IMG/VR virus record: IMGVR_UViG_2639763081_000004
Location: 3,368 to 67,367 of that record
Length of the DNA stretch: 64,000 nucleotides
DNA from: a virus
Taxonomy: Duplodnaviria; Caudoviricetes
Strand: one strand, 5' to 3'
Shown: positions 1 through 64,000 of the stretch, piece after piece
Layout of the letters: each line of letters starts with the position of its first letter
Position numbering within the stretch: the first letter of the stretch is position 1
The notes under the pieces: model-generated
Told to the model about the DNA's origin: nothing
Databases searched by the model: none
What the model saw: the letters and a program-made list of their open reading frames with translations, nothing else
Program-made: the position numbers and the translations under genes

Positions 1-36
1 TCTGATGGTGTTGGTGCTGTGGTCACGGTGCTCTCC

Positions 37-309
37 TCAGTGCTTCGCCGCGTCCTGGCCCATGTCAACGCTCCGGAATGCGTCGATCATGGTTTGCCCG
101 ATGGCGGCGGCTTGTTCCTGGCCGAAGTCATTGGCCATAGAGCCCATGCATGCCTGCAGGAAGCCGCAGTACAGCTGCGCGAGCTGCTGTGGCGTAGCCT
201 GAAGCTGGGTCTGCGCCTGCTGGACCGCTGGTATGCATAGGTTGATGAAGACGGCGGCGCCGATCTCGACGGGCGTACCTTCCATGGCGATGGTCTTTGC
301 TGTGGTCAC
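37..309 (-). CDS. Hypothetical phage protein
   Basis: GTG start overlaps upstream stop (GTGA); 90 aa. Confidence 0.7.
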   Translation of the reverse strand: MTTAKTIAMEGTPVEIGAAVFINLCIPAVQQAQTQLQATPQQLAQLYCGFLQACMGSMANDFGQEQAAAIGQTMIDAFRSVDMGQDAAKH

Positions 310-839
310 GGGGTCTGTCCTTTCTCGGCGGGCGGCGCCAGTTCATCGGGAACGTCCACGCTGTCGCCCAGCTTGCTGGCCACGTAGCAGCGCATGGCAG
401 CCACCAGAGGATCGGTTTCGTGCCACGCGATGGCGCGACGGCCATTGACGCCCGCATGCCATGTCGTGGCTGTCCAGATGCCGGACGGACCCCAGCCGGG
501 GCTGTTGCCGCCGTTGCGATGGACGCGCGATCCTGGTGAGCTGATGCCGATCTGCTCGCGGTGGATGATCGGCCCGGCTTGTGCCCAGCTTTGGCTGGGC
601 TCATAGAGAACTGCGTGCTCTCCGGCAGTGCCGAGTCGGCTTCGCTGATGCAGTCGGTCCTTGAAATTGCCGCGTGGCGGGTTGAAGTAGATGCAGATGG
701 TGCTGCCATCTTCCGCGTCCACGCCAACAGGCATGCCTTCAATGACCTTGAATGAAATGCCTTCGCACTTCTCGGCTGTTTGCGCTACGGCCCAATCAAG
801 TGCGGGGCCTGCGAGTTCGTCGGTGCTGATGATGGTCAC
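306..839 (-). CDS. DUF2591-family phage protein
   Basis: Motifs ELAGPALDWAVA, YEPSQSWAQAGPIIHRE, LVAAMRCYVASKLG; start trimmed to GTG 839 (GTGA overlap). Confidence 0.75.
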   Translation of the reverse strand: MTIISTDELAGPALDWAVAQTAEKCEGISFKVIEGMPVGVDAEDGSTICIYFNPPRGNFKDRLHQRSRLGTAGEHAVLYEPSQSWAQAGPIIHREQIGISSPGSRVHRNGGNSPGWGPSGIWTATTWHAGVNGRRAIAWHETDPLVAAMRCYVASKLGDSVDVPDELAPPAEKGQTP

Positions 840-1174
840 GATGCCGGTCCTTTCTGCTGCGCCTGGGCGCGCTCTGGGATGTCGAGTGCCGCACTCTCTT
901 CGGCTGTCGGCTGCCGCTCCTCGCCACAGCCGGAGCAGCGCATGCGGCGGTACTGGGGCGGGTATGTCTTGGTGGCCAACCAGCTGTGCGGTGAGCCGTT
1001 GAGGCAATCGGCCTTCTTGGCCTCGTAGCTCAGGCTGATGAAGGCCTCGAAGACGAAGCGCTTGTCGCAGGCGCGGCACCAGTGTTCGTGGAGCACGTCT
1101 TCCGCGTAGCCTGCGCCGTCATCATGGTTGGCCTCCTGATCTGCGCCGCAGTAGGGGCAATTCATGTCTGCCAT
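836..1174 (-). CDS. Cys-rich putative zinc-binding protein
   Basis: CPYC, CRAC, CSGC motifs; GGAG upstream. Confidence 0.7.
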   Translation of the reverse strand: MADMNCPYCGADQEANHDDGAGYAEDVLHEHWCRACDKRFVFEAFISLSYEAKKADCLNGSPHSWLATKTYPPQYRRMRCSGCGEERQPTAEESAALDIPERAQAQQKGPAS

Positions 1175-1765
1175 TCAGCTCTCCTTGTGCGCTGCGGGGC
1201 GCAGCAGGTTGTCCTCGGCGCGGCGGGCCTTGGCCTGCGCCTCGACGGCATCGCGCATGAACTGCGCGGTAGGGCCGGACCACCAGGCCACCATGGCTTC
1301 CAACACATCCATGTCTTCCTGGGTCACGTCCGGCACCTTGGGCCAGTCTGTGCGGCATGGCTGTTCCCTGCGTATGGGGTACTCGCGGGCCAGCATGAAC
1401 TCGGCAGTCCGCAGGCCGTTGTTGACGCCGCGCACGCGCTTGTTCTCGATGGCCCAGGCTGCAAGGAATGCGTCCTCGGCACTTGAGAACGCGCCCGACG
1501 CCGCCAGCCGCTGCGCCGAATATGTGAAGCCGCCTCCGCCGTTGCAGCCCATGAACACCATGAACGATGCCGCCACGCTGGCGGCGCGCTGCCGGATGGG
1601 TCCGTTCGTCCGGCCGCCCAGCATGTAGCGCAGTTCCTCGGGGCGCTGCTCCGCGAACTGCTGCCACAGGGCCAGGAACATGCCTTCCTTCGGCGTGCCG
1701 GGGCGCGGCGGATGCAGCGGGACGTGCTGCAGCTTCGGGGAGATGCGGTGGTCAATCGATTGCAT
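1175..1765 (-). CDS. Hypothetical phage protein
   Basis: Start MQSIDH with GGAGG SD; abuts next gene. Confidence 0.7.
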   Translation of the reverse strand: MQSIDHRISPKLQHVPLHPPRPGTPKEGMFLALWQQFAEQRPEELRYMLGGRTNGPIRQRAASVAASFMVFMGCNGGGGFTYSAQRLAASGAFSSAEDAFLAAWAIENKRVRGVNNGLRTAEFMLAREYPIRREQPCRTDWPKVPDVTQEDMDVLEAMVAWWSGPTAQFMRDAVEAQAKARRAEDNLLRPAAHKES

Positions 1766-2045
1766 CGTTCCTCCCCTTGGCTGCTGCCTGGGCTGCGAGG
1801 GCCTCCACGTACTCGGCGCCCCGGCGGAAGTGGCGACCCGTCCGGTTGTGCCGGAGTTTGATCCGCGGCTCTCCATACGCGATCCAGCCAACGACGGTTG
1901 CCTCGAAAGATCCGCGCCCATGGTGGACGCGAACCTGGCAGCCCTTGGGGAAGTCGCCTTCCAGCGCGGCCATGATCGCGGCCCGCGCAGCACGCATCGC
2001 GTCGTCTGCCTGCTTGACGGCAGGGGTGTATCCAGGAAGTGCCAT
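1752..2045 (-). CDS. Hypothetical phage protein
   Basis: MALPGY start overlapping upstream stop (TGATG). Confidence 0.65.
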   Translation of the reverse strand: MALPGYTPAVKQADDAMRAARAAIMAALEGDFPKGCQVRVHHGRGSFEATVVGWIAYGEPRIKLRHNRTGRHFRRGAEYVEALAAQAAAKGRNDAID

Positions 2046-3232
2046 CACGCACCGCCTTCCTTGGCCTGGGCTGCGAATCCGCACAGTTCCCAGTTTTCCG
2101 GCTCGACGTGCTTGGCGTAGTGCATGACTTCGTCACGGCCCGCGCAGTCCAGCAGTTCGATCCACTCGGCGCTCCCTGCATTGCCCGCTGACGCCATGAT
2201 CTGGAGAGCCAAGCAGACGCCGTGGTTGAAGCCTGCATCGCGTGCCACCTGTGCTGGTGCATCCACTGCAGGCGCAGCAGGTGCTGCCGGATGGGTGTAG
2301 AGAGGGATGCAGTGATGCGTTTTCGGATGGGCGCCCGCTGCAGCTTTATCAGCTTCAAGCTGCTTCGAATCGCCACGGTGGTAAACAGACGCTCCGCCAG
2401 AGTTCCAGTAATGCCATGCGTAGGGCGCAGCAGGTGCCTGGGGCGCTGCTGCCGCGAAGGCCTCGATCTCGCTGTAGCGCGGATTGGCCGGAGCCACGAC
2501 GAAAGACTGGTCGTCCACCAACTTCACGCCGAGGCAATGCCAGCCAGCGCCTTCGGTCAGCCAGCCGCCTTCGTCGTGGTCGTAGCGCTCGCACTCGAAA
2601 GAGCCGTCGCTGTCCTTCACCGGAATGGTGTAGCTGTCGTATGGCCCTCCGTAGGTCGGCACGGGCTTGCCGGTTTGCCAGTGCTCGATCCACATGAAGA
2701 ACGGGCGGCCGGTGATGGGGCACACATCGGGGCACCAGGGCGCGGCCTCAGGGGCTGCAGGCGCTTCCAGGGCGGGCGCTGCACCACGGCCGCGCCATGC
2801 TTCCCAGGCCGTCTGAGCAAATCCGCCTGCATATCCATCACCCCTGCGCTCAAGGTTCGGTTTCCAATCGGTTTTGTTGCGCGCCCAGTCCTCGAAGGCC
2901 TCACGCTCATCGGCCGGCCCAGCCACAGCGGCAGGCAGTCCGGCGCGGGCTACGCGATCCGCATCGACGTAGGCCCGCATCTGGTCGGCTGAGTACAGGC
3001 GCGTGCCGCCAACGGGCGCTGGGTGCCCCCAGTCAATGTCCGTCTTGCCGTCGCCGAAGTCAGTGACATCGCCGACAGACTGCGGCAGATGCGGGTACTC
3101 GCCCTGGGGCGCCACAGCGGCAGGACCTGCCCCGGCGAGGCCCTGCAGCATGCTGATGTCGCGGAAGAAGATGTTGCCGTCGCTGTGCACGATTCCGCCC
3201 GCGGCGCGGATGGCTTCAAGGGTGATCGTCAT
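2045..3232 (-). CDS. Mosaic phage early protein with Ala/Pro linkers
   Basis: MTITLEAIRA start with AGGAG SD; modules separated by AAP-rich linkers. Confidence 0.75.
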   Translation of the reverse strand: MTITLEAIRAAGGIVHSDGNIFFRDISMLQGLAGAGPAAVAPQGEYPHLPQSVGDVTDFGDGKTDIDWGHPAPVGGTRLYSADQMRAYVDADRVARAGLPAAVAGPADEREAFEDWARNKTDWKPNLERRGDGYAGGFAQTAWEAWRGRGAAPALEAPAAPEAAPWCPDVCPITGRPFFMWIEHWQTGKPVPTYGGPYDSYTIPVKDSDGSFECERYDHDEGGWLTEGAGWHCLGVKLVDDQSFVVAPANPRYSEIEAFAAAAPQAPAAPYAWHYWNSGGASVYHRGDSKQLEADKAAAGAHPKTHHCIPLYTHPAAPAAPAVDAPAQVARDAGFNHGVCLALQIMASAGNAGSAEWIELLDCAGRDEVMHYAKHVEPENWELCGFAAQAKEGGA

Positions 3233-3336
3233 GGGTTGCTCCTGTCGATTTGCCAGTTGCTGGCAGTGGTTTGGATGACGTGGCCTGCGCGCTGCAGCAG
3301 CTGCTGGCACGCGGCCTGGGGTGGGGTCAGGGTCAC
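3229..3336 (-). CDS. 35-aa translationally coupled small ORF
   Basis: GTGA and ATGA overlaps with both neighbours; MTLTPPQAACQQLLQRAGHVIQTTASNWQIDRSNP. Confidence 0.5.
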   Translation of the reverse strand: MTLTPPQAACQQLLQRAGHVIQTTASNWQIDRSNP

Positions 3337-5447
3337 GCGGCAACCCCGTAGATCAAGGCTTCGTGCGCGAAGTTGGCGCGGGCCAGGGCCTCGGCCAGCG
3401 GCGGGCAGACGCTGTTGCCGCACATGCGGACCTGGGCGGTGGTGCTCAGGTCGATCAGCGGCACTTCGCGCGGGTCGGCGGCTTGCTTGCCACCTCGGAA
3501 CAGCAGGGCCGGGTCGGGCACGCGCTCGAAGTGGTAGTCGCGCGGGAAGCCCTGGGCGCGGAACAGCTCGCGCGGCTTGAGCATGCGCAGCGTGATGTCC
3601 ACCAGCACCCACCATTGCCCGGCGTGCCACATCAGGACCAGCTCGGCGGGGTCGGGGAAGTGCTCGGGCAGGTGCTTGTGCAGCAGCTCGGCGCACAGCC
3701 GGGCGCGCTCGGCATGCTCGGGCGCCAGCGTTGCAACTGGCACCTGGCAGGTCTGCACCAGGCCCATCCGCGCCTTGGTGGGCACGGTGTGCATGGGCTC
3801 GCTGCAGGCGCTGTCCTGGCCGCCCTCGCTGTAGTACTTGACCAGGTAGGCGGTGATGAGCCGCTGCTGGGTGCCGCTGGATGTGACCGTGGACATGGGG
3901 TCGTCCACCGCACGCCCGTCGCCGTCGTAGAAACCGCCGTTGGCTTGCTCCAGGCATGCGGCCACCATGGCCTGTTCGCCGCGATGGGCTCCTGTCACAG
4001 TGCGCAGCGGCTCGCGCGGATCGTTGCCGGCGCGCTCGCCGTGGTGGGTCAGGTGCGTCAGGTGCACGGCAGCCAGTGCACTGGTGGCGCCGCTGGCGGT
4101 GACGGTATTGAGAGGCACTTCGAGGCTACGGGCGCCATGGCTCCAGCGCTTGCCGCCTGCAGGCCCTTCGCCGTGGCCCATGTCCACCAGATGCGCGGCC
4201 ACCAGGGCGTGATGGCCTCCTGTGGTCACGGTCCGCAACGGGCTGTCCGGCGCAGCGCCAGGATGGCCAGTGGTGTTGGTCATGACCAGATGGCCTTGCA
4301 CTACGACACTCTTGATGCCGCCGGCCACTACGGTGCCCAGAGGTGCCTCGATGTCCTGCACGCGCGGCTGCTGGCCCTCGCGCTCGCCGTAGCCCACGGT
4401 GATCAGGTTGGCACCTACCAGTGCATGGTGCGTGCCGGACGCGGCCACGGTGGACAGCGGGGCATCCACGGCATGGCCGACCAGATGCTGCTCGGACGTG
4501 CCGCGCAGCGGGGCCATAACGGGCGCCACCACGGGCTGGGCCACAGCGCGGTGGTTCTGCGTGGTCACGGTGCCGATTGGGCGGTCTGTCGCTGCAGGCC
4601 GGCCCGAATAGACCGGGCCGCCCGCGCCGACAATGAACGGGCTGGCACTGGTAAGCACATGGCGCCGCAGGCCCTTCGCAACGCGGCGCATGGTGTTGTC
4701 CACCAGCGGGCGCTTGCGGCCGAACACGCTCTCGGCCGGCAGGCCGAAGTCGATGCATTCGGCGGCCGTGCTGTGCGCAGCTAGCTTGCCCGCAATGACG
4801 CGGCGGTCGGTGGGCTCGGCGTGGGTCTGCTCGGGCCAGACGATGGGTAGGCCGTCGCGGCGTGCCACAAGGAACAGGCGCTTGCGGATCGTGGGTGTGC
4901 CGTGGTCGCTGGCACGCAGCTCGCGCCAATCAACCTGATAGCCGTGCATGCGCAGCTGGCGGACGAACGACTGGAAAGTCTTGCCGCGGCGCGCGGGGTC
5001 CGGCCGGGCCTGGCCATCGGGGCCGACGAGGATCGGTCCCCAGGTCTGGAACTCCTCTACGTTCTCCAGCATGAGCACGCGGGGCTTGCACATGGCCACC
5101 CAGCGCATGCCCACCCAGGCTAGGCCCCGGATCTGTTTGCTGACCGGCGTGCCGCCCTTGGCCTTGCTGAAATGCTTGCAGTCCGGCGACAGCCAGACCA
5201 GTGCTACGGGCTGATTGCCTGTGACCTGGATCGGGTTCACGTCCCAGACCGATTCGCACAGGTGCAGCGTGTGCGGGTGGTTCGCGGCGTGCATCGCCAA
5301 GGCTTCCGGGTCATGGTTGATGGCGATGTCCACCGGCCGGCCGAACGCGGCTTCCAGGCCGGTGCTGGTGCCGCCCCCGCCTGCAAAGTTATCGATGATC
5401 AACTCGCCCGGGAATGCGAGTGGCAATGTGAAGGCATCACGCTTCAT
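3333..5447 (-). CDS. Orphan DNA (cytosine-5) methyltransferase
   Basis: Motif I FAGGGG, catalytic SPDCKHFS, ENV, RKRLFLV, motif X GNSV; no cognate endonuclease nearby. Confidence 0.93.
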   Translation of the reverse strand: MKRDAFTLPLAFPGELIIDNFAGGGGTSTGLEAAFGRPVDIAINHDPEALAMHAANHPHTLHLCESVWDVNPIQVTGNQPVALVWLSPDCKHFSKAKGGTPVSKQIRGLAWVGMRWVAMCKPRVLMLENVEEFQTWGPILVGPDGQARPDPARRGKTFQSFVRQLRMHGYQVDWRELRASDHGTPTIRKRLFLVARRDGLPIVWPEQTHAEPTDRRVIAGKLAAHSTAAECIDFGLPAESVFGRKRPLVDNTMRRVAKGLRRHVLTSASPFIVGAGGPVYSGRPAATDRPIGTVTTQNHRAVAQPVVAPVMAPLRGTSEQHLVGHAVDAPLSTVAASGTHHALVGANLITVGYGEREGQQPRVQDIEAPLGTVVAGGIKSVVVQGHLVMTNTTGHPGAAPDSPLRTVTTGGHHALVAAHLVDMGHGEGPAGGKRWSHGARSLEVPLNTVTASGATSALAAVHLTHLTHHGERAGNDPREPLRTVTGAHRGEQAMVAACLEQANGGFYDGDGRAVDDPMSTVTSSGTQQRLITAYLVKYYSEGGQDSACSEPMHTVPTKARMGLVQTCQVPVATLAPEHAERARLCAELLHKHLPEHFPDPAELVLMWHAGQWWVLVDITLRMLKPRELFRAQGFPRDYHFERVPDPALLFRGGKQAADPREVPLIDLSTTAQVRMCGNSVCPPLAEALARANFAHEALIYGVAA

Positions 5448-5544
5448 GTGCGAGTTCCTGTGGTGGAAATGCAAAAAGCCCGAGAGGCGGCTGCCAAACG
5501 GGCTATGGGAGGTTAGGATTCGCCGCTCATGAAAGGAGAGGGCG

Positions 5545-6228
5545 ATGGACGCGAATGAGATTTACAACGGAATTGCCAAAGCAGTCGAGGCGGCACAGCC
5601 GGCTCAGGAGTATTGCCTTAAATATTTCGACCAGACATGGCGCACCTGCATGACAAAGGCTGAGTGGTCGGGGTGGGCGCAGGCTGTATTTTCTGTGTTT
5701 GCGATATTCATCGCTGCAATAGTGCCATATGTGGAAAATCTAATTAGCCGATCTAATAAAGAAAAGGAGGCTATTGTTGATGCACAGGAGTGCTACCGCC
5801 TTTATAGAGATCACTTTGGAGCACTAGATTTCTCGTTGCACATGGCTATTGGTGCTGTCGAAATGTGTTCAGACTATTTGCATCTCAAGTTAAGTCTTGA
5901 TGGTTTTAGAGAATATATATCTAAGAGTGAAGGTCCATCTAAGATGGAGCTTCTAAAACTGGAGAGGCTTGGTGATGTTGTTGAAGATGGTGGAACTGTA
6001 GGGTCTGATTTTTCATCGAACTACAAAAAGGTTATGAATGCTATTAATTCACTTTTTTCATACATGGATAAAGTCGAGGGCGGAATTTTTGGCCATGATG
6101 ATAGTGGTATTCAAGCATTCAAATTACTGAATGACTTGTTTGAAAATAATGTGCGTCCACATTATTCTTGCTATGCCATATCCTATGCGGCAATGGAGAA
6201 GTCGGTGAAAATCTCCAGACCAATGTGA
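5545..6228 (+). CDS. AT-rich moron, N-terminal transmembrane hypothetical protein
   Basis: AAGGAG SD; opposite strand to operon; TM segment WAQAVFSVFAIFIAAIVPY. Confidence 0.8.
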   Translation: MDANEIYNGIAKAVEAAQPAQEYCLKYFDQTWRTCMTKAEWSGWAQAVFSVFAIFIAAIVPYVENLISRSNKEKEAIVDAQECYRLYRDHFGALDFSLHMAIGAVEMCSDYLHLKLSLDGFREYISKSEGPSKMELLKLERLGDVVEDGGTVGSDFSSNYKKVMNAINSLFSYMDKVEGGIFGHDDSGIQAFKLLNDLFENNVRPHYSCYAISYAAMEKSVKISRPM

Positions 6229-6298
6229 AGCGTTATCAATAACTGGGCGTTAGAGGGTTGCAACCTTGGCGCTCATAGTCCAATTCGGCGGCACTATT

Positions 6299-6330
6299 AA
6301 AAAGCCCCTGGCGCGCGCACCCAGGGGCTT
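6299..6330 (-). terminator. Rho-independent terminator
   Basis: AAGCCCCTGG...CCAGGGGCTT hairpin followed by T-run on minus strand, after H-NS gene. Confidence 0.7.
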
Positions 6331-6388
6331 GAGGTGCCGCCTAGACTTGGCGCGCACCTCCTTGCTTGGTGTATCGGCAGCGCGGCGC

Positions 6389-6679
6389 TCAGCCTTTGGC
6401 TGCTTCGATCAGGAACGGCGTGCGGTCCTTGCCGTTGATCCAGTTCGGGGGCTTGCCATGGCCGGTCCAGGTCGCGCCCGTGGCCGGGTCGCGGTACTTC
6501 GGGGCGCCCACGCTGCCCTTGGACTTCGCGGGCGGGAAGACATCGGCAGCGGTCAGGCCGTGCTCTGCGATCAGCGCGCGGGCCGCGGCGATGCCCTCGG
6601 CTTTGTGCTCGGCCTGGGCCCGGGCGATCTGGGCGTCGAGTTCGGCCTTGCGGGCCAGCAGGGTCTTGTAGTCGGTCAT
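6389..6679 (-). CDS. hns: H-NS family protein (copy 1)
   Basis: YKTLLARKAELDAQI coiled coil; KYRDPATGATWTGHGKPPNW DNA-binding motif. Confidence 0.9.
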   Translation of the reverse strand: MTDYKTLLARKAELDAQIARAQAEHKAEGIAAARALIAEHGLTAADVFPPAKSKGSVGAPKYRDPATGATWTGHGKPPNWINGKDRTPFLIEAAKG

Positions 6680-6704
6680 GGGTTTCCTTTCTTGGACGGG
6701 GTGG

Positions 6705-6887
6705 TCAGTGGCCGCAGGGCAGGGCATCGCCGCGGTGATGGTCTTCGGGCAGTTCGGCGCCACAGCCGAAGCAGTGCGTGGGCTTCTGCTCGTCCCACCA
6801 GATGGCGCGGGCACGTTCGGCGGCACGGCGTGCGGCCGGCAGGTCGCGCTCGGCGCGCGTGGGGTGGTGTTCGGTGTCTTGGTTCAT
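6705..6887 (-). CDS. Small hypothetical protein
   Basis: ATGA overlap; CFGC...PCGH. Confidence 0.6.
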   Translation of the reverse strand: MNQDTEHHPTRAERDLPAARRAAERARAIWWDEQKPTHCFGCGAELPEDHHRGDALPCGH

Positions 6888-7108
6888 GCTGTTGGGGGCG
6901 CTGGCCGCATCCAGATGCTGGCGAGCATGTCGGTGGCGCGCGGGCGGGAGGGGTTGCGGATGCGATAGCGGCGGTACTTGTCACACACGCAGGCGTTGCA
7001 CTGGTCGGCCAGCCCGTCGGGGCTTTTGACCAGGGCGCGAAAAAAGCCCACGTCGGCGGGCCAGGGCTCGCCGCAGGTGGTGCAGACCTTTTCAGGTGGT
7101 GTGGCCAT
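6884..7108 (-). CDS. Small zinc-finger-like protein
   Basis: KVCTTCGE...FF...DGL...CNAC. Confidence 0.65.
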   Translation of the reverse strand: MATPPEKVCTTCGEPWPADVGFFRALVKSPDGLADQCNACVCDKYRRYRIRNPSRPRATDMLASIWMRPAPPTA

Positions 7109-7153
7109 GGCGAGGGAGTTCGCAAAGGGCGCCCAAGATAGGCGCCCCCGCAA

Positions 7154-8005
7154 TCAGTTGCGCGCGGTGTTCGGCGCGCCGTTGAGGATCTGCAGCTCGG
7201 TGGCGGCGGCGATCTTTTCGCGCAGGTCCTTCACGGCCTGCTCAACCACCTTGTGCGGACGGACCAGCTCCAACCACATGACGAGGTTGCCGCCGTCGAT
7301 GCGGTAGCGGAAGCGCACATCCACACGCCACTTGTCGCCGTTCTCGAAGACGGGAATGCCCAGACTGAACTGCTCGGGCACCTGCAGTTGGCCCTGGCGC
7401 GCGCTGCCCTGCACGTCTTCGTCGTAGGTGAACTGGGTCGAGCCGTCCGACAAACGCACGCTGCTCTTGAAGTCCACCTTCTTCTTGGCTTCCAGCGTGC
7501 GGCAGACCTCCAGCAACGTGGAGCCGTCCGGGCTGCCTGGTTCGCGCGCTGCCGGGTCGGCAGCGATGTAGACGACATCGACCAGGTTGCTCTCGATGAA
7601 CTGCGCGAGCTCGACCTGGCCCACCTTCTTGCCATCCATGCCTGTCCACGCCTTCCACTCCGGCGAGAGGGGAGCGTTGTAGCGAGCTTGGTGATCACCC
7701 CAGCCACTGCCGAACGCGATGTGATTGAACACGGCAGTGAAGGTGGGCGGGTCGATGGTGCTGAACAGACGAGTGGATTCACCCTTCTGGTCGTTGACCA
7801 CGGCGATGAACGATTCGGCATCGTTCAACTGCACCGTGCCCTTCTTGCGGGTCGGGGCCGCGAGCGTGTGGCTCAGGTCTTCAGCGGTGAAGCCTTCGGG
7901 CAGAAGCACGATGGGCGCGCCGGCGCCGACAAAGCGCACGTCTTGATGGCTGGCTGCCTGGATTTCACGGCTGGCGGTTTCGGTCTTGGTGTCTTGCAGG
8001 TCCAC
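7154..8005 (-). CDS. DUF2303 (YfdQ-like) family protein
   Basis: LSPEWKAW, QVELAQFIE, VPEQFSLGIPVF, RFRYRI motifs; AAGGAG SD. Confidence 0.85.
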   Translation of the reverse strand: MDLQDTKTETASREIQAASHQDVRFVGAGAPIVLLPEGFTAEDLSHTLAAPTRKKGTVQLNDAESFIAVVNDQKGESTRLFSTIDPPTFTAVFNHIAFGSGWGDHQARYNAPLSPEWKAWTGMDGKKVGQVELAQFIESNLVDVVYIAADPAAREPGSPDGSTLLEVCRTLEAKKKVDFKSSVRLSDGSTQFTYDEDVQGSARQGQLQVPEQFSLGIPVFENGDKWRVDVRFRYRIDGGNLVMWLELVRPHKVVEQAVKDLREKIAAATELQILNGAPNTARN

Positions 8006-8043
8006 GGGGTTCTCCTTGAGGGACTGGGTTGAGGGAATGGGAG

Positions 8044-8460
8044 TCAGCCGACGACGCGCAGGCCGGGCTGCTGCTCAGGGGCTGCGGCGGTTTGGCGCAG
8101 CTCCTTCTGGGCAATGGATTCCTGCGACACGTCGCGCACGCCATCCAGCGTTTGCTGGCGAGGATCGCTGCGCTGCAGGTTGTTGTCGGGGGTGGTGAAG
8201 AGGATGGTTCGGCCCTTCGTGGGCGCGGGCAGCTTGGTCTTCACATCGGTGTCCAGCTCCATCTGGCCGGCCTTGCCACCGATGGGTTTCATCTTGATGG
8301 TCAAGGTGAGCGAGCCGGCTTTGCCCGTTTCCGTGGTGGCGTGCACCAGGTCGTTCAGGGCCTCGGTGGCTTCCTCGCCCAGGAAGGGCGCGCTGTTTGC
8401 CAGGAAGTCGGCGAAGGCCTGGCGCCTGGATTTGAGGGTGGGATTGATGAGCTTGCTCAC
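8044..8460 (-). CDS. YfdP-like partner of DUF2303
   Basis: TGKAGSLTLTIK, FTTPDNNLQRSDPRQ; directly upstream of DUF2303. Confidence 0.75.
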   Translation of the reverse strand: MSKLINPTLKSRRQAFADFLANSAPFLGEEATEALNDLVHATTETGKAGSLTLTIKMKPIGGKAGQMELDTDVKTKLPAPTKGRTILFTTPDNNLQRSDPRQQTLDGVRDVSQESIAQKELRQTAAAPEQQPGLRVVG

Positions 8461-8536
8461 GGGATGCTCCTATCTGGTTGAGGTAAAAAAATGCCCACCA
8501 GGTGGTGGGCGTTGAGGGAGAGCAGGGGAGGGCCGG

Positions 8537-8824
8537 CTATATCGCGCCGCCTTCGGTGTCGTCGGCGGGCAGGTGCTGGATGGCGGGCGCAGGGATCGCT
8601 GGCGCGCGCGGCGCAGGCCCGGCCAGGAACTCTTCGCGTTTGGCATAGAGCTGGTCGATCAGGGCGTCGGCCAGGCGGGGCAGGTCGCGGGCGTTCATCA
8701 GCACCGCGCTGCGGTCCTTCTCGAAGGGCACGCCCAGGGCCACGAGGTTTGCGGCGCTGAGCTGCAGCACGGGTGCGAAGGCGGCGCAGATCTGCGAGAG
8801 GTTGAGCTTCTCGGGATTCGGCAT
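8537..8824 (-). CDS. Hypothetical phage protein
   Basis: MPNPEKLNLSQI start; fits operon packing. Confidence 0.6.
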   Translation of the reverse strand: MPNPEKLNLSQICAAFAPVLQLSAANLVALGVPFEKDRSAVLMNARDLPRLADALIDQLYAKREEFLAGPAPRAPAIPAPAIQHLPADDTEGGAI

Positions 8825-8829
8825 GGCGA

Positions 8830-9126
8830 TCAGCGGGCCTGTGCCTTGAGCTGGGACTCGCGCATCGCCTTGTAGCCGGCGAGCATGGGTTCGAGCTGCT
8901 GACGCAGATCCACGCCGCGCTCCAGGTTCGCGCCGACGCTGGCAAGGGCGCAACCCATGGCGTACAGGCCGCCGTACAGGGCAAACGTGTTGCCGTTTCG
9001 CTGGCCGTAGGCGCTCAGGATTTCGATGATCGGCTCGGCCACGTGCGTCATTGCATGAGCGTGGTGGTTGGACGTGATCTCGTGGGTGACGCGCACGCCT
9101 TCGATGGTTTCTGTGGAATGGCTCAT
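8830..9126 (-). CDS. Hypothetical phage protein
   Basis: MSHSTETIEG with GGAG upstream. Confidence 0.65.
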   Translation of the reverse strand: MSHSTETIEGVRVTHEITSNHHAHAMTHVAEPIIEILSAYGQRNGNTFALYGGLYAMGCALASVGANLERGVDLRQQLEPMLAGYKAMRESQLKAQAR

Positions 9127-9143
9127 GAGCTGGTGCTCCATGT

Positions 9144-9236
9144 TCAGAAAAGGGGTGCTCCGGAGATGGCGACCGCAGCAGCAAGGCCGGCAGCCGAGAA
9201 GGCGGACCAGAGGAAGAATCCGAGAAGCTTGGTCAT
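9144..9236 (-). CDS. 30-aa hydrophobic small protein
   Basis: ATGA overlap; MTKLLGFFLWSAFSAAGLAAAVAISGAPLF. Confidence 0.5.
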   Translation of the reverse strand: MTKLLGFFLWSAFSAAGLAAAVAISGAPLF

Positions 9237-9544
9237 GGCAGCTCGCGCAGGCATTCCATGGATTGCGGCCCGTTCCAGACCACGGCATGGCCGGGCGGGC
9301 AGGCCTGGGCGGCGCTGTGCGCGCGCTGCACGTCCGCTGCGCTGGCCGCGGGCTCCTGGGCCGCGCCGGCATCAGCACATGCGCTGAGCGCCAGAGCCAC
9401 AAGCAGGACCACGCACAACAGAAGCCAGCCGCCGGGCGTGGGCGTAGGGCCTGGCTCGACCACAGGACCAGGGCGGGAGGCAGTGCGCAGAAAGCGCGCG
9501 TCGGGGTCAGGATTGAAGGGCTCGGATGGGATCACTCGTTGCAT
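9233..9544 (-). CDS. Membrane-anchored hypothetical protein
   Basis: TM WLLLCVVLLVALALSAC; GGAG upstream. Confidence 0.6.
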   Translation of the reverse strand: MQRVIPSEPFNPDPDARFLRTASRPGPVVEPGPTPTPGGWLLLCVVLLVALALSACADAGAAQEPAASAADVQRAHSAAQACPPGHAVVWNGPQSMECLRELP

Positions 9545-9729
9545 TTGGGCTCTCCAGAAACAACAAATCCGCCAGGAGGCGGATTCGTGGGGTTGGTGGC
9601 TTGCTGCTGTCGGCGCTGGGCTGCAGCCTCTGCCAACAGGCGCTCTTCTTCTTTCCATTCGGCAAGAGAGCGCGGCTCATAGGCCGCTTGGCCGCGATCG
9701 CCGCGCAGCCGGGTGAATCTGGTTCTCAT
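9532..9729 (-). CDS. Small hypothetical protein
   Basis: MRTRFTRLRG start; overlaps next gene. Confidence 0.45.
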   Translation of the reverse strand: MRTRFTRLRGDRGQAAYEPRSLAEWKEEERLLAEAAAQRRQQQATNPTNPPPGGFVVSGEPKCNE

Positions 9730-9812
9730 GGTGGATTCCAAAAAAGCGCCCGCCCCACATTGCTGCAGGACGGGCCAAATGCCGCACGAAGCGGCCCCCA
9801 CGAAACAGTGGC

Positions 9813-10499
9813 TCAGTCGTATTGCTCGCTGGCTGCGGACTTAACGTCGTGCTCATGCATATCGATTTCCAGGCTTGTGCGGCCGACATAAAGAGCAAGA
9901 AGCGTGGCCTCAAATTCACCGACTGCGTTTGGCAGGCTCATCGGGGTGACCACCTTGTCGTTCAGCGTGAGCGAATAGACTTGACCTTCCCTGGTGAAGG
10001 CGAGTCGCATGGAGGCAGAGTGCTTTCCGCGTGTGGATTCTTCGCCGTCCAAATAAAGCCATCCGCCACCGCCGCTGTACTCGCTCATTTCGAGTTCGGC
10101 ATAGAAGGCCTCGTGGGATTCCTTGAGGAATCCGCTGCGCGCCTGCTGCAGCAAAACCGAGAGCTTGATGCGTTCGGGAAGATCTGGCATGAAGCTGCCC
10201 ACTGCAGACGTGATGGCCGTCTGCACAGATTTCGCGTTCTCACCTTGGACAGCGCTGGAAACTGCTGCATTGAGCACATGCTGGAACTTGGCAACGTCAT
10301 CAATTCGCAGGCCGTGCGGCATGGCTTCGCTGAGCTGCTCTTTCATGGCATCGCGGAACTTGCTGCGATAGCCGGTGGCATCGTTGATTGCATCCTTGAC
10401 CGCTTCTGCGATGGCCTTGTCTACGATGGGTTGGATGCGCTCAGCGCTGACGGCCTGGGCGACGATTGCGGGCAGGTCCAATTCGATCTTGATTTCCAT
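9813..10499 (-). CDS. Hypothetical phage protein
   Basis: MEIKIELDL with AGGAG SD; 228 aa. Confidence 0.8.
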   Translation of the reverse strand: MEIKIELDLPAIVAQAVSAERIQPIVDKAIAEAVKDAINDATGYRSKFRDAMKEQLSEAMPHGLRIDDVAKFQHVLNAAVSSAVQGENAKSVQTAITSAVGSFMPDLPERIKLSVLLQQARSGFLKESHEAFYAELEMSEYSGGGGWLYLDGEESTRGKHSASMRLAFTREGQVYSLTLNDKVVTPMSLPNAVGEFEATLLALYVGRTSLEIDMHEHDVKSAASEQYD

Positions 10500-10528
10500 G
10501 GGGGCTCCTGATTGCGGCCGCGCGGGCC

Positions 10529-10570
10529 AAAAAACAAAAGGCCCTGCAACTGGTGAAGCTGCAGGGCCTT
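10529..10570 (-). terminator. Rho-independent terminator
   Basis: GGCCCTGCA...TGCAGGGCC stem then TTTTGTTTTTT on minus strand. Confidence 0.75.
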
Positions 10571-10860
10571 GATGGAAAGTGCCGATGCCTTGAAAGGCGC
10601 GCCTGGGAAGTAGAGAGGGAGGGAGGAGGAACCCAGGCTCGGCGTGGAAACTGATTGCGTCCACGATACTCTGCCCACGGCCAGGCAAATGTGAACGGGA
10701 AGTAAAAGGTGCAGGGCTCCCACCTGCTGCGGCCTGCTAAGCCTCTGCGACCCCGTGGCCAGGGTATGGATGATGGCATGCCGTGTAAGCCCCGGCTTCC
10801 CTCTATCGACGGTGGCTAGACTTTCACTGCTTGCAGGCGGGCAAATGCCTGTCACGATTT

Positions 10861-10962
10861 GCCATCAAGGGTGCTGGCTGGCCCCAGCAGATACCACCTG
10901 CAGCGCACTTTCGGGGCGGGCCACTCCAAGGCGCGCGCCCACCAGTCAGCACTCTTGATGGC
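10861..10962. repeat. 21-bp imperfect inverted repeat in non-coding region
   Basis: GCCATCAAGGGTGCTGGCTGG (10861-10881) pairs with CCAGTCAGCACTCTTGATGGC (10942-10962), 19/21 Watson-Crick. Confidence 0.85.
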
Positions 10963-11033
10963 CCCGGCGCTTGGCCGGGGCGTGTTTCTATCCCGCTGTC
11001 AATCCGCTCACTCGGGATTGGCAGCGCGTGCCT

Positions 11034-11369
11034 TCACAGCGCCAGGCGCCGCTCCAGGTCCTGCAGGGCGGCGCAGTCCTGGCGCAGCTGGTTGGCCAGC
11101 TCGTTCAGGCGGCGCACCAGCGGCGTCGAGGATGCAGGTTCGGCTTCGTGTGCACTGCCCTCGGCTGAGATGCCTGCGGCCGACATTACGGGTTCCAGCC
11201 GGCCCGAGATGCGCCTGATGGTGTTCTTCAAGTCATCCATGCCTGCATCGACGTTGCTGAGCGCGGCTTCGACCTGGCTGACGGGTTGGGCCTGGGCAGC
11301 GGCGTGCAGGGCGCTGACTCCGCGGGCAGGGGCGGCGCCGAGATGGGCGAGGGAGTTGGTCTGGTTCAC
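11034..11369 (-). CDS. Coiled-coil hypothetical protein, first clear gene of pL operon
   Basis: GTG start with AGGAG SD. Confidence 0.7.
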   Translation of the reverse strand: MNQTNSLAHLGAAPARGVSALHAAAQAQPVSQVEAALSNVDAGMDDLKNTIRRISGRLEPVMSAAGISAEGSAHEAEPASSTPLVRRLNELANQLRQDCAALQDLERRLAL

Positions 11370-11398
11370 GGTGGTCTCTCCTGTGGTGGGTGGTGGTG

Positions 11399-11441
11399 GA
11401 AACAAAAGAGGCCTCCCGAATCGAGAAGCCTCTTTTGTTTC
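11399..11441. terminator. Long hairpin, possible bidirectional terminator in pL leader
   Basis: GAAACAAAAGAGGC / GCCTCTTTTGTTTC perfect 14-bp inverted repeat. Confidence 0.7.
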
Positions 11442-11804
11442 GCCCCGATGCGCTCGGGGAGGGCGTTGATCTGGGCTTTTCTTTTCTTGGCATCCCAGTA
11501 CATGCCTCACTCCCGTTTTCTTGACCCAGGAGGCGGTTCGCAGTGCAGCGGTAGCTCGCCTGCTGCCGGCTCAAGTCCGGCATACATGCGGCGCCATATC
11601 TCGTTCGCGATGCCTGATCCCATCCAGGGGCAGAGCGCTACTAGCCTTCGCACCGGCAGGTTCAACATTCCAACCGCGCCATGCCCGCGGCGCCCTGTCT
11701 TTACCCAGCCGTGCTTGCTGCAAGAGCCAGAGCGAGCCGGTCGATGCCGTGGTGCCCAACTTCGCAGTCGGTCCGCATGTGCGGTGGCAGGGAGGTTGAG
11801 TGTG

Positions 11805-11846
11805 ATGATAAGGCGATGCCTAATTTTCTGCAATAGGCGTTGCCTT
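11805..11846 (-). promoter_or_regulatory. pL promoter with two repressor operators
   Basis: Minus strand TTGCAG-17bp-TATCAT; operators AAGGCGATGCCTA (11810-11822) and TAGGCGTTGCCTT (11834-11846). Confidence 0.85.
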
Positions 11847-11872
11847 ATTATTTCGGTGCATATTGGATGCAC

Positions 11873-12178
11873 TCAGTGCAGACGCACTTCGAAGTAGGCT
11901 TCCTCCACTGCAATCCCCTGGAGTCCGGCTTGCTGGGCCGCCTCATAGGCCTTCTGCCAGGCGAGCGCCACTGGCTCGTTGGCCTTCCCGATTACGCCGC
12001 CCTCGGCCGCATCGTTGAAGAGCTTGTAGGCCCGGGTCATGGCCTCTTGGTTTGGGAAGCTTCGTTCAATCACCTTGGCAAATCGGGCTTCAGCCTTGGC
12101 TTTGATGTCGTGCTCGATGCCGATGCAGTCTTGAAGGGTGACTCGGAGTGAGGTGAGGGCGGAAGTGGTCATGTGCAT
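11873..12178 (-). CDS. Putatively LexA-regulated hypothetical protein
   Basis: About 100 aa; AAGGA upstream; two SOS boxes directly upstream. Confidence 0.75.
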   Translation of the reverse strand: MHMTTSALTSLRVTLQDCIGIEHDIKAKAEARFAKVIERSFPNQEAMTRAYKLFNDAAEGGVIGKANEPVALAWQKAYEAAQQAGLQGIAVEEAYFEVRLH

Positions 12179-12186
12179 CCTTGGTG

Positions 12187-12236
12187 CTGGTTAAAAACAC
12201 AGTTCTAGTATGCATGACAACTGTATGTGTGTACAG
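12187..12236. promoter_or_regulatory. Two LexA (SOS) boxes
   Basis: CTGGTTAAAAACACAG (12187-12202) and CTGTATGTGTGTACAG (12221-12236), CTG-N10-CAG. Confidence 0.85.
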
Positions 12237-12327
12237 TAATTTGTTACATGGCGTGTACCTCGCCAGCCAGCGTCCATGAAAAAGCCCGCTCGAGGCGGGC
12301 ATGCTTTTCTTGGGCAGGGTAGTGCGC

Positions 12328-12816
12328 TTATGGCTTCGGTGTCGCGCCCGGAGATGGCACATTGATGATGATGGGTTGTTGGGGCGAAGATGGTACGGAC
12401 TGGGGTGGCGGCTTCCCAGCCGTCCAGATTGTCGAGATGACGCCGATGATGCCAGCGACTGCAATCGTCCCAATGCCAATAAGTGCCCCGTGGGTCCAAC
12501 GGTGGTTGTCCGCGATTGCCTTATGCATGTCGGCTTGGCTCTTCGCTATGTCTGCGCGTAACGCGGCGAACTCTGCCTTAGATGCGTTGGTGAACTCCGA
12601 CCACTCCGCCTTCGTTTCACGACGCAGCGTATCCAAATCTGCCTTGGTGGGCAGATTTTTGACGGCCTCTTCTAGGGCGGCGACGCGTGCTTCCATGTCT
12701 CCATTATCCGTTGGTGGACCGCCGCCTTTCAACCTCTGCCCGGAGTGCGCTTTCAGCTCCAGCCCTCGCATTATCTGATCTCTCTTGCGAGAGACCTCGT
12801 CTATGTGCTCAACCAT
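12328..12816 (-). CDS. Coiled-coil plus C-terminal TM protein downstream of cI
   Basis: MEARVAALEE...LPTKADL; TM ALIGIGTIAVAGIIGVISTIW. Confidence 0.75.
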   Translation of the reverse strand: MVEHIDEVSRKRDQIMRGLELKAHSGQRLKGGGPPTDNGDMEARVAALEEAVKNLPTKADLDTLRRETKAEWSEFTNASKAEFAALRADIAKSQADMHKAIADNHRWTHGALIGIGTIAVAGIIGVISTIWTAGKPPPQSVPSSPQQPIIINVPSPGATPKP

Positions 12817-13096
12817 TTACGAGTTTCTCCAACGCGGCAATAAGTTCGTCGGTTCGCTCTTCTGCTTCTGCAATTTGATCTGAGGTCTTTTGGCGTACCA
12901 CCTCTAGCCTTCCAATAGCCTGCTGCGAAACGCTTGGCATCTCTTGGAGTAGATCAATAAGTTCTTCCACGGCACTTTGCAGGGCTCTTGCGTTCACTTG
13001 TTGGGAAAGATGAAGCCGCACACTTGCGAGTGCAAAATCTTGAATTGTTCCGTCTATAGCCATGAGCAACTCGTTTTTCAATGCTTCATAGTCCAC
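12809..13096 (-). CDS. Hypothetical protein overlapping cI end
   Basis: Helical ORF overlapping both neighbours; start uncertain. Confidence 0.55.
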   Translation of the reverse strand: MDYEALKNELLMAIDGTIQDFALASVRLHLSQQVNARALQSAVEELIDLLQEMPSVSQQAIGRLEVVRQKTSDQIAEAEERTDELIAALEKLVNG

Positions 13097-13800
13097 CACG
13101 CCAACACCTTGCCGGCAATGTTGATGCACTCAGATGCCTTGCGAAGATCAATTCGCTCTTCGTCGGGATAGTCCACGATGTTGTCGCTGCGAAGGACCAG
13201 TGTGCCGTCAGAGAGTATTAGTGCTTTCTTTAACAAGAGGCGGTTGTAAACATCAATGACGTAAATCCCCTGGGCGTCAATGGTCCGCTGCCCCATATCC
13301 ACAAACACTAGGTCTTCATCTTGAATCGTCGGTTTCATGCTGTGGCCGTTGCCCGTCATGATCTTGATGCGCTCGGGATTGACTGTCCCGATCTTCTTGC
13401 GAACCCAGCTTTCCAAGACATCGAGATGCCGGACGATCTGCACGGCCTCGTCCATGTGCGAGCCAGGACCCATTGACGGCCGGACCGAGAGATGCTGCAG
13501 GCGTACGTAGCCGGGCGGTGGGGTGTCATCGATGACCTGGATCACGTTTTCCCCTTGTTTGGACGTCTCGGCGGTAGTCCCTGGCGGGTAATCGGGCAGC
13601 CCCCAGTGCGCAGGCTGGACCACGTCTGCGAAGTAGCTCCAGAGCTTTGGGAGTTTGTCCTTGCTGATGGTCCCGCGATTCACCCAGTCTTGGATGGATG
13701 GAGGCCTCACCTCAAAGTGCTCGGCTACCTCCTTCTTGGAGACGCCCTTCAGTTCGATGGCTTCAGCGATGGCTTGGCCTAATTTTTCACCAGTAAGCAT
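13078..13800 (-). CDS. cI: CI-like repressor (HTH + S24 autopeptidase)
   Basis: N-terminal HTH (KKEVAEHFEVRPPSIQDW); S24 Ser GHSMKPTI and Lys LLKK; divergent from cro. Confidence 0.93.
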   Translation of the reverse strand: MLTGEKLGQAIAEAIELKGVSKKEVAEHFEVRPPSIQDWVNRGTISKDKLPKLWSYFADVVQPAHWGLPDYPPGTTAETSKQGENVIQVIDDTPPPGYVRLQHLSVRPSMGPGSHMDEAVQIVRHLDVLESWVRKKIGTVNPERIKIMTGNGHSMKPTIQDEDLVFVDMGQRTIDAQGIYVIDVYNRLLLKKALILSDGTLVLRSDNIVDYPDEERIDLRKASECINIAGKVLAWWTMKH

Positions 13801-13870
13801 TGCCTAATGTTCCATGTGTGAGTGTGCGTAGGCAATGCCTATTGATAAAAATTAGGCAGAGCCTTATCAT
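13794..13870 (+). promoter_or_regulatory. OR region: three operators and pR
   Basis: TAAGCATTGCCTA (13794-13806), TAGGCAATGCCTA (13829-13841), TAGGCAGAGCCTT (13853-13865); TTGATA-17bp-TATCAT, cro ATG 5 nt after -10. Confidence 0.88.
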
Positions 13871-13875
13871 GGGGT

Positions 13876-14142
13876 ATGACGTACTCACACCCCGGACTTG
13901 CGGTTCAGGCAGTTGTCGATCTTGTTGGCAGCCAAGCTGCCCTGGCTCGCGCGCTCCAGGTTTCCGCGCCCACTGTGAATCAGTGGATCAAGAGGCGCCG
14001 CCCGGTCCCAAAGGCGCTCAGCCCAAGGATTGAAGCGCTGTCCTGCGGCGTGGTCTCCCGACGAGACCTGCGCCCCAACGACTGGCAGGACATCTGGCCT
14101 GAGCTTGCGCAGCCCACCCCCCAGGAGCAGGGCCATGCATAA
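13876..14142 (+). CDS. cro: Cro/YdaS-like HTH regulator
   Basis: GSQAALARALQVSAPTVNQW, LRPNDWQDIWPEL. Confidence 0.9.
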   Translation: MTYSHPGLAVQAVVDLVGSQAALARALQVSAPTVNQWIKRRRPVPKALSPRIEALSCGVVSRRDLRPNDWQDIWPELAQPTPQEQGHA

Positions 14143-14464
14143 GCCGTACCGCTGGGGAGACAAGGCCCCGCCCACTGTGCAGCGCCTGCGGGAACTGCGC
14201 AGGAAACGCGAGGCGACCGTGCAGGCCAAGCGCGATCACCAACGGTTCGTGATCAGGCATCGCCTCATGCACGGTAGCGAGGAAGAGCGCAACGCGATTC
14301 TTCGCGCCATTCATGGGGATGCCTTCGGCGACTTCGACAGCTCCAACGGTACGGCCAATGCACCCGCGTCGCGTCCGCCTGTCCTGAGCTGGCTGCTGGG
14401 TTGGTCGCGCCTCAATCGCTGGCATCCCGACGCCCCTCCACCTGTCACCACATCCAAGGAGTAG
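14135..14464 (+). CDS. Hypothetical phage protein
   Basis: AGGAG SD; overlaps cro end. Confidence 0.55.
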   Translation: MHKPYRWGDKAPPTVQRLRELRRKREATVQAKRDHQRFVIRHRLMHGSEEERNAILRAIHGDAFGDFDSSNGTANAPASRPPVLSWLLGWSRLNRWHPDAPPPVTTSKE

Positions 14465-14470
14465 TCCCGC

Positions 14471-14896
14471 ATGCGTGACACCCACGAAAAGCTGAGCCGG
14501 GCTGAAGCGGCCGCCTTCCGGGCGATCCAGGCAGCTCTTGCCGACCTCGACGCTGAGCAGGCCGAGCGCGTGCTGGCTCGTGTCCAGGACCAACTGGACG
14601 AAGAAGCTGGCGGGCCCATGTTCGCGCGCGGCATTGCCGGCCCGCTGGGCAAGCTGGACATCCCGCTGCGCACCAAGGTGGACGAGGCCACGGCCGACCT
14701 GTTCCTGCGCCACTGCGGCCAGCAGGCCACGGACACATCCATGGTGCTGCGCGACTGCGTGTACGCCCTGGTCTACGGCAAGACCTATCGGCAGATGGTG
14801 GTGGAGAAAGTGAACCATGACGCGCAGCGTACCGAGGCGCTGGCCAAGCTCATAGGGCCTTTTGGTAGCCCCGAATTCGGAGGGCCTGCCCGATGA
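14471..14896 (+). CDS. Hypothetical regulator at CII-like position
   Basis: AAGGAG SD; position only. Confidence 0.65.
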   Translation: MRDTHEKLSRAEAAAFRAIQAALADLDAEQAERVLARVQDQLDEEAGGPMFARGIAGPLGKLDIPLRTKVDEATADLFLRHCGQQATDTSMVLRDCVYALVYGKTYRQMVVEKVNHDAQRTEALAKLIGPFGSPEFGGPAR

Positions 14897-15594
14897 ATGC
14901 GATCACTGCAATTTCCGCCGCTGTGCTGACCATGAGCAGCGAAGAAATCGCCGCCCTGGTGGAGTCCCGCCACGACAACGTGAAGACCTCCATCGAGCGC
15001 CTTGGCGCGCGCGGCGTGATCCAACTCCCTGCGTTGCAGGAAGTTCGGAACCATCTCGGCCAGACCGTGAGCGTCTACCAACTGTGCAAACGCGACAGCT
15101 ATGTCGTGGTGGCGCAGCTGTCTCCTGAGTTCACCGCGCGGCTGGTGGATCGCTGGCAGGAGCTGGAGGCCCAGGCCGCCCCGGCGGTGCCGCGCACGAT
15201 GTCTCAGGCGCTCCGTCTGGCCGCCGAACAAGCCGAGCAGATCGAGCAGCAGCAGGCCGCCCTGGCACTGGCCGCGCCCAAGGCTGAATACGTGGATCGC
15301 TACGTGGCCGCCAATGGCGCAAAGGGCTTCCGTCAGGTGGCCAAGCTGCTGGGCGCGAACGAGCACGAGTTCCGCGCGTGGCTGCAGGACGAAAAGATCA
15401 TGTACCGCCTGGGCGGCGAATGGACTGCGCACCAGTGCCACATCGATGCTGGCCGCTTTGTCGTGAAGACGGGCGTGGCCCATGTCAACGATCACGCCTT
15501 CAACGCCACGAAGTTCACACCCAAGGGCGTGAATTGGATCGCCGGCCTGTGGGGCCAGCACCAGGCCCGCCTGGCGGAAGGGGAGCGCGCATGA
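14893..15594 (+). CDS. Rha-family protein with C-terminal antirepressor (KilAC/ANT) domain
   Basis: MSSEEIAALVESRHDNV; LVDRWQELE; PKAEYVDRYV...FTPKGVNWI. Confidence 0.88.
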   Translation: MNAITAISAAVLTMSSEEIAALVESRHDNVKTSIERLGARGVIQLPALQEVRNHLGQTVSVYQLCKRDSYVVVAQLSPEFTARLVDRWQELEAQAAPAVPRTMSQALRLAAEQAEQIEQQQAALALAAPKAEYVDRYVAANGAKGFRQVAKLLGANEHEFRAWLQDEKIMYRLGGEWTAHQCHIDAGRFVVKTGVAHVNDHAFNATKFTPKGVNWIAGLWGQHQARLAEGERA

Positions 15595-16577
15595 ATCTCG
15601 CTTCCATGCTGGACCGGCCCATCGCCTTCCAGCGTTCCTTTGTGCACCTTGGCGCCGGCATCACAGGCGCGCTGATGCTCTCCCAGGCCGTGTATTGGGC
15701 CAACCGTGGTTCTGACGACGACGGCTGGTTCTTCAAGACACAGGTGGAATGGGAGGATGAAACAGGCCTCAGCCGCACTGAGCAGGAGACCGCCCGTAAG
15801 AAGCTGCTGTCGCTCGGCCTCATGGAGGAGGCCCGCCGCGGCATCCCCGCCAAGCTGTATTTCCGGGTCAGCATCGATGCGCTGGTGAGCCAGTTGGAGG
15901 GCCTGGAGACCCCCTGCAAACAAGATTGCAGGAATCCTGCAATCAAGGATGCGGGAACCCCGCAAGCAGGTTCGCAGAAATCCCGCAAACAGGTTCGCGG
16001 GAAAGCTGCAAACAGGTCTGCAGGAAACCCGCAATCTAAACTAAGTAAGACTACAACAGAGACTACTTCAGAGACTACAGCAGAGAGTATTGCGACGGGG
16101 GCTGAAGCCCCCCACGCTGCTGCTGAGCCGATGCGTGTGACGGCACCCAACGGGACCATCCACGAGATCCCTGCTGAGCTGCGCTACCCCGGCCCCGACA
16201 CCAAGTCCCACAAGACCTGGATCGCCTACGCCATTGCCTACGAGGGCCGGTACCACAGCTGGCCCGTCTGGAACCAGACGGTGGGCGGCCAGATCTGCAA
16301 CTTCATCGACCGTGTTGGCGCCGAGGTCGCCCCCCGCATCGCCGTGCACTACGTGCGCCGTGTGCAGGAGGACTTCATCGTCCGGGAGATGCACCCCGTT
16401 CGCCTGCTGCAGCAGAACGCGGAGAAGTGGGCAACGCAGTGCCAGACCGGCCACACCATGACGAGCACCCGTGCCCGGCAGGCTGACCAGCTGGACGCCA
16501 ATGCTTCGGTGGCCGATGACGCCATGGGCATCCTGCTCGCGGCACGCGCAGCAGCAGGGGAGGGCGGCGCATGCTGA
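15591..16577 (+). CDS. Phage replication initiator (O-like)
   Basis: DRPIAF, ALMLSQAVYW, WFFKTQVEWEDETGLSR wHTH; TTTETTSETT linker. Confidence 0.8.
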   Translation: MNLASMLDRPIAFQRSFVHLGAGITGALMLSQAVYWANRGSDDDGWFFKTQVEWEDETGLSRTEQETARKKLLSLGLMEEARRGIPAKLYFRVSIDALVSQLEGLETPCKQDCRNPAIKDAGTPQAGSQKSRKQVRGKAANRSAGNPQSKLSKTTTETTSETTAESIATGAEAPHAAAEPMRVTAPNGTIHEIPAELRYPGPDTKSHKTWIAYAIAYEGRYHSWPVWNQTVGGQICNFIDRVGAEVAPRIAVHYVRRVQEDFIVREMHPVRLLQQNAEKWATQCQTGHTMTSTRARQADQLDANASVADDAMGILLAARAAAGEGGAC

Positions 16578-17461
16578 ACCACGAGCAACTGCGGTGGTTG
16601 CTGCAGCAACTGGCTCAGACTGCCGAACTGCTGGGCCATGCCATCACCCCCACGGCGGCCGCCGTCATGGCCGATGACCTGGCCGGCTTTCCGCAGGAAG
16701 TCCTGAAGCTGGCCCTGGCCCGCGTGCGCGCCGAGCACACAGGCCGGCTCACGCCCAAGGTGATCATCGAGCGCCTGGAGGCGCTGGCCGGCCGCCTGAC
16801 CCCCAATGAGGCGTGGGCCACCGTCCTGCAGGCTCAGGATGAGCGCGCCACCGTGGTCTGGAACAGCGAGATGCAGGAGGCCTGGGCCATCGCCGCGACG
16901 GTGGCCGCCGGCGGCGACAAGATCGGCGCCCGCATGTCGTTCCTGTCGGCCTACGAGCGCATCACCAGCCTGGCCCGCGCCACGAAGCGGCTGCCTGCGC
17001 CTCTGGTGTCCTTCGGTACCGACCGCGAGCTGCGCGCCCTGGCGCTGCGCAATGCGTGGGAGCGCGGCCAGCTGCCGGCGCCCACCGCCGTGGTGCTGGC
17101 CCTGGAAAACGGAGTGACGTTGCCCGAGGCCATCTTCAACGGCGAGACGCTGGCACAGGCCGTGCAGCAGGGCCTGCTTTCCGCCGAAGCGGCACGCGAC
17201 CACGTCCAGCATGGCCGCCTGGCTCTGGCCGCGCCCGCGATCAATCCGGTGGCACTGCTGGCCGGCAAGGTGCTCCCGACCAAGGACGCAACGCCGGAGG
17301 TGCGCCGCCGCCTGGCCGAGCTGCGCGACGAGGCCGCGCGCCGCACGAACCGCTTCACCCGTGCCCAGGTCCAGGCCCGCGCCGCCCGCATGCGCCTGGG
17401 TCAAGCCAAGCGCCGCACTGCCGCCGCCGTGGCGCAGCACCAGCAGGGGAGCCAGCCATGA
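16571..17461 (+). CDS. Putative replication accessory protein
   Basis: Follows initiator; NEAWA, ARMSFLSAYER. Confidence 0.6.
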   Translation: MLNHEQLRWLLQQLAQTAELLGHAITPTAAAVMADDLAGFPQEVLKLALARVRAEHTGRLTPKVIIERLEALAGRLTPNEAWATVLQAQDERATVVWNSEMQEAWAIAATVAAGGDKIGARMSFLSAYERITSLARATKRLPAPLVSFGTDRELRALALRNAWERGQLPAPTAVVLALENGVTLPEAIFNGETLAQAVQQGLLSAEAARDHVQHGRLALAAPAINPVALLAGKVLPTKDATPEVRRRLAELRDEAARRTNRFTRAQVQARAARMRLGQAKRRTAAAVAQHQQGSQP

Positions 17462-17964
17462 CCGCCATTCATCCCGCCGCTACCCGCGCCTACCTGGCGC
17501 TGCCCTATGCGTACTCGCTGGCACAGGAGCTGTCGGCCAGTGAGCGGCAGCCGCTCCACCAGCGCAAGCGCGAGCCTCTGGCCGCTGCAGTCCTGGCTGC
17601 CGTGCATGCCGTGGGCTACGCCGTTCCGACGGTGCAGCACTGGCGCGACCTGGCTGACGCCGCGAACCTGTCCGAAACGCTGCTGGGCATGGGCGTCTTC
17701 ACAGAGCCCGAGGCGCAGAGCCTGTTTGCCGATGCTGTGGCGGCCGTCGTGGACCTGGGCCGCAAGCACGGGCACGGCCAGGAGATGCGACTGAACGCCG
17801 TGCAGCTGGGCCACCTGGTCGAGTTCGGCGAGGCCTACGGCCAGGTGCTGGAGGTGATCCCGGCCCGCACCTTCATCCGCGCGCACCGCGCGACCGAACG
17901 CCGTCTGCGCGAGCTGCTGGTCAACAGCCACGGCGGCGACTCCCATGAATTCATCGTCGTCTGA
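17458..17964 (+). CDS. Hypothetical phage protein
   Basis: ATGA overlap; GGAG SD. Confidence 0.7.
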   Translation: MTAIHPAATRAYLALPYAYSLAQELSASERQPLHQRKREPLAAAVLAAVHAVGYAVPTVQHWRDLADAANLSETLLGMGVFTEPEAQSLFADAVAAVVDLGRKHGHGQEMRLNAVQLGHLVEFGEAYGQVLEVIPARTFIRAHRATERRLRELLVNSHGGDSHEFIVV

Positions 17965-18172
17965 ACACCAATGGCAGCAACACCAAATCAATCTCAGCGG
18001 GGCAGCCGTGGCGCACCTCGTCAAGCTGGCCCAGCAGCCCGGGTGGTGGGAGTGCGTCAAGGCCAGGGCCCGGGAGCTGGACAGGGACGAGTCCCGGCTG
18101 TTCGTGGACATCGAGCAGCAGGTGGTGCAGCAGCTGCAGGCGCTCGCGTGGCGCCCGCCGCGCCGCGCGTGA
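17945..18172 (+). CDS. Hypothetical phage protein
   Basis: Fits operon packing. Confidence 0.55.
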   Translation: MNSSSSEHQWQQHQINLSGAAVAHLVKLAQQPGWWECVKARARELDRDESRLFVDIEQQVVQQLQALAWRPPRRA

Positions 18173-18636
18173 CGGTGCCGGCTGGCCACCAGGGCCCGAT
18201 CACGGTGCTGGGCATGGACCCGGGCAAGCACACGGGCCTGGCCTGGATCGTGGACGGCCATCTGCAGGCGCTGGAGGAGATTGCGCCAGCGCAGATCCTG
18301 CAGACGCTGCAGGGCAGGGCGCCCACGCTGGTGATCTTCGAGGACAGCCGCAAGGCACGGAAGACCTGGACCGGCCAGGGCAGCGCTGCAGCGCGGGCCA
18401 AGATGGCGCGCAATGTGGGCGAGATCGATGCCTGGTGCGTGCTGATCGAGACCCTGTGCGCCAGCCTTGGCATTGCCTGCTTCGGCATGGCGCCGAGCGC
18501 GAAGGCTGGCAGCGCCCACGGCGCCAAGATCGACGCCGCAACCTTCAGCCGCCTGACCGGCTGGGCCGGCCGCAGCAATCAGCACCAGCGTGACGCCGCA
18601 ATGATCGCGTGGTCCTTCCGGAGGGCCCGGCCATGA
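18169..18636 (+). CDS. RuvC-like nuclease / Holliday junction resolvase
   Basis: VLGMDPGKHTGLA, VIFED, HQRDAA acidic motifs; GTGA overlap. Confidence 0.7.
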   Translation: MTVPAGHQGPITVLGMDPGKHTGLAWIVDGHLQALEEIAPAQILQTLQGRAPTLVIFEDSRKARKTWTGQGSAAARAKMARNVGEIDAWCVLIETLCASLGIACFGMAPSAKAGSAHGAKIDAATFSRLTGWAGRSNQHQRDAAMIAWSFRRARP

Positions 18637-18953
18637 AGCGCATCTACATCGCCGGCCCGATGACAGGCCTGCCCGACTTCAACTACCCGGCCTTCAACCG
18701 CGCCGCCGCCGTGCTGCGCGCCCAGGGCCACCACGTCGAGAACCCAGCCGAGAACCCCGCGCCAGCGTGCGGAAGCTGGGCCGGCTACATGCGTTTGGCG
18801 CTTCCGCAGCTGTGCACCTGCGATGCCGTGCACCGGCTGCCGGGCTGGAAGCAGTCGCGCGGTGCCCGGTTGGAGAGCTTTGTGGCGCGCGTGCTGGGTC
18901 TGGAGGTGCAGGACTTCGATGCCGGCGCAGGGGAGGGCGGCGCACATGCTTGA
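18633..18953 (+). CDS. DUF4406 family protein
   Basis: RIYIAGPMTGLPDFNYPAF, NPA, LPGWKQSRGARLE. Confidence 0.88.
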   Translation: MKRIYIAGPMTGLPDFNYPAFNRAAAVLRAQGHHVENPAENPAPACGSWAGYMRLALPQLCTCDAVHRLPGWKQSRGARLESFVARVLGLEVQDFDAGAGEGGAHA

Positions 18954-19203
18954 TTTCCGCCCCGACCTTCCGCGCCGTGGCCAGCGCGGCCCGGTGCGCG
19001 CCGCGCCCCAACACCCGCCCCTGTGGCGTGGCGCCGCAATGCGCGAGCGCATCGAAGGCCCCGATGCCCTGGGGCGCTACCGCTTCTCCGTCTGGTCGGA
19101 AAACCGCTGCTGCAGGCTGGAGCAGCACGGCCCGACGCGCGTGTGCGTCATGGACGACCACGGCTTTCTGGTGGATGTGGGGCTGGAGGGTGACATCCGA
19201 TGA
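18946..19203 (+). CDS. Hypothetical phage protein
   Basis: GGAGG SD; overlaps neighbours. Confidence 0.55.
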   Translation: MLDFRPDLPRRGQRGPVRAAPQHPPLWRGAAMRERIEGPDALGRYRFSVWSENRCCRLEQHGPTRVCVMDDHGFLVDVGLEGDIR

Positions 19204-19439
19204 TCCCGATCGTCATTCACCCCAGTTGGATCGATGGGCTTCCCGATGCCTTTCCTGGCTTTCCCTTGGAAGCGATGGAGCAGTTGCACAGGGGCGAGGT
19301 TGTTCATTTCGATGGACTTGGCATCGTCGCTCAGCACCAAATTCCGATGGATCTGGAGCCGCAGCCCCGGCCCATCGACGCAGGGGTGCGCATGGCCGAG
19401 TTGCGCCGGCACCTGCGCAATGGCTGGAGGAGCCGCTGA
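19200..19439 (+). CDS. Hypothetical phage protein
   Basis: ATGA overlap; GGAGG SD. Confidence 0.55.
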   Translation: MIPIVIHPSWIDGLPDAFPGFPLEAMEQLHRGEVVHFDGLGIVAQHQIPMDLEPQPRPIDAGVRMAELRRHLRNGWRSR

Positions 19440-19969
19440 TGCTGGCGCGCCGCTCATCTTTCCCACCCGGCCGCGGCTTCGGTCGTCGGGCGCCAGCAGC
19501 GGCGCAGGTGGAGGACCGCGAGGATCTTCTGGCACGGCGCGCGGCCCGCGCGATGGACAGCGCCCGCGTCACTGCCGGCATGGCGTGCAACAGCATCGTG
19601 GTGATGGGGGCGGCCAGCACGGGCTTGGTCGTGCCCAAGGCCGAGATTCTCGAATGCGAGGCCTATCGCCGCGCCGTGGCTGCGCTGCCGTGCATCTGGT
19701 GCGGCATCTGCGGGTTCTCTCAGCACGCGCACCTGAACCTGGGCAAGGGCTTCGCGCTCAAGACGGACGACCGCACTGGCTTCCCGCTGTGCTGCACGCG
19801 CCCCGACATCGAGGGCTGCCACGTCGCATACGACCAATACCGCCTTGTTGACGGCGGCCGCGATGCCCATCGGGACTATGGCCTCGAGTGGGGCCGCATC
19901 ACCCGACACACCATCCTCGAATCTGGCCAATGGCCAGCACGACTTCCCCTCTGGAGTGAAACCGCATGA
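19439..19969 (+). CDS. DUF968/Ref-like zinc-binding putative nuclease
   Basis: AYRRAVAALPCIWCG, QHAH, KTDD...PLC...CH. Confidence 0.75.
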   Translation: MLARRSSFPPGRGFGRRAPAAAQVEDREDLLARRAARAMDSARVTAGMACNSIVVMGAASTGLVVPKAEILECEAYRRAVAALPCIWCGICGFSQHAHLNLGKGFALKTDDRTGFPLCCTRPDIEGCHVAYDQYRLVDGGRDAHRDYGLEWGRITRHTILESGQWPARLPLWSETA

Positions 19970-20514
19970 ACCAAGCCATCACCAGCACCATCCACAAGAC
20001 AGCCGGCGGCAATCCGGACACAGGCGCGGTCGAGGCCGTGCCTACGCTGACGCAGGTCTATGAGGCAATCCGCCAGTTGCACGAGGCCGGCGAAGAGCCC
20101 ACGCGCGACCGCATCCACAAGATGACGGGCCTGAACCTCACCACGGTGGACGACCGCATCAAGGTGCTGCGCGGCGAGGGAATGATTTCGGCGGTGAAGC
20201 AGTGCTACCGGCCTGTTCATCAGCACGGGCCTGCACGCGCCGTGACGGTTACCCATCTGACCGATGGGCGGTCAATCCTTGAAATTGGAGAGTACGTGGT
20301 CCACTTCAACAGGGCAGAGGGGGGAATGGTGGGCCAGGCTTACGCAGGTATTGCGCTGGAGCACACTGCCCTGGCCCGGGTGACTGAACTGCAGGACCAA
20401 CTGCTGGAGGAGGTGGCAAAACGGCGCGCACTTGAACGCGAGGTGAAAGCGCTGAAGGGGCAGCGTAAGGTGGATCCTAGGCAAGCGGATTTGCTCATGG
20501 ATCGGGCTACGTGA
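19966..20514 (+). CDS. HTH + coiled-coil protein, candidate late-gene activator
   Basis: TRDRIHKMTGLNLTTVDDRIKVL HTH-like; last gene of early-right operon. Confidence 0.6.
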   Translation: MNQAITSTIHKTAGGNPDTGAVEAVPTLTQVYEAIRQLHEAGEEPTRDRIHKMTGLNLTTVDDRIKVLRGEGMISAVKQCYRPVHQHGPARAVTVTHLTDGRSILEIGEYVVHFNRAEGGMVGQAYAGIALEHTALARVTELQDQLLEEVAKRRALEREVKALKGQRKVDPRQADLLMDRAT

Positions 20515-20618
20515 GAATAGGCACCCTTACATATTTTGGTAACGCGGCTGCTAAATCTCAGACGCGACAGTGAAGGGAGCGCCGGCTGAGATCAGCCAGC
20601 GCCGCGTTCTTGAGCTCG

Positions 20619-23600
20619 TCAAAGAGCGGTAGATCTGCGTTGGTAGCGAAGTGCACCAAAAACGGATAGAACCAGGCTCAGCAACGCAATGAGCCACGGA
20701 GCGGTTGCGGGAACTGGCGTAGCGGTGCTGGGTCCTGCCATTCTGACGACTACCCCCGGGTCCACAATTTCGCCATTCTCGATACCGTCAGCGTCGCCGG
20801 CTCCGCCATCGGTCAATGTCAGTGTCACTCGATTGCCGTTAATTTGAGCGCCAGCATACTTGGCCCAGTGCCCTGCTCCATTCTTCTTCCAATACTCAAG
20901 AGGCTGAGATGAAGAGGGGAGGCTAGCAATGTAGTCGATCTGCATCTGCACAGCTCCTCGGACGTTGCAGCCCGTCAGCTTGAAGGCAAACTGGGGTCCA
21001 GCTGCCTGCACTTCTGTGGGCAAGCCAGTGACCGCTCCCGCAGGGCTCGCCTGAGAACTCTCGAATGTGCAGCCAGGACCGCCTCCAGTGAGTTGTGCCT
21101 GCAATGCAGAGTCAACATGGCTGCGCCGCAGCGGAGTTATGGAGTTGCTGGGCTGTGACGGGAGGCTATTTTTACCTTCGGCATTCGTTGCTACAACGGT
21201 GAAGGTATATGCTGTTCCACCCGTCAGTCCATTAATGGTGCAAGTCAGTGCGGACGATGTGCTGCAGGTTTTGGAGGCGTCGCCGACAGCCGTGACGACA
21301 TAGTTGGTGATCGGTGCTCCTCCAGTGTTCAAAGGTGCAGTCCATCGCACTAGGCCCTGGTTTTCTGATGCCGTGGCAATTACGCTTGTGGGTGCATCAG
21401 GTACCGCGCCGGTAATCTGGAGGCTCTGGGTTTGCTCCGCCGCAGTTAACCAATTTGCATCGCCGCTCTGCTGTGCAACTAGGGTGCAAGTTCCAGCGGC
21501 AACAACGCCTACTGTTGTGCCAGATACCGAGCAAACTGACGGGGTGCGGCTGCTGTAACTGACCACCAGTCCAGACGTCGTGGTTGCTGTCGGGCTGATG
21601 ATGAAAGTGCCGTCTTTTACATATGGTTGATTTGCTTGCGTGTTAAAAGTTATGTTGTTCAGTCCTTTGACTACATTTAGGCTATATGAGACAGGCTGCG
21701 CCGGGAGCCATTGAGAGTCTCCGGGTTGTGTTGCAGTAACAGTGCAAACACCGGTCCCTGCTGCGTTGAATGTCAAGCGGTTGCCTTGTAAAGCGCATCC
21801 TGGCGAGGAACTAAATTGGACGTCCAGTCCAGATGTTGCCGTTGCAGTCAAGGTATGTGGGATTCCCACCTGCTGTTGTCCTGGCGACGAAAAGTTAATC
21901 GTCTGTGCAGTACGGGTTTCCTGCGGTGTGACGGTAACAACTCCTTTTGTATAGGCGGAGGAATTGCCAATTGAATTAACTGCAGCTATGGTAATGGAAT
22001 ATGTTACACCATTGGTGAGTCCCGAGATTGTGCAGGCCTGATCATTCCCTGTTGGGCTGCACGATCCTACTGCCGCACCGCCTTCCCACGCCGTTGCTGT
22101 GTATTGCACTGGGGAATTGCCGGGGTCACTTGGAACGATTGACCACTGAACTGAAGCACCTTGATTGACCGGCGTTGCAATAATGTTGTTGGCTGCCGCA
22201 GGAATATCTAGATCAAAGGATACATAGTTTAGAGGGATGATCGCATAGTTGCCGTTATGGTTTCCTGCAGCAGGAGCCAAAGAAAGACTCGCAGTCGCAC
22301 CAGGAGCTATTGAAAATCGATAATAGCTGCTTGTGCCAAGAGGTTTTAGAAGAACGGTTTCAGTGCCTCCCACCGAAAGAGCGATATCGCGCAGAGGGGA
22401 GGTGCCAAGTGCTGTATAAATGGAACGATAGTTCCAACTGGATGCGGTGTAGTTGCCGGTGAGTCCAAGAGTGGCAATTTTTGGACTATCGTCTATATAT
22501 GTAGATATCAAATAATCTCGTAGCCAGATATTTGCATCGGACCCGATAATGTTTTGGAGATTATTAATTCCTGTTGTGTTGCTGCTTACCAGGGATTTAA
22601 TGAAGCTGGTTTCGGTTGCAAGTGATGACCCAGAATATCGATCTGCTGCATACCTTAAAAAAGCCCACTGCGCACCTGAATTGGCAAGGGTTTTTACGCT
22701 ATTGTCTATGACTCCATATCTAGAAGGAGCCTGGAGCCAAGGGCGCCAGTTTCCATACAGTATGTTTTGATATGTATTAAAAGCTGCTACTCTGCGTGAC
22801 GCATTGGGTCCAGTGGTGAGGTTGGTTACGATAATGTTGTTAAACGGAGTGAGGCCTACGGAGTTGGCGTAGAAGGCTTGCTCAATTGCCATGCCGCCAA
22901 TAGCTTCATCCATCCACGGTTCTTCAAAAGGACTATTTGAAGATATTCTGTTGCTATCTAGAATTAAATGGGCAAGCTCTCTTGTGAAAGAGGCAGGCAA
23001 ACCAGACATTGTTGCGCTTACAGTCCTTACATTAGAATTGATTGCTCCCGTGGGATCGGGCGTAAGTGCATAGATTATTTCGCCAATATTCCCGGATGAA
23101 CACTCAGTTCTGCTCAACTTGTCTCTGGGCATGTACATGGAATAAGAACTGATGGGGCTGGCTGGAGCATCTAAGCGATTCATGCCCTGGGTAAAGAAAA
23201 TTACCACTTTTCCATTTCCATCTGTATCGGATGGCGCACCGAATTTATCAACTATAGTTGGATAAATCACGCTGTCCATGTTTACAAGCATATTCTGCCA
23301 GTTCGTGGCGTTTATGTCTAAAGAGTAGGCTGGGTTTTCTTTGTCTGTAACGACAATAATATTATTCCCTACCCAAGTTACTTCACCTTCAACGCTATAT
23401 CCCGGGTTACATTGATTGGATAGGTCGTTATTCAGTCTCCAAATGTCGCCCACTGTAGGCGTGGCGCCAAATGGAATGGAAGTTTGGGGGCTCAGTGCCG
23501 AGCTGGGGTCGATCGTGCCTCTCCGCGCAAGAAAATCGGACTTCATGAACTGCCGGCGAACAATTCTCGGATCATCCAAGGCGGTGCTTGTACTGGTGGT

Positions 23601-23861
23601 GTTACTCGGGGAAGCGGCGGTATTCCCCTCAATCCCTATTTGTAGAGAAATTGTTGCCCCTGGGGAAGTGTTCATAGGAACAACTAGGTATTCTGAGTCT
23701 GCAGATCCTGAGTTTTTAATACTGATCTGCTGTAGTGCACCTTCATTATTAAGAAGGCCATGGTGGGCCGCCAAAACAATGGATGGGAATATCTGAAGTG
23801 AAAAAAACAGCGCAAATTTGCTGAATTTACTCGACTGTTTATATTTGCCTATGATTTTCAT
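20619..23861 (-). CDS. Secreted surface protein: degenerate metallopeptidase-like domain, FN3/Ig-like domains, choice-of-anchor U-like domain, IPTL-CTERM-like tail
   Basis: Signal peptide; FN3 (PDAPTSV..WTAP..GGAPITNY..GLT..YTFTV.A.N); LTLTDGGAGDADG..NG.IVDPG; PVPATAPW+TM+RR; lower GC than flanks. Confidence 0.85.
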   Translation of the reverse strand: MKIIGKYKQSSKFSKFALFFSLQIFPSIVLAAHHGLLNNEGALQQISIKNSGSADSEYLVVPMNTSPGATISLQIGIEGNTAASPSNTTSTSTALDDPRIVRRQFMKSDFLARRGTIDPSSALSPQTSIPFGATPTVGDIWRLNNDLSNQCNPGYSVEGEVTWVGNNIIVVTDKENPAYSLDINATNWQNMLVNMDSVIYPTIVDKFGAPSDTDGNGKVVIFFTQGMNRLDAPASPISSYSMYMPRDKLSRTECSSGNIGEIIYALTPDPTGAINSNVRTVSATMSGLPASFTRELAHLILDSNRISSNSPFEEPWMDEAIGGMAIEQAFYANSVGLTPFNNIIVTNLTTGPNASRRVAAFNTYQNILYGNWRPWLQAPSRYGVIDNSVKTLANSGAQWAFLRYAADRYSGSSLATETSFIKSLVSSNTTGINNLQNIIGSDANIWLRDYLISTYIDDSPKIATLGLTGNYTASSWNYRSIYTALGTSPLRDIALSVGGTETVLLKPLGTSSYYRFSIAPGATASLSLAPAAGNHNGNYAIIPLNYVSFDLDIPAAANNIIATPVNQGASVQWSIVPSDPGNSPVQYTATAWEGGAAVGSCSPTGNDQACTISGLTNGVTYSITIAAVNSIGNSSAYTKGVVTVTPQETRTAQTINFSSPGQQQVGIPHTLTATATSGLDVQFSSSPGCALQGNRLTFNAAGTGVCTVTATQPGDSQWLPAQPVSYSLNVVKGLNNITFNTQANQPYVKDGTFIISPTATTTSGLVVSYSSRTPSVCSVSGTTVGVVAAGTCTLVAQQSGDANWLTAAEQTQSLQITGAVPDAPTSVIATASENQGLVRWTAPLNTGGAPITNYVVTAVGDASKTCSTSSALTCTINGLTGGTAYTFTVVATNAEGKNSLPSQPSNSITPLRRSHVDSALQAQLTGGGPGCTFESSQASPAGAVTGLPTEVQAAGPQFAFKLTGCNVRGAVQMQIDYIASLPSSSQPLEYWKKNGAGHWAKYAGAQINGNRVTLTLTDGGAGDADGIENGEIVDPGVVVRMAGPSTATPVPATAPWLIALLSLVLSVFGALRYQRRSTAL

Positions 23862-24121
23862 GTCGTATAAAGAAGTAAAACTCTAATTTGACGTATTCTT
23901 TGATTAATTGATAATGCAGTCTCAATTAATTTTTGACTCAACGGTTAACATGCTTACGATTGTTTGAAAGTGTATCTCTCGTTGCTTGGGGCTGCAGCAG
24001 TTTTTTTTGTTCTACAGCGCCAAGTTCTTTGAAAAGTAGCACTGTGTGGGGCGCAAGCTGCAACATGTGCAGTCGAGCGGTTTACGGAGGCCTGACCCTT
24101 TTATCTTCTTGTTGAACGAGG

Positions 24122-24164
24122 ACCCTGGCTAGGGTTCGACGCAGCAGGACCCTGCCGGAACACT
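24122..24164 (+). promoter_or_regulatory. Putative late promoter copy 1
   Basis: ACCCT-GGCT-AGGGTTCG-N20-AACACT; ATG 24172 7 nt later. Confidence 0.75.
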
Positions 24165-24165
24165 T

Positions 24166-24930
24166 ATGGCTATGGCCCAAAGTCCTGCCGGCAAGTCCGA
24201 GCCTCAAAAGAAACCTGTTCCAAAGAAGCCTGAAGCCGCCAACTCGGCTGCAGGCGCAGCCTTGCCTGCCAGCCGCACGGCGGCCAGAGTCCCCGCCGAC
24301 TGGGAGCGCATAGAGCTGGACTACCGGGCCGGCATCAAGACCCTCCGCCAGATCGCCGACGAGAACGGTATCACTCATGGTGCCATCAACAAGCGTGCCA
24401 AGCGGAATGGTTGGGAGCGCGACCTGGGCGTGAAGATCCAGGCAAAGGCCGATGCCCTGGTATCCAGAGAGGCGGTATCCAGCCAGGTATCCACGGATAC
24501 CAAGCTCCGCGAACGTGCCGTCATCGATGCCAACGCTCAGGCTGTGGCCGACATCCGCCTGGCCCACCGCCGCGACATCCATCGGGCACGACGCGTCACC
24601 AACTCTCTAATGGATGAACTGGAGCGGATGGTCGGTGCCGAGAACGTCGCGCTTCTGGAAGAGCTGGGCGAGCTGATGCGCCAGCCCGATGACAATGGCC
24701 AGGACAAGCTCAATGACCTGTACATGAAGGTCATCAGCCTGCCCGAGCGGGGCAAGTCCATGAAGACCTTGGCAGAGTCTCTGCGCATCCTGGTGGACAT
24801 GGAGCGGCAGGCATTCGGCATGGACCCGAAGACAGGGCCTGGGCAAGGGCCCAATGGCGATGGTGCTCCTCCTCGCGTCACGGTGGAGTTCGTGAAGCCG
24901 CCCGTCCGCCAGGAGGATGGCGATGAATGA
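24166..24930 (+). CDS. terS: Terminase small subunit (start 24166 or 24172)
   Basis: DWERIELDYRAG, AINKRAKRNGWER HTH; immediately upstream of TerL. Confidence 0.85.
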   Translation: MAMAQSPAGKSEPQKKPVPKKPEAANSAAGAALPASRTAARVPADWERIELDYRAGIKTLRQIADENGITHGAINKRAKRNGWERDLGVKIQAKADALVSREAVSSQVSTDTKLRERAVIDANAQAVADIRLAHRRDIHRARRVTNSLMDELERMVGAENVALLEELGELMRQPDDNGQDKLNDLYMKVISLPERGKSMKTLAESLRILVDMERQAFGMDPKTGPGQGPNGDGAPPRVTVEFVKPPVRQEDGDE

Positions 24931-26191
24931 GGCCCCGCATGCGCTCCTGCAGTTGCCCGAGAAGCTCCGTGACATCTGGCAGCCTCGCCGCTACAAGGTG
25001 ATGCACGGCGGCCGGGGCGGCGCCAAGTCTTGGTCCGTGGCTTCGGTGCTGCTGGTCATGGCGGCGGACAGGCCATTGCGTGTGCTGTGCGCGCGCGAGA
25101 TTCAGAAGTCGATGCGCGATTCGGTGCACCGCCTGTTGAAGGACGCCATTGTCCGCATGGGCCTGGAGTCGTTCTTCGAAGTGCTCGATACCGAAATCCG
25201 GGGCGCCAACGGCTCGCTGTTCCTGTTCACCGGCCTGCAGAGCCACACCGTGGACTCGATCAAGTCCTTTGAGGGCGTGGATCTGGTGTGGGTGGAGGAA
25301 GCCCACGGCGTGAGCAAGAAGTCCTGGGACGTGCTGATCCCGACCATCCGCAAGGAGGGCTCCGAGATCTGGATGACCCTGAACCCGGACATGGACACGG
25401 ACGAGACCTATGTCCGGTTTATCGACAGGCCCAGCCCGGACACCTGGGTCTGCCAGATCAACTGGCGCGACAACCCCTGGTTTCCGGCGGTGCTCGATGA
25501 GGAGCGCCGCAAGTTCAGGGTCACCAATCCCGACGACTACCCCAACATCTGGGAGGGGAAGCCGCGGCGCGTTTCGGCGGGGTCCATCTATCGCCATGAG
25601 ATCGAGGCCCTGTACGAGCAAAAGCGGATCTGCGCCGTACCGTACGACCCGACTTTGCCGGTGCACACGATCTGGGACCTGGGCTGGAATGACGCCATGA
25701 CCATTGGCTTTGTGCAGCGCGGGCCGCAGGACCTGCGTGTCATCGACTACATCGAGGACAGCCATCGGACCCTGGACTGGTATGTGGCCCAGATCGAGAA
25801 GCGCCCGTTCCGATGGGGCACCGACTTCCTGCCGCACGACGGCCGCACCAAGAACTTCCAGACCGGCAAGAGCACTCAGCAGCAGCTCACGGCCATGGGA
25901 AGGCGCAGCGTTGTGGTGCTGAGCGCGATGAACGTGGAAGAAGGCATCAAGGGCGCGCGAATGATCTTCCCCCGCTGCTATTTCGACGAGACCAAGACCG
26001 CGCGGCTGATCGAGTGCCTGCGGCGGTATCGGCGGGACATTCACCAGAAGACGGACGAGCCCATGGGCCCCATGCATGACGAGTTCAGCCACGGCGCGGA
26101 CATGTTCCGCTACATCGGCCAGGCAGTGGACCTGATGACGAATGCCGCCATCGGCGAATACCAAGAGGCGCCAGCCCCGGTCTATTACTGA
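24917..26191 (+). CDS. terL: Terminase large subunit
   Basis: Walker A GGRGGAKS, Walker B WVEEA, nuclease WDLG and SHGADMFRY. Confidence 0.95.
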   Translation: MAMNEAPHALLQLPEKLRDIWQPRRYKVMHGGRGGAKSWSVASVLLVMAADRPLRVLCAREIQKSMRDSVHRLLKDAIVRMGLESFFEVLDTEIRGANGSLFLFTGLQSHTVDSIKSFEGVDLVWVEEAHGVSKKSWDVLIPTIRKEGSEIWMTLNPDMDTDETYVRFIDRPSPDTWVCQINWRDNPWFPAVLDEERRKFRVTNPDDYPNIWEGKPRRVSAGSIYRHEIEALYEQKRICAVPYDPTLPVHTIWDLGWNDAMTIGFVQRGPQDLRVIDYIEDSHRTLDWYVAQIEKRPFRWGTDFLPHDGRTKNFQTGKSTQQQLTAMGRRSVVVLSAMNVEEGIKGARMIFPRCYFDETKTARLIECLRRYRRDIHQKTDEPMGPMHDEFSHGADMFRYIGQAVDLMTNAAIGEYQEAPAPVYY

Positions 26192-26201
26192 GGACGACAC
26201 C

Positions 26202-28493
26202 ATGAGCACCGCCCAGAACTACGCAGAAATTGACCCCGTGGACACGCCCGACGGCGATGTGCCCCTCACCCTTGCCGAGTACCGGTCCATACACGAAGAG
26301 ATAGATGCCCAGCCCCGGGCCTGGCGCCGCACGGCCGACCGTGAGATGGACTATGCCGACGGCAACCAGCTGGAGACGGAGCTGATTCGGCACATGAAGT
26401 CCCAGGGCATACCAGTCGTGCGCGAGAACCTGATCGCGGGCAGCCTGGAGGGGATCCGGGGCTACGAGAAGTCCACACGGACGGACTGGCGCGTGACCCC
26501 GAATGGCCAGCCGGGCGGCCAGGATGTGGCCGACGCCATCAACTTCAAGTTGAACGAGGCTGAGCGCAATGCCAAGGCAGACGACGCCTGCAGCGATGCC
26601 TTCTACCCCCAGATTGGCGTGGGCATTGGCTGGGCTGAGGTCAGCCGGTCCGATGATCCCTTTGGCTACCCCTACCAGTGCCTGGCCATTCACCGCAATG
26701 AGATCCATTGGGACTGGTCTTCCATCAAGCCCGACCTCAGCGATGCGCGTTGGCTGCGGCGCCAGCGCTGGATGCACCCGTCGCGCATCGCGCGCGTCTT
26801 CCCAGAGCACAAAGAGCTGGTGCGCCAGTTCGGGCGCGCGGGCGTCAACTGGTGGAACGGCTACGACACCATGGATGCGGGAGCGAGCACTGGCCTGTCG
26901 CGGGCCTGGGATGTGGCGCGTGAATGGACGACCATGGAGGACCGTTGGCACAATCCCGTCAGCAAAGAGGTTTGCCTGACCGAGCTTTGGTATCGCCGCT
27001 GGTCTGACGTGGTGGTGCTCAAGAGTCCGGACGGCCGCGTGGTGGAGTACGACGAGAACAACCCGGCCCATGTATATGCCCTGGTGAACAAAGCCGCGAA
27101 GTCCATGCGCGCCACTGTGGCCAAGATCCGCCGCAGCTACTGGCTGGGCCCGCATGTCCTGTTCGACGGGCCCACGCCCTATGCCCACCGCCACTTCCCA
27201 TACGTGCCTTTCTGGGGATTCAGGGAAGACAGCACCAACGTGCCCTATGGCTACATCCGCAACCTGCTGGACATGCAGGACACGTTGAACAACGGGAACT
27301 CGCGTCTTCGTTGGGGCATGGGCGCGTTCCGGACCGAGCGCACCAAAGGCGCAGTGGACATGACTGATGACCAGTTCCGGCGCACCATTGGCCGCCCGGA
27401 TGCCGACATCGTGCTGAACGCCGCGCACATGCAGCAGAACGGCGCGCGTTTCAAGGTCGAACGGGACTTTCAGGCCACGGCGCAGCAGCTGGAGCAGCTG
27501 GAGAACGCCCGGCGCGCGATCGAGCGCGTGAACCCGGCGGCTGCCGGGGCTTTCTCGGGGCGGCGCGGCACTGCCACCAGTGGCGTGCAGGAGCAGACCC
27601 AGGTGGAGCAGGCCAATCAGTCGCTGGCGTACATGATCGGCAACTTCAAGACCAGCCGCACCATGGTGGGCGAGCTGCTGATGAGCATGATCGTTCAGGA
27701 CATGGGCCAGGATGAGCAGACCATCATCATCGAGGGCGATGCCATCACGGCAGACCGGGCTGTGACCATCAACAAGCCCGAGGAGGATCCTGTAACAGGC
27801 ATCCCCTATCTGTCCAACGACCTGCAGCGAACGCGCCTTCTGGTGGGCCTGGAGGATGTGCCCAGCAGCAGCACATTCCGGGCGCAGCAGCTGAGCACAA
27901 TGAGCGAGGTGGTCAAGTCCATGCCGCCCCAGTTCCAGGCCGTCACCATGCCGATGATGGCCAGCCTGATGGATGTGCCGTTCAAGCGGCAACTGGTGGA
28001 TGCCTTGAAGGCTGCTGCCGCTCAGGAGTCTCCAGAGCAGGTTGAGCAGCGCATTCAGCAGGAGGTGCAGGCAGCCCTGACCAAGGCCGGGCACGAGCTC
28101 AAGGCGCGCGAGCTGGAGATGAAGGAGCGCCTGACGGATGCCCAGATCAAGAAGGTGATGGCCGACGCCGTGCAGGTGGGTGTGCAGGCTGCCTTCTCAG
28201 CAATGCAGGGCGGGGCCCAGGTCGCCATGAATCCGGCCATCGCGCCCATCGCGGACGCCATCATGCAGGGCGCGGGCTACCAGAAGCCCAACCCTGGTGG
28301 TGACGATCCGGACTTCCCAGTGCCCGGCGTGGCTGCCGGTGGCCCCTCTCCGCAGTCAGGCGGTCCGGGCGCGGCGGGCGACATCGTCCAGGTTCGCGAG
28401 AACACCAGCCCTGCATTCCCGCCCATCCCGCAGGAGCCGGCACGCGGCACGCAGGGGATCGAGACTGCTTCGGCGGTAGACAATTTGCCGTAG
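26202..28493 (+). CDS. Portal protein (podovirus type)
   Basis: 763 aa after TerL; DYADGNQ, FPYVPFWG, YGYIRNLLDMQD, SGV; C-terminal coiled coil. Confidence 0.88.
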   Translation: MSTAQNYAEIDPVDTPDGDVPLTLAEYRSIHEEIDAQPRAWRRTADREMDYADGNQLETELIRHMKSQGIPVVRENLIAGSLEGIRGYEKSTRTDWRVTPNGQPGGQDVADAINFKLNEAERNAKADDACSDAFYPQIGVGIGWAEVSRSDDPFGYPYQCLAIHRNEIHWDWSSIKPDLSDARWLRRQRWMHPSRIARVFPEHKELVRQFGRAGVNWWNGYDTMDAGASTGLSRAWDVAREWTTMEDRWHNPVSKEVCLTELWYRRWSDVVVLKSPDGRVVEYDENNPAHVYALVNKAAKSMRATVAKIRRSYWLGPHVLFDGPTPYAHRHFPYVPFWGFREDSTNVPYGYIRNLLDMQDTLNNGNSRLRWGMGAFRTERTKGAVDMTDDQFRRTIGRPDADIVLNAAHMQQNGARFKVERDFQATAQQLEQLENARRAIERVNPAAAGAFSGRRGTATSGVQEQTQVEQANQSLAYMIGNFKTSRTMVGELLMSMIVQDMGQDEQTIIIEGDAITADRAVTINKPEEDPVTGIPYLSNDLQRTRLLVGLEDVPSSSTFRAQQLSTMSEVVKSMPPQFQAVTMPMMASLMDVPFKRQLVDALKAAAAQESPEQVEQRIQQEVQAALTKAGHELKARELEMKERLTDAQIKKVMADAVQVGVQAAFSAMQGGAQVAMNPAIAPIADAIMQGAGYQKPNPGGDDPDFPVPGVAAGGPSPQSGGPGAAGDIVQVRENTSPAFPPIPQEPARGTQGIETASAVDNLP

Positions 28494-28509
28494 CCAATAG
28501 CGCGGCCTC

Positions 28510-28543
28510 AAAAAGAAACGCCCCAATCGGGGCGTTTGCTTTT
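28510..28543. terminator. Bidirectional terminator
   Basis: AAACGCCCC-AATC-GGGGCGTTT with A/T-rich flanks between convergent portal and micro-ORF. Confidence 0.8.
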
Positions 28544-28634
28544 ACTTCTTGCCTCCGCCGCTGGGCGGGTTGTTGCCACGTCCACCACCCGAGGGGTTGC
28601 CAGTTTTGCTGGGCCAGTTGGGGTTGTCGCTCAT
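28542..28634 (-). CDS. 30-aa Gly/Pro/Asn-rich micropeptide
   Basis: AAGGAG SD; MSDNPNWPSKTGNPSGGGRGNNPPSGGGKK; upstream TGGACG-17bp-TACACT; downstream terminator. Confidence 0.65.
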   Translation of the reverse strand: MSDNPNWPSKTGNPSGGGRGNNPPSGGGKK

Positions 28635-28728
28635 CACATCTCCTTCGGAATCAAAAAGAGGGCTTATCAGTGTAGGGGCCTCGTCCGCACGCGTCCATGC
28701 TGCGGTGCAACCGCGTGTTTCGTGACCT

Positions 28729-28771
28729 GCCCCGTCTAGGGTTGGTCATTTGTTCCCGGCTTTTTGACACT
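28729..28771 (+). promoter_or_regulatory. Putative late promoter copy 2
   Basis: GCCCC-GTCT-AGGGTTGG-N20-GACACT, upstream of scaffold/capsid. Confidence 0.75.
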
Positions 28772-28913
28772 GCTTCCAAGCCATGGCGTGCGCCGCCGTG
28801 GCGAAGACCGCGGCGCTTTGGCGCTGCGGATCCGAGAGCAGATGGCGCGGCGCCCAGGCGCTGCTCCGGATTGCTGGCCCTTTGCGGCCACGGCGATATG
28901 TGGCGGGACAGGC

Positions 28914-29981
28914 ATGACGACATCACACGAGAGTTTCTACAGCAGCATCGACGGCGCACTGACGCCGGAGCAGGCCGCCCAGGCATTGGCACTGGCGGAA
29001 TCGGGCGATACCGGCGACAAGCCGGAACCTGGTGGCGCGCCCGCGACCACCGCTGCACCGGATGACAAAGGCGCCACCGAGGCTGGCACCACAAGCGAAC
29101 AGCAGGCTGCACCTGCTGCGGGCGGCACTGATGGCGCAAAGGCCATTCCTGAAGCCGAACAGACCGCGGACAACACCGTGGTTCTGGCGCGGGACGGCAA
29201 ACACACCATCTCCTTTGACGAGGTGCTGAAGATCCGCAAGCAGCGTGATGAGGCCCAGGCCACCGCAGACAACGCCCAGCAGCAGCTGGCCGCCCTGCAG
29301 GCCGAAGCCCAGGCGCGGGCAGACTCCGGACAGGCCCCGACCAAGACCGACACCATGGCCGCACAAGCGCAGGCAGCCATTGATGCGGGCGCGGACGCGG
29401 ACCTTTTCGGCGACTTCTCCGAAGCCGGCCTGCGGGATGGGCTGCTCAAGCTCCACCAGCAGTCCCGTGAACAGCTCCGCAACGAGCTGCGCGCGGAGCT
29501 GCAGGAGGAGTTGAAGAAGGAATTGCAACCGCTGCGCGAGCAGCAGTCTAAGTCCTCCTCCGATGCCCATTTGGACGCCATCTACACGGCGCACCCCAAC
29601 GCGGACTCCATCGTCGAAAGCGCTGAGTTCAAGGCGTGGGTGGACTCGCAGCCCAGCGTGGTCCGCAATGCCTATTGGGGCCTGTTCGACCCGAAGACCG
29701 GTGGTACGTCCGCCGAAATCGTGGAGGTGTTCGACGCCTATAAGGCAGCGACCGAGAAACCCTCGTCTCAACCCGCTGCGGACCCCAAAGCCGCAGCAAA
29801 GGCCGCCACTGAAGCCGTGCGGGCCGACCCTCCCTCAAGTCTCTCCAGCATTCCTGGCGGGCGCGTGGATGGTCTGTCGCCGGATGAGCGGATGGCTGAA
29901 CTGAGTGGCGTGGATCTGCTGTATGCGATGGAGGGCAAGACGCCCGAGCAGATCACCGCCTGGCTTAACAAACAGATGTAA
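28914..29981 (+). CDS. Putative capsid scaffolding protein
   Basis: Acidic coiled coil directly before capsid; start MTTSHESF. Confidence 0.75.
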   Translation: MTTSHESFYSSIDGALTPEQAAQALALAESGDTGDKPEPGGAPATTAAPDDKGATEAGTTSEQQAAPAAGGTDGAKAIPEAEQTADNTVVLARDGKHTISFDEVLKIRKQRDEAQATADNAQQQLAALQAEAQARADSGQAPTKTDTMAAQAQAAIDAGADADLFGDFSEAGLRDGLLKLHQQSREQLRNELRAELQEELKKELQPLREQQSKSSSDAHLDAIYTAHPNADSIVESAEFKAWVDSQPSVVRNAYWGLFDPKTGGTSAEIVEVFDAYKAATEKPSSQPAADPKAAAKAATEAVRADPPSSLSSIPGGRVDGLSPDERMAELSGVDLLYAMEGKTPEQITAWLNKQM

Positions 29982-29993
29982 AGGAGGTCCAGC

Positions 29994-31286
29994 GTGTCCA
30001 CCACCAAGACCATTACCCCCTATGGTCACCCAGGGACCATGATTCAGCAGGCCGTGGGCGTGTTCCACACCTGCATGCAGCGACGCACAACGCTGAACCG
30101 CCTCACCGGCAAGATGCCGACCGAGGCGGATGCCGTGGCAGGCACCAAGCGCCAGACCAAGCCCACGATGCCCATCGTGCGTGCCGAGGATCTGGGTAAA
30201 GGCAAGGGCGACGAGGTCGAGTTCCAGCTTGACCAGCCCATCGGCAGCTACCCCATCATGGGCAGCGAGTTTGCCGAGGGCAAGGGCGTGGGCACGAGCT
30301 ACGAGAACGCGCGGTTCCGTGTGAACCAGGCGCGCTTTCCAGTCGACATGGGCGATCAGATGTCGCGCATCCGCACGCCATACGACCTGCGCAAGTTCGG
30401 CCGCCCCAAGGCCCAGCGCCTGATGGACGACTACATCGAGCATTCGACGTTGGTTCACTTGGCCGGCGCGCGCGGCTTCAATGACCACCTGATCGAATGG
30501 CGCGTGCCGCTGGCCTCGCACCCCAAGTTCTCCGAGATCATGGTGAACCGGGTGAAGGCGCCAACGCGCAATCGCCACCTGGTGGCCGGCGCCGGCGCAG
30601 TGGGCGAAGTCAAGGCCAATGCCGGCGAGCTGGTGATCGCCAGCGCGGACACGCTGAGCATGGATGTGGTGGACGCCGTGCGTTCGTGGATGGACCAAAT
30701 CCCGCTGCCGCCCCCGCCCGTCGAGTTCGATGAGGACCTGGCCGCCACGGACAGCCCCATCCGCGTGCTCCTGGCATCTCCGGCCCAGTACAGCGGCTTC
30801 GCCACGGACCCGAACTTCCGCGCGTTCCAGGGAAACGCCATGGCACGCGCGCGGCTGGCCAAGGACCATCCGCTGTTCCTGGGTGAAGCAGGTCTGTGGA
30901 ACGGCATCCTGATCATCAAGATGCCCAAGGCCATCCGCTTCTACGCCGGCGACGAGCTGCGCTACTGCGCAAGCTACACCAGTGAGCAGGAATCGTCGGT
31001 GGTGGTGCCTGCATCGTTCACCGACAAGTTCGCGGTGGACCGAGCCATCCTGCTGGGTGGCCAGGCGCTGGGCCAGGCCTTCGGCCGCTCGGACCACAGC
31101 GGCGTGCCCTTCTTCTGGTCGGAGAAGGAAATGGACCACGGCGACAAGCTGGAACTGCTGATCGGCGCTGTCCTGGGCATGTCCAAGATCCGCTTCGCGG
31201 TCAACCACGGTGATGAAAAACAGTTCACCGATCACGGTGTGACGGTGCTCGATACCGCCGTGCCCATCATCAAGCCACGCGGCTGA
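29994..31286 (+). CDS. Major capsid protein, N4-gp56/DUF4043 type
   Basis: AAGGAGG SD; DLGKGKGDEV, HLAGARG, HPLF.GE.G.WNGILI, RAILLGGQA. Confidence 0.9.
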   Translation: MSTTKTITPYGHPGTMIQQAVGVFHTCMQRRTTLNRLTGKMPTEADAVAGTKRQTKPTMPIVRAEDLGKGKGDEVEFQLDQPIGSYPIMGSEFAEGKGVGTSYENARFRVNQARFPVDMGDQMSRIRTPYDLRKFGRPKAQRLMDDYIEHSTLVHLAGARGFNDHLIEWRVPLASHPKFSEIMVNRVKAPTRNRHLVAGAGAVGEVKANAGELVIASADTLSMDVVDAVRSWMDQIPLPPPPVEFDEDLAATDSPIRVLLASPAQYSGFATDPNFRAFQGNAMARARLAKDHPLFLGEAGLWNGILIIKMPKAIRFYAGDELRYCASYTSEQESSVVVPASFTDKFAVDRAILLGGQALGQAFGRSDHSGVPFFWSEKEMDHGDKLELLIGAVLGMSKIRFAVNHGDEKQFTDHGVTVLDTAVPIIKPRG

Positions 31287-31347
31287 TGCCCCGGGGGCTG
31301 GCTTCGGCCGACCCCTCGTCACTTCCCCCAACTTCAAGGAGGCCATC

Positions 31348-31827
31348 ATGGCAACCATCAAGAAGGCCGGCCTGGGCATGCTGCAGTTCGGCGGCTTCAC
31401 TCCCTACGGCAACCTCACCACCTTGCGCGCCACGCTGCAAACCAATGCTGCAGGCGCGGCCATCGGCGCGGATTCCAATGCTGCCATCGCTGCTGGCGAT
31501 GTGGTCGTGCTGGAGAAGCTGCCCGCCGGCATGCTGCTCGAAGATGCCCAGGTCATCGTGTCCACGGCCATGACGGCGGCCGTCACGGGCTCGCTGGGCT
31601 TCACGTACATCGACGGCGTGGATCACGCCACCGTGCCCCAGGACCCCGAGTACTTCGGCGCTGGCCTGGTGCTGAACGCTGCCGCGCGCCTGCGCACCAC
31701 CAGTTCCAAGGCGCCCGTGAAACTCCCCAAGGAAGCCTATCTGGTGCTCACGACCGCCGGCGCGGCCAACGCCAAGGTCTCGCGCCTGGATGTGATCGTC
31801 CACGGCGAGCGTCTGGGCAACCAGTAA
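31348..31827 (+). CDS. Virion structural protein (decoration-like)
   Basis: AAGGAGG SD; beta-rich, follows capsid. Confidence 0.7.
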   Translation: MATIKKAGLGMLQFGGFTPYGNLTTLRATLQTNAAGAAIGADSNAAIAAGDVVVLEKLPAGMLLEDAQVIVSTAMTAAVTGSLGFTYIDGVDHATVPQDPEYFGAGLVLNAAARLRTTSSKAPVKLPKEAYLVLTTAGAANAKVSRLDVIVHGERLGNQ

Positions 31828-31895
31828 GCACCCGTGATCTGAAAGGGCAGGGCTGCGGCCCTGCTGCTTTCCATCGAGCACCCAAGGACATCACC

Positions 31896-32345
31896 ATGAC
31901 CGTTGCACAGACCCAGGCCGTCACCTACACGGGGACGGATACGCCATTCATCGACCGCATTTACCGTTCGCGCCTGACTTTCGACCCTGGCCAGACGCGT
32001 GTGGTCCCCATTGCGCTGGCGGCCCGGTTCCTGCGCCATTCGGATATTTTTCAGGAGGCGGCGCCTGAAGGGGAGGGCGTTGGACTGGCTGCAGCGCCGG
32101 TGCCAACTCAGCAGCCCGACGACACCGCTGCGCTGTTGGAGACCGCGAAGAAGTCCGAGGACGAGCGGCGCGTGCAGGAAGAGGCCCGCTTCAACGTGCT
32201 GCAGCAGATCGAGAAGATGGACAAGCAGGCGCTGCGCGACTGGACCAAGCAGACCTACAAGCTGGATCTCCCGGGCAACCTCGGGTTGGACAAGATGCGC
32301 GAGCGGGTTCGCGGCATGGTCGACCAGTACGGCAGCGCGCCATGA
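31896..32345 (+). CDS. Hypothetical virion-module protein
   Basis: AAGGA SD; synteny. Confidence 0.7.
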   Translation: MTVAQTQAVTYTGTDTPFIDRIYRSRLTFDPGQTRVVPIALAARFLRHSDIFQEAAPEGEGVGLAAAPVPTQQPDDTAALLETAKKSEDERRVQEEARFNVLQQIEKMDKQALRDWTKQTYKLDLPGNLGLDKMRERVRGMVDQYGSAP

Positions 32346-33013
32346 CTCTTCAGGACCTGATCGCCCTGTTTCGATCCGACGCCAAGGATGTTGAGGAGCC
32401 GCATCTTTGGGACGAGCCTCAGGTCGTGGGCTGGTTCAACGAAGCCCAGTCGGAAGCGGCAGTGCGCGGCCGTCTGCTGCTGGACGATTCCACGCCCGCT
32501 GTCTGCGAGATCGCCGTCGCGGCCGACATTGCCAGCTACCAGTTGCACCCCAAGGTCTACGAGATCGCCCATCTGCGGTTTGCCGGCGCATCGACCAGTG
32601 AAGGTCGAGAGCTGGCAGTGGTGTCGCGCGAGTATTTGGATCGCAAGGATCCGTACTGGCGCGACCGCTGCAGCGACGAGCCTCGCTTCGCCATCCAAAC
32701 CGAAACGCGGCTTCGCCTGGTGCCCACGCCGCGCGAATCGGGCGCCTTGCGGCTGGAGGCCTACCGGCTTCCTCTCAAGCAGTTGGCCAATTGCCATGAC
32801 AAGCCCGAGATTCACGAGGCCCACCATGCCTACCTTGTGCATTGGGCCCTGTATCGGGCGTTTGGGCAGCCCGATGCGGATGGCTTCGATCCTGGCAAGT
32901 CTCAGCAGTCGTACTCGGTATTTGAAAGCTATTTCGGCATGCGGCCGGACTCGGACCTGCGCCGCGCCACTCGCCATGACCAGCCACACACCAACGTCAT
33001 CCATCTGCCGTAG
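32342..33013 (+). CDS. Putative head-tail adaptor
   Basis: WFNEAQ.EA, LRLVPTP, PEIHEAHH.YLV.WALYRA. Confidence 0.7.
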   Translation: MTLQDLIALFRSDAKDVEEPHLWDEPQVVGWFNEAQSEAAVRGRLLLDDSTPAVCEIAVAADIASYQLHPKVYEIAHLRFAGASTSEGRELAVVSREYLDRKDPYWRDRCSDEPRFAIQTETRLRLVPTPRESGALRLEAYRLPLKQLANCHDKPEIHEAHHAYLVHWALYRAFGQPDADGFDPGKSQQSYSVFESYFGMRPDSDLRRATRHDQPHTNVIHLP

Positions 33014-33033
33014 CAGATGCTGAAAGGTTCGCA

Positions 33034-34668
33034 ATGCGCGGATTCACTCCCAGGAAAGCCTCCGCAACGGAGCAACCGTCCGAATACACAGGGGCCCGTG
33101 GCTTCGCGCCCGGTCAGCGGGCTGCATTGGCCCAGGCCCAGAACCAGGCGCCAGACTCCATCCCCGCCATGGTGAAACCGGGTGAGTTCGTCTTGCCGCC
33201 CGATACCGTGCACGCCATGGGCGGCGCTGGCGCGCTGCAGGCCGCCGTCGATGCCACCCACACACCAGCACCCGAGCAGGCATTCGTGCCGCGCGGCTTC
33301 AAGCCAAAGGTGTTCTTCGCCAATGGTGGCCGGCCTGAGGACCAGATCCCGACGGACGGCTACCCCAAGGCGCCGGCTCCAGACGGCTCGCAGTCCAATC
33401 CCATGAATACCGAGCTGGGCCGCAATGTGTCGAACCTGGCCAATGCTGTGCCTGGTGCACTGGGCGGCAGTGCGTCTGCACTCGCGCGCACGGGCGGGGC
33501 CATCAGCGGTGCCATCAACTCCGGAACCAACGCCGCGCGCGGACTTGCGGTCGGCGCCGGGATCGGAGGCGGTGCCGCTGCAGCCGCAGCACCTGCTGCC
33601 GCCTCCACGATGGCGAGCCCCGCGCCCTCCACGGCTCCAGCAAGCTCAGTTGCAACGCCGCAGGCCACGCCTCCCGCCGGCAGCACCATGGGCCCGCCCA
33701 GCTCGGCCGCGCCGCAGGAAGTCCAGCCCGGGATCTTCCGCCAGGGCAACAGCTTCTCCGACAGCGCACAGGGCTCGGCGCTCGGCGCCCAGCCGCGCGG
33801 CTTGCCCTCCCGGCAAAACGACCTGGCCGCCCAGAACCTGGCCGCGCAATCGACAGCACGCGGCTTCACACCCGGCCAGCGCACCGAGGCCGAGCAGCCC
33901 CGCCTGGGATTCCCCGGCTTCCGTGCTCCAACCGTCGCCCACTCTGGCAACGACTGGCAGGCCCGCAAGGACCTCCAGAACCTGGAGACCGGCGCGAGCA
34001 GCATCGCGAATCGGCCCGAGTGGAGCGGCACAGGCATGGCCCGCTTCCGTGGCGGTGGCGCTCAGTCCGGCCCGCCGCCGGCCGTGGCCGCCTACCAGGC
34101 CGCCCTGCAGACCGACTCGGCGCTGCGCCAGGCCCAGCCAGGACTGGATGCCGAGACCATGCGCCAGAACGCGGGCCTGGCGCGCGAAGGCATCCAGCAG
34201 GACGGCGGCCTGCAGCGCGAAGCCATGCAGCAGGCCGGGGAAACCGGGCGCACGGGCATGCGAGTGGGCATCGAGCAGCAGCGCCTTCAGGGCGAGGCAG
34301 AAGCGCGCGGCTTCAAGACCCGGGCTCAACGCCAGGAAGAGCAGCTGCGGAATACGCTCCTCGACCCCAATGCCACGCCCCAGCAGAAGCAGCAGGCCCA
34401 GCAGTCCATGCGCGCGATCCGGGGTGAGGCAGATCCGTCGCCCTGGAAGGTCACGGTCACGCCTGCGGTCAAGAATGCCGATGGTTCCACAAGCCAGGGC
34501 AGCATCATCCGGCACAACGCCGTCACGGGCGAGGTGCAGCAGGTGGAGGGCGGTGGAGCGCGGGCCGTGCCAGCAAAAGATAGTGCGCAGGTGTTGGCCA
34601 TCAAAAACAACACGTCCCTGTCTCTTGAGCAGCGCCGTGAGGAGTTGCGAAAGCTTGGATTTCAGTGA
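33034..34668 (+). CDS. Putative internal virion/ejection protein
   Basis: Ala/Gly/Gln-rich; DSIPAMVKPGEFVLP motif. Confidence 0.7.
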   Translation: MRGFTPRKASATEQPSEYTGARGFAPGQRAALAQAQNQAPDSIPAMVKPGEFVLPPDTVHAMGGAGALQAAVDATHTPAPEQAFVPRGFKPKVFFANGGRPEDQIPTDGYPKAPAPDGSQSNPMNTELGRNVSNLANAVPGALGGSASALARTGGAISGAINSGTNAARGLAVGAGIGGGAAAAAAPAAASTMASPAPSTAPASSVATPQATPPAGSTMGPPSSAAPQEVQPGIFRQGNSFSDSAQGSALGAQPRGLPSRQNDLAAQNLAAQSTARGFTPGQRTEAEQPRLGFPGFRAPTVAHSGNDWQARKDLQNLETGASSIANRPEWSGTGMARFRGGGAQSGPPPAVAAYQAALQTDSALRQAQPGLDAETMRQNAGLAREGIQQDGGLQREAMQQAGETGRTGMRVGIEQQRLQGEAEARGFKTRAQRQEEQLRNTLLDPNATPQQKQQAQQSMRAIRGEADPSPWKVTVTPAVKNADGSTSQGSIIRHNAVTGEVQQVEGGGARAVPAKDSAQVLAIKNNTSLSLEQRREELRKLGFQ

Positions 34669-34826
34669 GCCCCGCCCCTAGGTTGATGGGCACACAGGTT
34701 CAGCGCGGCAGCATGGGCCGGCGCGTTCTTCACCCGAGGGAGCTTGTCCAGGAGGCAGGTGGCGTAGTCGGCGGCCAGAGTAGGGCCTGCGAACAGCAGG
34801 GCGGTGAGAAGAAGTGCGCGGCGCAT
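34662..34826 (-). pseudogene. Short secreted Cys protein, possibly truncated VF_A0006-like four-cysteine protein
   Basis: MRRALLLTALLFAGPTLA signal + ADYATCLLDKLP...ALNLC; 54 aa; ATG 6 nt after TGATACATT. Confidence 0.5.
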
Positions 34827-34838
34827 GGGCGGAATGTA

Positions 34839-35213
34839 TCAGGCGCTTCGATCAGGCCGTTTCGATGTGGTGCGCAGGTACAGGCCCGCACCCACGGCAG
34901 TCAGGACCAACGGAATAGGGGCGAGCAAGACAAAGCTGGTGGCGTAGACAGCAGCGCCCACCACTGCCGCGATCAGTGCGTGCAGCATTGGGCGGTTGCT
35001 GGCCGCACGGGCCACCATGCAGCCCGCGAGCAGGGGCGGCACGGCCAAATAGGCCGGCATCAGCACCCACAGCGCATTTGAGTACTGCACTACGCCAGGC
35101 TCTGGGTTGCCCATCACGGACTGCATCAGGAAGCTCAGCAGCCACCACACGCAGCCGTAGCTGATCAGCAGAGACAGGAATAGCGTTTTGTAGTCGAGAC
35201 GGCCCAGGTTCAC
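34839..35213 (-). CDS. Multi-pass membrane protein
   Basis: About four hydrophobic segments; GTGA overlap, GAGGAGG SD. Confidence 0.75.
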   Translation of the reverse strand: MNLGRLDYKTLFLSLLISYGCVWWLLSFLMQSVMGNPEPGVVQYSNALWVLMPAYLAVPPLLAGCMVARAASNRPMLHALIAAVVGAAVYATSFVLLAPIPLVLTAVGAGLYLRTTSKRPDRSA

Positions 35214-35404
35214 TGGGACGCCTCCTCAATCAACTCTTCCAGAACTTGTACTGCGCCGCGAATCCGCGCCAGCGTTTGCGTCAATTCAGCCTTCTTCTCT
35301 TCCAAAACTCGTAGCTCGTCCTCGACGCGCACGGCGTTCTCACGCAGTTCACGCGCGCGCAGGCGGAAACGTTCTATGGATTCAGGGGATGTGTTCTCGC
35401 TCAT
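35210..35404 (-). CDS. Small coiled-coil protein A
   Basis: AGGAGG SD; own TGCTACATT extended -10 (35423-35431). Confidence 0.75.
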   Translation of the reverse strand: MSENTSPESIERFRLRARELRENAVRVEDELRVLEEKKAELTQTLARIRGAVQVLEELIEEASQ

Positions 35405-35455
35405 AGGGGCCTCCTGAGCGGAAATGTAGCAGGGCCCCTTCAGGGCCTGCCGTGC

Positions 35456-35638
35456 TCACTCACGAGCTTCCCGCAGCATCTCCTTGAGCACATCGATGCG
35501 GCCTTCGATACGGCGCAAGTCCCATTCGAGCTCAGGGTCCTCGGCTTCGGATGCCTGCAGCTGCGCCTCTGCAAAGGCCTTCTTTGCTCGAAGGTGATCC
35601 AGCATGTCTTCCATCGCTCTGATGTCAGGTGCGCTCAT
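35456..35638 (-). CDS. Small coiled-coil protein B
   Basis: AGGAGGT SD; own TGGTACATT extended -10 (35659-35667). Confidence 0.75.
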   Translation of the reverse strand: MSAPDIRAMEDMLDHLRAKKAFAEAQLQASEAEDPELEWDLRRIEGRIDVLKEMLREARE

Positions 35639-35907
35639 AGGTAGAACCTCCTGGCGGCAATGTACCAGTAGGCTGCCTGTATGAGGGGTGAGGCGTACCA
35701 CCATGCTGGGTTACTCAGGAGGGCGGAGTCTCACTAAATGCAAAACAGAATGAAGCGCAACAAACCTCGAGTGATGCCCATGCGCTAGGGATTGCTTGGA
35801 GGCGTCGCTGATCTTTGGTGGCTACGGTGCGCACGTCGAATCGCGCTCATTAACGTGGGAGCCTGATCCCAATCGACTCGCTGCTACTTGTGTGATCTCT
35901 ATCGATG

Positions 35908-35923
35908 CTGTATATTTGTACAG
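35908..35923. promoter_or_regulatory. LexA (SOS) box
   Basis: CTGTATATTTGTACAG. Confidence 0.75.
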
Positions 35924-36050
35924 TATTGGTGCTTGTCAGAAGGTTGGAAAGCTGAGGCTGAACGCCCGAGCCGGCAGCCTAGAGACGTAGAGGTGAAAGT
36001 GTGATAGATGGGTTACATTCGGACACGTTGCAACTCTCTGGAACCTTCAA

Positions 36051-37169
36051 ATGCCCCTAGCCCTCATCAATGCCGTAATTCATGGGTTTGATAAAGAAAA
36101 ACATACAGAAATAGTTTCTAATGTTTTCAAAAGAGATAAAACTTTGGATGTGACTCAAGCGCCAGTTGTTGCATTGGTAGAAGGTGTGGCCAAATTGCTT
36201 GGTAAAAGGGAAAACAGCCTGGCTTGGGGGCGATTTAATAATGATAATTTTAGAGGGCCATTCCCCTCTAGTTTTGATGCTTGCGTCTTTTCCGAGCCAG
36301 ATTTGACGGATGAGAATGTTTTTTTGGCATTGACGCATACTGCCGTTGATGTAATTGTTGAAAAGGCTACGAAATCGAGACTGGCAACAGGGTCCAAAAT
36401 TCTATTTGGATATTACAAGTATGAAAATGGAAACCAGGGTTTGCTGATTGCAATGATTAAACAAAAAGGAGGAATTCGCCTAACGGAAGATTTTGTTCCG
36501 GTAGACATAGAGCAGGTGGATATGGCTAAATTGAGTCACGCATCGGAAATTAAAATTTCAGATTACTTGTTCTCAAAGTTGGATGAAGCAAAACAGTTGG
36601 AGCAGGGGGCGGAGCTTGAGGATTTGGAGCTGATTCCATACCTTTCATTTATATCGAGCAGAGATACCGACGATGCAGCCTCCTATTTTGTCGAGGCACT
36701 TGGATGTGCGTTGTACCGATCTTCAAAGAGATCAACATCATTGGTTATAAAGGCGGCATATGATTTTTGCGTGAATAATCCGGACCTAAAGGCGAACGCT
36801 TCAAAGGTAAAGGAAGTTGTTTGCAACTACCTAAAGGAGAAGATGGAGGCGGGGGAAGATGCGACTCTTGAGGAGGTTAAGCAAAAAGTGGAGAGAGCAT
36901 TTCCGGTAGAGTTATCTCGGCATTTTGATAGTTTTGTTGACACTCTTAATGGCGGTGATTATAAAATACCATCTAGCTTTCCGGTAAGTGAAGAGTCGCT
37001 GAAAAAATATTCGAGAATCGTTCTTAAAGACGACGATGTGGAAATTAAATTTGAAAAATCTGACTTTGGAACTACGGCAAATTCTAAAATCCAGTTTAAT
37101 AGAGCTGAACGATATCTGAAAATTAAGTTGTCAGATAAACAGATTGATGAGTTAGATAAGCATGTTTAA
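36051..37169 (+). CDS. NA37/YejK(NdpA)-like nucleoid-associated family protein
   Basis: NAVIHGFDK, ATGSKILFGYY, LLIAMIKQKGG, YLSFIS, ASYFVEALGC; AT-rich. Confidence 0.8.
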   Translation: MPLALINAVIHGFDKEKHTEIVSNVFKRDKTLDVTQAPVVALVEGVAKLLGKRENSLAWGRFNNDNFRGPFPSSFDACVFSEPDLTDENVFLALTHTAVDVIVEKATKSRLATGSKILFGYYKYENGNQGLLIAMIKQKGGIRLTEDFVPVDIEQVDMAKLSHASEIKISDYLFSKLDEAKQLEQGAELEDLELIPYLSFISSRDTDDAASYFVEALGCALYRSSKRSTSLVIKAAYDFCVNNPDLKANASKVKEVVCNYLKEKMEAGEDATLEEVKQKVERAFPVELSRHFDSFVDTLNGGDYKIPSSFPVSEESLKKYSRIVLKDDDVEIKFEKSDFGTTANSKIQFNRAERYLKIKLSDKQIDELDKHV

Positions 37170-38454
37170 ACAAGTCGTCGATTTGTATAGAGCCGTCGGA
37201 AAGCCGCCTTTTAAGCAGGGGCAGCGGCTCAATATCGACGTTGCGGAAACGCTAGTGCTCACCGAAGCGCTGGCGGCCTACCAAGAAATTGAGGAGAGTT
37301 TTAGCCCAATTGATCCAGTTGTACGCAATGGAAGAGTTGAGTTTGAATTTAAGATTCCTGGATCAGAGAGAGGTGCGTTTTTTGAAACCTTTGAGGAATT
37401 TGTTCAAGATACTCCGACTCTTGCTTTAGGGAAATTGAGGGGTAATTTCTACATAAGGAGTTTGGACTATTGGGACGGAGATGCTTTTGTTCCTGATCAG
37501 ATATTTAAACTTAAAAAAGTCGTCGATTTTGTATTTTGTTTGCGAGCGTTTGTTTCAATATCGATTGATCGTAATCAAGCTTATGAAGGTGATAAGTTAA
37601 TTTTTCTGAAGCCCTCGGATGGTAAATCTCCCCAAAAGGCGGCTATATTGAAAATTAACCTAAACGTGGACACTGTTGTTTCAGATATTCCAAGCTTTAA
37701 ATTGCTTGCTGCTCTTAAGAGTCAATCCGATGGTAAAACTAAACATCAAATTGAAGAGCGTGTGCTTTTAATGAATACAGCGATAGCTGAAATTATTGGT
37801 GAGTGCGACGATGATAATGTAGATTTCGATTATTTGGTAAAGAATTGGGGGCGAACTACAAAAAAATATCTACACGACCTTCATGCTTACGTTAGTTCAT
37901 TTTCTTTCGATGCTGCAAGAAAAAAGATTTCTGATGGATTGTTGGAGAGCACGACTAAGTTAAATAATGCGATTGGCGAGATAGGTACCAAACTTCTTGC
38001 CGTACCCGCATCGCTCGGTGTACTTATTGTCGTGAAAGATGCCTCAACCCTATCTGGATTTATAATGGGTATCGCTGGCGTTGTGTTTGCTAGTTTGATA
38101 ATATTAAGAACAATTAGGCACTACGAGAATCAAGTTGAGAATCTTCTAAATAGTTTTGAATTTAATTTGCAGGAAGCAGCGAAGCCAAAGAAGACATTCG
38201 GCAAGGCAATAAGGGATGAAATTGAAAGAATCTCTAGATTTAAGGATATTCAAAGGAGGGAAATATCACGAACATTTAGATTCTATAAATTAATTGCCAC
38301 GCTTCCCATAGCTGCTTGCATCTATTTTTGTGCTGCAGCCGTTTATCCTTGGATTAATCTTTATTTAAATTTGATTTTCCGCTGTGGACATGATGCTCTG
38401 TGGATGAAAATCATCGAAAGCACCTCGTTTCTCGCTCACATGTTGGTTGGTTGA
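37162..38454 (+). CDS. Hypothetical protein with C-terminal TM helices, coupled to NA37-like gene
   Basis: 8-bp overlap; hydrophobic KLLAVPASLGVLIVV, GFIMGIAGVVFASLIIL, LIATLPIAACIYFC. Confidence 0.85.
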   Translation: MFKQVVDLYRAVGKPPFKQGQRLNIDVAETLVLTEALAAYQEIEESFSPIDPVVRNGRVEFEFKIPGSERGAFFETFEEFVQDTPTLALGKLRGNFYIRSLDYWDGDAFVPDQIFKLKKVVDFVFCLRAFVSISIDRNQAYEGDKLIFLKPSDGKSPQKAAILKINLNVDTVVSDIPSFKLLAALKSQSDGKTKHQIEERVLLMNTAIAEIIGECDDDNVDFDYLVKNWGRTTKKYLHDLHAYVSSFSFDAARKKISDGLLESTTKLNNAIGEIGTKLLAVPASLGVLIVVKDASTLSGFIMGIAGVVFASLIILRTIRHYENQVENLLNSFEFNLQEAAKPKKTFGKAIRDEIERISRFKDIQRREISRTFRFYKLIATLPIAACIYFCAAAVYPWINLYLNLIFRCGHDALWMKIIESTSFLAHMLVG

Positions 38455-38553
38455 GGATGCCTGCTCGTCGCGCCGTGTGTGGAAGCCTAGTTTGAAACAT
38501 CTTGGCGACGGGCCTGCGGGCTCAAGCAAGAGTCGCCCGGCTTGAGCGCGCGT

Positions 38554-38596
38554 GCCACGGCTAGGGTTCGTTCCTAGGCGCTCCGGCGCTGACACT
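38554..38596 (+). promoter_or_regulatory. Putative late promoter copy 3
   Basis: GCCAC-GGCT-AGGGTTCG-N20-GACACT; ATG 38602 5 nt later. Confidence 0.7.
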
Positions 38597-38601
38597 GGGG
38601 C

Positions 38602-39021
38602 ATGGCACATCTCCCCATCCTCCTCCTCTCTGGTGCGCTGTTCCTGGCGCTTGTCTTGGTCTGCGTAGCCCTGGGCGCGGCGCATCGTGCAAGGGCTGCG
38701 GCGCGGCCAGCTGACGCCGACCTGGCCTACGTGCGCGACGTGCTGCTGCTCGCGCGCCGCGAGTTCGACTTCCACGGCGGATGCGTGGCCACCGACCGGC
38801 CAGACTTGCCCCTGTCGCCAGACACCAGCTGGACTGTCGATTTCTCCAGGGCACGGGCAGCTATCGACGTCGCCATGGATTTGCTGGAGCGCGCGGCTCC
38901 CCGTACTGGTCCTGAATGTTCTGGCGAAAGTACCTGCCTGCCGACTGGGCCGCTTTCAACTCGGTCCAGATATGTGCCGGCACCCTCGGGTATTCGTAAG
39001 CCCAATCCGGGTTGCTCTTGA
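38602..39021 (+). CDS. N-terminal TM hypothetical protein
   Basis: TM at residues ~4-25; start fits late-promoter motif; 3' end antisense to KTSC gene. Confidence 0.5.
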   Translation: MAHLPILLLSGALFLALVLVCVALGAAHRARAAARPADADLAYVRDVLLLARREFDFHGGCVATDRPDLPLSPDTSWTVDFSRARAAIDVAMDLLERAAPRTGPECSGESTCLPTGPLSTRSRYVPAPSGIRKPNPGCS

Positions 39022-39103
39022 ACCATAGACGCATCAGGTGTGTCGAGGGGTCGTAGGATCCCTTCAGCAGCGCATCGGACTCAACAAAGGTGTGCAGCTC
39101 CAT
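38861..39103 (-). CDS. KTSC domain protein
   Basis: VES...YDP...L.F....YEY.RVP..IW..L..AQSAGRYF..NI pattern. Confidence 0.8.
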   Translation of the reverse strand: MELHTFVESDALLKGSYDPSTHLMRLWFKSNPDWAYEYPRVPAHIWTELKAAQSAGRYFRQNIQDQYGEPRAPANPWRRR

Positions 39104-39268
39104 CGTTTTCGCCCTCTCGGTATGGTTGTGTAGGAGCACCCATCGTAGCCCGAGGGGGCTTTTTCTTCGTGGGTTCAGAAAGTGCGGTTGCTTGCATTCG
39201 CAGACGGCCTTATGCCCGCTTTATGTGACTAGAATGCAAATCGCTAGCATACAACCGATGAAAAAGCC

Positions 39269-39556
39269 ATGACACCTGATTACAAGACGCTCCTCCAACA
39301 AAAAGCAGAGATCGAAGCACGCATTGCTGAAGTCCTGAAGGTCGAAAAGGCCGACGTGATCGCCAAGGTCCGCGCCTTGGTGGCCGACTACAACCTCACG
39401 GCAGACGACGTGTTCAGCTCGGGCAAACGCAAGTCGCCCGTCGGTGCAGGCGTGGCCAAGTACCGCGACCCGTCCACTGGCGCCACCTGGACCGGCCGCG
39501 GCAAGCCGCCGAACTGGATCAAGGACGCTGTGGACCGTACTGCCTTCGAGATCTGA
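39269..39556 (+). CDS. hns: H-NS family protein (copy 2)
   Basis: YKTLLQQKAEIEARI; KYRDPSTGATWTGRGKPPNW. Confidence 0.9.
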   Translation: MTPDYKTLLQQKAEIEARIAEVLKVEKADVIAKVRALVADYNLTADDVFSSGKRKSPVGAGVAKYRDPSTGATWTGRGKPPNWIKDAVDRTAFEI

Positions 39557-39719
39557 CCCGCAGCCCACAGTCGCGGGCTTTGTTCTTTCTGGGCCAGATC
39601 TCATGGAAGGCACGCTGTTTGCCGGTCATCGGCATGCGCACGTGCCTCTGAGGAGTAGCCAACCTCCCTCAGCTACCACGGTGCGGAACGTTGCAGAATT
39701 TGGCCGGAGCACTGAAGAC

Positions 39720-39986
39720 ATGTCCTCGAAGTACAAAGCCCTTATGCGGGAGCGAGCAGCATTGGATGCAAAGATCGCTGAGTACTATGGCGCCAGGAAA
39801 CTTGATGCGATTGATGACGCCAGGAAACTGGTGAAGGATCACGATCTCAAGCCCGACGACTTGTTTGTTCCCGACAAGCCTGCAAACGTGCGGTACCGGA
39901 ATCCCAAGACAGGTGAGACTTGGACGGGCCGTGGTCGAGCTCCTCGGTGGATCGAAGGCCAAGACCGGAAGCCTTTCGAGATTTGA
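39720..39986 (+). CDS. hns: H-NS family protein (copy 3)
   Basis: YKALMRERAALDAKI; RYRNPKTGETWTGRGRAPRW; GGAG upstream. Confidence 0.88.
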   Translation: MSSKYKALMRERAALDAKIAEYYGARKLDAIDDARKLVKDHDLKPDDLFVPDKPANVRYRNPKTGETWTGRGRAPRWIEGQDRKPFEI

Positions 39987-40030
39987 ACGACAGTCAGCCA
40001 TGAGTGGGCTTTCCATGCCACCATCGCACC

Positions 40031-40231
40031 ATGACTCCCACGCCCCTCCTTCAGTTCACCAGCGTGCGCACGAGCGTTGTGGACGGAAAGACGCTCATCG
40101 GCGTCAAGCACACGGCCAAGACATCGGCAGGCCTGCCTGTGTCCACGACCTGGATCGACATGCCTCCCGAGGATGTTGAGCGGCTGATCAAGACGCTGCA
40201 GGACACGTTGGCCGAGCTGGGCCGCAAGTAG
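40031..40231 (+). CDS. Small hypothetical protein
   Basis: 66 aa with coding-like composition. Confidence 0.55.
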   Translation: MTPTPLLQFTSVRTSVVDGKTLIGVKHTAKTSAGLPVSTTWIDMPPEDVERLIKTLQDTLAELGRK

Positions 40232-40283
40232 CCGCGCGCATCAGCCCCCTCCAGCTCCGCGCGCTAGGGCTTTTCATTCCTGT

Positions 40284-40415
40284 TTACCCCCGCATAAACA
40301 GCGTCAGAACGCCCACCGCCACAGCCAGCAGCACGATGGCAACGGCAGCCAGGCCCACAGTCATGGCAGGGCTGTTTTCATCGTCTTCGTCCTGCTCCCC
40401 ATCTCTGTCTTCCAT
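40284..40415 (-). CDS. 43-aa acidic single-TM micropeptide
   Basis: GGAGGAG SD; MEDRDGEQDEDDENSPAMTVGLAAVAIVLLAVAVGVLTLFMRG. Confidence 0.55.
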   Translation of the reverse strand: MEDRDGEQDEDDENSPAMTVGLAAVAIVLLAVAVGVLTLFMRG

Positions 40416-40513
40416 CGCTCCTCCAGTGCAGGGCCATTGGATGATCCTATGCACCAGCACGGTGCCTTTGCATTGGGATCATTGCTGTGTAGCCTTACAT
40501 GCGTCTGAGTTGA

Positions 40514-40557
40514 CCCCCGGCTAGGGTTCGACCGCCCCCGCACCTCTCCTTGAGAGT
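40514..40557 (+). promoter_or_regulatory. Putative late promoter copy 4
   Basis: CCCCC-GGCT-AGGGTTCG-N21-GAGAGT; ATG 40564 6 nt later. Confidence 0.7.
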
Positions 40558-40563
40558 GGGGGG

Positions 40564-43500
40564 ATGAGTGAAATCGATGACATCCTCAAGGGCGCGCCGG
40601 CGCACAAGACAGACGCGCCCCCTAGTGCCGCGCTGGCCGGGCAGTCCGCCAAACCCACATCCGAGATCGACGACATCATGAAAGACGCGCCCACCACGGC
40701 GCGCGGCTTGAAAGGGTGGGCGCGGGATATTGGCGCAGGACTTGTGGACACGGCCATAGGCGTGCCAGAAGCGCTCGTTGGACTTGCCGACATTCCCACG
40801 GGTGGGCGGGTGGGGAAATTCCTCGAGAACAAGGACGGCGCCGTAGGGCTCAGGTTCAAGGATGCCCGGGAGGTAACAAGCGGCTGGTATTCGGACGCAA
40901 CCCAAGAAGCTGAGCGCAAGGTCCAGCAGGCTGATGGGATTGTCGACAAAACGGTAGCGGCGATTCAAAACCCCAGCGTTATTGCCAAAACCGTTGGAAC
41001 GTCGCTTGGCGCCATGGGGGCGGGCGGGGCGGCCGCGCGGGGTATCGCGGCCATTCCCAGGGTGGCTGCGATGGGTGCGCGCGGCGCGGCGGCAGCCGGC
41101 GCGCTGGGTGAGGGCGTCGTGGGCGCCGGCTCTGCTGCAGAGCAGATCCGCCAGCAAACAGATGATGGTCTGTTGACGCCTGGCCAGGTCGCGGCGGCGG
41201 CTGCCACGGGCGCGGCCACGGCGGGCTTCGGGTATGCCGGCGGGCGCGTGGCGCAGCGCCTGGGCATCGGTGATGCCGAGACCATGCTGGCCCAGGGCAA
41301 CAAGGGCATTGCCAAGCAGTTCGCCGATGACGCGGCCACAGCTGCGTCGAATCCACTGCTGCAACAGCGCGCGGTCAAGAGCATTCCGCGCCAGGTGATC
41401 GAGGGGGCCATCTCCGAAAGTTTCCTCGAGGAGCTGCCCCAGTCTGTGGCAGAGCAGATCTTCCAGAACCTGGCATTGGGAAAGGACTGGTCCCAGGATG
41501 TGGATACGGCAGTGGTGCTGGGCACGCTGTCGGGCGCGGCCATGGGCGGCGGCGCGGCGGGGTATCGGGCGGCGCGCGAGCCACGTGCGGGCGCGGCCGA
41601 GCCCGGCCAGGCCGTTGATGCGGCGGGCCAGCAGGATTTGCAGGCCGCTCCGGACATTGCAGGCACTCCGGACGTTGCTGCTGCTGCTCCAGCGCCGGGC
41701 GCGGCGGCTGAGCCGGATGCCCCTGTGCCGAATGCAGGCCTGGACGCCGTGCGCCGCGAATTCGAGGCCCGCATGTCGCAGCTGCAGCAGGAAGAGGGCG
41801 GCGAGCCCGAGGTGCCGCAGTCCGCTCCTCCTGATGGCGCGGCTGCCATGGCGCAGCTGCGCGCGGCAGAGCAGGCCCAGCGTGATGCGGAGGCCTCGGC
41901 CAATCGCGCAGTCGAATCCCCTGACAACGAGATCCTGCAATCCACGGGCGCGGCGCCCGTGCCGGCTTCGCGCGCCATGGGGTTGGATCCAGCTGCAGGC
42001 TCCCTGTCCGCAGCTGCTGCCCTGGCCGTGGATTCTGGCGCGGCCGCCCAGACCCAGCAGGCCAGTGCCATGGCCCAGGCCGCAGAGGAAGCCGCACGCG
42101 CGCCAGCCAAGAAGAATGCAACCGAGCGCCAGGTCACTGCAGACCCAGCCACAGGCGAGATTCAGGGCGGGGCCATGGCCACCTGGACAGATGAAGACCT
42201 GTCCAACGCATTCCGCTCTGCCCAGGCCAAGAACGTGCGCTTGCAGCTGGCGCGCGAGCTGTCGCGCCGCCGCGCCGAGCGTGACCAGCAGACCCCGGCC
42301 ACCGCGCCGGCCGCATCCGCAAATCCATCCACCCAGCAAGGAAGCATCGATGGCACACAAGCCGATCAAACCCAGCCGCCGCGCGCGGAATCTTCGCCGG
42401 CAGCAGGAGCGCAGGGAGCGCCGGTTGCACGTCCTGGCCCTGCGCAGGAGCTGACCAATGGCACCACCTCGTCTCAGCACGATGGCGCGCAAGCAGGTGC
42501 AGCGCCAGGCCCGCAGGCTCAAGCGCCAGTCCAAACCCCTGCCCAGCGCATCGACGCCGGACGCGCGGCCTGGGCCAGCATGCCCACCGCAGAGCGCAAG
42601 GCCCTGGCCCAGCGTGTGGGCGGTGTAAATGCCGCCCTGAAGGGAAGTCTCCATGGCGCGCGCTGGGAGAACCTGAATGCGGAGCTGCAGCTCCGTCTCG
42701 CAGACGCCATGCAACCGCAAGGAGCAACCAATGATTCAACCGCACCTGCAGTACGGGTGGCAGATGAACGCCCACCAGGCCCTGCGGCTGCTGCGGAGGC
42801 TGGGGGCGGTGAGCCGACAGGACGCGCGCCAGATGCGCAGTCTGCTGGGCCGCGAGGTGGCGTTGCCGGACAGCCTGCTGCCGGCGTGCAACCTGCTCTA
42901 CCTGGCCGAAGTGGCGCCAGCGAACAGACTGCCGCTGTAGCGCCTGCTGCTGCGCCAGCGCCCACGGCGGGCGAGCAGCAGGCCGTGGCCATCGCCAAGG
43001 AAGGGAACGACGCGCGGCGCGCCCAGCTGCTGGCCGCCAGCGAACGCTGGACCAGCATGCCGGCGGCCGAGCGCCAGGCGGTGGCCAAGGCCGCGAAGGG
43101 GTTGAACGCCCCGGCCCGCGCCGGGGCCCACACGCGGGCATGGGCTGACCTGGCGCCCAAGGTACGCGAGAAGCTGGCCGCCGCCATGCCCGATGCTGCT
43201 GCAGCACCTGCAGCACCTGCAGCACCTGCAGCACCTGCAGCACCTGCAGCACCTGCAGCACCTGCAGCACCTGCAGCACCTGCAGCACCTGCAGCACCTG
43301 CAGCACCTGCAGCACCTGCAGCACCTGCAGCACCTGCAGCACCTGCAGCACCTGCAGCACCTGCAGCACCTGCAGCACCTGCAGCACCTGCAGCACCTGC
43401 AGCACCTGCAGCACCTGCAGCACCTGCAGCACCTGCAGCACCTGCAGCACCTGCAGCACCTGCAGCACCTGCAGCACCTGCAGCACCTGCAGCACCTGCA

Positions 43501-46500
43501 GCACCTGCAGCACCTGCAGCACCTGCAGCACCTGCAGCACCTGCAGCCGTGGAAGCAGCCGCGCGGGAGGCGGCCACCAGCCAGGCCAACGACCTGCCCG
43601 AGCCGACCGATGCCCAGAAGGAGGCGGGCAACTACAAGAAGGGCCACGTCCGCCTGAACGGCCTGGACATCAGCATCGAGAACCCCGCCGGCAGCCGCCG
43701 CCGTCCAGAATGGCCGCCCCTGAAGAACCACTACGGCTACTTCAAGGGTTCCGTGGGCGCGGACAAGGACCATGTGGACGTGTTCATGACCGACCGCGCG
43801 AGCGATCCGGACCTGCCGGTGTTCGTCGTGGACCAGGTGAACCGTGATGGCTCATTCGATGAACACAAGGTGGTGCTGGGGGCGGTCGACGAGGCCGGTG
43901 CGCGGAGCACCTACCTGGGGAACTATGAGAAGGGGTGGACGGGCCTGGGCGGCATCACCCAGATGACGCAGGATGAATTCAGGTCCTGGCTGCGTGATCC
44001 GGCGAAGACGAAGAAGCCGGCCGGCACGCTGCTTGGCGCAGCGCCTGCGCCCACGAAGAAGCCGCGCGGCGTCCTGGCCAAGAAGGCCGCGGCGGAGGAG
44101 GCTGCGCGCGCCGACTACTTCACCCCGGGCAACATCGTGAAGGGCTACGGGGATAGCCATGTCCGCGTGGTCTCGTACACGCCGGCCAATGCCGATGGCG
44201 TGTGGAGCGTGACTGTGCGCCAGGTGGAGAAGCAGGGATCGGGCTGGCAGGATGTGCCGGGCGTGCGCGAGCGCACCCATGCCACGCAGCCCAGCGCACG
44301 CGAATTGAAGGCCGGGCCGGTGGAGCGCGCCGAGGAACTGCCGTTCCGTCGTGGCGAATCCGATGGCCAGGGCCTGACCGATGACCAGATGGCCAACCTG
44401 CTGCGCATCATGCGGCCCGAGCCGACCGCGTTTTCCGATGCTGCGCGCGCCCAGGCCGTGGGCCAGGTGCGCGAGACGGTGGATGCGATCCGCAAGGGCT
44501 GGAGCAACGGCCCCGAGGTGGTGGTGGCGTTCGACATGAACGACCCGGCCGTGCCGGATGCGGCGCGGCGCGCGGATTTGCGCCAGCGCAGTGGCGGGGC
44601 CTCCGGAGCGCCCGAGGGCTTCTACTGGCGCGGCAAGGCCTACCTGCTGGCCAGCAAGCTGAACACGCCCGCCGATGCGGCACGCGTGCTTCACCACGAG
44701 GTGCTGGGCCACCACGGCCTGCGCGGCATGTTCGGGCCGGAGCTGAACAAGATCCTCAACCAGGTGGCCACCATGCGCCATGCCGAGGTGGCGGCCAAGA
44801 TCAAGGAATATGGCCTGCGCGGCGTCACGGATCTGAGCCGGCGCCACGCCGCCGAGGAAGTGCTGGCCGAAATGGCTGAGAAGACGCCGCAGTTGCATTT
44901 CGTACAGCGTGCCGTGGCGGCCATCCGCAACTGGCTGCGGGCCAATGTGCCCGGGTTCGGGCGCCTGAAGCTGTCGGACGCCGACATCATCCAGGGCTAC
45001 ATCCTGCCGGCGCGCGATTTCGTGGAGCGCGGGCAGCGTGCCGCTACCGACCGCATCGAGCCTGTGTTCAGCCGGTCGGACTCGCCAGCCGCCACGCCGG
45101 ACGCCATCATCGGCAGCACGCTCGGCAGCGCATCGAAGCATCCCGACTACGCTGCGGCAAAGGCCGGGGATGTTGCGGCGGCCACGCGGCTGGCCGTGGA
45201 CCTCGTGACGCCTGAGATGGTGGCGAAGGTGGCGGATGCGCTGGGTGGTGCGCGGCCGCGTGTGCTGCCGGTGGCCGCCGAGGAGTCCAGCGGTCGCAAC
45301 AAGATCCCGCGCGCCGTGGCCGAAGTCTTGGCTGCACGCCTGGGCCTCGAAACGGCGACGGGCATCGTGCAGGCGAATCGCGCGCGGCGCACCGGCCTGG
45401 ATGGGCTGGACCGCATCTTTGCGCCTGTGGATTTCGCGGGCACCGTGGAGCCTGGCGACTACCTGCTGGTGGATGACACCCTTACGCAGGGCGGCACGTT
45501 CGCGGCCCTGGCCAGCCACATTCGTGAGGGCGGGGGCGACGTCGTGGGCGTTGTCGCGTTGACCGGCAAGCAGTACAGTGCAAAAATCCAGCCCTCTCCC
45601 GAAACCCTGGCCTCCCTCCGTCAAAAACATGGTGACCTCGAAGACCAATTCCGTGCAGCCACAGGCTACGGCTTCGACGCGCTCACCGAGTCGGAAGCCC
45701 GATACCTCGCGCGATTCGAGCCGGCTCAGCGACTCCGAGATCGAATTGCTGAAGAAGGACGACGCGGAAGCGAGCGCGCAGATCAAGGCAATCCTCGCCA
45801 AGGCGATGCAGGCGACGAACTGAGCTTCAGCCGCTCGCGGCTTTCGGAGATCAAGGACAGCGCTCTGGACCAGCTCCAGAAGACGATGTCCCACCCGGGC
45901 AAGGTCTCGCTCTGGGACAAGACCATCGGCACCATGCGCCACCTGGCCGAGCGTGCGCCAGCCTTCAAGCCCGTCTACGAGACCGCCCAGCGCAACATCG
46001 ATGACGTGTCCATGCTGGCCAACGATGCAGCCGACCGGGCGCCACGCCTGCTGCCGCGCGTGGACACCATCAGCGACCTCGTGGGCAAGAACCGCAAGAC
46101 GCCTGTTTCCGCCGCCGACAACAAGGCCGTGGCGAAGCCTCTCTTCGAGGGCACGCTGCTGTGGGGCAGGGACGTGGACGGCAAGGCTGTGCTGGTGGAC
46201 GAGCTGACCAAGAAGTACGGCAACCTGCCCGCCGACGACAAGGCCCAGCTGCTGCTGCGCGCCGGCCGCCTGGACGACCGCATGCTGCGCGCCTGGCGCG
46301 GGCGGCCGCTGGCCCAGTATGAAGCGCTGGTGAATTCTCGCTTCGAGAGCAAGATGCTCAAGGCCGGCGCGGTCTGGACGGATGCCGAGCTGCAGACCAT
46401 GTTCGGCGCCACGCCCAACCAGATCGCCCTGTACCGTGAAGCCCGCGCGGCCATTGACCGCTCCATCGACATGACGGCCCGCGCGGACATGATGCGCGCG

Positions 46501-48741
46501 CTGGGCGACGAGTACGCCGGCCTGCGCGACATGGTGCTGGACGCGCCCAAGCTGTCCGATGCCCTGGAGCTGCTGACCACCACGCTGCAGGAGGATGCCA
46601 AGGCCAAGCCGGACCTGGCCGAACGGCTGCTGCAGTTGAACAACATGGTGGTGGACCGGGCAGCCACGGCCAAGGATCTGCAGGACGGCGGGTATGCGCC
46701 GCTGTCGCGTTTCGGCCGGTACACGCTGGACGTGGTGGATCAGGAGGGCAACCGCCAGTACTTCGGCATGTACGAGACCATGAAGGACGCCAACCTGGCC
46801 AAGATCCAGATGGCCCAGGCCTTCCCCGGTGCGGTGATCACGCAGGGCACCATGAGCCAGCAGTCCTTCAAGCTGTTCGCGGGCATCACGCCCGAGACGC
46901 TGGAGATCTTCAAGGACATGGTCGTGGGCAAGGAAGCCGACGCGGCCACGCGCAAGGTGTTCGATGAATACCTGAAGCTGACCAAGAACAACCACAGCGC
47001 CTTGAAGCGCCTGATCCAGCGCAAGGGCATCGAGGGCTACAGCCAGGACGTGGGCCGCGTGGTGGCCAACTTCATCTACAGCAATGCGCGCCAGGGCGCG
47101 GCGGGCCTGAACGCGGGCACGATGGATCGCGCGATCAACGACATCCCGAAGGAACAGGGCGAACTGAAGGACCTGGCCATGGGCCTGCGCAGCTACATCC
47201 GCGATCCCCAGGAAGAGGGCCAAGCCGTGCGCGGCATGCTGTTCGCGCAGTACCTGGGCGGCTCACTGGCCTCGGCCGCCGTGAACATGACCCAGCCCTT
47301 TGCGGTGACGCTGCCTTGGCTCAGCCAGTTCGGGGGCATGCGCGCGGCCAGCGGCCAAATGACACGGGCACTGAACGATATGCGTCGATCCTGGATGGAC
47401 AAGGGCTTTCGCTATGAGACGGACTTGGCCCATGCCCTGCAAACTGCCGAAGACGATGGCGTGGTCTCGCCGCAGGAAGTGCACCAGCTCATGGCCCAGG
47501 CGCGCGGCGCGGGCGGCCTGCGCTCTGGCGACGGCACGCGGTCCGGCGATGCGCGCGCGGCGGCCGGCAATGCCTGGGAACGCGCCAAGGTGGCCTGGGG
47601 TCAGCCCTTCGCCCTGGCCGAGCAGTTCAACCGGCGCTCCACCTTCATCGCGGCCTTCCGTATCGCCAAGGCCCAGGGGATGGATGACCCGGGCGCCTTC
47701 GCGCGCAAGGCCGTGCTGGAGACCCAGTTCGTCTACTCCAAGGCGGCGAAGCCTGTCTGGGCGCGCGGCGCCGTGGGCGGCACGCTGTTCACATTCAAGA
47801 CCTATTCCGTCAGCTACCTGGAACTGATGCAGCGCATGTGGAAGCAGGGCGGCCCGGAGGGCAAGCGTGCCGTGGGCTGGGCCCTGGTCATGCTGCTGCT
47901 GATGGGCGGCGCCGGCGGCGTGCCCTTCATGGAGGACGCCGAGGACCTGATCGACGGCGTGGGCCAGATGATGGGCTACAACCTCAGTTCCAAGCAGTGG
48001 CGCAAGGAGGCGCTGGCCGGCATCGTGGGCAAGGAGCTGGCCGAGTTTATGGAGCAGGGCATCTCTGGTCTGCCAGGCGCTCCCATCGACGTGTCCGGGC
48101 GCCTGGGCATGGGCAACCTGCTGCCCGGCACAGGCCTGCTGCTGACCAAGCAGAGCCGCGAGCGGGATCTGCTGGAGGTTGTGGGGCCGGCGGGCGATCT
48201 GGTGTCCCGCGGCTTCGCGGCAGGACGCGAACTGGTGGGTGGGGTGATGAATCTGGACCCGTCTGCAGCGGGCCGCGCTGCGCTGGAAGTGTCTCCCACG
48301 GCCGTGCGCAATGCGTTCAAGGGCGCGGACATGGCCGCCAGCGGCATGTACAAGGACACCAAGGGCTACAAGGTGATCGACACCACGCTGGCCGAGGCGG
48401 TGGCCAAGGCTGTCGGCTTCCAGCCCAAGAGCGTGGCCGAGGTGCAGGAAGCCAACAGCTTCATGCAGCGGTCCAAGAGCTTCTACAGCCAGACCAGCAG
48501 CGAGATCAAGGCGCAGTGGGCGGATGCGCTGTTCCGCAAGGACGAGGGCGCCCTGGCGCGCGTGCGCGAACGGCTGGCCGATTGGAACAAGAACAATCCG
48601 GAGCAGCCCATCGTCGTGAAGATGCCGGACATCTGGAGGAAGGTTCGCGAGATGGGCAAGGACCGGACAGACCGCATTGCGGACAACTCGCCCAAGGCGC
48701 TTCGTCAGCAGATGCGGGAGATGGCAGCGGAGGCGCGGTAG
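40564..48741 (+). CDS. Giant polyvalent internal virion protein (inorganic pyrophosphatase-like, zincin, PRTase-like, PLxRFG domains)
   Basis: NYKKGH..ISIENP.GS, YGY..G..GADKDHVDVF, FDEHK; HHEVLGHHGL..EEVLAE; LLVDDTLTQGGT; YAPLSRFG. Confidence 0.9.
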   Translation: MSEIDDILKGAPAHKTDAPPSAALAGQSAKPTSEIDDIMKDAPTTARGLKGWARDIGAGLVDTAIGVPEALVGLADIPTGGRVGKFLENKDGAVGLRFKDAREVTSGWYSDATQEAERKVQQADGIVDKTVAAIQNPSVIAKTVGTSLGAMGAGGAAARGIAAIPRVAAMGARGAAAAGALGEGVVGAGSAAEQIRQQTDDGLLTPGQVAAAAATGAATAGFGYAGGRVAQRLGIGDAETMLAQGNKGIAKQFADDAATAASNPLLQQRAVKSIPRQVIEGAISESFLEELPQSVAEQIFQNLALGKDWSQDVDTAVVLGTLSGAAMGGGAAGYRAAREPRAGAAEPGQAVDAAGQQDLQAAPDIAGTPDVAAAAPAPGAAAEPDAPVPNAGLDAVRREFEARMSQLQQEEGGEPEVPQSAPPDGAAAMAQLRAAEQAQRDAEASANRAVESPDNEILQSTGAAPVPASRAMGLDPAAGSLSAAAALAVDSGAAAQTQQASAMAQAAEEAARAPAKKNATERQVTADPATGEIQGGAMATWTDEDLSNAFRSAQAKNVRLQLARELSRRRAERDQQTPATAPAASANPSTQQGSIDGTQADQTQPPRAESSPAAGAQGAPVARPGPAQELTNGTTSSQHDGAQAGAAPGPQAQAPVQTPAQRIDAGRAAWASMPTAERKALAQRVGGVNAALKGSLHGARWENLNAELQLRLADAMQPQGATNDSTAPAVRVADERPPGPAAAAEAGGGEPTGRAPDAQSAGPRGGVAGQPAAGVQPALPGRSGASEQTAAVAPAAAPAPTAGEQQAVAIAKEGNDARRAQLLAASERWTSMPAAERQAVAKAAKGLNAPARAGAHTRAWADLAPKVREKLAAAMPDAAAAPAAPAAPAAPAAPAAPAAPAAPAAPAAPAAPAAPAAPAAPAAPAAPAAPAAPAAPAAPAAPAAPAAPAAPAAPAAPAAPAAPAAPAAPAAPAAPAAPAAPAAPAAPAAPAAPAAVEAAAREAATSQANDLPEPTDAQKEAGNYKKGHVRLNGLDISIENPAGSRRRPEWPPLKNHYGYFKGSVGADKDHVDVFMTDRASDPDLPVFVVDQVNRDGSFDEHKVVLGAVDEAGARSTYLGNYEKGWTGLGGITQMTQDEFRSWLRDPAKTKKPAGTLLGAAPAPTKKPRGVLAKKAAAEEAARADYFTPGNIVKGYGDSHVRVVSYTPANADGVWSVTVRQVEKQGSGWQDVPGVRERTHATQPSARELKAGPVERAEELPFRRGESDGQGLTDDQMANLLRIMRPEPTAFSDAARAQAVGQVRETVDAIRKGWSNGPEVVVAFDMNDPAVPDAARRADLRQRSGGASGAPEGFYWRGKAYLLASKLNTPADAARVLHHEVLGHHGLRGMFGPELNKILNQVATMRHAEVAAKIKEYGLRGVTDLSRRHAAEEVLAEMAEKTPQLHFVQRAVAAIRNWLRANVPGFGRLKLSDADIIQGYILPARDFVERGQRAATDRIEPVFSRSDSPAATPDAIIGSTLGSASKHPDYAAAKAGDVAAATRLAVDLVTPEMVAKVADALGGARPRVLPVAAEESSGRNKIPRAVAEVLAARLGLETATGIVQANRARRTGLDGLDRIFAPVDFAGTVEPGDYLLVDDTLTQGGTFAALASHIREGGGDVVGVVALTGKQYSAKIQPSPETLASLRQKHGDLEDQFRAATGYGFDALTESEARYLARFEPAQRLRDRIAEEGRRGSERADQGNPRQGDAGDELSFSRSRLSEIKDSALDQLQKTMSHPGKVSLWDKTIGTMRHLAERAPAFKPVYETAQRNIDDVSMLANDAADRAPRLLPRVDTISDLVGKNRKTPVSAADNKAVAKPLFEGTLLWGRDVDGKAVLVDELTKKYGNLPADDKAQLLLRAGRLDDRMLRAWRGRPLAQYEALVNSRFESKMLKAGAVWTDAELQTMFGATPNQIALYREARAAIDRSIDMTARADMMRALGDEYAGLRDMVLDAPKLSDALELLTTTLQEDAKAKPDLAERLLQLNNMVVDRAATAKDLQDGGYAPLSRFGRYTLDVVDQEGNRQYFGMYETMKDANLAKIQMAQAFPGAVITQGTMSQQSFKLFAGITPETLEIFKDMVVGKEADAATRKVFDEYLKLTKNNHSALKRLIQRKGIEGYSQDVGRVVANFIYSNARQGAAGLNAGTMDRAINDIPKEQGELKDLAMGLRSYIRDPQEEGQAVRGMLFAQYLGGSLASAAVNMTQPFAVTLPWLSQFGGMRAASGQMTRALNDMRRSWMDKGFRYETDLAHALQTAEDDGVVSPQEVHQLMAQARGAGGLRSGDGTRSGDARAAAGNAWERAKVAWGQPFALAEQFNRRSTFIAAFRIAKAQGMDDPGAFARKAVLETQFVYSKAAKPVWARGAVGGTLFTFKTYSVSYLELMQRMWKQGGPEGKRAVGWALVMLLLMGGAGGVPFMEDAEDLIDGVGQMMGYNLSSKQWRKEALAGIVGKELAEFMEQGISGLPGAPIDVSGRLGMGNLLPGTGLLLTKQSRERDLLEVVGPAGDLVSRGFAAGRELVGGVMNLDPSAAGRAALEVSPTAVRNAFKGADMAASGMYKDTKGYKVIDTTLAEAVAKAVGFQPKSVAEVQEANSFMQRSKSFYSQTSSEIKAQWADALFRKDEGALARVRERLADWNKNNPEQPIVVKMPDIWRKVREMGKDRTDRIADNSPKALRQQMREMAAEAR
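42731..42940 (+). CDS. Nested +1-frame small ORF inside giant gene
   Basis: AAGGAG 6 nt before ATG; 69-aa globular-looking sequence while host frame is low-complexity linker. Confidence 0.5.
   Translation: MIQPHLQYGWQMNAHQALRLLRRLGAVSRQDARQMRSLLGREVALPDSLLPACNLLYLAEVAPANRLPL
43201..43542 (+). repeat. Perfect tandem repeat (GCAGCACCT)x38 encoding (Ala-Ala-Pro)38
   Basis: 342 bp of identical 9-mers, in frame. Confidence 0.97.
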
Positions 48742-48746
48742 GACTT

Positions 48747-48789
48747 GCCCCTTGCAGGGTTGGCCTTGAAAGGGCGGCATTGGAAGACT
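48747..48789 (+). promoter_or_regulatory. Putative late promoter copy 5
   Basis: GCCCC-TTGC-AGGGTTGG-N20-AAGACT. Confidence 0.65.
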
Positions 48790-48817
48790 GCGGGAATTCA
48801 CTTCGCAGGAGCTTCCA

Positions 48818-49618
48818 ATGTCGAACACCAGCTATCCGAAGGGCATGGAGAAGCTTCTCTCCGGCTCCATCAATGTCTCCACTGACACCTTGAAGGCCGC
48901 GCTGCTGCCCAGCGGCTACGCCTTCAGCGTGTCGCATGAGTTCGTGAGCCAGCTCGGCTCGATCATCGGCACGGCCCAGCCCCTGCTCAACAAGACGATC
49001 ACCGGCGGCGTGCTGGACGCGGACGACCTGGACTTCGGTGCCCTGGCGCCAGGTTCGACCATCGGCTCGGTCGTGATCTTCAAGGACACGGGCAACACTT
49101 CCACGTCGCCGGTGCTGTTCTTCCTGGACACCGTGACCGGGCTGCCCATGGCCACCAACGGCGGCGCCGTGACCATTCCCTGGGACAACAACATCAAGAA
49201 GATCGCACGGCTCAATCTGCCGATCTACCCGAAGGGCGCGGAGAAGATGTGGGCGGGCTCCATCAACTTCTCTGCAGACGACATCAAGGTGGCGCTGTTG
49301 CCCAGCTCCTACGTCTACGACGCTGCCCACGAGTTCTTACCGGACGTGGGTGCCGTGATCGGCACGGCCCAAGCGCTCGCCAGCAGGACCGTGACGGGCG
49401 GCGTGTTCGACGCGGCCGATGCCAACTTCGGCGCGCTTGCCAGCGGCTCGACCATTGGCAGCGTGGTGCTCTACAAGGACACGGGCACGGCAGCCACGTC
49501 GCCGCTGATCGCGCGCGTGACGGATGTGCTGGGCCTGCCGCTGGCCACCAATGGCGGCGGCCTGGTGGTGCAGTGGTCCAACGGCGCCGCGCGCATCTTC
49601 TCGCTGGTGCCGGCGTAA
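48818..49618 (+). CDS. Virion structural protein with tandem domain duplication
   Basis: Two ~130-aa units each YPKG.EK..GSIN...KDTG...GLP.ATNGG; AGGAG SD. Confidence 0.8.
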   Translation: MSNTSYPKGMEKLLSGSINVSTDTLKAALLPSGYAFSVSHEFVSQLGSIIGTAQPLLNKTITGGVLDADDLDFGALAPGSTIGSVVIFKDTGNTSTSPVLFFLDTVTGLPMATNGGAVTIPWDNNIKKIARLNLPIYPKGAEKMWAGSINFSADDIKVALLPSSYVYDAAHEFLPDVGAVIGTAQALASRTVTGGVFDAADANFGALASGSTIGSVVLYKDTGTAATSPLIARVTDVLGLPLATNGGGLVVQWSNGAARIFSLVPA

Positions 49619-49630
49619 GGAGGCAGGGCC

Positions 49631-50662
49631 ATGGACCTGTTTTCCAACAACGCCGAGACCAGCACGGTCTCGGCCCTGACCAACGACAGCGGTGATCCGG
49701 GGTACGGCACGATCGTGACGACGGGCGCGGGCCTGGACGGCTTTGCCAACCCCAGCGGCACGCGCTCCCTGCGCGCGACCATCACGGACGCCACCATGCC
49801 CGGACAGTGGGAGGTCGTCACGATCCGCCAGATCGATGGCGTGAACCTGATCGTGGATCGCGGGGTAGAACTGCCATGGGATGCCGGCGGCCCCATGGCT
49901 TGGCCTGCTGGTGCCAAGGTCAGCGTGCGGCTCACGGCGGGCATGCTGGAGTCCTTCATGCAGATGCAAGAGTCGGGCTTCTTCGGCCAGGTCCTGAGCG
50001 GCGCTGACCGGTTCGCGGCACTCGGCTATCCCGCTCTCAAGAGCGCGTGGCCGCAATTGCTGGCGAATCCCACGTCCGACTGGCACCGCGCGGGCAACGG
50101 CCTGCCCATCGTGGGCGGCTCAATGTTCGTGGACCTGGGAACGCCGCCGGCTTGGGCTGCGGGCAACTTCGCCCACGGGGACGTGGTGGTGCCGGGCACA
50201 CCCGATGGCTGCCAGTACTGGGCCTGCACCAACCAATCGAACGCGGTGTATGCGGATGCGGTGCCGGACTTCCAGGGCATGGGCACGCATGTGCCGCTGG
50301 ACCCCTCCTATCCGTCCTTGGGCTACTGGGTGCCAGTGCAGATGCCGGTGGACCTGCTGGTGCGGCTGGAGGGCGTGCGCATCGTGGTCGAGGAGGTCGG
50401 GTTCATCGCCAGTGTGGTGACGGCCAGCACGCCACCAACGGTCTCCATCGGCTCGGACCTTGGGTTCTCCGATGCGCGGCCAACGCGCTTTGCCAATGCG
50501 GTCTCGCTGTCGCAGATCACGGCCGGCGGCGAGTCCCACCGCATCCCCATCGCTGTCGGCGGGCAGTTGTCGGATTCCCTGACCTTCCGAGTAGACACGC
50601 CTGCTGCTGGTGGCCGGTTCTCGGGCCGGTTCTACTGGCGCGGGTTCTACGTCGAGGGCTGA
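49631..50662 (+). CDS. Putative tail fibre/structural protein
   Basis: FSNNAE, EVV, V.RG.E, AWPAGAKV..RLTAG anchor-like N-terminus; AAGGAGG SD. Confidence 0.7.
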   Translation: MDLFSNNAETSTVSALTNDSGDPGYGTIVTTGAGLDGFANPSGTRSLRATITDATMPGQWEVVTIRQIDGVNLIVDRGVELPWDAGGPMAWPAGAKVSVRLTAGMLESFMQMQESGFFGQVLSGADRFAALGYPALKSAWPQLLANPTSDWHRAGNGLPIVGGSMFVDLGTPPAWAAGNFAHGDVVVPGTPDGCQYWACTNQSNAVYADAVPDFQGMGTHVPLDPSYPSLGYWVPVQMPVDLLVRLEGVRIVVEEVGFIASVVTASTPPTVSIGSDLGFSDARPTRFANAVSLSQITAGGESHRIPIAVGGQLSDSLTFRVDTPAAGGRFSGRFYWRGFYVEG

Positions 50663-50666
50663 TCTC

Positions 50667-51530
50667 ATGAGCTACCCGCTCATCAACGGCGCAGCCATCA
50701 ACGGCGAGGAGGCTGGCGAGGCCACGGTCGGCATTGACTTGGTGACCTTTGGCCAAGCCGTCGCCGTGCCTGCGCTGTTGGCAGCCGGCGCGCAGCCGAT
50801 GGAGCTGGGCACGCCGCGCATCGTGCTACCCCTGCGCCCGCCAGGCCTGGATCTGGTGAGCTTCGGGCAGGCCACGGCGCGCTACAACACGGCCCTGCAG
50901 CCGCCGGGCATTGATCTCGTCACAGGGGGGCAAGCTATGGCGGAGATGGTGCTTGAGGCGCAAGGCGCGCAGCCGCTTGAGTTGGGCGCGCTGCGCGTGC
51001 GCAATGGCTTGGACGCATCCCTGGGCATCGAAGGGCTGGACCTCGTTCGCACGGACTTCGCAGTCATCACGCTGGAGCAGGTCGCACCCGACCAGGTGGT
51101 GCAGGCCCGCAGCGGCCGCCCGCTGGAGATGGGCACGCCGGAGGCTCGGCCCGGCGCAGTGACGGTGCAAGCCGTCAGCGCGCAGCCCCTGGTGCTGGGC
51201 GCGCCGGGCGCAGGTATCCGGCTGCAGGCCCAGGGTGCGCAGGCGCTGGAACTCGGCATGCCCGCCGCGGGCATTCGCCTGCAGGCCAGCGCCGCCCGGC
51301 CTCTGGAGCTTGGCGTGCCGACGGTGGCTGTGGCGTTGGTGGTTGAGGGCATCGACCTCGTGCGCGCGGGCACGGCCAGCATCGCGCTGCCCACCGCGCA
51401 GCTGCTGGCCGCCAGCGCCTATGTCCTGGAGTTGGGCACGCCCGGCCTGCCTTCCACAACCGTCCGCACACGCGCCAGTTTCCCGCTGCAGCTGGGCATG
51501 CCGGCCGTGGCCAGGGAGAACACATGCTGA
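50667..51530 (+). CDS. Repetitive beta-rich structural protein
   Basis: INGAAING start; repeated PLELG.P and GIDLV units. Confidence 0.7.
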   Translation: MSYPLINGAAINGEEAGEATVGIDLVTFGQAVAVPALLAAGAQPMELGTPRIVLPLRPPGLDLVSFGQATARYNTALQPPGIDLVTGGQAMAEMVLEAQGAQPLELGALRVRNGLDASLGIEGLDLVRTDFAVITLEQVAPDQVVQARSGRPLEMGTPEARPGAVTVQAVSAQPLVLGAPGAGIRLQAQGAQALELGMPAAGIRLQASAARPLELGVPTVAVALVVEGIDLVRAGTASIALPTAQLLAASAYVLELGTPGLPSTTVRTRASFPLQLGMPAVARENTC

Positions 51531-52690
51531 CCTTCGAGAAATTCAGCGGCATCAACAACGTGCTGCCCGAACACCGTATGGGTGGCGACGCGCTGCTGGC
51601 GGCCGAGAACGTGGACATCGGGCTCACGGGCGAGATCACGCGCCGCGCCGGCCTCACCCAGGTATCCGACCTCTGCCACAAGAACCTGCACCAGGCCCGC
51701 GGCTTCATGCTCGCCACGGTGGGCTCGCAGCTGGTGGCGATCCATCCCGACGGCGCGCGCCACGTCATCCACCCATCCCTTGGGCCTGAGCGGGTCTGGT
51801 ACTGCAACCTTCCCGACGGCCGCACGACTTGGACAAATGGCCTGATCCAAGGTGTGACCGATGGCTTGGCCAACCAGGAGCGCAGCGTGCCCACGCCGGC
51901 GGGCCTGGGCGCGCCAGACGCGGCCTTCGGGCAGTTGCACCCGGGCCAGTACCGCTACCACCTCAGCCATGTCCGCCTGGCTGACCGGCTCGAAGGCCCG
52001 GCCATCAGCTCGGCACCCATTGAGATCGCCGACGGTGGCCTGCGCCTGGACGGTCTGCCGGTGCGCGAGGGTTACGCCTTGAACGTCTACCTCTCCGGCC
52101 AGGGCGGGGAGGGTGCCTATCTGGCCGGCGTTGCCATGGGCAGCAGCTTTGAAGTCGGCGGCCCTAATTCGGCCCTGGTGCTGCCCTGCCGCACGCTAGG
52201 CGCTCAGCCGTTCCCCGTGGGCACCATCACCGCCGCGTGGCGTGGGCGCGTGCTTGTCGCCCAGGGCAATGTGCTGTGGGCCAGCCGGCCTATGGCGCCG
52301 CAACTTGCCGACTGGCGAGACTGCCGGCCCATGCCCGCGCCGATCACCGGCATCGTCCCCGTGGACGATGGCATCTATGTGGGCACGGCCGAGGATCTGG
52401 TGTTTCTGTCGGGGACGACGTTCGACCAACTGGCCTACCTGGAGCGCAAGACTGGCCCCGTGGTACCGGGCTCGGCCGTCACTGCGCCCGGCCGCTACCT
52501 GAAGCTGGGCGACGGCACCGGCTCGGGGCCCGCAATGGTGTGCATCGCGGGCGGCGAGATCGTCGCCGGCTTCGCGGGTGGCCAGACCTTCAGTCTCACG
52601 GCCAACCGCTTCAAGACGCCGATGGTCGAAGTCGCTGCCACGTTCCGGGTGGTTGATGACATCCCGCAGTATCTGGCGGTGCCGCAATGA
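51524..52690 (+). CDS. Putative tail tube/nozzle protein
   Basis: FSGINN, A.NVDI...G...RR.G N-terminus; beta-propeller-like; synteny. Confidence 0.65.
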   Translation: MLTFEKFSGINNVLPEHRMGGDALLAAENVDIGLTGEITRRAGLTQVSDLCHKNLHQARGFMLATVGSQLVAIHPDGARHVIHPSLGPERVWYCNLPDGRTTWTNGLIQGVTDGLANQERSVPTPAGLGAPDAAFGQLHPGQYRYHLSHVRLADRLEGPAISSAPIEIADGGLRLDGLPVREGYALNVYLSGQGGEGAYLAGVAMGSSFEVGGPNSALVLPCRTLGAQPFPVGTITAAWRGRVLVAQGNVLWASRPMAPQLADWRDCRPMPAPITGIVPVDDGIYVGTAEDLVFLSGTTFDQLAYLERKTGPVVPGSAVTAPGRYLKLGDGTGSGPAMVCIAGGEIVAGFAGGQTFSLTANRFKTPMVEVAATFRVVDDIPQYLAVPQ

Positions 52691-54534
52691 GCATCTGGGA
52701 CCCGCACACCTATAAGCCCGGCGGCGTGCCCATCGGCGCGGTGGCCCCGCCGGCGCTGCGCGTGCACGGCTCGCCGGCCTCGGCCAACCAGCTTGGTATG
52801 GCTCAGGCGGCCTTTTACCGCTTCTGCATGATGGCGCGGCTGTCGGTCGTGCCCAATCCAGTGGAGGCCGGTCGGCTGCCCGACGGCACGGCCTATCGCA
52901 TCGGGCGCATCGGCAACTCGACCACCATGGAGATCTGGCCGGAGGATGCGGCGAACGAGCGCGAGAGCGGGATCGGCATCACCATGGTGGACTTGCTAGG
53001 CGATCTTGTGCCGGAGCTCACGCACTCCAACGGGACGAGCCCGCAGCCCTTCATCCTCACGCCGGCAGTAGTTCCTGGCACACGCATCTGTACCGGGCGC
53101 TGGCGTGTTCGCAAGGTCAACGGATACAACGGCGGCAAGGCCGTGTTCCAGACACGCCTGCCTGACCTCTACCTCACAGGAGTGGATGGGGTATCCACCT
53201 TCTTCCAGTTGCCGCCCCCTCCGAGCTTCGATGCCTTGGGCGGCACCAATATGCGCGCCTATCGCTATGGCACCTACGGGCCTGGATTCAGTGTCTACAG
53301 CGTGCGCCGCCCCGTGGCTGAGTTTCGATCCGACGCCGAGCCACTGCCATTTTTCCGCAAGCACTCCAATGGCTCCCTTTGGATCATGCAGGCCGTGGCC
53401 AAATTTGCAGGAGGACCGCAGCGCATCGAGTTGTGGGGCCAGCAGTACCGCCCGCCAGGCGGCACAGTTGGGGAGTTGGTCGCCACGTTGCCCATTCCCG
53501 CAGGCCACACCGTCAAATGGGACTCGCTGTCCTCCAGCGCAGACGGCCAACGATTGCGCGCTGTGTTCACCACGGTATTGGGCAATTTCCTGCTCGTTGA
53601 TCTGGCCGTTGGCGATGCCAGTCTTTCAATTGTCACCACTTCAGAGCGCGGCTCTCGTATCGAAGGATGGGAGGTTTCCACCAACACCGGCACTGAGCTG
53701 GAGCCCAACATCACGGGCACCCGCATGGGCCCTATCTCCTTTGGCAATGCCACCTATGGCTACGACGGCAAGGGGCGGGATTTCGAGGTTCTGCTGGGTG
53801 GGGGCGGGAGGCTGGAGCACTGGACATACCGGGAGTCATTTTCGGGTGAAGTGATTGGTGTAGACCCGATCCGGGGGCCGATCACGCTTGAGAATGAGGG
53901 CCTGTTCCTGACGGGCGACTACTCGGATCCGGGGGGGCTCATCCGCATCAATGGTCACGACATCACATTCCCCAGCGTGGCGGGGCAAAGCAGTAGCGAA
54001 TTGCTTGTCACGCGAACCGTCGCAGATGGCGTGACCCTCACATACGCAGCCTCCGGATTCATCCGAGACTGGGCAGAGTCGTGGCAGATGCTGCAGGTGC
54101 TGTTTTTCGATCCCACTACAGAGTTGGTGATCCAGGCTCAGAAGATTCAACGCGGCGACTATTCGGCGGTGTATGAATCCGCTCAGACATCTGACGGCAA
54201 TTGGTATCCACTCGCGGTGCCATCCAGGCTGGAGGGCACGGTCTACACAAATCGTGGGGAGGTGCTCGTGCAGTGCCGGGGCCAGATCGTCGCCAGCATC
54301 GATATTTCAGATGCTGATCCCCACTATTTCGCAGTGTCGGCCGCGGTAGACCCCTGGACCGGCGCTGTCTGCGCCAATCTCATGCAGTACACGGCAGAGG
54401 ACCGCCAGACGGTGCTGCGCAGCTGGATCTTTGTTGCCGACGACACCGGCGCCCGGGAACTGCACACCATCATGAAGATGCCGATGGACCACACGGCGCG
54501 CGTGCGCACCGACGAAAGCCTGATTTCCGTATGA
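52687..54534 (+). CDS. Putative tail-associated protein
   Basis: ATGA overlaps; beta-rich. Confidence 0.65.
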   Translation: MSIWDPHTYKPGGVPIGAVAPPALRVHGSPASANQLGMAQAAFYRFCMMARLSVVPNPVEAGRLPDGTAYRIGRIGNSTTMEIWPEDAANERESGIGITMVDLLGDLVPELTHSNGTSPQPFILTPAVVPGTRICTGRWRVRKVNGYNGGKAVFQTRLPDLYLTGVDGVSTFFQLPPPPSFDALGGTNMRAYRYGTYGPGFSVYSVRRPVAEFRSDAEPLPFFRKHSNGSLWIMQAVAKFAGGPQRIELWGQQYRPPGGTVGELVATLPIPAGHTVKWDSLSSSADGQRLRAVFTTVLGNFLLVDLAVGDASLSIVTTSERGSRIEGWEVSTNTGTELEPNITGTRMGPISFGNATYGYDGKGRDFEVLLGGGGRLEHWTYRESFSGEVIGVDPIRGPITLENEGLFLTGDYSDPGGLIRINGHDITFPSVAGQSSSELLVTRTVADGVTLTYAASGFIRDWAESWQMLQVLFFDPTTELVIQAQKIQRGDYSAVYESAQTSDGNWYPLAVPSRLEGTVYTNRGEVLVQCRGQIVASIDISDADPHYFAVSAAVDPWTGAVCANLMQYTAEDRQTVLRSWIFVADDTGARELHTIMKMPMDHTARVRTDESLISV

Positions 54535-54980
54535 ACACCCTCGTCTGCAACACCCTGAGCGGCGCAGTTTCCGAGTACACGCGCCACGATTTCCATGCGT
54601 TGACGCCGACCCATGGCGGCAGCGCCACTGGCCTATATGCCTTGGCCAGCGGTGATACCGACGACGGCCTACCCATCGTCGCCGAGCTGCGGCTGCCAGC
54701 AACCATCCGCGAGAACACGCTGAAAAAGCACCTGGAGATGGTCTATCTGTCCATGCGGGGGCGCGGCCGCGCGCAGTTCGCGGTGCTTGGGCCGAACGCG
54801 GAGCGCTGGGCCTACAGCTTCCCCCTCGTGGCCTCCGGCCAGACGCGGTGCCAGCCAGGCCGCGGCATCCGCCAGAACTACCTGGGCTTTGGCCTGAGCA
54901 CTCCGGCTGGCCAGGCCTTCACGCTCGATCGCATTGAGGTTGCGACCGTGTCTTCGAAAAACCGTCGCGTAGGAGCCTGA
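54531..54980 (+). CDS. Putative tail-associated protein
   Basis: ATGA overlap; synteny. Confidence 0.65.
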   Translation: MNTLVCNTLSGAVSEYTRHDFHALTPTHGGSATGLYALASGDTDDGLPIVAELRLPATIRENTLKKHLEMVYLSMRGRGRAQFAVLGPNAERWAYSFPLVASGQTRCQPGRGIRQNYLGFGLSTPAGQAFTLDRIEVATVSSKNRRVGA

Positions 54981-54981
54981 C

Positions 54982-56790
54982 ATGGCATTGGATCTGAATG
55001 GACCCGCAGAGATCGTCCAGGACAAGTACGAGCGCAGCATGGCGATGGCTGACGCCGCCTCCAAGGAAGTTGCGTCTTTCACGGACGATCTGAGGAACAG
55101 CCTCTACAAGCCTTCGCAGATCGACGTTCGGTGGCAGACGCTGCCTGCGCCGAACTTGCCGCCCATCCCGGACATGCCAGCGCTGCCCGATGCGACGCTT
55201 GTGGAGCCCGCCGACATGCCCGGGCCGCTGTCGGCGCAGATACGGGACGTGCCCATCGACGGGTTCGATGTGGTGCCGCCCACACTCAACTTCGGGCAGG
55301 CCCCTGTTTTGACCATCGGCCAGGCGCCGACACTGCCTCAGTTGCGGGACGTAGCCGTGCCTGATGCGCCGGATGTGGTGCTGCCTGGTGCGCCGGAATT
55401 CCTGCAGTTGCAGACGCACACGTTTGGAGGTGTGGATTTGCATGAGGACTGGCTTGCCAAGCTGGACGACATCCCCACGCTGTCCGTGCTGCAGCCCACG
55501 CCGTTCCAGCACAAGCCCGGGGCGAAATACGCCTCGCAGCTGCTGGACAACCTGAAGGCCTCCCTGAATGCGCGCATCCAGGGCGGCTCCGGAATCGCTC
55601 CGGCGGTCGAGCAGCAGATCTGGGATCGTGCGCGCGATCGCGAAACGGCCCTGGCGCTGGCGCGCGAGCAGGAGGTGTTGCGCGGCGCCGAAGCTCTGGG
55701 CTTCCCGCTGCCCAGTGGCGCGCTGGCGGGCCAGCTGGCGGACGCGCGCCGCGAGATCCACGACAAGCTGTCGGGCCTGTCGCGGGATGTGGCCATCAAG
55801 CAGGCCGAGATGGAGCAGCAGAACGTCAAGGACGCCATCACCCAGGCCCTGCAGTTGGAGACTACGCTGCTGGACGACGCCTACAAGCTGGAGATGCTGG
55901 CGTTCGAGACCGCCAAGACCACGGCAGACAATGCCCTGGCCGCCTTCAATGCGGCGGTCGAGCACTACAAGGCGCTGCTGGCAGGGTACCAAGCCTATGC
56001 TGCCGCCTATGACACGGTGATCCGGGCCGAGCTCAACAAGGTCGAGGTCTACAAGGCCATGCTGGCGGCCGAGCAGACCAAGGCCGACATCAACAAGTCC
56101 CTGGTGGATCGCTACCGCGCCGAGATCGACGGGCGCATGGCGGTGGTCGAGATCTACAAGGCCCGCGTGGGCGCGGCCCAGACGCTGGTGGAACTGGAGA
56201 AGGCCCGCATCCAGGCCGGCGGCGAAGAGGTCAAGGCCTTCGTGGCCACGGTCAACGCACAGACGGCACTGGTTGACATCTACAAGACCCAGGTGGGAGC
56301 TGAGACTGCGAAGGTGGACGCTTATCGTGCGCTCACGCAGGCCTATGCATCCAAGGTGGGCGCCCAGGCCGAGCAGGCACGCGTCGAGGTGGCCCGGTAC
56401 CAGGCCCTGATCTCGGCCAAGGGTCTCGAATGGGACGGGTGGAAAGCTCGCCTGTCCGCCGCCACGGCGCGTGCCGAAAGCGCGGCCCGGCAGTCCGCAA
56501 TCCTTGTCGACGGCTACCGCATCGGCGCAACTGCCGCTGAGGCTCAGGCGGCATCGTATGCGCGTCGATGGGAGTCCGAGATCAAGCAATACGAAGCCGG
56601 GATGAACATCACGTACCAGGTTGCGAGGACCAACAATGATGCCGTCACCCATGCCAACGATGCGCGCATGGAGGCCGCGAAGGTGGGTCTCACTGCAAAG
56701 GCCCAGCAACTGGCCAGTGCCTTGTCGATGGTGACAGCTCAGGCCCAGATTGATGGCCGCGTCAACTGGAACTACAACGGTCAGATCTGA
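54982..56790 (+). CDS. Virion protein, Pro-rich N-terminus and long coiled coil
   Basis: AGGAG SD; helical repeats with periodic YKA/YRA. Confidence 0.75.
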   Translation: MALDLNGPAEIVQDKYERSMAMADAASKEVASFTDDLRNSLYKPSQIDVRWQTLPAPNLPPIPDMPALPDATLVEPADMPGPLSAQIRDVPIDGFDVVPPTLNFGQAPVLTIGQAPTLPQLRDVAVPDAPDVVLPGAPEFLQLQTHTFGGVDLHEDWLAKLDDIPTLSVLQPTPFQHKPGAKYASQLLDNLKASLNARIQGGSGIAPAVEQQIWDRARDRETALALAREQEVLRGAEALGFPLPSGALAGQLADARREIHDKLSGLSRDVAIKQAEMEQQNVKDAITQALQLETTLLDDAYKLEMLAFETAKTTADNALAAFNAAVEHYKALLAGYQAYAAAYDTVIRAELNKVEVYKAMLAAEQTKADINKSLVDRYRAEIDGRMAVVEIYKARVGAAQTLVELEKARIQAGGEEVKAFVATVNAQTALVDIYKTQVGAETAKVDAYRALTQAYASKVGAQAEQARVEVARYQALISAKGLEWDGWKARLSAATARAESAARQSAILVDGYRIGATAAEAQAASYARRWESEIKQYEAGMNITYQVARTNNDAVTHANDARMEAAKVGLTAKAQQLASALSMVTAQAQIDGRVNWNYNGQI

Positions 56791-56795
56791 TGCCG

Positions 56796-56838
56796 CCCCC
56801 GGCTAGGGTTCGCTTCTTGGCGCCCTGGCCGGGACACT
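56796..56838 (+). promoter_or_regulatory. Putative late promoter copy 6
   Basis: CCCCC-GGCT-AGGGTTCG-N20-GACACT; ATG 56846 7 nt later. Confidence 0.75.
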
Positions 56839-56845
56839 GCGGAGC

Positions 56846-57283
56846 ATGACGACACCGGCATGCCTCAGCTTTCCGATCTACCAGGGCGCCACCTTCCGCG
56901 AGGAGCTGGAGCGCGTGACCGTGCCCTATGTGGTGCGCAAGGAATGTGGTCGTCTGGTGGATGCGTGCACAGGCGCTGCCGTGCCCGATGCCGACATCAC
57001 CCGCGAGGACTACACCGGCTGCACGGCGCGCGTCCAGCTGCGCCGCGAGATCGATGACCCGGAGATCCTGCTGGAGCTGAGCACGGCCAACGGCGGTATA
57101 GAGCTGGATGGCGCCTGGCTGCGCCTGCTGATGACGGCTGAGCAGACGGGCGCCTTTGTCTACGGCGACATGCCGCCAGGATGGACCTCGTGCGTGGGCC
57201 AGGTCGAAGTCACGCGACCGAATGGCGACGTGGAGCGCCAGTACGAATTGCGCTTCGGGTTGTATCCGGAGGGCACCAGGTGA
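56846..57283 (+). CDS. Tail-fibre adaptor-like protein
   Basis: IYQGATF, DYTGCTARVQLR, LELSTANGGI. Confidence 0.65.
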   Translation: MTTPACLSFPIYQGATFREELERVTVPYVVRKECGRLVDACTGAAVPDADITREDYTGCTARVQLRREIDDPEILLELSTANGGIELDGAWLRLLMTAEQTGAFVYGDMPPGWTSCVGQVEVTRPNGDVERQYELRFGLYPEGTR

Positions 57284-57810
57284 CCACCATCGTTTCCAGC
57301 CGTCCAGGCCCAACCATCGTCGAGCGTGAGACCTCGATTGTGGTGATGCGCAGGGGCGGAGAGACCGTGGTGGTGCGGCAGCCGGCTTCCCCGGCCGTTG
57401 TTGTGACCCGTGGAATTCCTGGTCCGCGCGGTCTGCGTGGAGTGCCTGGGCCGCCCGGCGGCGCCACCACTGTCAAGGTCGGCCCGCTGCCCATCAGTGG
57501 CCACAGCGTGGTGGCCTGCGACAGCGCTGGCGAACTGGTCGCAGCCGACGCTACCAATCCTGCGCACCGTGGCGCCGTGTTGGGCGTGGTGGCCGATGCA
57601 TACAGCCCTGGCGACGACGCCGTGGTGCAAACCGGCTACGTCCTTGAGCACGCCGGCTGGACCTGGGCGCCCGGCCCGGTGCTGGTCGGGCTGTCGGGCC
57701 AACTGGCCCAGGCCCCGCCCGCTGGCGCGCTATTCGCTCAGGTCATCGGCCAGGCGCTGTCTTCCACCCGCGTCCTCATCGACATCAACCCACCAATCAC
57801 CCTTGCTTGA
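57280..57810 (+). CDS. Structural protein with short collagen-like stretch
   Basis: GIPGPRGLRGVPGPPG; GTGA overlap. Confidence 0.7.
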   Translation: MTTIVSSRPGPTIVERETSIVVMRRGGETVVVRQPASPAVVVTRGIPGPRGLRGVPGPPGGATTVKVGPLPISGHSVVACDSAGELVAADATNPAHRGAVLGVVADAYSPGDDAVVQTGYVLEHAGWTWAPGPVLVGLSGQLAQAPPAGALFAQVIGQALSSTRVLIDINPPITLA

Positions 57811-57823
57811 ATAGGAGTCCACC

Positions 57824-58330
57824 ATGGCTGGCAAGAAATTTCTACGTCTCGTCAACAACTTGGTCACCGAGGTGCTGGGCATCCAGACATCGGCCGGCGC
57901 GGCCAATGCCGGCGACATCGTGGCCCTGGATGATTCGGGCCGTATCGACAACAGCATGATGCCCGTGGGCATCGGCGCGGACACTGCCGTCATCGCCGCC
58001 AGCGAGGCACTCGCGGCCGGCGATTGGGTTAACGTGTGGAACAGCACGGGCGCCAAGGTCCGCAAGGCCGACGCCACCACGTCCGGCAAGGAGGCCCACG
58101 GCTTCGTTCTGGCCGCCGTCACCAGCGGCGCCAACGCTACGGTGTACTTCGAGGGCACGAACACCCAGGTCGCCGCCCAGACCCCTGGGCCTGTATTCCT
58201 GCAGACCACTGCGGGCACGGGCGGCGCCACGGCGCCCAGCGCATCGGGCAACGTGGTGCAGCGCCTGGGCGTGGCCGTGAGCACCACCGCCGTGAACTTC
58301 GAGGGCGGCGTGCCCGTAGTTCTGGCCTGA
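57824..58330 (+). CDS. Virion structural protein
   Basis: AGGAG SD; ASEALAAGD.V, QRLGVA. Confidence 0.7.
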   Translation: MAGKKFLRLVNNLVTEVLGIQTSAGAANAGDIVALDDSGRIDNSMMPVGIGADTAVIAASEALAAGDWVNVWNSTGAKVRKADATTSGKEAHGFVLAAVTSGANATVYFEGTNTQVAAQTPGPVFLQTTAGTGGATAPSASGNVVQRLGVAVSTTAVNFEGGVPVVLA

Positions 58331-58336
58331 TTCACC

Positions 58337-59164
58337 ATGGCTTCTCGGCGTCCCTTGGTCAACGTCAGCGGCAGCATCCGCGAGCTGCCCATGGGCGACA
58401 CGCTGCCCGGCGTGCGTGAGCTGCTCACCGCTGCGCGCACCTACTACGTCCGCACCGATGGCAGCGACAGCAATACCGGGTTGGCAGATACCTCCGGCGG
58501 CGCGTTCCTGACACTCCAGCGTGCAATGGACGTTGTGGGGGCCCTCGACACCGGCATCTATGGCGTGACCGTGCAAGTCCGCGCTGGCAATTACACGGGT
58601 CCGGTGCTCATCCCCCTGATGTCCGGCAGTGGTCTGCTGGACATCGTGGGGGACGTGTCTACACCTGCAAACTGCTCGGTTTCATCTTCTGGCGTGTGCT
58701 TCCAAGCGGCCGATAACGCCAGGTGCATTCTGCGTGGTTTCAAGGTTTCTGGCGCTGGGGGGATTCGTGGGATTCGTGGCGGGGGCATCTTCTTTTCGTT
58801 CATGGATTTCGGCGCCTGCTCTTCGTATCACATAGAAGCGACCAATGGCGGGTGGCTGCAATCGCAAGGCAGCTACGCAATATCTGGGTCCGCTCCAAGA
58901 CACATCACTTGCACCGTCTTGTCTCGGGTGGTGCTTCCGGGCGGCACGATCACCATAAGTGGGATGCCCGCATTCTCTGATGCATTTGTACGATCAGCAT
59001 CTGCATCGGTTGTGCAAGTGCAAGGCTCTACTTTCTCGGGGTCCGCGACTGGATCGCGATATCGGGTCGAATCAAACGCGGTCATTGACACATTCGGCGC
59101 GGGCGCGAGCTATCTGCCAGGTAATGCTGTCGGAACCAGCGACGCATCTGGGGTGTATTCATGA
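58337..59164 (+). CDS. Putative tail spike/receptor-binding protein
   Basis: TYYVRTDGSDSNTG...AFLTLQRA beta-helix cap-like motif; Ser/Gly-rich C-terminus. Confidence 0.7.
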   Translation: MASRRPLVNVSGSIRELPMGDTLPGVRELLTAARTYYVRTDGSDSNTGLADTSGGAFLTLQRAMDVVGALDTGIYGVTVQVRAGNYTGPVLIPLMSGSGLLDIVGDVSTPANCSVSSSGVCFQAADNARCILRGFKVSGAGGIRGIRGGGIFFSFMDFGACSSYHIEATNGGWLQSQGSYAISGSAPRHITCTVLSRVVLPGGTITISGMPAFSDAFVRSASASVVQVQGSTFSGSATGSRYRVESNAVIDTFGAGASYLPGNAVGTSDASGVYS

Positions 59165-59703
59165 CGCATTACCAGCTCACTGGCGAAGGATTCGTGTACC
59201 GCTGGGATGGAGGAATACGGACGACCATCCCTTTTATCGACTTCCCGGATCTGCCCCCCAATCCAGACGCCATCGAGTATCGCGCATGGCTCGCAGCCGG
59301 CGGCGTGCCGCTACCTGCAGATCTTCGGCCTGCTGCTGAAATCGCTGTGGCCCTGCGCCAGGCCCTGGCCTCCGAGTACCGGCGCCGCATCCAAGTGATC
59401 GCCGCAGGCTACCCGCTGAGCGAGCGGGAATCCTGGCCGGTACAGACTGAAGAGGCGAGGGCGCTGGAGGCTAACCCCGCAGCCGCAACGCCTTGGATCG
59501 ACGCTGCAGCGCTGGCGCGTGGTCTCGACCGCCTGGTTCTGGCCGAGCGCATCCGGGCTAAGGATGACGCATACCGGCAGGTGCACGGCCTGCTGACGGG
59601 CACGCGCCAGCGCATCGAGGACCAGATCGATGCGGCGGCCGACGACGCCCTGGCGCTGTCGCAGATCGATGTCGCGGCCGGCTGGCCTGCGGCCCCCGTG
59701 TAG
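59161..59703 (+). CDS. Putative tail fibre assembly protein
   Basis: EYRAWLAAG; YPLSERESWPVQTEEA; GTRQRIED. Confidence 0.7.
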   Translation: MTHYQLTGEGFVYRWDGGIRTTIPFIDFPDLPPNPDAIEYRAWLAAGGVPLPADLRPAAEIAVALRQALASEYRRRIQVIAAGYPLSERESWPVQTEEARALEANPAAATPWIDAAALARGLDRLVLAERIRAKDDAYRQVHGLLTGTRQRIEDQIDAAADDALALSQIDVAAGWPAAPV

Positions 59704-59735
59704 GGTTCGCCAGCGCGGCCCGGCCCCGGAATCAT
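59693..59735 (+). promoter_or_regulatory. Putative late promoter copy 7 (lysis cassette)
   Basis: CCCCC-GTGT-AGGGTTCG-N20-AATCAT; ATG 59743 7 nt later. Confidence 0.75.
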
Positions 59736-59742
59736 CGGGGCC

Positions 59743-60054
59743 ATGAAGAAATACCTCGTATCCCTGCTCGCGCTGATGGGCATCCACCAGCACCTGAGCG
59801 CAGAGCAGCGGCAGGACATTGCCGGCGCAATCATGCAGGCCACGCCGGGCGCCGCCGCGACCGGGGTGTTCAAGGTCTGGGGCCTGCCGCTGAGCGACTG
59901 GCTCGTCGTGGCGTCCCTGGCCTTCATTGCGCTGCAGGCCGGATATCTGGTCTGGAAGTGGCGCCAGGACTATCAGCGTGCCCAGCAGCGGCAGCGCCTC
60001 GCGCGCCTAGCTGGTCTGAAGCCGGAGCCCGAAACCGACTGGGGCGCGCCATGA
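59743..60054 (+). CDS. Holin
   Basis: TM WLVVASLAFIALQAGYLVW, basic tail; precedes endolysin. Confidence 0.7.
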   Translation: MKKYLVSLLALMGIHQHLSAEQRQDIAGAIMQATPGAAATGVFKVWGLPLSDWLVVASLAFIALQAGYLVWKWRQDYQRAQQRQRLARLAGLKPEPETDWGAP

Positions 60055-60632
60055 GCACGGCCCGCATGCCAGCCGCAGGCCTTGGCATTGGCGCGGCCAT
60101 TCTCGCGGCCTGGATTGCCGCAGAAGGCTTCAGCGCAGACCCGATCATCCCGGTTCGCGGCGATGTGCCCACCATCGGCCATGGCGCCACGCGCTACGAG
60201 GACGGCACCCGCGTGACCATGGCCGACCCGCCCATCACCAGGGAGCGCGCCCGCGACCTAGCCGTGAACCTGCTGGAGCAGCAGTACGGCGCCTGTGTGC
60301 GCGATTCGCTGGGTGACACGCGGGTGCACCCGGCCGAGTTCGCCCAGGCGGTGGACTTCGCAGGCCAGTACGGCTGCGGGGCCTGGCGCGGGTCCTCGAT
60401 GCTGGCGCGCACACGGGTCGGCGACTATGCCGGCGCCTGCAACGCTTACCTGGCCTATCGCTACATGACCAGCGCCCAGCCGCTGCAGGGCTACAGCGCC
60501 TACCAGTGGGACGCGGCAGGCCGCCCGAAGCGCTGGCGTTACGACTGCAGCACGCCCGGCAACAAGGTTTGCCGCGGCGTCTGGACCCGTCAGCAGGCGC
60601 GGCACGCCGCGTGCATGGAGGCCCAGCAATGA
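60051..60632 (+). CDS. SAR endolysin (GH24 lysozyme)
   Basis: Ala/Gly-rich N-terminal anchor then EG...DVPTIGHGAT catalytic triad. Confidence 0.9.
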   Translation: MSTARMPAAGLGIGAAILAAWIAAEGFSADPIIPVRGDVPTIGHGATRYEDGTRVTMADPPITRERARDLAVNLLEQQYGACVRDSLGDTRVHPAEFAQAVDFAGQYGCGAWRGSSMLARTRVGDYAGACNAYLAYRYMTSAQPLQGYSAYQWDAAGRPKRWRYDCSTPGNKVCRGVWTRQQARHAACMEAQQ

Positions 60633-60682
60633 ACCCGATCCTCTGGGCAATGTGGTGGTACTGGTGGAGGGGCGGGCGGTGA
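60629..60682 (+). CDS. 17-aa Trp-rich peptide
   Basis: MNPILWAMWWYWWRGGR; ATGA and GTGA overlaps with endolysin and Rz; GGAGG upstream. Confidence 0.5.
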   Translation: MNPILWAMWWYWWRGGR

Positions 60683-61191
60683 TCCCCGCGCTCTACACCC
60701 ACCTGGGCGCCGCTGCCGTGGCCGCCGCGTTGGCATGGCAGTTCCAGGGCGCGCGCCTGGGCGCAGAGCTGGCCGAGGCCCGGCTGGAAACCACCTCCCA
60801 GCAGCTGGCCACCAGTACCGCGCAGCGCGCGGCCGACGCCCGCGCGCGCCAGGCCGAGAAGGCCGTGGCCGCCACCTACCAAGGAGCCCTGAACGATGCC
60901 CTCAAGAAGCAAACCGCGCTGCAGGCTGCTGCTGATCGCGCTGGCCGCGAGCGTGACGGCCTGCGCAAGCAACTGTCCGCTGCCGAGCAGCGACTTGCCG
61001 ACGCTTCCCCCGGCGCCCTCATCGAGTACGCCAGCACCCTCAACCAGCTATTCGGACAGTGCAGCGAGCGATACACACGCCTGGCAGCAGCGGCTGACGG
61101 CCACGCAGCTGATGCAGCAACCTGCCGCGCCGCCTGGCCCGTGATCCCGAGCCTGCCGGCCGCAGGCGTCTCTATCGGACGCAACCCATGA
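60679..61191 (+). CDS. Rz: Inner-membrane spanin
   Basis: N-terminal TM + coiled coil after endolysin; GGAGG SD. Confidence 0.8.
   Translation: MIPALYTHLGAAAVAAALAWQFQGARLGAELAEARLETTSQQLATSTAQRAADARARQAEKAVAATYQGALNDALKKQTALQAAADRAGRERDGLRKQLSAAEQRLADASPGALIEYASTLNQLFGQCSERYTRLAAAADGHAADAATCRAAWPVIPSLPAAGVSIGRNP
60896..61144 (+). CDS. Rz1: Embedded outer-membrane spanin lipoprotein
   Basis: +1 frame inside Rz; AAGGAG upstream; lipobox VTAC; Pro-rich. Confidence 0.8.
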   Translation: MPSRSKPRCRLLLIALAASVTACASNCPLPSSDLPTLPPAPSSSTPAPSTSYSDSAASDTHAWQQRLTATQLMQQPAAPPGP

Positions 61192-62027
61192 CCTTTCTGA
61201 AAAAACACTGGCAGGCCACTGCCATCGTGGCAATCGCCGCGCTCTTGATCATCTCCGGCTGGCGCATGTTCAGCCAGTCCGCCCAGATCATCGATCTCGG
61301 GATTTTCATGCTGCTGGGCGTGGCGTTGCTGCTGATGCCGATTGCCGGCTTGGCTGAGCAGATACTCCGCAAGCTCGGGGAGCAGACCGTTGCCGTGTCA
61401 TCGCGCGAGCGCTCCCACCGTCAGGAGCTGGAGCTAGCCTTGGCGCACGGCATGGGGGCATTGGTCGCCAATCCCACATTCCCGGGCAAGTCCGTGGGCA
61501 ACAACATCCGCGATGCGCTGGACGCGATGTTGGTGCAGTCGGCTCCTGCGTCATTGGCCGAACTGCGCTGTGGGATGAACGCTTACCCAGGCCGCGCCGA
61601 CCAGCACAAATGCCTGGTGCATGGCGTGGCGGCATGCCCATGCCACAAGGCCAGTGACGACCTGATGCGCAGCGCCGGCTACGAGGGTGAGCAGGCCCCA
61701 GCCAGCGGCGGCCCGCGCGTGACGCTCGCTGACATCGAAGCCGAGATTGTGGGCGAGCACTACTTCACCGCCACTCAAGGCGCCGGCCACCCTGAGGCGC
61801 TGAACCCGCGCGACTTCGGCGACGTGCCCGCCGAATTGGCGCTGCTGACGATCTGTGTGCTGCGCCTGCGCAATGGCACCAAGCTCGTAGGCATCAACTA
61901 CGGCGCCATCGACCCGGACCAGCACGACGCTGATCTCGGCCGGAAGGAAGCCCGCGCCGATGCCGTGGAGAAAATTTGGGAGCTGCTGGGCTTCCGGCTG
62001 CGCGACAAGCTTGCGGCTGGCGCCTAA
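61188..62027 (+). CDS. Two-TM protein fused to N4 gp49/Sf6 gp66-like domain
   Basis: RVTLADIEAEI..EHYFTA, LTICVLRLRNG, GRKEAR..A.EKIWELLGF.L. Confidence 0.75.
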   Translation: MTFLKKHWQATAIVAIAALLIISGWRMFSQSAQIIDLGIFMLLGVALLLMPIAGLAEQILRKLGEQTVAVSSRERSHRQELELALAHGMGALVANPTFPGKSVGNNIRDALDAMLVQSAPASLAELRCGMNAYPGRADQHKCLVHGVAACPCHKASDDLMRSAGYEGEQAPASGGPRVTLADIEAEIVGEHYFTATQGAGHPEALNPRDFGDVPAELALLTICVLRLRNGTKLVGINYGAIDPDQHDADLGRKEARADAVEKIWELLGFRLRDKLAAGA

Positions 62028-62302
62028 GCCGCAGGCGCCGGGTCAGCCGACGCTATCGAAACCACGGTCCCGTCGATGGCCACCATTTCGCCGCGTGTAT
62101 TCGGGTCTGCATCGAGCGGAATACCCCACATCAGGCCGGGGTGCTCTCCTTTGTGCATTACCTGGTCCAGATGGTAGAGCTCTTCGGGCGGCAGTCGGAA
62201 GCGTTGCGGATACTTGTCGCTGCCGTGGGCCTTCCAATGTCCCATGAAGCCGGCGACGACGCGCTGGTGGACAGTGTGTTTCGGATTTGTGGGGTCGATC
62301 AT
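62024..62302 (-). CDS. Hypothetical protein
   Basis: MIDPTNP start (or 62311); convergent with lysis operon. Confidence 0.6.
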   Translation of the reverse strand: MIDPTNPKHTVHQRVVAGFMGHWKAHGSDKYPQRFRLPPEELYHLDQVMHKGEHPGLMWGIPLDADPNTRGEMVAIDGTVVSIASADPAPAA

Positions 62303-62328
62303 GGCCGGCATTGTGCCCGTGACCCGAA

Positions 62329-62550
62329 TCAGAATGGCGCAGGCGAGCGGATCACGCTGACAGGCCCGAAGCCGCGGTACACGACATTGCCCTCTGGGTC
62401 CAAGACGATGGACCACCATGGAGCCGTGTGCACAACCCGGTAGCACTCCGGGGCCAGCGGGAGGATCTCCTGCCCACAGACCGCCGCCCAGCCCGATGGC
62501 CATACCACTGTGGGGTGCAGGCAGTTCAGCGGGTCGTCATCGTCATACAT
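62329..62550 (-). CDS. Small protein, paralog of 62543-62752
   Basis: LPLAPECYRVV...VY.G.GPV shared motif. Confidence 0.7.
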   Translation of the reverse strand: MYDDDDPLNCLHPTVVWPSGWAAVCGQEILPLAPECYRVVHTAPWWSIVLDPEGNVVYRGFGPVSVIRSPAPF

Positions 62551-62752
62551 CGCGGGCCGCAAGGATCTGAACCGGCCCGAGGCCGCTATACACGAGCGTG
62601 CCACCCGGCCCGCGCACCTCGAACCACCCAGGCTGGGCCTCCACGATCCGATAGGCCTCCGGCGGCGCTGGGAGGGCCTCCAGTTCGGGCACGCCGAACC
62701 ACTCAGGCATACGGAGGAGCGCGAATTTCGGGGATGGCGGCGGGGTGATCAT
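62543..62752 (-). CDS. Small protein downstream of SOS box
   Basis: AGGAGGT SD; LPAPPEAYRIV...VY.G.GPV. Confidence 0.7.
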   Translation of the reverse strand: MITPPPSPKFALLRMPEWFGVPELEALPAPPEAYRIVEAQPGWFEVRGPGGTLVYSGLGPVQILAARDV

Positions 62753-62785
62753 CTGGACCTCCTGGAGATCGGGTTTGCATAATAA

Positions 62786-62801
62786 CTGTACATCCATACA
62801 G
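62786..62801. promoter_or_regulatory. LexA (SOS) box between divergent operons
   Basis: CTGTACATCCATACAG. Confidence 0.85.
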
Positions 62802-62811
62802 TAAAAATGTC

Positions 62812-63309
62812 ATGACCCACGATCAATCAGGGTTGCCCGATCTGCCGGGCCGATATCGCTCAGAGGGCTGTGCGCCTGGCAGCGAGCGAGAGCGCCAGGG
62901 CCAAGTTGAGGCGGGCTGGCGCACGACGATGCTGCGCTTACGCTTTTGCGGCGTCTACCTGTCCGTGCCGATGCTGCGGAGCGTGCACTGCGTCACCGGC
63001 CTCTTGGTTACCACCAGGGCATATGAAAACGACCGTGTAGACATCGTTGACCCTGGAGGCTCGGGGCCCATCACGCGCGGGCTGGGGCAAGTTGAGATGC
63101 TGCGCATGCGCGAAGATGGGTCAATGCTGCTGAGGGGCTTGGAGTGGGATGAGGGCGATCTGAGGCGATGGCCGCAGACATGGTTGTGCTGCCCAGATCG
63201 TGCTGGCATCGACGCGGCGCTGGCGCCTATGGCCAGTTGGCTGGGCCAGCGTTACGCTGCCGCAAAGGCTGCAATCGAGCGGCCAGTGAAGAGGTGGCCC
63301 TATGTGTAA
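62812..63309 (+). CDS. Hypothetical protein, putatively SOS-regulated
   Basis: Starts 10 nt after SOS box; overlaps SRAP start. Confidence 0.7.
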   Translation: MTHDQSGLPDLPGRYRSEGCAPGSERERQGQVEAGWRTTMLRLRFCGVYLSVPMLRSVHCVTGLLVTTRAYENDRVDIVDPGGSGPITRGLGQVEMLRMREDGSMLLRGLEWDEGDLRRWPQTWLCCPDRAGIDAALAPMASWLGQRYAAAKAAIERPVKRWPYV

Positions 63310-64000
63310 TAGATACCAGTCGCCGCGAGAGACCGAGATCGAGCGGGCCTTCGCCCTGGGGCGCCAGTCGCCGAACCGTTGGTGGAAGCCGCATGTCACG
63401 CCCTTGGCGCTGGGCCCGTACGTCAAGCCGGGCGGCGAGATTGAAGTTGGGCAGTGGGGCATGATCCCGCGCAGCTCGAAGACGCGGCGGCCCATGACGG
63501 CCGACGGCAAGCCGATGAGCACGAACAACGCGCGCCGTGAGACGTTGGCCAAGTCCTGGACGTTTGCGCCGGCATGGCGCGCGGGCCAGCGCTGTCTGAT
63601 CCCCGCCGAGTCGTGGGTCGAGCCGTATTGGGGCCTCGGGTCACGCAATGTGTGGTGGTCGTTCCGGCGCGCGGACGGGCAACCAGCGGCCCTGGCCGGC
63701 CTGTACAGCGAATGGACGGACCCGGAGACGGGCGAGCTGGTGCCGAACTACACGATGATCACCCAGCCGGCGGACGGCCACCCGGTGCTCGCGCTGATGC
63801 ACAGACCCGGCAAGGAAAAGCGCGGCGTGGTGATGCTGGAGCCCGGCGACTGGGATGCATGGCTGCACGGCACGGCCGCGCAGGCGGAAGCGCTGATCAA
63901 GCTGCCGCCGCTGGGCGTGCTGCGCAGTGGAGCAGAGAAGCCCGAGGAAGAGGCGTTGCTGCCGGCCGAGCAGCTGCAGGCCCTGAAACTCGAGGGTTGA
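63302..64000 (+). CDS. SOS response-associated peptidase (SRAP/YedK/HMCES family)
   Basis: MCNRY N-terminal Cys, WGMIP, NARRET, RCLIPA...E, LAGLY, MH...KR. Confidence 0.92.
   Translation: MCNRYQSPRETEIERAFALGRQSPNRWWKPHVTPLALGPYVKPGGEIEVGQWGMIPRSSKTRRPMTADGKPMSTNNARRETLAKSWTFAPAWRAGQRCLIPAESWVEPYWGLGSRNVWWSFRRADGQPAALAGLYSEWTDPETGELVPNYTMITQPADGHPVLALMHRPGKEKRGVVMLEPGDWDAWLHGTAAQAEALIKLPPLGVLRSGAEKPEEEALLPAEQLQALKLEG

What the first reader, a model, noticed from the sequence alone, without database searches (positions are those of the whole stretch)
42338..42940. Train of three SD-bearing small ORFs nested in the +1 frame of the giant polyvalent gene
Seen: in a low-complexity linker of the 2725-aa ORF, three consecutive +1-frame ORFs each have a well-spaced SD: 42350-42454 (AAGGA; MAHKPIKPSRRARNLRRQQERRERRLHVLALRRS, very Arg-rich), 42458-42628 (AGGAG; 56 aa, basic) and 42731-42940 (AAGGAG; MIQPHLQYGWQMNAHQALRLL..., 69 aa). 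The first two are 3 nt apart like an operon. Inference: hidden overprinted genes such as nucleic-acid-binding core peptides, chaperones or inhibitors of the giant protein's enzymatic domains; standard annotation would miss them.
Basis: partly seen in the sequence, partly recalled or inferred. Interest (0 to 1): 0.75.

Follow-up and report, generated by a model that had tools for sequence, protein, structure and literature searches.

The report
Hidden genes inside giant phage gene
Three small genes are written in a second reading frame inside a flexible linker of a giant phage virion-protein gene, and evolution has preserved them, one of them even inside the giant RNA-polymerase gene of an unrelated-looking phage, so ordinary annotation is missing a whole family of phage proteins.

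Summary
In this 67-69% GC gene open alternative frames are cheap, so openness proves nothing; conservation does.

- In 23 close homologues, all three ATGs and all three stops are kept in 24 of 24 rows.
- Over the 8.2-kb giant gene, only these two stretches lose third-position variation.
- ORF3: +1-frame pN/pS is 0.17 against 2.81 for the giant frame.
- ORF3 belongs to an unannotated family of about 70 aa (33 representatives). All 14 divergent loci hold it +1 to a long ORF. So do three 53% GC contigs, where the host gene carries N4-type virion RNA polymerase domains.
- ORF1 and ORF2 have Arg-rich N-terminal cores, SDs and a stop-3-nt-ATG junction kept in 10 lineages, with ATG/GTG/TTG start switching. 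The C-terminal half of ORF2 is not selected in +1.

Verdict: these are real overprinted genes (ORF3 about 0.9, ORF1 and ORF2 about 0.7). Function is unknown. ORF3 models as a four-helix protein with no known relatives, and nucleic-acid binding by ORF1/ORF2 is inference. Translation was not tested.

The parts
40564..48741 (+). Host gene: giant 2725-aa virion-module polyvalent protein (frame 0)
   Evidence: ORF, translation. Pfam InPase PF18823 at aa 1016-1143. PHROG hits include DarB-like antirestriction and virion structural families. It lies downstream of terminase, portal and major head genes.
42338..42342 (+). SD of ORF1 (AAGGA), 7 nt before the ATG; built on a rare GGA Gly codon of frame 0
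   Evidence: Identical in 24 of 24 rows. A GGAG/AGGA-type motif sits before the start in 10 of 10 lineages. GGA accounts for 17 of 254 Gly codons in the giant gene.
42350..42454 (+). ORF1, +1 frame, 34 aa, pI 12, Arg-rich; conserved core K-P-x-K-P-S-K then a basic run
   Evidence: ATG and TGA kept in 24 of 24 rows. +1 pN/pS 0.44 against 1.13 for frame 0. The core is conserved in 8 lineages, and over the 10 lineages compared the start is ATG (6), GTG (2) or TTG (2). Conservation of the +1 peptide begins at the SD; upstream it has stops in 2 of 21 distinct rows.
42446..42450 (+). SD of ORF2 (AGGAG) inside the end of ORF1
   Evidence: AGGAG in 16 rows and AGGGG in 8 of 24 rows. It is weaker or absent in some distant lineages, where the stop-3-nt-ATG junction remains.
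42458..42628 (+). ORF2, +1 frame, 56 aa; only the N-terminal core of about 25 codons (42458 to about 42535) is conserved as protein
   Evidence: ATG kept in 24 of 24 rows while the base before it varies A/G/T. The core is conserved in 10 lineages with synonymous Arg (CGN/AGA) and Leu (CTN/TTG) switches while frame 0 varies. The stop is kept at the same codon as TAA (14 rows) or TGA (10 rows). ORF2b +1 pN/pS is 0.92.
42719..42724 (+). SD of ORF3 (AAGGAG), 6 nt before the ATG
   Evidence: AAGGAG in 19 rows and GGGAG in 5 of 24 rows. A (A)GGAG-type motif (GAGGG in L069) lies upstream of the start in the divergent loci that have one and in L120/L121.
42731..42940 (+). ORF3, +1 frame, 69 aa, pI 10.7; member of an unannotated family of about 65-80 aa; modelled as four helices
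   Evidence: +1 pN/pS 0.17 against 2.81 for frame 0, with no +1 stop in 21 of 21 rows. Variable columns by frame-0 codon position are 33/14/10. Own-frame GC1/2/3 is 0.75/0.43/0.90. Family. Nested +1 in long ORFs. Model pLDDT 77.4.

Best explanation
The three ORFs are real protein-coding genes overprinted in the +1 frame on disordered, weakly constrained linker segments of a giant virion-module polyvalent protein gene. The gene belongs to a Delftia-type temperate phage.

Inferred mechanism. Ribosomes start internally on the giant gene's mRNA at each ORF's own SD and start codon. ORF2 is additionally coupled to termination of ORF1 through a stop-3-nt-ATG junction.

- ORF3 gives a folded, basic, four-helix protein of about 70 aa. 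Its family is otherwise unannotated and, wherever context could be seen, always lies +1 inside the linker after the N-terminal domain of giant polyvalent or virion-RNA-polymerase-type proteins of the kind known to be ejected.
- ORF1 and ORF2 give very basic peptides (pI about 12) whose conserved part is an Arg/Lys-rich N-terminal stretch of about 20-25 residues. This most likely binds nucleic acid.

Shown: sequence anatomy and purifying selection on the +1 frames. Inferred: internal initiation, coupling, late co-expression with the giant protein, and every functional assignment.
For: Close homologues (23 loci, 24 rows, 21 distinct):
- All three ATGs and all three stops are kept. The ORF2 stop is kept at the same codon as TAA or TGA. 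The bases before the ATGs vary while the AT of the frame-0 NAT codon does not.
- Frame-0 third positions are variable at 10 of 75 sites (ORF3) and 11 of 71 (ORF1 plus the ORF2 N-half), against 79 of 124 in the flanks. Fisher p is 1e-12 and 4e-11.
- In 30-codon windows over the whole gene, pi3 is below 0.071 only within 42319-42543 and 42724-42948, and 0.099 or more everywhere else.
- NG86 for ORF3: +1 pN/pS 0.17, frame 0 2.81. The antisense frame that shares the wobble has stops in 21 of 21 rows. For ORF1: 0.44 against 1.13.

Deep conservation of ORF3:
- 16 protein clusters at 60-97% identity. 33 representatives at E<=1e-3, all but two of them 62-98 aa.
- In 14 of 14 divergent loci (54-61% identity) ORF3 lies +1 to a long ORF. 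11 have ATG and 1 has GTG, each preceded by an SD-like motif.
- It also lies +1 inside a 2693-codon ORF with N4-type vRNAP Pfam domains in 53% GC contigs. There the +1 frame is otherwise closed about every 13-15 codons. The ORF3 stretch is an ungapped island with 15% differences, between gapped flanks with more than 40%, and its differences fall 11/6/20 by +1 codon position.
- Identity to the window is 0.36-0.61 in +1 against 0.20-0.38 in frame 0.

ORF1 and ORF2:
- The cores, SDs and the stop-3-nt-ATG junction are conserved in 8-10 lineages. Starts switch between ATG, GTG and TTG, and Arg and Leu codons switch synonymously.
- +1 identity is 0.63 and 0.49 against 0.46 and 0.34 for frame 0.
Against: - No direct evidence of translation or of the peptides.
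- For the N-half of ORF2 in close homologues, frame 0 looks more constrained than +1 (pN/pS 0.38 against 0.72). For the C-half, +1 looks neutral (0.92).
- The codon-position shift for ORF1 plus ORF2a alone is only marginal (chi-square p=0.066).
- An Arg-rich +1 peptide is the expected by-product of an Ala/Gln/Pro/Gly-rich frame 0 at high GC.
- NG86 is not designed for overlapping genes, and its values are saturated in the distant comparisons (pS 0.47-0.61).
- ORF3 is missing from related complete or near-complete records that carry ORF1/ORF2 (L033, L060) and from coliphage N4. It is therefore not needed by every giant protein of this kind.
- No family, fold or complex evidence for any function.
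Confidence: 0.85

Rival explanations
1. The constraint acts on nucleic acid, not on +1 proteins. Possible forms are an mRNA structure, a DNA site (packaging, origin or promoter), or internal SD-like sequences that pause ribosomes translating the giant protein.
For: In ORF1 and the ORF2 N-half all three codon positions are about equally conserved (pi 0.02-0.09). A nucleotide-level element would produce that pattern. Conserved SD motifs could in principle act on elongating ribosomes.
Against: - The ORF3 differences are concentrated at the +1 wobble (33/14/10 variable columns).
- Distant lineages change the DNA heavily but keep the +1 peptides through synonymous Arg and Leu codon switches.
- Start codons switch among ATG, GTG and TTG at the same position.
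- The RNA of 42330-42560 folds no better than shuffles (z=+1.45; 190 of 200 shuffles fold at least as well).
- No Rfam match inside 42338-42940, and no sigma-70-like promoter in 41800-43400.
Confidence: 0.06
2. Chance ORFs. Open alternative frames are common at high GC, and the low diversity reflects a recently shared recombinant segment rather than selection.
For: The +1 frame of this gene has open spans of up to 351 codons. The close homologues are mosaic: two clades differ sharply at 42551-42730.
Against: - A sweep lowers all codon positions in proportion. Here the periodicity moves to the +1 frame.
- The neighbouring linker 42244-42337 has similar composition, yet it is highly variable and its +1 pN/pS is 0.95, with +1 stops in 2 of 21 rows.
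- The ORFs persist down to 33-60% identity, in a 53% GC background, and in giant genes with no BLASTP-detectable similarity to this one.
Confidence: 0.03
3. ORF3 is not, or not only, an independent gene. It would be an alternative C-terminus reached by a frame change: programmed +1 frameshifting, or slippage at a G-run. The product would be the N-terminal domain of the giant protein ending in the ORF3 sequence.
For: There are two natural forms in which the upstream part of the giant gene runs into the ORF3 frame and ends at the ORF3 stop. One is L100. The other is a 776-aa Delftia acidovorans protein whose last 43 residues equal ORF3 residues 27-69, with its junction at a run of G.
Against: - In 12 of the 14 divergent loci and in all 24 close rows, ORF3 keeps its own start with an SD.
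- The +1 frame is closed by stops shortly upstream: 3 codons in L112 and 19 codons in the window.
- The +1 sequence upstream of the start is not conserved.
- The two fused forms also break the giant gene, as ordinary frameshift mutations or homopolymer sequencing errors would.
Confidence: 0.06

Closest known systems
Out-of-frame genes embedded in a longer phage gene: lambda Rz1 inside Rz (+1 frame), phiX174 E inside D and B inside A (recalled textbook cases; overprinting as reviewed in PMC8227390, seen only as search listing and abstract)
   Same: An ORF lying wholly inside another gene in a different frame, with its own SD and start, under purifying selection, and missed by ordinary gene callers.
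   Different: - There are three ORFs in a row, two of them coupled by stop-3-nt-ATG.
- The host is a disordered linker of a 2725-aa multi-domain virion protein.
- The products are unrelated to spanins or lysis proteins. ORF3 has no N-terminal lipobox or signal sequence and only one conserved Cys, at position 53.
- ORF3 keeps its nested position while the surrounding giant gene changes its domain content.
Polyvalent proteins of phages (Iyer et al. 2017, PMC5512222; passages read) and the N4 virion RNA polymerase with its roughly 100-residue NTD-RNAP linker (PMC13434306; passages read)
   Same: The host genes belong here. The window's gene has InPase. Other ORF3 hosts have ART-PolyVal/LPD39, LPD5/LPD1/LPD37 or N4-type vRNAP domains. 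ORF3 overlies a linker after the N-terminal domain, like the flexible NTD-RNAP linker described for N4.
   Different: Neither paper describes a second-frame gene. The word 'overlapping' occurs 0 times in PMC5512222, and in PMC13434306 only for image frames. Coliphage N4 itself has no ORF3 match.
Arginine-rich-motif peptides and small basic genome-binding virion proteins (lambda N amino-terminal ARM, HIV Rev ARM, phiX174 protein J; all recalled, none fetched)
   Same: ORF1 and the ORF2 core are short, with pI about 12 and 9-13 Arg+Lys in 26-34 residues. That composition is typical of peptides that bind RNA or condense DNA.
   Different: No sequence relationship was tested or found. No RNA or DNA target is known. 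The composition is also what an Ala/Gln/Pro-rich frame 0 yields in +1 at high GC.

Membership tests
Overprinted (out-of-frame, fully nested) phage genes | ORF lies wholly inside a longer gene, same strand, different frame | tested here: met
   All three ORFs are +1 inside 40564..48741. The same holds for ORF3 homologues in 14 of 14 divergent loci and in L120-L122.
Overprinted (out-of-frame, fully nested) phage genes | Own translation start signals | tested here: met
   SD 6-7 nt before each ATG. Conserved in 24 of 24 rows for the ATGs and across lineages, with ATG/GTG/TTG switching for ORF1. This is sequence evidence only.
Overprinted (out-of-frame, fully nested) phage genes | Purifying selection on the nested frame | tested here: met
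   ORF3 0.17 and ORF1 0.44 in +1, against 2.81 and 1.13 in frame 0. The ORF2 core is met only in the distant comparison. ORF2 C-half: not met (0.92).
Overprinted (out-of-frame, fully nested) phage genes | Protein product demonstrated | not testable with these tools
   No ribosome profiling or proteomics was available.
Embedded o-spanin (Rz1-like) | N-terminal signal sequence with lipobox Cys | tested here: not met
   ORF3 starts M-I-Q-P-H and its only conserved Cys is residue 53. ORF1 has no Cys, ORF2 has a single Cys in its non-conserved C-terminal tail, and neither has a hydrophobic N-terminus. Judged by inspection; the criteria are recalled.
Helix-turn-helix DNA-binding proteins | Recognisable HTH fold or family match | tested here: inconclusive
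   The four-helix model has pLDDT 77.4. No Foldseek hit at E<=0.001 in PDB or BFVD. No Pfam match. The Atlas structural neighbours include a few HTH-bearing clusters, but all are under that tool's bar.
Arginine-rich-motif RNA-binding peptides | Short Arg-rich segment that binds a defined RNA hairpin | not tested
   Only the composition was measured. No target was sought beyond the negative fold and Rfam checks of the locus itself.
Phage polyvalent proteins (host gene) | Very large multi-domain protein carrying polyvalent-type domains, encoded in the virion module | tested here: met
   InPase PF18823, E=5e-43. PHROG DarB-like and virion families. Terminase, portal and major head genes lie upstream.
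Any curated protein family for ORF1-3 (Pfam, PHROGs, NCBIfam, PADLOC, PDB sequences) | Significant profile match | tested here: not met
   No family for the window's ORFs. Of the 33 ORF3-family members scanned, only single chance or chimeric hits. PDB profile search best E=0.95.

The most novel reading that the evidence does not exclude
ORF3 marks a widespread, so far invisible gene family that lives only as a second-frame passenger in the linker behind the N-terminal domain of giant polyvalent and N4-type virion-RNA-polymerase proteins. Recalled knowledge says that domain inserts into membranes and that these proteins are ejected. The ORF3 product would work together with the giant protein, for example as a packaging or ejection escort, or as a co-delivered early effector. 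ORF1 and ORF2 would be a second, independent nested module of nucleic-acid-binding peptides. Giant ejected phage proteins would then be dual-coding loci as a rule, not an exception.
Probability: 0.3. Interest if true: 0.88.

Novelty: new variant of a known kind. Interest (0 to 1): 0.78.

Why it matters
- Overlapping genes are a classic feature of tiny phages. Here a train of them sits in a 60-70 kb tailed phage, inside one of its largest genes. One of them recurs in giant genes that share no detectable sequence with this one, including an N4-type virion RNA polymerase gene.
- Family members that reached protein databases came mostly from short contigs: 6 of the 10 representatives looked up lie on contigs under 2 kb. 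On long contigs the giant ORF probably hides them from gene callers.
- If the products are made, studies of polyvalent proteins and virion RNA polymerases have overlooked a partner encoded in the same DNA. Mutations or truncations engineered in those linkers would hit two genes at once.
- The case gives a clean, testable system for how disordered linkers serve as nurseries or shelters for second-frame genes. Start codons can be removed without changing the giant protein.

Tried and rejected
- DNA similarity of 41800-43400 to 50,697 phage records and 72,556 plasmids: no match.
- tblastn of four ORF3-family members against the phage records: no match.
- A profile search of 401 genomes of the class of a Delftia host found the family only in the centre genome: 1 of 401, meaning not found in those searched.
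- Context for the most distant family members could not be obtained. Viral-contig scans with P0040, P0039 and P0020 gave no locus. Alignments A1 and A5 were too loose for the scanner. Whether those members are nested is therefore unknown.
- Pfam, PHROGs, NCBIfam, PADLOC, PDB sequence profile, ESM Atlas, and Foldseek against PDB and BFVD gave nothing usable for ORF1-3.
- Rfam, RNA folding and promoter scans of the locus were negative. The sub-threshold Rfam rows all lie in the Pro-Ala-Ala repeat at 43096-43400.
- Antisense reading of the ORF3 stretch was rejected: stops in 21 of 21 rows.
- The longer ORF3 start at 42677 was rejected. The +1 peptide between 42677 and 42730 is not conserved, and homologues have stops closer to the start.
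- The 318-codon +1 ORF from 41498 was rejected: its ATG is kept in 7 of 21 rows, and the +1 frame upstream of ORF1 is variable with stops.
- Sequencing runs: 24 runs were listed, all kept as contigs, 3 on record as RNA. None was laid, because contigs cannot show initiation or translation, so this is not evidence either way.
- Complex prediction was not used: there was no partner with a defensible prior.
- Supplementary files of the papers were not seen.
Full report
WHAT IS THERE

The window is part of a 67,367-base virus record with 62-69% GC over most of its length.

The ORF 40564..48741 (2725 aa) follows genes for terminase, portal and major head protein. It carries a polyvalent-type InPase domain (PF18823, E=5e-43) and matches PHROGs of giant virion and DarB-like proteins.

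Residues of about 560-1000 are Ala/Pro/Gly/Gln-rich linkers interrupted by a duplicated domain of about 55 aa.

- ORF1: 42350-42454. AAGGA lies 7 nt upstream.
- ORF2: 42458-42628. AGGAG lies 7 nt upstream, and the ATG is 3 nt after the ORF1 stop.
- ORF3: 42731-42940. AAGGAG lies 6 nt upstream.

Openness is not evidence at this GC content. The +1 frame of this gene has spans of up to 351 codons, and ORF1 is the tail of one of them.

CLOSE HOMOLOGUES

A scan of viral contigs returned 65 loci with relatives of the giant protein.

Which rows were used:
- 23 loci match residues 561-830 at 76-94% identity. These were codon-aligned with the window: 24 rows, 21 distinct.
- L009 and L013 have an interrupted giant ORF and were left out of that alignment. 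By tblastn they hold all three ORFs.
- The remaining loci are too distant or lack the region.

Starts, SDs and stops:
- All three ATGs and all three stops are present in 24 of 24 rows.
- The first base of the frame-0 codon that supplies the A-T of the ATG changes (AAT, GAT, TAT at ORF2; AAT, GAT at ORF3). The T at its third position never changes, although C-ending Asn and Asp codons are preferred in this gene.
- SD1 and SD3 are built on GGA, which accounts for 17 of 254 Gly codons.
- The ORF2 stop sits at the same codon as TAA in 14 rows and TGA in 10 rows, in two clades whose frame-0 sequence differs there.

The +1 peptides are nearly invariant from the SD onward. The +1 sequence upstream of ORF1 is variable and has stops in some rows.

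SELECTION

Variable columns by frame-0 codon position:
- SD3+ORF3: 33/14/10.
- The four flanking segments pooled: 46/42/79. Chi-square p=3e-5.
- ORF1 plus the ORF2 N-half: 17/9/11 (p=0.066).

Frame-0 third positions are variable at 13% (ORF3) and 15% (ORF1 plus ORF2 N-half) of sites, against 64% in the flanks (Fisher p=1e-12 and 4e-11).

A 30-codon sliding window was run over the whole gene with 22 rows:
- Third-position diversity is at most 0.070 only within 42319-42543 and 42724-42948.
- Every other window is 0.099 or more.
- Elsewhere, position 1 exceeds position 3 in only three windows, all poorly aligned or very divergent: 40564-40653, 43624-43713 and 45559-45648.

Nei-Gojobori estimates, pN/pS:

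| Segment | +1 frame | Frame 0 |
|---|---|---|
| ORF3 | 0.17 | 2.81 |
| ORF1 | 0.44 | 1.13 |
| ORF2 N-half | 0.72 | 0.38 |
| ORF2 C-half | 0.92 | 0.30 |
| Control linker 42244-42337 | 0.95 | 0.46 |

- The antisense frame that shares ORF3's wobble has stops in 21 of 21 rows.
- ORF3 in its own frame has GC1/2/3 of 0.75/0.43/0.90, a typical high-GC gene profile.

DEEP CONSERVATION OF ORF3

The family:
- ORF3 has 16 database relatives at 60-97% identity, among them chimeric or partial entries of 46-77 aa.
- A profile search finds 33 representatives at E<=1e-3, 11 of them at E<=1e-10. All but two are 62-98 aa.
- An alignment of 21 members has 14 invariant columns.
- Named hosts are Delftia acidovorans, D. 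tsuruhatensis and a Comamonas species.

Fourteen divergent loci at 54-61% identity were examined:
- In all 14 the homologue lies +1 to a long ORF that spans it. That ORF is 879-2549 codons in 13 loci, and 145 codons on a 1.4-kb contig.
- 11 start with ATG and one with GTG, each preceded by an SD-like motif.
- One locus is cut by the contig end.
- In L100 the start is missing and the upstream 1035-codon part of the giant gene runs in the ORF3 frame.

A member at 33% identity (P0024) led to three contigs of 53-54% GC:
- There it lies +1 inside ORFs of 2038 and 2693 codons. The latter carries four N4-type virion RNA polymerase Pfam domains.
- In those genes the +1 frame is closed at a median of 13-15 codons. 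The ORF3 span is the longest or third-longest +1 opening.
- Between L120 and L121 the ORF3 stretch is an ungapped island with 37 differences in 243 nt, distributed 11/6/20 by +1 codon position. The flanks have more than 120 differences per 300 nt plus gaps.

Across lineages, +1 identity to the window is 0.36-0.61 against 0.20-0.38 for frame 0.

The host proteins vary:
- L121 and L117 show no BLASTP similarity to the window's protein. L098 and L115 share only single regions.
- Their Pfam domains are vRNAP, ART-PolyVal/LPD39 and LPD5/LPD1/LPD37.
- An N-terminal domain of about 300 aa is shared with L115, L117 and L069, but was not detected in L098 or L121.

ORF3 is absent from the records of L033 and L060 and from coliphage N4.

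DEEP CONSERVATION OF ORF1 AND ORF2

Ten lineages were compared (the window, L033, L038, L060, L069, L098, L099, L100, L115, L117). In these the +1 frame shows the following:
- An SD-like GGAG or AGGA motif, then a start: ATG in 6, GTG in 2, TTG in 2.
- Three codons later, in the 8 lineages that keep it, a K-P-x-K-P-S-K core followed by a basic run.
- A stop, then 3 nt (0 nt in L060), then ATG and a conserved core containing P-R-L-R-T followed by an Arg/Lys/Gln run.

In that second core, Arg codons switch between CGN and AGA and Leu codons between CTN and TTG, while the frame-0 residues differ.

Mean pairwise identity is 0.63 (ORF1 core) and 0.49 (ORF2 core) in +1, against 0.46 and 0.34 in frame 0. 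The pN/pS values are 0.60 and 0.64 against 0.89 and 0.94. The values are saturated, and two rows are offset by one codon in the ORF2 set.

ORF lengths behind the cores vary: ORF1 30-45 aa, ORF2 26-56 aa. Only the N-terminal cores therefore look functional.

ORF1/ORF2 occur without ORF3 (L033, L038, L060), and ORF3 occurs without them (L120-L122). These are two independent nested modules.

RIVALS

- A nucleotide-level element: not supported (wobble pattern and synonymous switches as above).
- Chance plus a recombination sweep: contradicted by the periodicity shift, by the control linker, and by conservation in other backgrounds.
- A frame-change product: suggested by L100 and by a 776-aa Delftia protein that ends in ORF3 residues 27-69, with its junction at a G-run. 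The conserved SD and start, and the nearby upstream +1 stops, argue for independent initiation. Both fused forms also break the giant gene. I keep this rival at about 6%.

HOW IT LIKELY WORKS

Inferred mechanism: the giant gene's late mRNA is read in two frames. Ribosomes load at the internal SDs, and ORF2 is also served by ribosomes terminating at ORF1.

ORF3:
- It models as a four-helix protein (pLDDT 77.4, pTM 0.63).
- It has no structural or sequence relatives of known function.
- It sits exclusively in linkers of virion-module giant proteins of the ejected kind. This resembles the roughly 100-residue NTD-RNAP linker of N4 vRNAP (PMC13434306, passages). My preferred guess is therefore an accessory that acts with the giant protein in packaging or ejection, or early after delivery.
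- Its patchy distribution also fits an accessory or counter-defence role. I put no more than about 0.3 on any one of these.

ORF1 and the ORF2 core:
- Both have pI about 12. They most likely bind nucleic acid.
- This rests on composition alone, and that composition is partly forced by frame 0.

WHAT IS KNOWN

Embedded out-of-frame genes are a known kind in phages (recalled: Rz1 in Rz, phiX174 E in D).

I found no report of second-frame genes in polyvalent-protein or vRNAP genes:
- Full-text searches (listings and abstracts only).
- The polyvalent-protein paper has no occurrence of 'overlapping'.
- The N4 paper uses the word only for image frames.
- Supplements were not seen.

The family has no Pfam, PHROG, NCBIfam or PADLOC model.

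I rate this a new variant of a known kind.

LIMITS

- There is no expression or protein evidence.
- NG86 is approximate for overlapping frames.
- Context is unknown for the most distant family members.

Noticed in passing
window 43190-43660: A long in-frame Pro-Ala-Ala repeat in the giant ORF. Alignment depth falls to 2-3 of 22 rows there, so its length varies between homologues. The sub-threshold Rfam rows all fall at 43096-43400, in and just before this repeat.
   Followed up: no
window 36001-38500: A 40% GC island in a 62-69% GC record. It holds ORFs 36051..37169 (PHROG 3767, nucleoid-associated protein) and 37162..38454 (phrog_5023, unknown). It looks like an acquired cassette between the head module and the giant gene.
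   Followed up: partly
window 20619-24000: A second low-GC stretch (45.6% at 22001-24000). It coincides with a 1080-aa ORF on the minus strand, 20619..23861.
   Followed up: no
window 42545-42715 and 43010-43180 (giant aa about 662-716 and 816-872): Frame 0 carries a duplicated domain of about 55 aa with a shared W-x-S/R-M/L-P-x-x-E/Q-R motif. It is the constrained frame-0 part between ORF2 and ORF3. In one clade the first copy is replaced by a divergent version.
   Followed up: partly
L069, L098, L100, L115, L117 upstream of their ORF1 (for example L115 about 2600-2680): A further conserved +1-frame stretch (P-x-P-W-K-P-L-G-L type). It closes at a stop just upstream of the ORF1 start: 3 nt in L098, L115 and L117, further in L069 and L100. 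This may be a fourth nested ORF in those lineages. It is not present as such in the window.
   Followed up: no
L100:3922-4195, and protein P0055 (776 aa, Delftia acidovorans): Two independent forms in which the giant gene is split by a frame change inside the ORF3 overlap. The N-terminal part then ends with the ORF3 C-terminus. The P0055 junction lies at a run of G (window equivalent about 42800-42806). Mutation, sequencing error and phase-variable slippage were not distinguished.
   Followed up: partly
L120-L122 (viral contigs, 53-54% GC): N4-type virion RNA polymerase genes (four vRNAP Pfam domains in L121) that carry an ORF3-family gene in the +1 frame ahead of the polymerase domains. Coliphage N4 itself has none.
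   Followed up: yes
window 41498-42349: A long +1 ORF (318 codons) with an AAGGA-ATG start at 41498. Its ATG is kept in only 7 of 21 homologues and the stretch shows normal frame-0 periodicity, so it is probably a chance opening.
   Followed up: yes
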